Positions 1 through 36,810 of a DNA stretch of 36,810 nucleotides are shown piece after piece; the stretch's first letter is position 1; each line of letters starts with the position of its first letter. The translations under genes were made by a program, and so were the position numbers. Source of the DNA: Octopus bimaculoides (lineage: Eukaryota). The notes beneath the pieces are model-generated. The model worked only from the letters and a program-made list of their open reading frames with translations, did no database searches and was not told where the DNA came from. The DNA lies in the NCBI RefSeq assembly GCF_001194135.2, contig NC_068998.1:10597204-10634013 (forward strand), written 5' to 3'.

Positions 1-38
<38 letters not shown>
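1..38. repeat. (TA)n microsatellite
   Basis: Perfect TA dinucleotide run at the window start. Confidence 0.95.
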
Positions 39-42
<4 letters not shown>

Positions 43-1626
43 TGTATATTTGTATATTAACATGCATTTAACAAAGTAATATAGTAATGTATAGGAAAAT
101 TAAAATAAAACAAAAACAAAAGAAATAGAAAAAAAAATCTAATCAAACATACACACATGGAGAACATAAAGGTACACAAAATCACAGATATTTTCTCGTG
201 CATCAATTCTTCGTACAGAATAATAATAAATCAACATATATATGTATATATCTATATATTTCACCAACCTGTCTCTTCTGTCCCATATGGACGGCTTTAG
301 AGAAAACTTTTGAGTAGAATAAGCAAAATATACCAATATCATGAAAAAATGACTGATACCACGACGATTATAAGGGGATGGGGCTTGTCAGAGAGTGTCT
401 GAGAGTGAGAGAGAGAGAGAGAAAGGGTGAGAAAGAGAGAGAGGGGGGCTGTGGGAGGTGTTTATCTGAGTTTGTGATATTTCATTGCGGGGGTGTGGTG
501 GTTGTAGGTGGCAAAATTGCAGTTGTGTTCGTGATGTGGTGGTACAGTGCATCGGACTTGATCTTTATTGGAGGTGGGGAGGGGGGGCAGAGAAATAGCC
601 ATTTGGAAGAAGAAGAACAANNNNNNNNNNNNNNNNNNNNNNNNNNNNNNNNNNNNNNNNNNNNNNNNNNNNNNNNNNNNNNNNNNNNNNNNNNNNNNNN
701 NNNNNNNNNNNNNNNNNNNNNNNNNNNNNNNNNNNNNNNNNNNNNNNNNNNNNNNNNNNNNNNNNNNNNNNNNNNNNNNNNNNNNNNNNNNNNNNNNNNN
801 NNNNNNNNNNNNNNNNNNNNNNNNNNNNNNNNNNNNNNNNNNNNNNNNNNNNNNNNNNNNNNNNNNNNNNNNNNNNNNNNNNNNNNNNNNNNNNNNNNNN
901 NNNNNNNNNNNNNNNNNNNNNNNNNNNNNNNNNNNNNNNNNNNNNNNNNNNNNNNNNNNNNNNNNNNNNNNNNNNNNNNNNNNNNNNNNNNNNNNNNNNN
1001 NNNNNNNNNNNNNNNNNNNNNNNNNNNNNNNNNNNNNNNNNNNNNNNNNNNNNNNNNNNNNNNNNNNNNNNNNNNNNNNNNNNNNNNNNNNNNNNNNNNN
1101 NNNNNNNNNNNNNNNNNNNNNNNNNNNNNNNNNNNNNNNNNNNNNNNNNNNNNNNNNNNNNNNNNNNNNNNNNNNNNNNNNNNNNNNNNNNNNNNNNNNN
1201 NNNNNNNNNNNNNNNNNNNNNNNNNNNNNNNNNNNNNNNNNNNNNNNNNNNNNNNNNNNNNNNNNNNNNNNNNNNNNNNNNNNNNNNNNNNNNNNNNNNN
1301 NNNNNNNNNNNNNNNNNNNNNNNNNNNNNNNNNNNNNNNNNNNNNNNNNNNNNNNNNNNNNNNNNNNNNNNNNNNNNNNNNNNNNNNNNNNNNNNNNNNN
1401 NNNNNNNNNNNNNNNNNNNNNNNNNNNNNNNNNNNNNNNNNNNNNNNNNNNNNNNNNNNNNNNNNNNNNNNNNNNNNNNNNNNNNNNNNNNNNNNNNNNN
1501 NNNNNNNNNNNNNNNNNNNNNNNNNNNNNNNNNNNNNNNNNNNNNNNNNNNNNNNNNNNNNNNNNNNNNNNNNNNNNNNNNNNNNNNNNNNNNNNNNNNN
1601 ATATATATATATATATATACAGATAT

Positions 1627-1786
1627 GCGACGGGCTTCTTTCAGTTTCCGTCTATCAAATCCACTCACAAGGCTTTGGCCAGCCCTTGGGTATAGTAGTA
1701 GACACTTGTACAAGGTGGCACACAGTGGGACTGAACCCGAAACCATGTAATTGGGAAGCAAACGTCTTGCCACACAGCCATGCCTG
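1627..1786 (-). mobile_element. tRNA-derived SINE family A (CORE-like), 5' half
   Basis: Reverse complement reads ggcatggctgtgtggcaagacg...ggttcagtcccactgtgtgccaccttgtacaagtgtctactactatac...ggatttgatagacggaaactgaaagaagcccgtc. This gives a tRNA A/B-box head plus a CCTTGGGCAAGT-type core shared with other copies in the window. Confidence 0.85.
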
Positions 1787-1921
1787 TATGTATGTATGTA
1801 TGTATGTATGTATTTATACACACACATATACATACACACATGTTGTGTATATGTATGCACACGCATATGCATACACATACATATATGGGTGGTTGCACGT
1901 GTGTGTGTGAGTGTATCTTAT

Positions 1922-2308
1922 GGCGGCAAGTTGGCAGAGTGGTTAGAAGCTTGCTTCCCAACCACTTGGTTCTGTGTTCAGTCCCACTGCGTGGCACCTT
2001 GGGCAAGAGTCTTGTACTATACCCTCGGGCCGACCAAATCCTTGTGAGTGGATTTGGTAGACGGAAACTGTAAGAAGCCCGTCGTAAATATATACATATA
2101 TATGTATTTGTGCGTCTGTGTTTGTCCCCCCCCCCACCATCGCTTGACAAACCGATATTGGTGTGTTTACGTCCTCGTAACATAGCGGTTCGGCAAAATC
2201 AGTCGATATAAGAAGTACTAGGCTTACAAAGAATAAGTCCTGGGGTCGATTTGTTCGACTAAATGCGGTGTTCCAGCATGGACGCAATCAAATGGCTCAA
2301 ACAAGTAA
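1922..2308 (+). mobile_element. SINE family A, near full length
   Basis: A box TGGCAGAGTGG, B-box-like gttcagtccc, core cgtggcaccttgggcaag, internal TA/TG spacer, then cgcttgacaaaccg...tagcggttcggc...ctggggtcgat and tail gcggtgttccagcatgg...aaacaagtaa. The 3' end is cut by a gap. Confidence 0.9.
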
Positions 2309-3007
2309 NNNNNNNNNNNNNNNNNNNNNNNNNNNNNNNNNNNNNNNNNNNNNNNNNNNNNNNNNNNNNNNNNNNNNNNNNNNNNNNNNNNNNNNNNNNN
2401 NNNNNNNNNNNNNNNNNNNNNNNNNNNNNNNNNNNNNNNNNNNNNNNNNNNNNNNNNNNNNNNNNNNNNNNNNNNNNNNNNNNNNNNNNNNNNNNNNNNN
2501 NNNNNNNNNNNNNNNNNNNNNNNNNNNNNNNNNNNNNNNNNNNNNNNNNNNNNNNNNNNNNNNNNNNNNNNNNNNNNNNNNNNNNNNNNNNNNNNNNNNN
2601 NNNNNNNNNNNNNNNNNNNNNNNNNNNNNNNNNNNNNNNNNNNNNNNNNNNNNNNNNNNNNNNNNNNNNNNNNNNNNNNNNNNNNNNNNNNNNNNNNNNN
2701 NNNNNNNNNNNNNNNNNNNNNNNNNNNNNNNNNNNNNNNNNNNNNNNNNNNNNNNNNNNNNNNNNNNNNNNNNNNNNNNNNNNNNNNNNNNNNNNNNNNN
2801 NNNNNNNNNNNNNNNNNNNNNNNNNNNNNNNNNNNNNNNNNNNNNNNNNNNNNNNNNNNNNNNNNNNNNNNNNNNNNNNNNNNNNNNNNNNNNNNNNNNN
2901 NNNNNNNNNNNNNNNNNNNNNNNNNNNNNNNNNNNNNNNNNNNNNNNNNNNNNNNNNNNNNNNNNNNNNNNNNNNNNNNNNNNNAAACGCTCGGGAATAG
3001 AGAATGT

Positions 3008-3043
3008 CTTTAACGTTTCGAGTCTACGCTCTTCCACAGAAAG
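3008..3043 (-). ncRNA. degenerate minimal type I hammerhead ribozyme motif (Penelope-type)
   Basis: Minus strand: CUUU-CUGUGGA-A-GAG cguaga CUC-GAAA-CG-UU-AAAG. It has stem I CUUU/AAAG, stem II GAG/CUC, GAAAC and a palindromic AACGUU. The core differs from CUGANGA at A6. Confidence 0.55.
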
Positions 3044-3899
3044 GAACACAGAAAGAAATAAGGAGATAACTATTTGTACTTCCATGTATGTATGTATGTA
3101 TGTATGTATGTTTCGATGGACGGATGGATGGATGGATGGATGTATATATGTGAGTATGTATATACGTGCATACGTGTGAACATATGCATATAGAGAGAAA
3201 GACAGACAGATAACTAGGTATATAGATAGATAGTCATATAGATAGATAGTAACATACATGCAAAAATGCATGCATACATGCATACATACATACATACATA
3301 CATACATACATAAATGCGTACATACATACATACAAGTATACTACACACATACACATACAGTGTGCATGCCTGAATCACATGTATGTGTGTGTGTGCGTGT
3401 ATTTATATCTATAATAGACTCTTTATTCGTTTATTCGTCTACTAATCTAATTGACTGCCATATGTAAGGTGAGCGTACAATTTCAGAACATAGTGGCTTC
3501 AGTGAAAACAGATGAATGAACCAGCTAAAAGTGAGTAAAGAATAATAAACAAATTGGACGAATGGAATAGCGTTATTATAACAGAGTAACAAACAGAACG
3601 ACAGAATGGTAGAATAAACTACGTTTGAATAACTAAATAACATAATACTTAAATGAATGAATGAATAAATAAACGAATGAATGAATGAATGATTGAATCA
3701 ATGAAGTTTTGAATGAATTGAAGGAATAAGTGAATTGCAAATTTCTTTAAAACTGGAATAAAAGAATATTATAATGATGACTTGAGGACATTTTCCTCGC
3801 TTTACATATTGTAAGTTGGTATATTCTAGACAATTTGTCACGGCCATGGCTTGCAGAAACATGTTTAGAATACACCAAATGATTTATCTTTTATATTTA

Positions 3900-3985
3900 A
3901 CTTGCTTTAGTCATTGGACTACGGCCATGCTATAGCATCGCCTTGAAGGATTTCAGTGGAACAAATCGCCCCCTCCCAAGTAATT
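3900..3985 (-). mobile_element. SINE 3' tail fragment
   Basis: cttgctttagtcattggactacggccatgctatagcatcgcc matches the family A tail seen at 19578-19640. Confidence 0.6.
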
Positions 3986-4767
3986 ATATATATATANNNN
4001 NNNNNNNNNNNNNNNNNNNNNNNNNNNNNNNNNNNNNNNNNNNNNNNNNNNNNNNNNNNNNNNNNNNNNNNNNNNNNNNNNNNNNNNNNNNNNNNNNNNN
4101 NNNNNNNNNNNNNNNNNNNNNNNNNNNNNNNNNNNNNNNNNNNNNNNNNNNNNNNNNNNNNNNNNNNNNNNNNNNNNNNNNNNNNNNNNNNNNNNNNNNN
4201 NNNNTACAAATATATATGTAGAAGGTTGAAAAGGAACACACGTGTTGATATATATGGAAAAAAAAGTCAAGGTAGAAAATGCTAAAATAATTTTATAAAA
4301 GATATTTCAGTCATTGAGACTTTTTCAACTGTAAGTATGGAAAACAATTAAATTTTGGAAAAATTAAAACATAAGTTTTTTAAAAGAATATTTGCATAGT
4401 ATTCAAATACAAGGGGCATTTTCCTTGTTTCTGCCTGTCTCTGTTTCTTGTTTACTCTTGTGAGTTCGAGGTCTTTGTATGTATGTATGTATGTATGTAT
4501 GTATGTACTTGAATGTTGTGTTTATGTCGAAATAAGTAATATATGTTCTGAAACATATACGCACAGACATATGAACGCACGCGCATAATTGTATACATAG
4601 CTATGTATAGTCGATTGGTGTTATACCTACCGTTCGCAGGTATGTATGGGCGTGCGCGTGCGTTTGCATGTGTATGTGTAGAGGTATTGAGTTCCTAATG
4701 ACATGTGTTATCAAGAAGACACTCATATCCACACATACACACACACACGCGCGCATCACTCTCTCTC

Positions 4768-4813
<46 letters not shown>

Positions 4814-4823
4814 NNNNNNNNNN

Positions 4824-4873
<50 letters not shown>

Positions 4874-4955
4874 TCATCTCTCTATGTATCTGTATTTAGG
4901 ACTAGATGCGTGTGTATGCTTACATATTCGTAATCCCATACATTATACATATATG

Positions 4956-4990
<35 letters not shown>

Positions 4991-5143
4991 ACATATATGC
5001 ACACACACACGCACACACACACACACACACATACATACACATATATATATATACACGCATACATATCTAGACACATAAAGGAATTAAATGCATTCAAACA
5101 TATGCACATAAATACATAACTGAATAACTACCTACCTTCCAAC

Positions 5144-5156
5144 ATACATACATACA

Positions 5157-5188
<32 letters not shown>

Positions 5189-5228
5189 AACATACATACA
5201 TATAAACATACATACATACATACATACA

Positions 5229-5260
<32 letters not shown>

Positions 5261-5276
5261 AACATTCATACATATA
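5144..5276. repeat. (TACA)n microsatellite
   Basis: Long, nearly perfect TACA run ending at a gap. Confidence 0.95.
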
Positions 5277-6280
5277 NNNNNNNNNNNNNNNNNNNNNNNN
5301 NNNNNNNNNNNNNNNNNNNNNNNNNNNNNNNNNNNNNNNNNNNNNNNNNNNNNNNNNNNNNNNNNNNNNNNNNNNNNNNNNNNNNNNNNNNNNNNNNNNN
5401 NNNNNNNNNNNNNNNNNNNNNNNNNNNNNNNNNNNNNNNNNNNNNNNNNNNNNNNNNNNNNNNNNNNNNNNNNNNNNNNNNNNNNNNNNNNNNNNNNNNN
5501 NNNNNNNNNNNNNNNNNNNNNNNNNNNNNNNNNNNNNNNNNNNNNNNNNNNNNNNNNNNNNNNNNNNNNNNNNNNNNNNNNNNNNNNNNNNNNNNNNNNN
5601 NNNNNNNNNNNNNNNNNNNNNNNNNNNNNNNNNNNNNNNNNNNNNNNNNNNNNNNNNNNNNNNNNNNNNNNNNNNNNNNNNNNNNNNNNNNNNNNNNNNN
5701 NNNNNNNNNNNNNNNNNNNNNNNNNNNNNNNNNNNNNNNNNNNNNNNNNNNNNNNNNNNNNNNNNNNNNNNNNNNNNNNNNNNNNNNNNNNNNNNNNNNN
5801 NNNNNNNNNNNNNNNNNNNNNNNNNNNNNNNNNNNNNNNNNNNNNNNNNNNNNNNNNNNNNNNNNNNNNNNNNNNNNNNNNNNNNNNNNNNNNNNNNNNN
5901 NNNNNNNNNNNNNNNNNNNNNNNNNNNNNNNNNNNNNNNNNNNNNNNNNNNNNNNNNNNNNNNNNNNNNNNNNNNNNNNNNNNNNNNNNNNNNNNNNNNN
6001 NNNNNNNNNNNNNNNNNNNNNNNNNNNNNNNNNNNNNNNNNNNNNNNNNNNNNNNNNNNNNNNNNNNNNNNNNNNNNNNNNNNNNNNNNNNNNNNNNNNN
6101 NNNNNNNNNNNNNNNNNNNNNNNNNNNNNNNNNNNNNNNNNNNNNNNNNNNNNNNNNNNNNNNNNNNNNNNNNNNNNNNNNNNNNNNNNNNNNNNNNNNN
6201 NNNNNNNNATATATATACACAAACACGTACATACGTACATTGTATGTATCATATTTATATGTGTGTATATGTATGTATAC

Positions 6281-6282
<2 letters not shown>

Positions 6283-6365
<83 letters not shown>
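6283..6365. repeat. compound (CA)n(TA)n microsatellite
   Basis: Direct reading. Confidence 0.95.
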
Positions 6366-6375
<10 letters not shown>

Positions 6376-6619
6376 TATGTGCATATATAAACATATATGT
6401 TCATACACGTATGTATGAATGGATGTAGATCCATATATATTTGTATATATGTATATGTATGTATATATATATATATATATGCATGTATATATGCACATAT
6501 GTGTGTGTATATGTATATATGTGTGTACGTGTTTGTATGAATGTAATGTTAATGTATACATGTATATAAATGCATGTATATATCTGTGTGTATGTGCGTG
6601 TGTCAGCGAGTGTGTGTAT

Positions 6620-6663
<44 letters not shown>

Positions 6664-7517
6664 ACATTCTATTCAAATGTGAGAATTATAGACTACCTAT
6701 TCTTTGCCTCTTTCTTTCTTCTTTTCTTCCTGTCTGTCAGACATCTGTTTCCGATGCATCTTTGTACGTACTCGCACAGATACATCAACACACACACGCN
6801 NNNNNNNNNNNNNNNNNNNNNNNNNNNNNNNNNNNNNNNNNNNNNNNNNNNNNNNNNNNNNNNNNNNNNNNNNNNNNNNNNNNNNNNNNNNNNNNNNNNN
6901 NNNNNNNNNNNNNNNNNNNNNNNNNNNNNNNNNNNNNNNNNNNNNNNNNNNNNNNNNNNNNNNNNNNNNNNNNNNNNNNNNNNNNNNNNNNNNNNNNNNN
7001 NNNNNNNNNNNNNNNNNNNNNNNNNNNNNNNNNNNNNNNNNNNNNNNNNNNNNNNNNNNNNNNNNNNNNNNNNNNNNNNNNNNNNNNNNNNNNNNNNNNN
7101 NNNNNNNNNNNNNNNNNNNNNNNNNNNNNNNNNNNNNNNNNNNNNNNNNNNNNNNNNNNNNNNNNNNNNNNNNNNNNNNNNNNNNNNNNNNNNNNNNNNN
7201 NNNNNNNNNNNNNNNNNNNNNNNNNNNNNNNNNNNNNNNNNNNNNNNNNNNNNNNNNNNNNNNNNNNNNNNNNNNNNNNNNNNNNNNNNNNNNNNNNNNN
7301 NNNNNNNNNNNNNNNNNNNNNNNNNNNNNNNNNNNNNNNNNNNNNNNNNNNNNNNNNNNNNNNNNNNNNNNNNNNNNNNNNNNNNNNNNNNNNNNNNNNN
7401 NNNNNNNNNNNNNNNNNNNNNNNNNNNNNNNNNNNNNNNNNNNNNNNNNNNNNNNNNNNNNNNNNNNNNNNNNNNNNNNNNNNNNNNNNNNNNNNNNNNN
7501 NNNNNNNNNNNNNNNNN

Positions 7518-7547
<30 letters not shown>

Positions 7548-7549
<2 letters not shown>

Positions 7550-7678
7550 GACAGGCTTCCTCAATTTCTGTCTACCAAATCCACTCACAAAGGCCTTGGT
7601 TGGCCCGGTGCTATAGTAAAAGACACTTACCCAAAGTGTCACGCAGTGGGACTGAATCCGGAACCATGTGATTGGAAA
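7548..7678 (-). mobile_element. SINE family A fragment
   Basis: gacaggcttcctcaatttctgtctaccaaatccactcacaagg...gacacttacccaaagtgtcacgcagtgggactgaatccggaaccatgtg, homologous to the other family A copies. Confidence 0.85.
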
Positions 7679-7734
7679 TACACATAAATACATACATGCG
7701 TGTGTGGTTGTGCGTGTGTGTGTGTATGTACATT

Positions 7735-7816
<82 letters not shown>
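7735..7816. repeat. (TAGA)n microsatellite
   Basis: About 20 perfect units. Confidence 0.95.
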
Positions 7817-7817
<1 letters not shown>

Positions 7818-8304
7818 GTCATAGAACATGTTAACATGTTCTGATTGTATGTGGTAAATAATCTTAAATTCTATTAAATTCAACGTATTATTTTTTTAAA
7901 TATAAAACTAATAATATATTTAATATATTTTATATATAAATGATATATAACTGAAAACTTGTAAAAAATTTATAAGCTTTTATTGCAAAATTTTCCAAGT
8001 GTATGAAGATATTGAATATTGACGTATTTAATTTTACTTGTGTTGACTTTTACGTTGCTCATCATATAAATTATAGCATTCTGTTCTATATGCATTTAAA
8101 TATGGAATAATATGAAACTATAAATTGAAGATTTATAGAAATATACTGTAGGCTGTTTAATATGATGATCACGCTTTTTAAGTAACCACTATAAAATATT
8201 GACTCTTATCAGGAAAACAGAAAATCAATTTTTTTATTCTTATTCCTCTACAATGAAATGAATTGTGAAGAATAAGAAAGCCAACATAGTTTAATAAAAT
8301 CCGA

Positions 8305-8660
8305 CAATGTTCTTCTGTTGACTATGTACTTGAAAATGTGTATCGTTTCTTCATTAACAACGAAAACATTAGTCTCATTGCTGGGCAGCATAAGATCGGA
8401 GAGTCTCTTCTCATTACTGCCCCTGCTGTTTATACTTAATTGACTCAAGTTTGGAAAAGAAGAACTTCTCAGTTTCTGGTGTTATTGGTAAAGCTGCATA
8501 AATTTTTAGGAGTTCATATATAATTCATACAACGGAGGGGAAATCAGAGAGTCTCTCTTCTCAACTCTAGTTCTGCAATTTGTATTTAACTAACTTGAGC
8601 TTCGTAAAAGAAGAGCACTATACGTTTGCCGCTGTTATTGGTTCCAAAGATATTAACGTT
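8305..8660 (-). mobile_element. decayed hAT transposase C-terminal dimerisation domain, two tandem copies
   Basis: Minus-strand translation gives YELLKIYAALPITPETEKFFFSKLESIKYK/(frameshift)SNEKRLSDLMLPSNE...IFKYIVNRR (8305-8518) and PITAANV*CSSFTKLKLVKYKLQN*S*EERLSDF (~8540-8645). Both resemble the hAT motif LLxIxxxLPxTxxxxERxFSxLKxxKxxLRxxMxxxRLSxL. Confidence 0.75.
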
Positions 8661-8906
8661 TTTCCTCGTGAAGAGTCCTTGATTGAAGATCCATGTACAC
8701 TCTACTTATATTAGCAGCTCTACCATATTTCTAAGCCCTCATGTTTTCTATTTGTAACCCATTTCCTTCAAAGATACGGCTACCATATAGCGTAGCTAAA
8801 GGTGTGTGATAAGAAGCGGTCATCCATGGGAGATATTTAGAAGGGCAGCGCTTTATATATGTATTGTGTTGCGTTTTTCGCGGTAGGGAGGAAACCCAAG
8901 GATCAT

Positions 8907-8936
8907 CCCTAACCCTAACACTAACCCTAACCCTAA
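8907..8936. repeat. interstitial (CCCTAA)5 telomere-like repeat
   Basis: ccctaa ccctaa cactaa ccctaa ccctaa. Confidence 0.8.
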
Positions 8937-11024
8937 TCCTCTAGTTACGCTACTGAACCGTTCTCTCTAGATCTTCTCTACATCATGCGCTTCCATATTT
9001 CTTTTTCATATAACCCTTCAGTCTAAATTCGTACACTGCTTAAGCATTCGTCCTTCTATCTGTTGATAAACTTCACTATGGAAGAGGGAAATTAAATAGA
9101 AAACCGTGTTAAAATAGCAAGTATAATAAATGACGTCTTGTAAATTAGCATAAATATCAATCAATTTCAAGACGCTTCTAATAATATTTCAACCATTCAT
9201 TTTTCTTCTTTTTTTTTCTCTCTCAGTTTCCCAACTCTTCATACAATTGTGATACACGTTTGACCTTATGGCCAGTTCTTGTTCCATTTGTCAGACATAC
9301 AGTTTGTTCTCAACGGATTAAATGTATTCCGAGGTAATGATAATGTCGAGGAAGCAATATTGTTTCCTTTATTTCCAAGGGGAAAATACATTAACACATT
9401 GTAGTCTCATTTAGGTGGAAACACTGATTTCTTGTAAAAATGATAAATCTATTCAAACTGGTTACAGTACACGTATTTCAGAGATTGATTTGTTTTGTTA
9501 TTCACAAAAGACATGAAAGACAAATTCTTACATTCTTCTCCTTTGTATGATAACATGATTTTGTTACATAGACACAAAGCCTGGGCAGAATAATCTATCA
9601 CAAATCTACTTGAGAAGAAATACTGCGTCATTTGATAATAAATAACAAGAATATTTTTATATTGGTTTTTAATGAAAATTGAATTGCTTTTAAATATCAG
9701 TTTCATGTTAAAAATGTAAATGTTATGTTATTAAATCATTTATTAGTTTTGTAAAAAAATATCAATCTTAGTAATTGCACATCGATGACTGAATCATGTC
9801 GAGTATTTTTGCATATTGCTTTAGAACCAGTTGCTGAAGAAAACAAATGCTAGTAACAATGGATTCTATTAAAGCGTGTTTCTGAACTTTAAATAGAAAA
9901 TTTATATTACAAAGAAACAGGAGCCCCTCCCTATACACGTCCCTGTATATTAGACACATATATACATATATATATGTATGTACGTTAAGAGCTTTTTAAG
10001 ATTTAAAAGATGATGAAAACAAATAAAAGATGCTTTCCTTCACAACTTTGCAACCAAGTAAGTGGCCGGTCAAAATTAACTCTAAATTAAAAAGGGAAAG
10101 AGAACATACACACATACATACATACATACATACATATATACATATATACATACAAGCATACATACATACATACACACACACTCACACACACGCATGCATA
10201 ATACATACATACATACATACATACATACAATTGAATTGTAGGCAGTGTAGAAAGAGAGTGCCTGCTCAATCTGAAGCTATAAATATTAATTAGTAAATAT
10301 AAAAATAAAAAGAGTTTCCAACTCATTATACAAAGTGCAATGTAAAACATAATATTCGATGTACGATTCTCCAACTGGTCATATTTCGATATCCACTGTC
10401 TTTCAAGTTTAATGTGTATATTAACGCGTAACGCTATCAACCACACAGGTCGTGTGTTTAGTTCCGTAGTACATAAAATACAGCTGAAATGCCGAAATAA
10501 ATTAAACTGCCTCCGTTAACTGTCATTACGGAGTGAAAGTGTCATTACTGGGCGAACATCCCGCTGAGTGTGTGTTCGCCTTTAATTATTGAACCTGGTT
10601 TAAGAGGCATTATATTTCATGTGAGTATAGTAATAAAGAACATTATAAACGTATATATATATATATATNNNNNNNNNNNNNNNNNNNNNNNNNNNNNNNN
10701 NNNNNNNNNNNNNNNNNNNNNNNNNNNNNNNNNNNNNNNNNNNNNNNNNNNNNNNNNNNNNNNNNNNNNNNNNNNNNNNNNNNNNNNNNNNNNNNNNNNN
10801 NNNNNNNNNNNNNNNNNNNNNNNNNNNNNNNNNNNNNNNNNNNNNNNNNNNNNNNNNNNNNNNNNNNNNNNNNNNNNNNNNNNNNNNNNNNNNNNNNNNN
10901 NNNNNNNNNNNNNNNNNNNNNNNNNNNNNNNNNNNNNNNNNNNNNNNNNNNNNNNNNNNNNNNNNNNNNNNNNNNNNNNNNNNNNNNNNNNNNNNNNNNN
11001 NNNNNNNNNNNNNNNNNNNNNNNN

Positions 11025-11072
<48 letters not shown>

Positions 11073-11504
11073 TCACGCAACTGTATCATAATATGTATGT
11101 CTACCATATTGTATGCAAGATAATATTTGTGTTTATTGATACGCGTATATAGCTACAATAGACTCAAAATTTGGTCAAATTACTTTCGATGATATGTATA
11201 CATGACGATGTGTGTGTGTGTGTGTGTATGTTTGTGTGTGTGTTTGAGTGCGCGCGCGTCTAACTAAATATGTTGCAGTATTGGCTCTTAGTGGTAAGAC
11301 CTTCTGTTCAGAATTTACTAATACCCAATGCTTGCTTTGAGTTGTTACTGACTGTATGTGCTAATACATACATACATACATACATATATCTATATATACA
11401 CACACATTCATGCGCACAAACACATATATACATGTGTATATCTATATCTATATCTATATCTATCTATCTATCTATCTCTATATCTATATATATATAAATG
11501 CATA

Positions 11505-11604
<100 letters not shown>

Positions 11605-12220
11605 CTGATCAATCAACGCTCGTTAGTATACAGTCACTATTAGTCTGAAACAAGATCAAAAGAAATATCTGTAATAAACGCGATAACAAAATTATTCGAT
11701 ACTTGCCAAAGAATACAACTGGGAGAAAATATTTTCTGTAGAATCTTACATTTATATGCAGTATAATGAGATTTTACGTGTTCATTCAACTCCTAGACAG
11801 AACATCCAAAACATTCCTCAAAATACTCAAAGCAAATTTTTATCTCGTAAAAGAAAAGAGAACGAATGATATATTGTTCTACATACATCTTGTTTGAAAA
11901 AGAAAACATATGGGACGGTCACGGCTGAAACGCTTTTATATATTATTCTGTTTTATTAGGGCTGCGCTGATTTATGAAAAAAAAAACAACTGTTCAAAAA
12001 ATGTACAATGGTTCTAAAGACCAAAATCTCGAAGGAGAATTACCAACCCTGAGACATGAATTCAAGGACTTGAACATAAGACTCCGTTACCAAAAGCGAC
12101 TGCAGAGAAGACATTTTTAACCACAATATTGTCTCTTTCCACGATATATTATCTTTAGTATATACTTGACGATATGTAGAAGAATCCATTCCGTGTACAT
12201 TAACGCCTGCAAGATACATC

Positions 12221-13290
12221 AACCACAAGCTTCAACAGAAGCAGTGATATCGACAAGCTCTACTTAAGAAGAGATGAAAGAAGTAGAAGGTTGAGAACAG
12301 TGCAGACAGCCTACGAATGTAGTACAGTATCTCTCAGACTGTATCTGCTAAACAGCTGCAGGAAAAAATAAATATATAAATCTAGTGTTGAAAAGCGAAG
12401 AGAACATCTAACGTGTCGGCAGTGAACTCTTCGGGATGCACTCCCTTCTTGACGACCTCTCATACAACCCACAAAACTACTGGATTCAAAGAAGACTTAA
12501 ATAGGAATGTTTCCCAAAGAATTGAAAGGAACCATCTCAGTAAAATAAGATTTTTCAATTATATTGGTCTAATAGGTGGACTAAAAAGAAAGAATCCGGC
12601 CATATTGTAATATAACTGAATGCAACCAGGAGAAAGAAATACTGAACGAATTATAAAGGTAAGTCATCAAGAATATAGCTTACGCAAATAAGTATGTTAT
12701 GAACACATCGTTGTAAAAGAGTTGTTTCCCTGTCTCGAATCACAAAAGCAATTAGCATATTCATGTTCGAATCTACCACAACGTATTAAGAATAAATGTG
12801 GAAGTCGTCATCGTACCCACCTTAAAATTTTCACTAAACCTGAAAGAAACCAGAATAATAGAACAGTTCCGAATATACGAATACAAAAAATGTTAACCTT
12901 ATACAGGAGACTGACAAAAACTATTGAAGATGAAACTGATACACTAAACTAGTTTACTATTACACGGACAAAATTTTGTTGCCAAGAATGAAGGCGCCCT
13001 CTAGGGGGAAAAAACTATAGGCCAATACGTTTGTTTAAACATTATGTATCAGATTTCCAGGAGCTGTTTAAACCAATTTCTCCGAGATCATTGCGTGTCT
13101 AACAATGTAATAATTTATGAATAAACAGGTGGAAACAATACAGTCTGAGGATGGGTTGAATAACGTTTAATTAATAAAGCTTCGCTGTCTCCGCTTTAAA
13201 ACACGCCACAGTAACTCTGCAAGAACTGCGTTTTCATTATAAAAAGGTCTTTAACTCTATTCCTCTCTAACGGCTACTAGACTGTTGCTT
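12221..13290 (+). mobile_element. old R4/Dong-clade (RLE) LINE remnant, post-RT region
   Basis: 12221-12430 translates TTSFNRSSDIDKLYLRRDERSRRLRTVQTAYECSTVSLRLYL, matching the R4-clade motif SDxDRLYLxRxxGGRGL. Weaker similarity follows (SCSNLPQR...RH; LQELRFHYKKVFNSIPL). There are many stops and frameshifts, and the 3' extent is uncertain. Confidence 0.55.
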
Positions 13291-13989
13291 TTGGTAAAAA
13301 GAAAATAACTCTATTTCTTTTACTATCTGAAAGGCTCACAAACACCTATTTTTTTTTTTATCATCTTCATACTAGAAAATGAAGTAAAACGTTTACACCT
13401 AATGTAAAACGTTTACNNNNNNNNNNNNNNNNNNNNNNNNNNNNNNNNNNNNNNNNNNNNNNNNNNNNNNNNNNNNNNNNNNNNNNNNNNNNNNNNNNNN
13501 NNNNNNNNNNNNNNNNNNNNNNNNNNNNNNNNNNNNNNNNNNNNNNNNNNNNNNNNNNNNNNNNNNNNNNNNNNNNNNNNNNNNNNNNNNNNNNNNNNNN
13601 NNNNNNNNNNNNNNNNNNNNNNNNNNNNNNNNNNNNNNNNNNNNNNNNNNNNNNNNNNNNNNNNNNNNNNNNNNNNNNNNNNNNNNNNNNNNNNNNNNNN
13701 NNNNNNNNNNNNNNNNNNNNNNNNNNNNNNNNNNNNNNNNNNNNNNNNNNNNNNNNNNNNNNNNNNNNNNNNNNNNNNNNNNNNNNNNNNNNNNNNGATT
13801 CTAACTTTCGCAGAAACTGTAATTTGATCAAACCGTCTCGAAAGGAAGGAAACTAGGCTAAAAGTCAGTGAATCTAGCCAATATTTTTAGAGTATCGCAT
13901 GGTATTACATGGCCAGCACTTTTTAAAAACCAATCAAGCACCATTTTTAATGTACGTCGCCTTTAGTAACAATTTAAAGGCCTATATTA

Positions 13990-14306
13990 CTGCAATTCCG
14001 TCGGTTACGAAGATAAGGTATCCAGTTCATCCGATCAATGGAACAACCTGCTCGTGAAAGGAACGAGCAAGTGGCTGAGTAGTCCACAGACACGCGTACC
14101 CTTAATGTATTTCTCGGGGAGATTTAGCATGAGACAATGTAACAAGACCGGCCCTTTGAATTGCAGGTAAATTCTTTTTTTTTACCAAGTGAGTAGACTG
14201 GAGCAATGTGATATAAAGTGTCTTGCTCAAGGACACAACGTGCAGCCAGGAATCGAACTTACAACGATCGCTTATTAACCTAACCACTAAGCCATGCGGC
14301 TTACCC
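13990..14306 (-). mobile_element. tRNA-derived SINE family C (V/Meta-like centre)
   Basis: Minus strand: gcatggcttagtggttag (A box), gttcgattcc (B box), gtgtccttgagcaagacactttatatcacattgctccagtc, then a distinct tail. Confidence 0.8.
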
Positions 14307-14386
14307 ATTATTAAAAGGCCTACACTAGAATGATTCAGTTACATTTCTGAGCACTAGGTTGATTTAACAACAATATATTCAGTTGA

Positions 14387-14441
14387 GATGATGATGATGG
14401 CGATGATGATGATGATGATGACGACGATGATGATGATGATG
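14387..14441. repeat. (GAT)n microsatellite
   Basis: Direct reading. Confidence 0.9.
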
Positions 14442-14849
14442 ACAGATTCTTCGTATCCGATGATCATTAGGAAGAGGTTGACACGCCCTCGAGTGTCCGT
14501 GTAAACCGATCCTCTACGCTGCTGGGTTTTTCTTCCTGCCTTCGTTTAGTGGTTTAAAAGTGAGAGCCCTACTCTCACACAATCCGATCTCACTCTTTAG
14601 ACTTGAAGGTCTGACCGCAGTGACTCAGTGGGGTAAATTAGCTCTGGTGACCAGTAAGGCGTAGGCCTTTACCTAGGCTGGAGAGCTCCATCTACCCTGG
14701 ATATACCGCAATGGTGTCAAAGAGAGCACCGGACTGCATGAAAAACACCACTCATCGATTTAGCTGTCAAGATTCACTCCCCAAACTTTTCTCTTTTCCA
14801 AGACACTCACAAAGCAGGTGATATACGGATGGATTTAACCACAACAAAT

Positions 14850-15258
14850 TCAGCTTATTATACGAATGGACTTAACGACAACAACAGCGTGTTCAACTGG
14901 TGAACGGATAAATTTACATTAATAACAAAATTTTCTGCTGATACGCGGATGGAATTCAGCCAGGGAAGATGTTTACTTTTAATAGACGGGAGACGGAATA
15001 TTACTTTCCAAGCCGAATAGACGCACGCCAATAACCTCTCTACTTTCTCCTTGTTCCAGACAATGTGAGCTATAAATACCTTGGTATTACTGAAAATGTA
15101 GTTTATAATGGAGATGTTGAGAAAATTAGAGTGACAAAAGAGTAATACATCAGGTTTTAACAAAATAAATGTATGTCAGTCGGAGCTTTCCTCTTGCGAG
15201 ACAATATCCTATAATGCACTTTCAGAACCAGTGTTGGTATTGACTATATTGACAGGCT
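14850..15258 (+). mobile_element. decayed R4/Dong-clade reverse transcriptase fragment (late RT motifs and thumb)
   Basis: In order: ITKFSADTRMEFSQGRC (cf. FSxDIxMEFGxDKC), SYKYLGITE, RVTKE*YIR, QSELSSCETISYNALSEPVL (cf. SELSAxNKxIAHNxFAVPVL). Frameshifted. Confidence 0.75.
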
Positions 15259-15386
15259 CCTTTTCTTTCTCTGTCTCTCTCACTCCTTTCTTCCTTCCTT
15301 CCTTCTTTCCTTCCTTCCTTCCTTCCTTCCTTTTGTTTCGTTCTCTCTCACTCACTCCCTCTCTTTATTATTATTATTGCGCACGC

Positions 15387-15458
<72 letters not shown>

Positions 15459-15491
15459 TATAATAATAATAATAATAACAATAATAATAAT
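15387..15491. repeat. (TAA)n microsatellite
   Basis: About 35 units. Confidence 0.95.
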
Positions 15492-15492
15492 G

Positions 15493-15613
15493 ATACGCAA
15501 AATACTTTCAATACAGTAACCATAAGAGCATCACAGCAAACCACAGCACATACGCAAGGCACAAAGAGCTGCGCTCGGTAGTGAAGTGAAAGCACGTTAA
15601 AAAAATAAAGCTA

Positions 15614-15616
<3 letters not shown>
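15493..15616 (+). mobile_element. extremely 5'-truncated Dong-like LINE 3' end inside (TAA)n
   Basis: About 124 bp of unique sequence between two TAA tracts. It begins with RKILSIQ*, resembling R4/Dong ORF C-termini (...HILRKxLS). A short 3' UTR with AATAAA follows, then (TAA)n. Confidence 0.6.

Positions 15617-15682
<66 letters not shown>
15617..15682. repeat. (TAA)n microsatellite
   Basis: About 22 units. Confidence 0.95.
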
Positions 15683-15700
15683 CCTTTCTGTTATATGCAT

Positions 15701-15885
15701 ATGGCCTGAAATTTGGTGGGAGGGGATAAGTCAATCACATCGACCCAGTACTTGACTGGTACTTATTTTAACGATCTCGAAAGGATGAAAGTAAGTCGAC
15801 TTCGGCGGAATTTGAACTCAGAGCATGAAGAAGGACGAAATACCGATAAGCATTTTGCCCGGTGTGCTAACGATTCTGCCAGCTA
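15701..15885 (-). mobile_element. SINE family B (Nin/Deu-like centre)
   Basis: Minus strand: agctggcagaatcgttagcacaccgggcaaaatgctt...ctgagttcaaattccgccgaagtcgac...tttcatcctttcgagatcg...aagtaccagtcaagtactgggtcgat. Confidence 0.88.
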
Positions 15886-16283
15886 AAACAAATGTAAGTA
15901 TGTCTTGTTACTCAACCCATACACAGCAGATGAAAGATACAAGATACATTAACTACTCATCAGGGGACAAGTAATCCATCATTCTTACAGCGCTGACAAA
16001 GAGAGCTTAAAACAAGTTTCTATTTGCATCAAATGCAAGCTCGGATTTAGTAGTAATGGTCAAGGGGTCGGTTCGAAATTCCGATAATGAATATGGTAAG
16101 CACCCGAAAAGGCCCGGAGGATACAAATGTGGAAATGCCGTTGCTATAATAACCATCATAATTCGAATAAATCCGTGTAAAGAGAGGTTAGTGGTGCTTT
16201 CACGGAATATTGTTTTCTCTCGTGTTGTAACTGATTTTCGCATGGATCTTTGTGTCTGTTGGTGAGTGTTAACGCGTATACTT

Positions 16284-16345
<62 letters not shown>

Positions 16346-17283
16346 NNNNNNNNNNNNNNNNNNNNNNNNNNNNNNNNNNNNNNNNNNNNNNNNNNNNNNN
16401 NNNNNNNNNNNNNNNNNNNNNNNNNNNNNNNNNNNNNNNNNNNNNNNNNNNNNNNNNNNNNNNNNNNNNNNNNNNNNNNNNNNNNNNNNNNNNNNNNNNN
16501 NNNNNNNNNNNNNNNNNNNNNNNNNNNNNNNNNNNNNNNNNNNNNNNNNNNNNNNNNNNNNNNNNNNNNNNNNNNNNNNNNNNNNNNNNNNNNNNNNNNN
16601 NNNNNNNNNNNNNNNNNNNNNNNNNNNNNNNNNNNNNNNNNNNNNNNNNNNNNNNNNNNNNNNNNNNNNNNNNNNNNNNNNNNNNNNNNNNNNNNNNNNN
16701 NNNNNNNNNNNNNNNNNNNNNNNNNNNNNNNNNNNNNNNNNNNNNNNNNNNNNNNNNNNNNNNNNNNNNNNNNNNNNNNNNNNNNNNNNNNNNNNNNNNN
16801 NNNNNNNNNNNNNNNNNNNNNNNNNNNNNNNNNNNNNNNNNNNNNNNNNNNNNNNNNNNNNNNNNNNNNNNNNNNNNNNNNNNNNNNNNNNNNNNNNNNN
16901 NNNNNNNNNNNNNNNNNNNNNNNNNNNNNNNNNNNNNNNNNNNNNNNNNNNNNNNNNNNNNNNNNNNNNNNNNNNNNNNNNNNNNNNNNNNNNNNNNNNN
17001 NNNNNNNNNNNNNNNNNNNNNNNNNNNNNNNNNNNNNNNNNNNNNNNNNNNNNNNNNNNNNNNNNNNNNNNNNNNNNNNNNNNNNNNNNNNNNNNNNNNN
17101 NNNNNNNNNNNNNNNNNNNNNNNNNNNNNNNNNNNNNNNNNNNNNNNNNNNNNNNNNNNNNNNNNNNNNNNNNNNNNNNNNNNNNNNNNNNNNNNNNNNN
17201 NNNNNNNNNNNNNNNNNNNNNNNNNNNNNNNNNNNNNNNNNNNNNNNNNNNNNNNNNNNNNNNNNNNNNNNNNNNNNNNNNNN

Positions 17284-17338
<55 letters not shown>

Positions 17339-17524
17339 GTTAAAGTTCCAACCGGAACTAAAAGCCAATAAGCAATACATCGAATGTTTAACACTTATAC
17401 ATACATACATACATATATATACACACAAACACACAGCCACTCACACACACATATGTACAAGTATTATGCATATGTGTATGTGTCTATGCATGCATGCATG
17501 GATGTATGTATGTATGTATGTATT

Positions 17525-17555
<31 letters not shown>

Positions 17556-17840
17556 TGACTGATGTCGAATGCTCATAGAAAAAATGAAGCGGATGCAGCG
17601 TAGGTATTTTGTGAGTGTGTGTGTTTGATTATATGTATGTGTGTGTGTGTGCACGTGCATGCGTGTGCGCGTATGAAGACTAATATATCAAAACGAATGT
17701 ATACGTGGGTATAGGCAAATAGGTGTGAAGATAGAACAGTAGTTATTCATTATTAAATTATGAATGCCAAGGGGGAAAATACGACATCGAAAAGGACAAT
17801 GGCTGGTGGTGGGGTGAGGTGGGGGTTGAGATGGTGGCAG

Positions 17841-17863
17841 TGATGATGATGATGCTGGTGACC

Positions 17864-17920
<57 letters not shown>

Positions 17921-17921
17921 G

Positions 17922-17959
<38 letters not shown>

Positions 17960-18006
17960 CTGGTGACGATGATGATGATGATGATGATGATGATGGTGAC
18001 GACGAC

Positions 18007-18045
<39 letters not shown>
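17841..18045. repeat. (GAT)n microsatellite, interrupted
   Basis: More than 60 units with periodic GCT-GGT-GAC interruptions; ends at a gap. Confidence 0.95.
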
Positions 18046-18780
18046 NNNNNNNNNNNNNNNNNNNNNNNNNNNNNNNNNNNNNNNNNNNNNNNNNNNNNNN
18101 NNNNNNNNNNNNNNNNNNNNNNNNNNNNNNNNNNNNNNNNNNNNNNNNNNNNNNNNNNNNNNNNNNNNNNNNNNNNNNNNNNNNNNNNNNNNNNNNNNNN
18201 NNNNNNNNNNNNNNNNNNNNNNNNNNNNNNNNNNNNNNNNNNNNNNNNNNNNNNNNNNNNNNNNNNNNNNNNNNNNNNNNNNNNNNNNNNNNNNNNNNNN
18301 NNNNNNNNNNNNNNNNNNNNNNNNNNNNNNNNNNNNNNNNNNNNNNNNNNNNNNNNNNNNNNNNNNNNNNNNNNNNNNNNNNNNNNNNNNNNNNNNNNNN
18401 NNNNNNNNNNNNNNNNNNNNNNNNNNNNNNNNNNNNNNNNNNNNNNNNNNNNNNNNNNNNNNNNNNNNNNNNNNNNNNNNNNNNNNNNNNNNNNNNNNNN
18501 NNNNNNNNNNNNNNNNNNNNNNNNNNNNNNNNNNNNNNNNNNNNNNNNNNNNNNNNNNNNNNNNNNNNNNNNNNNNNNNNNNNNNNNNNNNNNNNNNNNN
18601 NNNNNNNNNNNNNNNNNNNNNNNNNNNNNNNNNNNNNNNNNNNNNNNNNNNNNNNNNNNNNNNNNNNNNNNNNNNNNNNNNNNNNNNNNNNNNNNNNNNN
18701 NATATATATATGTATGCATGTATATATATATTTGTATATATGTATATATATATATATCTATATATATATATATTATGTAT

Positions 18781-18864
18781 ATACATACGTACATACATAA
18801 TACATACGTACATACATACATACATACATACATACATACATACATACATACATACATACATACA
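18781..18864. repeat. (TACA)n microsatellite, 5' flank of the RLE LINE
   Basis: Direct reading. Confidence 0.9.
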
Positions 18865-19500
18865 ACACTGAAGATATCACCCACGTCATAAGCAGTTGTC
18901 CGAAAATGTCATCACGGTATTATCTACCGATGAGACATGATGTTGTTGCTAGGACACTCTAAAATGAAATCCGTCGGAAGGATAACCCCGAGGACAAAGA
19001 AATAAGAGCCCACAAATGGTAGAAGCCATAACCACTCATGATAAAAAGGAGTGCTGGAGGGATGTCCCTTTGAGGACCTCAATAAAATGTAAGCACAACA
19101 AACTTGATATAATGATTTGGGATATAAAAGAAAAACTGTGCACAATTGTGGAAAACAGCTGCCCAGCGAATGTTAACATAAAGCTGAAGATCAGTGATAA
19201 AGAGAACACTTATGCTGAACTATTGAGAAATCTGCGGTTACTCTATCCAGATTACAAATTCAGGTTTATTCCTGTAATTATTGGGGCCCTGGGATATGAA
19301 ACACTAATCTTGAGAAATTAGGCTTCTCAAAACCAGAAAGGAGAAAGCTAATTCGAAGGCTACAGATCCAATCCATCACTGGAACAGTAAAAATCTGTAA
19401 AACTTTCCAGAAGTTTATCATTTAAGTATACATGAGCATGTCTAGATATGCAACTATATGCATGAGAATACATACATAATGCAAAACATACAAATCTCCA
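18865..19500 (+). mobile_element. 5'-truncated R4/Dong-clade RLE LINE: zinc-knuckle end, RLE endonuclease, 3' UTR
   Basis: Reads TEDITHVISSCPKMSSRYYLPMRHDVVARTL (end of the CCHC knuckle plus RH motif), then HNKLDIMIWD...CTIVENSCPANVNIKLKISDKENTYAELLRNLRLLYPDYKFRFIPVIIGALG (PD-(D/E)xK-type RLE). It ends LGFSKPERRKLIRRLQIQSITGTVKICKTFQKFII* at 19425, followed by a ~75 bp UTR and TACA repeats. It has one premature stop and two frameshifts. Confidence 0.92.
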
Positions 19501-19574
19501 CCTACATACATACATGCATACATACACGCACACACATATACACATACACACATATATATATACATACATATATA

Positions 19575-20046
19575 CTCTTTTACTCTTTTACTTGTTTCAG
19601 TCATTTGACTGCGGCCATGCTGGAGCAACGCCTTTAGTCGAGCAAATTGACCCCAGGACTTATTCTTTGAAAGCGTAGTACTTATTCCATCNNNNNNNNN
19701 NNNNNNNNNNNNNNNNNNNNNNNNNNNNNNNNNNNNNNNNNNNNNNNNNNNNNNNNNNNNNNNNNNNNNNNNNNNNNNNNNNNNNNNNNNNNNNNNNNNN
19801 NNNNNNNNNNNNNNNNNNGGGGGGGGGGGGACAAACACAGATACACAAACACATATACACACATACATAAATATATATACATATATACAACGGGCTTCTT
19901 TCAGTTTTCGTCTACCAAATCCGCTCACATGGCTTTGGTCGGCCCGAGGCTATAGTAGAAGACACTTGCCCAAGGTGCCACACAGTGGGAATGAACCCGG
20001 AACCATGTGGTTGGTAAGCAAGCTACTTACCACACAGCCACTCCTG
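19575..20046 (-). mobile_element. SINE family A, full length (spans a 127-N gap)
   Basis: Head ggagtggctgtgtggtaagtagcttgc, ggttcattcccactgtgtggcaccttgggcaagtgtcttc; tail ggcgttgctccagcatggccgcagtcaaatgactgaaacaag plus (TAAAAGAG)2. Confidence 0.92.
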
Positions 20047-20115
20047 TGCCTGTATATATATACATATATATATATACATACATGTATACATTTACACATA
20101 CATACATATATGGAC

Positions 20116-20522
20116 AAACATTGCAGTAACTGGCCTACTGACAATGTGTATACATTAAGTATGATACATACATCGCTATTTTAATAAAATACTGTCTCAG
20201 TTGCGTATACCTGATTTTTTTTTAATCAGGCGAGCGGCTATTCGCAACATCGGTGAGTGTTTTATTCCTTGTTTTCCTTATACCAGTGACTTCGAATTCT
20301 CGTTTGAGAATGAGGCTGGCTGTGAATATGCGTCAATGAAAAGGCCCCATAAGGCCGAAATGCATCTGGTGCTCTCGCTGATCTCAGGTGGAATAAATTC
20401 TTGTCTCTCTTTTATATTTACGGTGTATTTTTTTTCATACAGCTTGTCCATAAGTGATGTTATCTCAGGAAAAATACTGCAGTAACTGCCCTATCAATAG
20501 TGTATATACATTAAATATAATA
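20116..20522 (+). mobile_element. 356-bp unit bounded by 51-bp direct repeats, containing a hammerhead fossil (retrozyme/Penelope pseudo-LTR-like)
   Basis: 20116-20166 and 20472-20522 align without gaps at 40/51; 10 of the 11 differences are transitions. A hammerhead-like fold lies inside at 20330-20372. Confidence 0.55.
20330..20372 (+). ncRNA. degenerate minimal type I hammerhead ribozyme
   Basis: GCGUCA-AUGAAAA-GGCC ccauaa GGCC-GAAA-UGCA-UC-UGGUGC. Stem I is 6 bp (2 G-U), stem II is 4 bp, stem III is the palindrome AUGCAU, and the cleavage triplet is AUC. The core differs from CUGANGA at positions 3 and 8. Confidence 0.65.
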
Positions 20523-20547
20523 ATAGATGACTCTGTTTCCCTCTCTC

Positions 20548-20593
<46 letters not shown>

Positions 20594-21219
20594 NNNNNNN
20601 NNNNNNNNNNNNNNNNNNNNNNNNNNNNNNNNNNNNNNNNNNNNNNNNNNNNNNNNNNNNNNNNNNNNNNNNNNNNNNNNNNNNNNNNNNNNNNNNNNNN
20701 NNNNNNNNNNNNNNNNNNNNNNNNNNNNNNNNNNNNNNNNNNNNNNNNNNNNNNNNNNNNNNNNNNNNNNNNNNNNNNNNNNNNNNNNNNNNNNNNNNNN
20801 NNNNNNNNNNNNNNNNNNNNNNNNNNNNNNNNNNNNNNNNNNNNNNNNNNNNNNNNNNNNNNNNNNNNNNNNNNNNNNNNNNNNNNNNNNNNNNNNNNNN
20901 NNNNNNNNNNNNNNNNNNNNNNNNNNNNNNNNNNNNNNNNNNNNNNNNNNNNNNNNNNNNNNNNNNNNNNNNNNNNNNNNNNNNNNNNNNNNNNNNNNNN
21001 NNNNNNNNNNNNNNNNNNNNNNNNNNNNNNNNNNNNNNNNNNNNNNNNNNNNNNNNNNNNNNNNNNNNNNNNNNNNNNNNNNNNNNNNNNNNNNNNNNNN
21101 NNNNNNNNNNNNNNNNNNNNNNNNNNNNNNNNNNNNNNNNNNNNNNNNNNNNNGGGATTTTTTTTCCCTGCCCCATAAGGTACAAGACTTCGATTAACGT
21201 CTTTCTCGAAACCTATGTC

Positions 21220-21340
21220 GTTCTATCGACGTTAGAAGGACGGAAAAATACAAAGTTAGCCAAGACAGTATTTGAACACTGAACGTAAAGGACAGTAAAA
21301 AATGCCGCATAAGCATTTTATCCGACTCTCTGACGATTCT
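21220..21340 (-). mobile_element. SINE family B, old
   Basis: ctatcgacgttagaaggacg...atttgaacactgaacgtaaagg...taagcattttatccgac...gacgattct. Confidence 0.6.
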
Positions 21341-21430
21341 AAGAAAAAAAACAAATACAATTTCTTAATTTGACATAAGGACAACAAAACAGAACATTAC
21401 AATTCAGTACAATACAATCCTTTCTTATTT

Positions 21431-21575
21431 TGGCACAAGGCCAGCAAACTTGAGAGGTGTGGAAATCAATGACATCGTCTCTAGGGTTCAACTCATTCTT
21501 ATTTTATCGATCCCGTAAGGACGAAAGGCAAAGTCGATCTCGGCGGTATTTGCACTCAGAACGTAAAGCCGGGAA
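21431..21575 (-). mobile_element. SINE family B
   Basis: ggcacaaggcc...ttatcgatcccgtaaggacgaaaggcaaagtcgatctcggcggtatttgcactcagaacgtaaag. Confidence 0.8.
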
Positions 21576-22029
21576 TACAATGTGATAATACTCTGAAATA
21601 ATTAAGGTCTTGTTTCGGGTGGTATTACAACTATAAGGAGACAACTCAGCAATTCCTCGTTGTATATTACCATTTTTCGCTTCTTCTTCTTTTTCTGTTT
21701 TCGTATTATTCTTTAAAATGCTGCGATTTGTAAGGAAGCCATTCCTCCAGACGGTGAATGATATATCTTGATAGATAGAGCCATCGATAAATAAATAGAT
21801 AGGTAAGATAAAAAATGACCGAAACTTCGAAGTCACTGTCGATACTATTCTTAGTAACGAATAATAGATTTATACTCTACCAAAAGTATTGTGTAATCCT
21901 TAAGTTTGATACTAAAATGCTCTTTGTTTTATTATAACAAAGACAAACATTAATATACAAACATACATTCATACGGACAGACAAACAAACTTATATATAC
22001 ATGTACTTGTATTATATAAATATGTATGC

Positions 22030-22062
<33 letters not shown>

Positions 22063-23040
22063 TGTATGTATTTATGTATGTATAATGTGTCTATGTTTGT
22101 GTGTACAGTATAGTTGAGGTTCCGGAAAAATATTCAACAAGACTACCACCATTCAACAAAAGGATTCAATACGTAATTATGTAGAGTGTATTTTTATATT
22201 TATTTATTAATAATGACATACTGATGCATTTGGGACACTTGTACAAATATAAAACGTGCAGCAGGTGTTTAATTATTAATGTATGTATATACATACATAC
22301 ATACATACACAAATATATACATACATACATACATACANNNNNNNNNNNNNNNNNNNNNNNNNNNNNNNNNNNNNNNNNNNNNNNNNNNNNNNNNNNNNNN
22401 NNNNNNNNNNNNNNNNNNNNNNNNNNNNNNNNNNNNNNNNNNNNNNNNNNNNNNNNNNNNNNNNNNNNNNNNNNNNNNNNNNNNNNNNNNNNNNNNNNNN
22501 NNNNNNNNNNNNNNNNNNNNNNNNNNNNNNNNNNNNNNNNNNNNNNNNNNNNNNNNNNNNNNNNNNNNNNNNNNNNNNNNNNNNNNNNNNNNATATATAT
22601 ATACATACATATGCACACACTGTGTGTGTGTGGATTTATGTATGTATAGGGAGAGAAGAGTGACAAGAACAAGACAGACAAATAAACAAACAGACCCCTC
22701 AGATTTAGATAAATAAAATAGTGGCAAAACACACAAAAAAAACCCCTAAAAAGTTAACTCTTTTCCCAATAGGTCAAGCAAGTTAAGTCTATCTCGTACT
22801 AAATTGTAGGTCAAACAACAAACGTTCCGCAAATAGGCATAAATACATATGGTGGACAGGTGGTAGGTATATAGATGAATAGAAAATGACAGAACTGGTG
22901 TGTATATGGTGTATAGTATATGTGTATGTTTATATGTGTGTATAAGAGTGTATGTGCATCTCTGAGTGTGTGTGAAGCTGGCAGGGCAAAGATATGGGGC
23001 ATCGATATACGATATTTTTTTATATATATATATATACATA

Positions 23041-23150
23041 TAGGCACATGGTTCCGAACACTTTGGGCAACTGTCTTCTACTATAGCCTCGGGTCAACCA
23101 AAGCTTTGTGAATGTATTTGGTAGACGGAAACTGAAAGAAGACGTTTATG
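23041..23150 (+). mobile_element. SINE family A fragment
   Basis: cacatggttccgaacactttgggcaactgtcttctactatagcctcggg...ggtagacggaaactgaaagaag. Confidence 0.8.
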
Positions 23151-23420
23151 AATTTGTCTTGCAAGATTCTTGATGTGAAGTCGTGTATTGAAACAGATAT
23201 CGTTGTATTTCGGGATGGCCATTTTTTTTTTCGTGTGTTTATTTGCCCATCCCGAAATACAACAATATATATGTGTGTGTGTATGTGTGTGTGTGTGTGT
23301 GTGTGTGTATGCGTATACATACATACATACTTACATATGTACATACAAACACACATATATATAGTTATGGTATATTCTATTAAGAACGTAGTAGATTATA
23401 TATATGCATACATATACATG

Positions 23421-23502
<82 letters not shown>

Positions 23503-24107
23503 NNNNNNNNNNNNNNNNNNNNNNNNNNNNNNNNNNNNNNNNNNNNNNNNNNNNNNNNNNNNNNNNNNNNNNNNNNNNNNNNNNNNNNNNNNNNNNNNNN
23601 NNNNNNNNNNNNNNNNNNNNNNNNNNNNNNNNNNNNNNNNNNNNNNNNNNNNNNNNNNNNNNNNNNNNNNNNNNNNNNNNNNNNNNNNNNNNNNNNNNNN
23701 NNNNNNNNNNNNNNNNNNNNNNNNNNNNNNNNNNNNNNNNNNNNNNNNNNNNNNNNNNNNNNNNNNNNNNNNNNNNNNNNNNNNNNNNNNNNNNNNNNNN
23801 NNNNNNNNNNNNNNNNNNNNNNNNNNNNNNNNNNNNNNNNNNNNNNNNNNNNNNNNNNNNNNNNNNNNNNNNNNNNNNNNNNNNNNNNNNNNNNNNNNNN
23901 NNNNNNNNNNNNNNNNNNNNNNNNNNNNNNNNNNNNNNNNNNNNNNNNNNNNNATACATGCATAATATACATACAATTACGTATGTGTATGTAGGCTGAA
24001 TATGTGCGAAAAGAGAAATCAGTGGAAAAAGGTGAGAGAGAACATCAGTAATAATAATAAATTCCTAACAAGACTGAATTTCTACAAAAACATTTACCAT
24101 CATTAAC

Positions 24108-24158
<51 letters not shown>
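24108..24158. repeat. (TAA)n microsatellite
   Basis: Direct reading. Confidence 0.9.
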
Positions 24159-24316
24159 GAACCGATTGGTATTGTTATTGTTATTATTAATATTATTCTT
24201 ACATGGCAATCAAGAACGGAAGCAAACGTGTGATAACTAGAAATGTCAAACTCACCAGTCTTATAACGCTGGCTATTATCTTTCTTGTGTTGAAACAGGA
24301 AATCTATCTTGATATA

Positions 24317-24364
<48 letters not shown>

Positions 24365-24983
24365 GTGTATATATATATATAAGTCTGTCTTTCTGTCTCT
24401 CACTGTCACAGTCTTACCGCGTATTTAATATTTTTATAATATATTTTATAATAATAATATAGATTTTTCTTTAGTCTAAATTGCTATTTACATATATACA
24501 TATATATATCTATATATATACACACATACGTTTTATTGGTTTGAATTTATGTGTATGCATGTATATATACACACATGTCCGAATATATATAGCCTTGTCT
24601 TGTTTGGGGTTATATCTTTAATTTCTTGTTCGTTTTTCTCTCTTTTTCTCTCGTTTCTTCACTATGTCATCGTCGTCTTTTTCGTTCTGTTTTTGTTGTT
24701 TTACTTTTGCTATGTTGTAAAGAAAGCCTATACAGAATGTTAGTTCACAAAATTCTAGTTCGTGGTGGCTTATCAAGTCTTTATCTGTCTCTCTCTACCT
24801 GTCTTCTTGTCTGTCTTTCTGTCTGTCTATTTGTCTAACTGTGTGGCCTGTCCTCTTGGATCGTTTTGAGGTGGAAGAACGATCTAACGTCAAGAATCTC
24901 AACCACCGCTTCTGTTTCTTCCTCTTCCTCTCACTCTCTCACTCCCTCTCTCTCATAATACATCTTTCTTTTTCTATCTCACC

Positions 24984-25039
<56 letters not shown>

Positions 25040-25399
25040 CTCTTTATTTGTTTCTCTTTTATCTTCGCAAGCTAGTAGCTCTAGTAGCATCACACAAACA
25101 ATGCAGCCTCCATCATCAGAAGTACGAAAACATTAATTAACCACATAACGATATCAAGTTACATCACTATCATATATATGGCTCATATGTATTGATGCAT
25201 ACACACAGAAACACACATACACACAAACCAATACGCATACACACACACACACACACACACTCTCTCTCTCTCTCTCTCTTCCTCTCTCTCGCGCGCGCTC
25301 ACGTATATACATGTATATCTATATTTATATATCGTCCATTGTACAAACAAGCTTACGTTTGCATGCACGCGTATACACACGCGCATATAAACACTCGAA

Positions 25400-25457
25400 T
25401 CAGATGGAATGAAAGAGGAAGAAAGAGATAAAGATAGAGAGAGAGAGAAAAAGAGAG

Positions 25458-25508
<51 letters not shown>

Positions 25509-25578
25509 TAGGTGAGAGAGTGAAATCTTAATGAGGAACTTGAGAGAGAGAGAGAAAATTTGTGAAAGAGAGAGAGAT

Positions 25579-25614
<36 letters not shown>

Positions 25615-25982
25615 GAAGAGAATGAAAGAAACGAAGAAAGAAGGGAAAAGAGAGAGAGGGAGAGAGAGAGAAAGAGAAGGGATATGCGAGTAAGATCTTT
25701 CTTTATACTTTTTATACACATTCACTCACATTTACACAAACATAGACACATACACACACAGGCATATACACATAGACAGACAGACAGACACACACACACA
25801 CAAATACACACACATGCACACACACAGATTTAAGGAAATTGGATGCTAGCGAAAAAAGAGGTGGGAGGGAAAAGAAAGAGGAGAGTGTGGAAAAGAGAGA
25901 GGTGAGAGAAGGAGAGAAATAAAAGAGAAAAAGAGAGAGAAAAAAGTGGGGGAGGACAATATCTAAAAAAGTGAGTGACAGA

Positions 25983-26022
<40 letters not shown>

Positions 26023-26161
26023 CAGAGAGGGAGAGAGAGAGACAGAGAGAGAGAGGGAGAGAGGGAGAGAGAGAGACACAGAGAGAGAGACACAGAGAGA
26101 GAGAGAGAGAGAGACAGAGAGAGACAGAGAGAGAGAGAGACAGAGAGAGAGAGAGACAGAG
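25400..26161. repeat. compound GA/GT/CA/GACA simple-repeat block
   Basis: Alternating (GA)n, (GT)n, (CA)n and (GAGACA)n tracts. Confidence 0.9.
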
Positions 26162-26453
26162 ATGTCTTGAAGGGTTTTCGAAAGAGAATTACAGTCTGAA
26201 TAAGAGGGGGTTGTAAAAGAGTGAGCAACAGTGGGAGGGAATAGGCTTTTCAATACAAACGTACATACACACACATAACACAGACGAGCATGCTCACACA
26301 CACAGCGTACACATATACACATGTACACTCGTGCGCACGCACAAACACACTCGTTTATGTGCGCGCGCGTACGCGGTTGCACCGATGCAACAATCAATGG
26401 AATAAGAAATAATGGTTAGCGCCTCCCACGCTGCTTCAGGTTTTTGGCTGTCA

Positions 26454-26513
26454 GTGCGCATGCTTGATTCATATCGATCTCCATCTTTGATGACACGTCA
26501 TTGACGTCATCAC
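26454..26513. promoter_or_regulatory. candidate promoter motifs: perfect CRE plus CRE-like half sites, NRF1-like site
   Basis: TGACGTCA at 26502-26509 lies inside the near-palindrome TGATGAC(AC)GTCA-T-TGACGTCATCA. TGCGCATGC is just upstream, and a CpG-rich patch lies at 26330-26380. No TSS evidence. Confidence 0.3.
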
Positions 26514-26623
26514 TGTTACTTCTCGTCTCGTCTCTTCTCTTCTCTTCTCCTGCAATCTAAACAAAAACATCAGATCTGATGACAATAAACAAACAGATAA
26601 ACAAACTAACAATTAAATAAATG

Positions 26624-26659
<36 letters not shown>

Positions 26660-26689
26660 AAGAAATAAATAAAAGAAATAAAACCACCA

Positions 26690-26845
26690 TGTGATTAGGA
26701 AGTTCTCTTCACCGTTTAACGGTATCGGGTTCTATTCCATAGCGAGGTACTTCGAGCAAGTATCTTCTACAAACGGTATCTTCAGGTTGACCCACAGCCG
26801 TGTTTAGAAAAATTTAGTAAATGGAAATTGTGTAGAAGTCCGTCG
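26690..26845 (+). mobile_element. old SINE family A head and core
   Basis: gtgattaggaag...gggttctattccatagcgaggtacttcgagcaagtatcttctac...aatggaaattgtgtagaagtccgtcg. Confidence 0.55.
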
Positions 26846-26872
26846 AAGAGGGCATTCTTCTTCTGGGGTACT

Positions 26873-27065
26873 GTTGCAGATGTGTAGTAAGAAGTTTGTT
26901 TCTCAACCACATGGTTCCGGGTTCAGTCTCACTGCGTGGCACCTTGGACAAGTGTTTTCTATTATAGCATCGGGCCGACCAAGGCCTTGTGAGTAGATTT
27001 GGTAGACGGAAACTGAAAGAAGCCTGTCGCATATGTATATCTATCTATCTATCTATCTATTTTTG

Positions 27066-27108
<43 letters not shown>

Positions 27109-27138
27109 TTGTCTGTCTGTCTGTCTGTCTGTGCGTAC

Positions 27139-27204
<66 letters not shown>

Positions 27205-27310
27205 TACATCACCGCTTGACAGCCTGTGTTGGTGTGTTTACGTTCCCGTAACTTAGCGGTTCCGCAAAAGAGAACGACAGAATAAGTACCAACCTTTAAA
27301 AAACAAATGT
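26873..27310 (+). mobile_element. SINE family A with expanded internal microsatellites
   Basis: Head and core at 26873-27030, a ~175 bp (TATC)/(TGTC)/(TG) spacer, then cgcttgacagcc...ttagcggttccgcaaaagagaacgacagaataagtac. Confidence 0.9.
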
Positions 27311-27334
27311 ACTGCGGCAGCAGCGGCATTGCAG

Positions 27335-27338
<4 letters not shown>

Positions 27339-27385
<47 letters not shown>

Positions 27386-27386
27386 T
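27339..27386. repeat. (TTA)n microsatellite
   Basis: Direct reading. Confidence 0.9.
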
Positions 27387-27809
27387 AGAGTAAAGATTAT
27401 TTACCAACATAACATAGTTTAGGACGAGTGTTACTGTAATTTAGCCCCAGGAGACATCGTCTCCAGCTGGCTATACGACACGATTTGTGTCCTTATATTA
27501 TCGAACAAGGGAATCTAGCACCCCCACTCAGCTCAAAAACAATATCTGTGTATCACGAATGCTGAGTATTTCAGGAAGTCTAGGCAGCGAATATTTTTAT
27601 TTATTTATATTATTTTGCTTCTTTATTTGTTCCTTTTTTTTCTGTTTTCTTTCGGTTGAACTCTGTGGGAAGCTTATCGGTTTATTTTTCCATGACACTT
27701 GCTGTTTGCTAATAAGAAATTTGATATCAGGTGTTGCTACGAGACGAAGCACTAGAGATACACTAATAACTGTTTTATTGGGCAAAGTGGAGAAAGGGTG
27801 TAATAGAGA

Positions 27810-27975
27810 TGGCATGTGTTCATGGCTATGTGGTTATGACGCTCACTTTGTAAACGTTTGTCTCCGAGTTCGATCCCATTACGCGGTAACATATGCAAGA
27901 ATCTTCTACCATATTCTCATGTTGACCGAATCTTTTAGGATGGAATTTAGAAGACGGAAATTGTACGAAAGCACG
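27810..27975 (+). mobile_element. old SINE family A head and core
   Basis: catggctatgtggttatgacg...gagttcgatcccattacgcggtaacatatgcaagaatcttctac...agaagacggaaattg. Confidence 0.6.
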
Positions 27976-28534
27976 TTTGATATATTATATATATACATAC
28001 ATACATACATACATACACAGATTCACATATATTCGACTATGCCCGTATGAATGTACGTGTATGTGTGAATGTGTGTATGCATTTATATATGTATATATTG
28101 ATATATGTATGTACATACGTCACGTCTGTATACATGCGTATATATATACACGTATATATATATATATATATATNNNNNNNNNNNNNNNNNNNNNNNNNNN
28201 NNNNNNNNNNNNNNNNNNNNNNNNNNNNNNNNNNNNNNNNNNNNNNNNNNNNNNNNNNNNNNNNNNNNNNNNNNNNNNNNNNNNNNNNNNNNNNNNNNNN
28301 NNNNNNNNNNATATATGTACATACCTACATCTACATGTATATATAGATGCATATCCAGGTACAGGACGTCAGAAAAGGAACGGGAACATAAAGCACGAAA
28401 ACGGACTTTTTTACAGACAACAGAATGAACACATAGGAAAACAGACGAGTCACTTATGAAACTTTTCCTTCATCAGCTGCCTTTATTCTAAACTAGGCGT
28501 TTCGAAGATGGAGCGCATTCTGCTTCATCTACGT

Positions 28535-28788
28535 TAGCGGTTCGGCAACAGAAATCGATAAAATGTCCCCGTAACATAGCGGTTCGGCTTCAGAGAACGA
28601 TAAAATGTCCCCGTAACTAGCGGTTCGGCAATAGAGATCGATAAAATGTCCCCGTAACTAGCGGTTCGGCAATGGAGATCGATAAAATGTCCCCGTAATC
28701 TAGCGGTTCGGCTTCAGAGAACGATAAAATGTCCCCGTAAATTAGCGGTTCGGCAATAGAGATCGATAAAATGTCCCCGTAACTTAGC
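28535..28788 (+). repeat. SINE-derived minisatellite, 6 x 41-42 bp
   Basis: Units tagcggttcggc[aatagagat or ttcagagaa]cgataaaatgtccccgtaa(c) start at 28535, 28577, 28618, 28659, 28701 and 28743. They are homologous to the family A internal segment at 2170-2210. Confidence 0.95.
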
Positions 28789-28789
28789 A

Positions 28790-28950
28790 GGCGGAAAGCG
28801 TGAGCCATATGCGCCCGTGCACGTGTCTTTGTGTTTTCTCCACCATCACAATGCTTGATAACCGGTATTGGTTCGTTTACGTCCCTGTAATTTAACGAAG
28901 GCGGTACCTCAACATGACTACAGTTCAATGACTAAAACAAGTAAAAGATA
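28790..28950 (+). mobile_element. SINE family A 3' half with internal deletion
   Basis: tgcttgataaccggtattggttcgtttacgtccctgtaa, joined to aaggcggtacctcaacatgactacag...aaacaagtaaaaga. Confidence 0.75.
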
Positions 28951-29212
28951 CAAAAAATTAATTAAAAATTAATAACTTTATTTTAAACGAACGATGTGTG
29001 ATTCGAACTCTGATACATGGTTTTAAAAATAACAATAAGAAAATAAATAAAATAACATAATCCATCAGTGTTTTCTTTTTGTTGTTGTTTTTTTAATTAG
29101 CTTTTGCGTAGCGAGGTGTGATATCTTCCCCGTGTCTACTAAAAGCCGACTGTAGTAATAATTTTCTTCGTCGGACTAATTATATCAAGATAATTCAATC
29201 TGAATTAAATAG

Positions 29213-29359
29213 GTTTAATGTTGCTAAACAAACACCTGTTACCTGATCGGCAAGCAACGTGCCATCCACAAGTGACGGGAAATGGAACCTGGCAGACGAT
29301 CGTTCGCAACATATGTGAGGAAAATGGAGGCGAAGGGATAGCTTCACAATTCGAATGTG
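29213..29359 (+). CDS. candidate internal coding exon (phase 1-1), unknown Cys-containing protein
   Basis: AG acceptor and a perfect G|GTAAGT donor. It is 147 nt with only one open frame: LMLLNKHLLPDRQATCHPQVTGNGTWQTIVRNICEENGGEGIASQFEC. The polypyrimidine tract is weak and no homology is recognised. Confidence 0.4.
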
Positions 29360-29894
29360 GTAAGTATGGTGTTTGGTTTTTTTCTCCATGAAGAACATTG
29401 CAGCATATTGGGTGTTTAACATTTTGCATTCAGGAAGGTATAACACTGTCGTTAAGAATCTCGCTTTACAACCACGAGGTTTCGGCTTCTGTCTCACTGC
29501 ACGGCATCGGACACATTATACAATGTCCTTTTTTTGCCAAAAAGAAAAACAAAAGTAGCATGACTTGAGGCTGATTTGACTCCTATTTCTAAAGGACGCC
29601 AAGCAAACATGTAAACGCTTTGTATCAAGTGTGTTTAAAGATATTAAAACTTTCTAAACTTGAGGTAAAATTTAATACAAAACATAATTTATGTTTACAA
29701 AGCAAATGTTCGTTTTTTCTTCTTTTTCTGCCGATTTCCATCTTACTGAAGCTTGATAAAATACTGTCTACCTTTTTAGTAAGGTTAGTATAATTGATAA
29801 TTGATTGTATTTTCCCCCAAAATGTGTGTACATTCTTGTATCTCTTTTGCGTTTAAAGAGATGGCATTGACGCTGTAGAAACGGTTTCAAATTT

Positions 29895-30008
29895 TGATAC
29901 AAGGCCAACAAATTTAGGGAGGGGATAATTCGATTACATCGATCCCCACGACCCCGAAAGGATGAAAGGCGAAATTTGAATTAAGAAGCATTTTGTCCGA
30001 CGTACTTA
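29895..30008 (-). mobile_element. SINE family B, internally deleted
   Basis: tacaaggcc...cgattacatcgatcccc|acgaccccgaaaggatgaaaggc|gaaatttgaa|taagaagcattttgtccgacg. Confidence 0.7.
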
Positions 30009-30344
30009 ATGCATTTAATTCTGTAAGACTAAAACTTATTGTTTCAGAAACTGACTTTGGACAAATAGCAGGTTTGTTTTCTATACCTTTCTCAACCAGA
30101 ACTAATCATTTAGATTATTTCTTCGTCATTATAGTTCGCTACATCAGCTAAACCAGTTCTCAATTTATTTCTACTGCTACTTATTTCTATAAGGAAAAAA
30201 AAAATGTTTTCCTTTCAAATACATTCAGCTAATTAAAACCTTTTCTTCTTTGAACATGCGGTGTCAGGATTAAGGCAGATTACATACAACGTACGTAAAC
30301 GAATGCAATACTCGCTCTAACGGTTTTCCTGTTGTATAAATGCG

Positions 30345-30680
30345 GGATACAAACGATGTAATTTCCCTGTACAATAACATGAATCGGACGGATGGGCGTA
30401 GAGAATGGTAGAAATTACGGAAAATGAGATTATTCACAGGATACTGGACGATCAAAATCTGGCTTTGACACAAGTTGTCAATGCCTGCTTTTAATATGAA
30501 AATTAATGTGTTGAAAGCGGCTGCTGTGCAATACTTTGAACGAAAGTCTTTAATAATTTTGAATGCAATCAATATGAGGAATCTTCTAATAAGTGAAGGT
30601 GTTCATAATGAATTTCACTTCATTTTTAATGATCATTTGGGAAGGGAGTTGTCGAAAATTTCACCTTCTAATAACTGCAT
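30345..30680 (+). mobile_element. possible decayed Penelope-like RT fragment
   Basis: NDVISLYNNM (cf. PLE DVxSLYxNI) followed by AVQYFERKSL (cf. MxYFExKxL). No intact YxDD; weak. Confidence 0.25.
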
Positions 30681-30788
30681 AGCTTGTAATGACTTTTCTT
30701 TTTTCAAAAATGTTTCTCAAAAAAAAAACCTTACTAATAGTTCTCTAATGGTTCTCATCGATTATCCTTTTTTTTAAATTTTTTTTAC

Positions 30789-31148
30789 ATGTTTCCCTCA
30801 TTGGGCTGCGGCCATGCTGGGATATCGTCTTGAAGGATTTTAGTCAATCAGATCAACACTAGTACTTTGTGAAAGTCTGGTACTTATTACATAGGTGTCT
30901 TTTGCTGAACCGCTAAATTAAGGAGAGCATAAACATGCACCAACACTGGTTGTGAAGCGCTGGGGAAGAGTGCGCACACACACATAAGACAGGCTTCCGC
31001 ACAGTTTCAGTGTACCAAATTTACAAGACATTGGTCTGCTCGGGGTTATAATAGATGATGCTTGCTCAGGTGTGCAAGCCATGCAGTGGTACTGAAACCA
31101 AAACGACGAGGTCGCAAAGCGAATTTCTTAAATTCACAGCCATGCCTA
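30789..31148 (-). mobile_element. SINE family A, old, near full length
   Basis: Tail gctgcggccatgctgg, gctgaaccgctaa, gacaggcttcc...cagtttcagtgtaccaaat; head cacagccatgcc. Confidence 0.8.
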
Positions 31149-31293
31149 CGCCTTTGTATATTTTTACTGTATTTCTTTCCTCATATCTTTCCATGTAATT
31201 GGGGAAAATAGTTTCGGCAGAACACAAATATGTTGTTTTCCTTAATATTCCACATATAAAAATTTCTAAGAGTCGTTATTATTTGTTTCATAC

Positions 31294-31359
31294 CAGCCTT
31301 TTGGCGAGCGCCGTGATTAGGTCCTCTAACTCGTGTGCAAAATCGATTGGTAAAATCAA
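31294..31359 (-). CDS. candidate small coding exon (66 nt)
   Basis: atctatttcag| ... |gtatga. Frame 0 gives LILPIDFAHELEDLITALAKRL, which looks amphipathic and helical. Family not recognised. Confidence 0.3.
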
Positions 31360-31411
31360 CTGAAATAGATCTGTAATATTCTATTTTATAAACATTAATA
31401 TTTTGTGTAAA

Positions 31412-31620
31412 GCAGTGAGCTAGCAGAATCGTTAGAATTCTGGCCAAAATGCTTGGCGGCATTTCGTCCATCTTTCTGAGATGAAATTCCGCCTCGATCA
31501 ACTTTGCCTTTGATCCTTTCGAAGTCGATAAAATAAGTGCCAGTTGAGCGCCGGGTTCTTGTAATCGACCTATCGCCTCCCATGAAATAACTGACCTTGT
31601 GTCAAAATCTGAAACCAATG
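31412..31620 (+). mobile_element. SINE family B
   Basis: gcagtgagctagcagaatcgttag...aaattccgcctcgatcaactttgcctttgatcctttcgaagtcgataaaataagtgccag...gaccttgtgtcaaaatctgaaacc. Confidence 0.88.
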
Positions 31621-31753
31621 TTTTGTGTCAAAAAGATGTTCTCTGTTGTGAAGATTCTGAAATTTTCTTTCCTCTTTTTTTTTCTTTTTTTTTTCTATAG
31701 TATTTTTAACTCATTCGCCTTCGTTTGCTGAAATAATTACTTCCAATATAGAC

Positions 31754-32125
31754 AGTCTTTACGTTCTGAGTTCAAATTCCGTCGAGGTCAACTTTGCCTT
31801 TCATCCTTTCGGGGTCGATAAATTAAGTACTAGTTACGCACTGGGGTCGATATAATCAACTTAATCCGCTCGTCTGTCCTTGTTGTCCCCTGTGTATGTA
31901 GCTTCTTGTAGGCAGTAAAGAAATAAGAAACGTTAGCACACCGGGCGAAATGCTTAGCGATATTTCGTCCGTCTTTACGTTCTGAGTTCAAATTCCGCCG
32001 AGGTCGACTTTGCCTTTCCTCCTTTCGGGTTCGATAAATTAAGTACCAGTTACGAACTGAGGTCGATCTAATCGACTGGCCCCTCCCAAAAAATATCGGG
32101 CGTTGTGCCTAGAGCAGAAAAGAAT
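31754..32125 (+). mobile_element. tandem/dimeric SINE family B (two monomers with different tails)
   Basis: Monomer 1 (31754-31930) ends ttaatccg...gtaggcagtaaagaaataagaaa. Monomer 2 (31931-32125) starts cgttagcacaccgggcg and ends ggccccctcc...gtgcctagagcagaaaagaa. Confidence 0.92.
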
Positions 32126-32140
32126 ACTCGACTTGAACCT

Positions 32141-32240
32141 ATTTTGTCGATCTCGGCGAAATTTGAACTCGGGATGTAAGCCAGAAGAAATATCGCTAAG
32201 CATTTTGTCCGAGGCGTAAGCAATTCTGACCTCGCCGTCT
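32141..32240 (-). mobile_element. SINE family B head fragment
   Basis: gtcgatctcggcgaaatttgaactc...cgctaagcattttgtccg...aattctgacctcgccg. Confidence 0.75.
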
Positions 32241-32469
32241 ATTAATAATAATTATTATTTGTCACAAGGGCGCGAAGAGATTCAATAAAATACAATGTTC
32301 ATTGGACAAATGACTTAGAAATATGCGTAGGATGAGATAGACAATTGGAGGACTGGTCAAGTTAAAAATTTATAAAAACTCAATTACACAGAATAAAGGA
32401 AAATGTATAATAATAAAAAAACGCACAGATTTAATTTTAAAAAAAAACGAATATAAAACCAGGAAACAT

Positions 32470-34570
32470 TTAATGTTCTCTCCCACACATAGCTATGTCC
32501 AATCTGAACGCTCCATGTCTCTACTCATCCACGAGCAGTCTTGGTGCAGTATCCTCGTGTGTACAAAGATACCCGTTGGCATTTTCTATGTGGGTTTTGG
32601 TAAGAAACATTCCCCGTCCTTAGCATCCGCTTCTTTTAGTTCATTAAAAGCGTCATTAATCTTTTTGTAACTAACATCCTGTCCTTTGAGTAGCTTCTTT
32701 ATGATTCTGATTGCATATCCATAATTAATACATACCTGCAAACCACGTTGCACCACAAATGTATGATTCTTCTTATCAGATCCTGGTTCAATTTTTGAAA
32801 ATTGGTGAAATACAAATCATCATCGTCGTCCGTCATCATCGTTGTCCTGAGAAGGTTACTCTTTATTTATTTGTCGTTTTCTGTTTAGGGTCTCTCTTCC
32901 TTTTGAGGGGAAAGCTTTTCTTTTCCTCATTGCGTGCTCCCCTGAATCTTTTTTTCCGTAACCTCACTTTCCCCTCGTCTCAAGAGGACAGAGTGGTGAT
33001 GCAGCTTGCTGTTTAGTTTTGTAGTAACTGGACTTAGCTACTGTTGTTTCTGTCGTGAGCCACTTCCTCCACCATCTCTCCTTACTGTCACTACTGGCCG
33101 TAGCCAGAGGAAAGGGACTCTGGGCTTCTGTTCTGGGACCTAATATTAGGCGATCTCCTGAGTTTCGACCAGCGGTGCTGTTCAAGATTCTGCTTTGTTG
33201 ATATCTTTTTAACCCAGAAAAGCCTCAAGTGGCTCCTATTGCCACAAAGTATAACAGCTGGGCCTGCTCTGCTGTACGATCATTCTCATCGCTTTATCTT
33301 TTTGTCCGCTCTTGAATTAACTCTTCGTGCTAGAAGACAGTTTACTAACGCATCGTTGCCATAGTTTCTCTTAGACCTGTTCAAATTTAGAGACTCTGTT
33401 TAAAGCAAAACGAAAAAAGTCATTTTTTCTTCCCCTTTCTAGATAAGGCTTGCGTGTTTGTAGTGGTTCTACTTTAGTTTTTATTGTTATCGAGCATTAA
33501 ATTCAAGCTTTGCTTTCTGCGACCGTATCAAGGCAGAGCTTCAGGATGGCTCAGTAGTTTTGAGAGGTCAGAATTATTTAAAGCCCATGTTGACTCTCCT
33601 AACCAGATGTAATTTTTCGTGACCTCCGCACTAACTTCCTTCCATTTTGTCCCACAAGGGTTAAATAAACGCCAGATAACGATTTCGCTACAAACACCCT
33701 TTACCGTCACCTTTGTTTTTCATTGGCCCATACATAGGGGTATTTGTCGACGAAGGAATGTTGTACATATTACTTCTATCAACCGTTTTGCTTCGGCCCG
33801 GCCTCGTACTTGCAATGGAACTGGATTACTCCGAAGGATTTTCTTCTGTCAATAGACGCAATATTGCCCCCTGCTCATCTCCAGTAGTACCGTAGACAAT
33901 GATCCTGCTGAGGATTATATTTACAGGACTAATGATAATATACATCCCATTCGACGAGTTCACATGGATAGATCTGTTCAAGAAACAGTGATAAGCGCCG
34001 AAGTTAAATAACCTGGCGATGCGGCAGCGGATTAAATGAGGCGTAATTTGATCTGGACTGACACATGAATCGATCATATTGAAGTTTGTTCAGTTGCTTC
34101 TTTTGCATAACTGTTCAATTGTCCTACAATTACATCTTTGGGAGATTATTGAACCTTTCTCTACTTTTAACAAGGTATAAGTATGTTAGTTTTTTCTTTG
34201 TCCGCTCTCAAATTCTTCATGCAACGAGACAGAAAGGTTACTAACAGAGAATATTGTAATTCCTCCTGGGCCTGAACCTTGTTCAAGTGTAGATATTTTC
34301 CGTTTGAATCAATATGTGATAATATATTTTCCATAAATGTTTTCGCTGGGAAGGCTACTGTATGTTTTTGTTATTATCAGTCACCTTTGGTGTTTGAGAA
34401 GTCATTTTTTTTCTTTTTGAAATGTCTTTGTATTATGGCGAGTCGTTTGTGTTCATGTTAGATTTTCCTTGCTTATCGCTTGTAAAAACGTTTTGATTTT
34501 CCTTTGAGTGGGACGTATTATCATTGTTGTGGTTTTGTCTGGCCGCCACGTTGTTAAGATACGACAAAAT
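32470..34570 (-). pseudogene. unidentified decayed coding-like region (pseudogene or old transposon ORF)
   Basis: After a good acceptor (tgattttactctag|) come protein-like stretches broken by stops and frameshifts. Examples: ILSYLNNVAARQNHNNDNTSHSKENQ...SP*YKDISKRKK, FMENILSHIDSNGKYLHLNKVQAQEELQYSLLVTFLSRC, VKGVCSEIVIWRLFNPCGTKWKEVSAEVTKNYIWLGESTW, FVVQRGLQVCINYGYAIRIIKKLLKGQDVSYKKINDAFNELKE. No microsatellites or SINEs inside. Confidence 0.4.
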
Positions 34571-34782
34571 CTAGAGTAAAATCAAGCCGAACCAAAATGT
34601 TTTAATAAAGTGTTTTGTTGCCCCCAGACAGGCAAAAAAAGATTAATAAATATTTCCGTTATGTTATCGTCATAAAAAAAGTACAAACTTTACCAACTCT
34701 TAAAAACACGTTTAGTAATTCAAAACTGCAGAGCCGAGGTGAACATTTCTAACTCGAACAGAAACCACTACTACGTATAATA

Positions 34783-34968
34783 ATGGTTTCCAATTTTTAA
34801 AGGACAGGGAAGTCGATTACACTGATCCCAGTGCTCAACTGGTACCTATTTTATTGACCCCGGAAGGATAATAAAAGGCAAAGTCAACTTCGGTGGCATT
34901 TGAACTTACAACGTAAAGAACTGGAAGAAAAGTCGTTAAACATTTGTTCTAAAAACTACAATTCTGTC
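34783..34968 (-). mobile_element. SINE family B
   Basis: agtcgattacactgatcccagtgctcaactggtacctattttattgaccccggaagga...aaaggcaaagtcaacttcggtggcatttgaac. Confidence 0.85.
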
Positions 34969-35004
34969 ATTTTAGTTTTAATGATTTCTTTAATAATAAT
35001 GAAA

Positions 35005-35100
35005 AGCTTGAAATTTTGGGGGAGAGGAGCAGTCGATTACATCGACCTCAGTACGTAACTGGTACTTAATTTATCAACCCCGAAATGATGAAAGGCAGAT
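35005..35100 (-). mobile_element. SINE family B 3' part
   Basis: gtcgattacatcgacctcagtacgtaactggtacttaatttatcaaccccgaaatgatgaaaggca. Confidence 0.85.
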
Positions 35101-35834
35101 TCTGAAGCTCTCAGCTGAACGAAATAAAGATAACTTCTGTAAAGTCGCTCGACAACGTGATCGTTTTCCCTATTTTTATTAAGAAACTCTAACGTTTCCC
35201 TTAATCCACCTTACTCATCTATATCTGTCTGTCTGTCTGTCGGTCTAAAACTATGATTGATTGCTTGCTTCCGTGCTTGTCTGTAATTTAATACAGCCAA
35301 ACCAGTGCATCATGGGAAAAAAAACTCTGAAAGAAGGTATCCCTGAAGTGTGAATACAAACGGAATAAAATAACTTTCGCGTAAATCAGACCACGGATTC
35401 CCGAGATACGCGATTTTTGGGGGTTCCTTCATAAATAACCAAAATGTCGCATAATGGGTAAAATACTCCGAAAGTAACATAACCCTGAAATGGGAATATA
35501 TAGTACTGTGAAGATTGTTTCGATTAATTTTATGTTTGTTATATAACAATTCCTTTTGAATTTTTGTAGAGGGGTACACATAAGCCATTAATAAATGCCG
35601 TTACTGGAGTTCAAGTTTATCTCGGAAGTTCTGTTTCTATTAGATGCTGTAAATAATCAATAAAACCTGAAACATGAACTTGTAAACCAGACCTATGATG
35701 ACACGAACGAATTGAAATATTTAATTGAATCATCATAAAATTAACTTTCATTTCAATGCAATGTTGAAATCAGCTTCAATGTTTTATAACCTGAACTGTC
35801 AGTGACCCAACGAGTCTAGTTATTAATATTAATG

Positions 35835-36032
35835 AAGGCGGTGAGCTAGCAGAATTGTTAGCACGCTGGACGAAATGCTTATCGGTTTCTCGCCCGTCGC
35901 TACGTTCTGAGTTCAACTTTGCCTTTCATCTTTTCGGGGTCGATAATTTAAGTACCAATGAAACACTTGGGGTTGAGGTGATCGACTAGCCCCTCACCCA
36001 AATTCAGGCCTTGTGCCTATAGTGGAAAGGAT
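35835..36032 (+). mobile_element. SINE family B with 14-bp target-site duplication
   Basis: Head aaggcggtgagctagcagaattgttag, Nin-like core and tail. Flanked by tattaatattaatg at 35821-35834 and 36033-36046. Confidence 0.9.
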
Positions 36033-36048
36033 TATTAATATTAATGGC

Positions 36049-36260
36049 AAGGCGGCTAGCTGGCAGAATAGTTAACACATCAGACAAAATGCTTAGCGGC
36101 ATTTCAGTCGGCTCTTTATGTTCTTGGCTTAAATATCTCCGAGATGCCTTTCATCCTTTCGAGGTCGATATAATAAAGTGCCAATCAAGTACTGGACTCG
36201 ATCTAATCGACTTCCCACCCCCAACTAAAATTGCAGCCACTGTGCCAGCAATTTGAAACC
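36049..36260 (+). mobile_element. SINE family B
   Basis: aaggcggctagctggcagaatagttaa...gcctttcatcctttcgaggtcgata...ctcgatctaatcgac...atttgaaacc. Confidence 0.85.
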
Positions 36261-36477
36261 CTTGTTAATTTTATTGGTGCCTGTCTGCTACTGATTAATG
36301 AGGGTGTCACCAAAAATACTCTTCAAATTTCGAGGACATCTCCTAGTACCCTTACAATTACAAGATGTGATTTCAAGATTTCTATAATTACCTAATTCTG
36401 TCTGTGTAGCTAATTGTGTCAAATGATTCTGTTATTGTTTTTGTTTGCCTTTTAAACTGAAGCCTGTTATATTTTAG

Positions 36478-36571
36478 AATGTGGGATTCACAGTTGTGAC
36501 CGGCTCGTCTTTTTAGAATATCAGGGACACCAACATTGTTCAATGTATCAATCTTTATTCATGACAAACAG
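36478..36571 (+). CDS. candidate coding exon, phase-compatible with 29213-29359
   Basis: T-rich acceptor (gttatattttag|). Open frame (E)CGIHSCDRLVFLEYQGHQHCSMYQSLFMTN. Weak donor CAG|GTTATT. Confidence 0.25.
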
Positions 36572-36751
36572 GTTATTATTTGATTGAGATTAACAATTTC
36601 TGGCAGATCGAATTGACCACAGGCTCTTTCTCACCCCCATCTCTCCCTCTCGCTCTATTTCTCTCACTCCGTCTCTCTCTCCCTCTCTCACCTCATTTCT
36701 CCCCTCTATCTCCATCTCTCTCCCACTCTCTCCCACTCTCTCTCCATCTCT

Positions 36752-36810
36752 CTCTCCCCCCGTTTCTCTCCCCCCGTTTCTCTCCCCCCGTTTCTCTCCC
36801 CCCGTTTCTC
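36752..36810. repeat. 14-bp pyrimidine-rich minisatellite (ctctccccccgttt) x4+
   Basis: Four perfect units running to the window end. Confidence 0.9.

What the first reader, a model, noticed from the sequence alone, without database searches (positions are those of the whole stretch)
18781..19525. RLE retrotransposon sitting inside (TACA)n: possible new microsatellite target specificity
Seen: a clear R4/Dong-type knuckle, RLE and 3' UTR fragment. Its truncated 5' junction abuts ~20 TACA units (taca|acactgaag), and its 3' end runs into TACA repeats again. Known: RLE LINEs are often sequence-specific, and Dong targets (TAA)n. I do not recall a described (TACA)n-specific family but cannot check. 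Inference: the endonuclease may cut TACA/TATG arrays, or its tail may seed them. Either could help explain why TACA tracts are so common in this window.
Basis: partly seen in the sequence, partly recalled or inferred. Interest (0 to 1): 0.75.

Follow-up and report, generated by a model that had tools for sequence, protein, structure and literature searches.

The report
Dead Dong-like LINE in (ACAT)n repeat
This is a broken, front-truncated copy of a very abundant octopus jumping gene whose relatives nearly always sit inside ACAT/TACA simple repeats, so the family most likely targets that repeat, a new target for a known kind of element.

Summary
Window 18864-19502 (+) is a decayed, 5'-truncated C-terminal piece of a single-ORF LINE with a restriction-like endonuclease (RLE). 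It keeps half of the CCHC knuckle, the RLE domain and a 77-bp 3' UTR. (ATAC)x21 lies directly upstream and a degenerate (TACA)n tract downstream.

The family is very high-copy in four coded species, with the 5'-to-3' depth rise typical of LINEs. The start of the ACAT tail belongs to the family consensus.

The target idea was tested on related copies from two Octopus species, Argonauta and unidentified marine eukaryotes:
- ACAT lineage: 6 of 7 clearly readable 5' junctions, at different truncation points or full length, abut an (ACAT)n array on the element's strand. Every visible 3' end starts with ACAT units.
- Sister lineage: (ACTT)n tails, and (ACTT)n at 6 of 6 5' junctions.
- Background: perfect (ACAT)n covers 1.5% of the window.

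So (ACAT)n-directed integration, as Dong does with (TAA)n, is well supported. Four points are not:
- This family does not explain the window's many TACA tracts. Only this one array pair adjoins a copy.
- R4/Dong clade membership was not tested by phylogeny.
- Novelty against Repbase/Dfam could not be checked.
- No empty site was seen.

The parts
18781..18863 (+). (ATAC)n array of about 21 units directly upstream of the element. Read as the upstream remainder of the (ACAT)n target array. Further upstream are an AT/TATG-rich microsatellite (18702-18780) and an N gap (18046-18701).
   Evidence: TRF 18781-18864, 21.2 copies, 92% matches.
18864..19425 (+). Decayed, 5'-truncated C-terminal ORF fragment. 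It keeps the second half of the CCHC knuckle (H 18882-18884, C 18897-18899), the RYYLPxRHD motif, the RLE motifs HNK[P>L]D (18094... see 19094-19108) and VE-x-SCPA[D>N]VN (19148-19177), and the C-terminal tail ending TVKICKTFQKFII with stop TAA at 19423-19425. It has three in-frame stops, two frame changes and a 13-bp deletion near 19298.
   Evidence: alignment to intact relatives; family majority letters restore Y at 18962, P at 19104 and D at 19169. The loose-end consensus AACCGATGCAGACTTTGTGGAGTTAACACC before 18870 shows other copies continue upstream.
19426..19502 (+). 77-bp 3' UTR of the element. The family consensus ends ...AAATCTGCAC and then runs into ACATAC...
   Evidence: 19498 C>G and 19502 C>A in the majority of 90-127 contigs per run; many contigs stop at 19501; 87% identity to the O. 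vulgaris copy L001.
19503..19575 (+). Degenerate (TACA)n / ACAY tract. It is the element's 3' tail merged with any downstream remainder of the target array. It ends at the 3' end of an antisense SINE.
   Evidence: TRF period 4, 17.8 copies, 74% matches.

Best explanation
The locus holds a dead, 5'-truncated insertion of a high-copy octopus LINE. The element type has a single ORF with a central reverse transcriptase, a C-terminal CCHC knuckle and a PD-(D/E)xK restriction-like endonuclease, with no APE domain and no N-terminal zinc finger. That is Dong/R4-like architecture.

The lineage carries an (ACAT)n 3' tail and integrates by target-primed reverse transcription into (ACAT)n.(ATGT)n arrays in one orientation. 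The proposed steps, all inferred, are:
1. The RLE nicks the bottom strand in or at the downstream edge of the array.
2. The (ACAU)n end of the RNA pairs with the exposed (ATGT)n DNA end and primes cDNA synthesis.
3. Reverse transcription often stops early.
4. The truncated 5' end is joined to the upstream part of the array, sometimes with 1-3 nt of microhomology.

In the window this left (ATAC)x21 | element 18864-19502 | (TACA)n. This copy lacks the whole RT and has stops, frameshifts and mutated catalytic residues, so it does nothing now.

Shown here: the anatomy, the copy number and 5'-to-3' depth gradient, the tail start in the family consensus, and same-repeat, same-strand arrays at independent 5' junctions in two sister lineages.

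Inferred: the nick position, tail-target pairing, and which protein part reads the repeat.
For: Anatomy and homology:
- Searches give the fragment and its motifs.
- Full-length relatives have RVT_1 (E 1e-23 to 1e-25), F[FY]VDD, CRLC-x8-H-x5-C, (K/R)PD and E-x-SCP, with no C2H2 pattern in the N-terminal 420 aa.
- The RT is closest to solved R2 proteins (E 1.6e-21).

Abundance and tail:
- Depth rises from about 5e4 to about 2.2e6 toward the 3' end in 4 runs of 3 coded species; word matches place the family in a fourth.
- Majority letters make ...CTGCACATACATAC at 19498-19505.

5' junctions in the ACAT lineage:
- Window: (ATAC)x21.
- L001 (O. vulgaris): (CCAT)n-ACATACATAC | element starting at aa ~1084. 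The tail ACATx4.5 is followed by unique DNA.
- L003: 175-bp (ACAT)n | aa ~872.
- L010: 200-bp (CATA)n | aa ~850.
- L005: full length, with (CATA)x18 at the 5' end and (ACAT)n at the 3' end.
- L022: full length, (CATA)x41 preceded by unique DNA.
- Argonauta L021: ACAT/AC tail, with an array about 0.8 kb upstream of the ATG.

ACTT lineage: L006, L007, L011, L015A, L015B and L017 all have (ACTT)n at the 5' junction. The four visible tails are (ACTT)n.

Orientation and background: in loci oriented on the element, every ACAT or ACTT array is on the element's strand and none on the other. Window background is 1.49%.

Precedent: Dong targets (TAA)n, Togen (TG)n, and most RLE clades are target-specific.
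Against: - The sample is small: 13 readable 5' junctions, only three of them from Octopus (Argonauta L021's junction could not be placed). It was found through gene calls and metagenome contigs, not through a genome-wide census.
- One Octopus copy (L002) has no array at its 5' end.
- In L001, L003, L010 and L021 only 2.5-6 repeat units follow the element before unique DNA. Insertion would then have to be at the array's downstream edge, or the upstream arrays arose or grew otherwise.
- No empty (pre-insertion) site was seen.
- Short-read assemblies break at microsatellites. Contigs that begin or end in the repeat (L005, L007, L017) are therefore partly a sampling effect.
- No biochemical evidence on the endonuclease.
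Confidence: 0.78

Rival explanations
1. Tail only. (ACAT)n is merely the element's 3' tail. The arrays at 5' junctions are tails of other retrocopies (earlier LINE or SINE insertions, or RNAs joined by RT template jumping), not a sequence recognised as a target.
For: - In L003 the upstream array is the tail of a tRNA-derived SINE.
- In L015, copy B starts right after the tail of copy A.
- Short tails are followed by unique DNA in L001, L003 and L010.
- R2-type RTs are known, from general knowledge, to jump between templates.
Against: - Upstream arrays are preceded by unique, non-element DNA in L022, L010, L011, L006 and L001.
- Even insertion into other elements' tails is insertion into (ACAT)n. 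This rival therefore differs mainly in what supplies the arrays.
- The same-strand rule holds 12 of 12 times.
Confidence: 0.12
2. Chance or passive association. The genome is so rich in microsatellites that a LINE fragment between two TACA tracts is coincidence, or elements simply accumulate in repeat-rich, low-recombination DNA, as proposed for Drosophila Waldo-A/B near CA repeats.
For: - The window has about 23 perfect ACAT-type arrays and many other microsatellites.
- The passive-accumulation idea appears.
Against: - Perfect arrays cover only 1.5% (+) and 0.6% (-) of the window.
- Abutment is direct, to the base.
- It recurs in 12 of 13 junctions across several species and always on the element's strand.
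- The repeat type switches to ACTT exactly in the families whose own tail is ACTT.
Confidence: 0.04
3. Same mechanism but a different clade. The family is a microsatellite-specific member of HERO or another RLE clade, not of R4/Dong.
For: - Some HERO families are reported to target microsatellites.
- No reference R4/Dong/HERO sequences were available, and database hits carry no clade names.
Against: - Published Octopus annotations find Dong-R4 to be the abundant RLE group: 5 active families and 1129 near-full-length insertions of about 4.2 kb in O. vulgaris, against 13 for Hero and 1 for R2.
- That matches this family's very high copy number and the 4.3-4.9 kb size of full-length relatives. 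This link is inference, not a test.
Confidence: 0.2

Closest known systems
Dong (Bombyx mori; also DongAg, DongBg), R4 clade RLE LINE
   Same: Single-ORF RLE LINE. Its simple-repeat 3' tail equals the microsatellite it inserts into, and copies are often 5'-truncated. A mollusc member (DongBg) is known.
   Different: Dong's repeat is (TAA)n. Here it is the tetranucleotide (ACAT)n, with (ACTT)n in sister families. Clade membership of the present family was not tested by phylogeny.
Waldo (WaldoAg1/2, WaldoFs1), R1 clade
   Same: Targets essentially the same repeat, (ACAY)n.
   Different: Waldo uses an N-terminal APE endonuclease. The present family has a C-terminal RLE and no APE domain. This is convergence on the target, not relatedness.
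Togen (fish), NeSL-related RLE LINEs
   Same: RLE LINEs specific for a microsatellite, (TG)n.
   Different: Different clade features (NeSL-type N-terminal zinc fingers, from general knowledge) and a dinucleotide target.
R2 (28S rDNA-specific RLE LINE; solved structures 9nl2, 8gh6)
   Same: Nearest solved RT (E 1.6e-21). Same order of RT, CCHC knuckle and RLE. It is the TPRT paradigm used for the mechanism proposed here.
   Different: R2 has N-terminal zinc-finger/Myb DNA-binding domains and a single rDNA site. None were found here, and the target is a microsatellite.
Octopus 'Dong-R4' LINE families in published repeat annotations
   Same: Same host genus, same RLE group, high copy number and recent activity. 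This family is very probably one of them.
   Different: Those papers report abundance and activity only. No tail or target-site description was found in them.

Membership tests
R4/Dong clade of RLE non-LTR retrotransposons | Single ORF with a central RT followed by a C-terminal CCHC knuckle and a PD-(D/E)xK restriction-like endonuclease; no APE domain | tested here: met
   Full-length relatives L005, L006, L007, L021 and L022 have RVT_1, F[FY]VDD, CRLC-x8-H-x5-C, (K/R)PD and E-x-SCP, with no Exo_endo_phos hit. The window fragment keeps only the C-terminal part.
R4/Dong clade of RLE non-LTR retrotransposons | No N-terminal zinc-finger/Myb DNA-binding domains (distinguishes it from R2, NeSL and CRE; recalled from general knowledge) | tested here: inconclusive
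   No Pfam domain and no C2H2 pattern in the N-terminal 420 aa, which hold 5-7 Cys. This is negative evidence only, and HERO is not excluded by it.
R4/Dong clade of RLE non-LTR retrotransposons | RT-domain phylogeny groups it with Dong, R4 and Rex6 references | not testable with these tools
   No reference sequences or Repbase/Dfam were available, and the homologues returned are unnamed. Indirect support: Dong-R4 is the dominant RLE group annotated in Octopus.
Microsatellite-specific LINE (Dong-like behaviour) | 3' tail made of the same simple repeat as the flanking target | tested here: met
   ACAT tails in the window, L001, L003, L005, L010, L016 and L021. ACTT tails in L011, L015A, L015B and L017. 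The tail start is in the family consensus.
Microsatellite-specific LINE (Dong-like behaviour) | Independent 5' junctions (different truncation points) abut the same repeat on the same strand, far above background | tested here: met
   12 of 13 readable junctions do, with L002 the exception. Background is 1.5% or less. All arrays lie on the element's strand. The sample is small and not a census.
Microsatellite-specific LINE (Dong-like behaviour) | Empty sites show an uninterrupted array; the endonuclease cleaves the repeat | not testable with these tools
   No octopus genome search is available. Read laying accepts only the window, whose flanks are repeats and an N gap.
Waldo / R1 clade ((ACAY)n-specific APE LINEs) | N-terminal apurinic/apyrimidinic-like endonuclease | tested here: not met
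   No APE/Exo_endo_phos domain; the endonuclease is a C-terminal RLE.
R2 | 28S rDNA target with N-terminal ZF/Myb; 5' HDV-like ribozyme in many members | tested here: not met
   Flanks are microsatellites, not rDNA. No N-terminal ZF/Myb. No ribozyme family hit in five full-length loci at E<=0.1.

The most novel reading that the evidence does not exclude
In this clade of Dong-like RLE LINEs, the target microsatellite tracks the element's own 3' tail repeat. ACAT-tailed families sit in (ACAT)n and ACTT-tailed sister families sit in (ACTT)n, a one-base difference in the unit. Target choice may therefore be set largely by base pairing between the RNA tail and the nicked DNA, not by protein recognition. 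If so, the insertion site would be re-programmable by changing the tail, and neither target has been described for RLE elements.
Probability: 0.3. Interest if true: 0.65.

Novelty: new member of a known kind. Interest (0 to 1): 0.45.

Why it matters
Microsatellite-specific LINEs are rare and are natural examples of 'safe-harbour' insertion. RLE elements such as R2 are currently being engineered for targeted DNA insertion.

A widespread marine-invertebrate clade whose families hit (ACAT)n or (ACTT)n according to their own tail would be a compact comparative system. It could show how an RLE LINE chooses and changes its target.

For octopus genomics, it means a major, recently active LINE group is not randomly distributed. 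It is tied to one microsatellite class. That matters for interpreting insertion maps, somatic-retrotransposition claims and assembly gaps.

For this particular window the element is an inert fossil.

Tried and rejected
- **Census of 5' junctions from public reads.** Read laying shows only the best-supported 6-24 rows. Those are places where the window copy has private indels, not true junctions. Logan contigs also break at microsatellites.
- **Idea that the neighbouring octopus SINE carries a (TGTA)n tail that supplied the target.** Rejected. Three other copies of that SINE end in the window have no such tail.
- **Idea that other TACA arrays in the window are tails of very short copies.** Rejected. 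There is no 3' UTR match next to any of them.
- **Pfam on the fragment alone** gave nothing significant.
- **Rfam.** No ribozyme in the 5' UTRs, only sub-threshold mir-297 hits caused by the repeat itself, and nothing in the window at gathering scores.
- **Scans of bacterial/archaeal genome contigs and viral contigs** for stray copies found none.
- **Naming the clade from database names.** All homologues are unnamed or 'hypothetical'.
- **Literature searches** for an (ACAT)n-specific R4/Dong/RLE element found none. Repbase, Dfam and Kojima & Fujiwara 2004 itself could not be read.
- **L004, L008, L009 and L012-L014** were uninformative. The contigs are too short, or the 3' UTR is cut by a SINE.
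- **An NJ tree of 190 C-terminal residues** separates most ACTT families but does not resolve the ACAT ones. It is not used as evidence of monophyly.

Full report
**1. What is in the window**

Reading 18300-20100 and running TRF give this order:
- an N gap (18046-18701);
- an AT/TATG-rich microsatellite (18702-18780);
- an (ATAC)n array of 21.2 units at 92% matches (18781-18864);
- about 640 bp of unique sequence;
- a degenerate period-4 TACA tract (19503-19575, 17.8 units at 74% matches);
- the end of an antisense SINE (from 19576).

The unique part translates in three frames on the + strand. It reads EDITHVISSCPKMSSRYYLPMRHD ... HNKLDIMIWD ... VENSCPANVN ... FIPVIIGALGY ... TVKICKTFQKFII*, with the stop at 19423-19425. 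A 77-bp 3' UTR follows.

This conceptual protein finds 35 relatives with E values from 3.5e-7 down to 1e-64. Three are named Octopus proteins, two from O. bimaculoides and one from O. vulgaris. Pfam on the fragment alone gives nothing significant.

**2. What kind of element it is**

Related loci fetched from metagenome and genome assemblies contain intact single ORFs of 1150-1213 aa (L005, L006, L007, L022 and Argonauta hians L021). These ORFs have:
- a central RVT_1 domain (E 1e-23 to 1e-25) with F[FY]VDD;
- a C-terminal CRLC-x8-H-x5-C knuckle;
- (K/R)PD and E-x-SCP-x-D motifs of a PD-(D/E)xK restriction-like endonuclease.

They have no APE domain and no C2H2 pattern in the first 420 residues. 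The RT is closest to solved R2 proteins (E 1.6e-21). This is the Dong/R4-type architecture.

The window fragment aligns to the last 185 or so residues only. It starts inside the knuckle, so the CxxC half is missing.

**3. The copy is dead**

It has three in-frame stops, two frame changes, KPD>KLD and PAD>PAN. Laying contigs of public runs on it shows that the family majority has Y at 18962, P at 19104 and D at 19169. The majority also carries 13 extra bases at about 19298. So one of the stops, both substitutions and the deletion are shown to be private decay of this copy; the other two stops and the first frame change were not checked this way.

The same data show that other copies continue upstream of 18870. 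The loose-end consensus there is ...CRLCGVNT in DNA form, from 32 contigs, so the 5' truncation is real.

**4. Abundance and the tail**

Sequencing runs of four coded organisms hold the family's words. In 4 runs of 3 of them (organisms A, B, C), summed contig depth rises from about 5e4 in the upstream part to about 2.2e6 near the 3' end. This is the classic profile of a 5'-truncating LINE. Most contigs are 90-95% identical to the window copy.

At 19498 and 19502 the majority letters give ...ATCTGCACATACATAC. The start of the ACAT tail therefore belongs to the family consensus and is not peculiar to this locus.

Published annotations report Dong-R4 as an abundant, recently active LINE group in Octopus. 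They count 5 active families and 1129 near-full-length insertions averaging about 4.2 kb in O. vulgaris. Full-length relatives here measure 4.3-4.9 kb. That this family is one of those annotated families is an inference, not a test.

**5. Test of the target hypothesis**

I collected every related copy I could reach and read both junctions.

ACAT lineage:

| Copy | 5' junction | 3' end |
|---|---|---|
| window | (ATAC)x21, truncated at about aa 973 (L005 numbering) | (TACA)n tract |
| L001 (O. vulgaris chromosome) | (CCAT)n-ACATACATAC, aa ~1084 | ACATx4.5, then unique DNA |
| L003 | 175-bp (ACAT)n, aa ~872, 'AC' microhomology | ACATACATACAC, then unique DNA |
| L010 | 200-bp (CATA)n, aa ~850 | ACATx3, then unique DNA |
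| L005 | full length, (CATA)x18 | (ACAT)n after a 600-bp 3' UTR |
| L022 | full length, (CATA)x41 preceded by unique DNA | not reached |
| L021 (Argonauta) | array about 0.8 kb upstream of the ATG; junction uncertain | ACATAC(AC)n |
| L016 | not visible | ACATACAT followed by (ACAG)n |
| L002 (O. bimaculoides) | abuts a C2H2 zinc-finger-like ORF, no array | missing |

L002 is the one exception.

Sister lineage, 45-60% identical in the C-terminal domain: L006, L007, L011, L015A, L015B and L017 all have (ACTT)n directly at the 5' junction. The four visible tails are (ACTT)n.

Overall, 12 of 13 readable 5' junctions abut the repeat that also forms that element's tail. The junctions are at different truncation points or at a conserved 5' UTR start. 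A GAGGA(C/A)GGAGCTC motif lies 10-20 nt after the array in both L022 and L011.

With every locus oriented on its element, all ACAT or ACTT arrays lie on the element's strand and none on the other. Background coverage of perfect (ACAT)>=3 is 1.49% (+) and 0.61% (-) in the window. Chance or passive co-location is therefore very unlikely.

**6. Mechanism**

By analogy with R2 and Dong (established knowledge), the best reading is target-primed reverse transcription into (ACAT)n.(ATGT)n:
1. The RLE nicks the bottom strand.
2. The (ACAU)n RNA end pairs with the (ATGT)n DNA end.
3. cDNA synthesis proceeds and often aborts.
4. The 5' end is joined to the upstream array.

Two observations shape the details. 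First, in L001, L003, L010 and L021 only 2.5-6 units follow the element before unique DNA, while the upstream array can be 50 units. This suggests nicking near the downstream edge of arrays, for example by a protein bound to upstream repeats and cutting at a distance, as the upstream R2 subunit does. Later growth of the long pure upstream array is an alternative. Second, target and tail co-vary between sister lineages (ACAT versus ACTT, one base apart). This fits a large role for tail-target pairing. Both points are inference.

The main rival is that the upstream arrays are tails of other retrocopies. That fits L003 (SINE tail) and L015B (behind L015A's tail). It does not fit L022, L010, L011, L006 or L001, where unique DNA precedes the array. 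No empty site could be examined.

**7. What is not supported**

The family does not explain the abundance of TACA tracts in this window. BLAST finds no second copy. None of the other roughly 20 ACAT-type arrays is preceded by the family's 3' UTR.

Several CA/TA-rich tracts belong instead to an internal microsatellite of a tRNA-derived SINE, present in many copies. My own idea that this SINE's tail supplied the target was rejected, because other copies lack such a tail.

**8. Comparison with known elements and novelty**

Microsatellite targets in the searchable literature are:
- Dong (TAA)n, in the R4 clade, including a mollusc member;
- Togen (TG)n, NeSL-related;
- some HERO families;
- Waldo (ACAY)n and Mino (AC)n, R1 clade, APE-type;
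- Kibi (TC)n and Koshi (TTC)n, Tx1 clade.

I found no RLE element described as (ACAT)n- or (ACTT)n-specific. The octopus repeat papers do not describe tails or targets. Repbase and Dfam could not be consulted.

The element works like Dong with a different repeat, and converges on Waldo's target with a different endonuclease. Membership of the R4/Dong clade is met on architecture and tail behaviour but untested by RT phylogeny.

I rate it a new member of a known kind. It is of moderate interest as a family-level finding and of low interest as a locus, since this copy is an inert fossil.

Noticed in passing
window 19576-19691 and 19819-20052 (- strand); other copies near 1636-1787, 1932-2308, 3887-3944, 7561-7678, 23059-23140, 26881-27021, 28898-28948, 30783-30820: A tRNA-derived octopus SINE is present in many copies. 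It has a tRNA-like head, an internal variable CA/TA microsatellite plus a G-run, and a body ending ...CAAGTAAAAGAGTAAAAGA. Its internal microsatellite accounts for several ACAC/ATAT-type tracts of the window. It has no consistent (TGTA)n tail.
   Followed up: partly
L003 7510-7920: A tRNA-derived SINE with an (ATAC)n tail lies directly upstream of the 5'-truncated LINE copy, on the same strand. It could be a non-autonomous partner sharing the LINE's tail repeat, or simply the supplier of the target array.
   Followed up: no
L015 8847-15965: Two copies of the ACTT lineage lie head to tail. A full-length copy (about 11390-15838) starts immediately after the compound (ACTT/GCTT/CCTT)n tail of a 5'-truncated copy (8908-11388). 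This is as expected if tails of earlier copies serve as targets.
   Followed up: partly
L022 ~4630, L011 ~7060, L015 ~11405: A conserved motif, GAGGA(C/A)GGAGCTC (GAGGCAGGACGG in L015B), lies 10-20 nt after the upstream array in full-length copies of both lineages. It is a possible promoter or processing signal at the true 5' end. Rfam gave no ribozyme hit.
   Followed up: partly
L016 ~975-1028; L021 ~13563-13590; L001 6070-6150: Compound arrays occur at element ends: ACATACAT followed by (ACAG)n, ACATAC(AC)n, and (CCAT)n followed by only 2.5 ACAT units. The repeat requirement may be looser (ACAN/ACAY-like) than pure ACAT.
   Followed up: no
window 8907-8940: An interstitial telomere-like (CCCTAA)x5.7 repeat. 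A similar (ACCCTA)n lies in the Argonauta locus L021 at 19797-19820.
   Followed up: no
window 13029-13178: A weak reverse-transcriptase-like fragment (44% identity to L005 residues 470-519) next to an N gap. It is probably another decayed LINE.
   Followed up: no
L005 3-75 and 4467-4539; L022 4499-4571: The (ACAT)n arrays give sub-threshold Rfam hits to mir-297 on the opposite strand (43-44 bits against a gathering score of 90). This is a repeat artefact, not a miRNA.
   Followed up: yes
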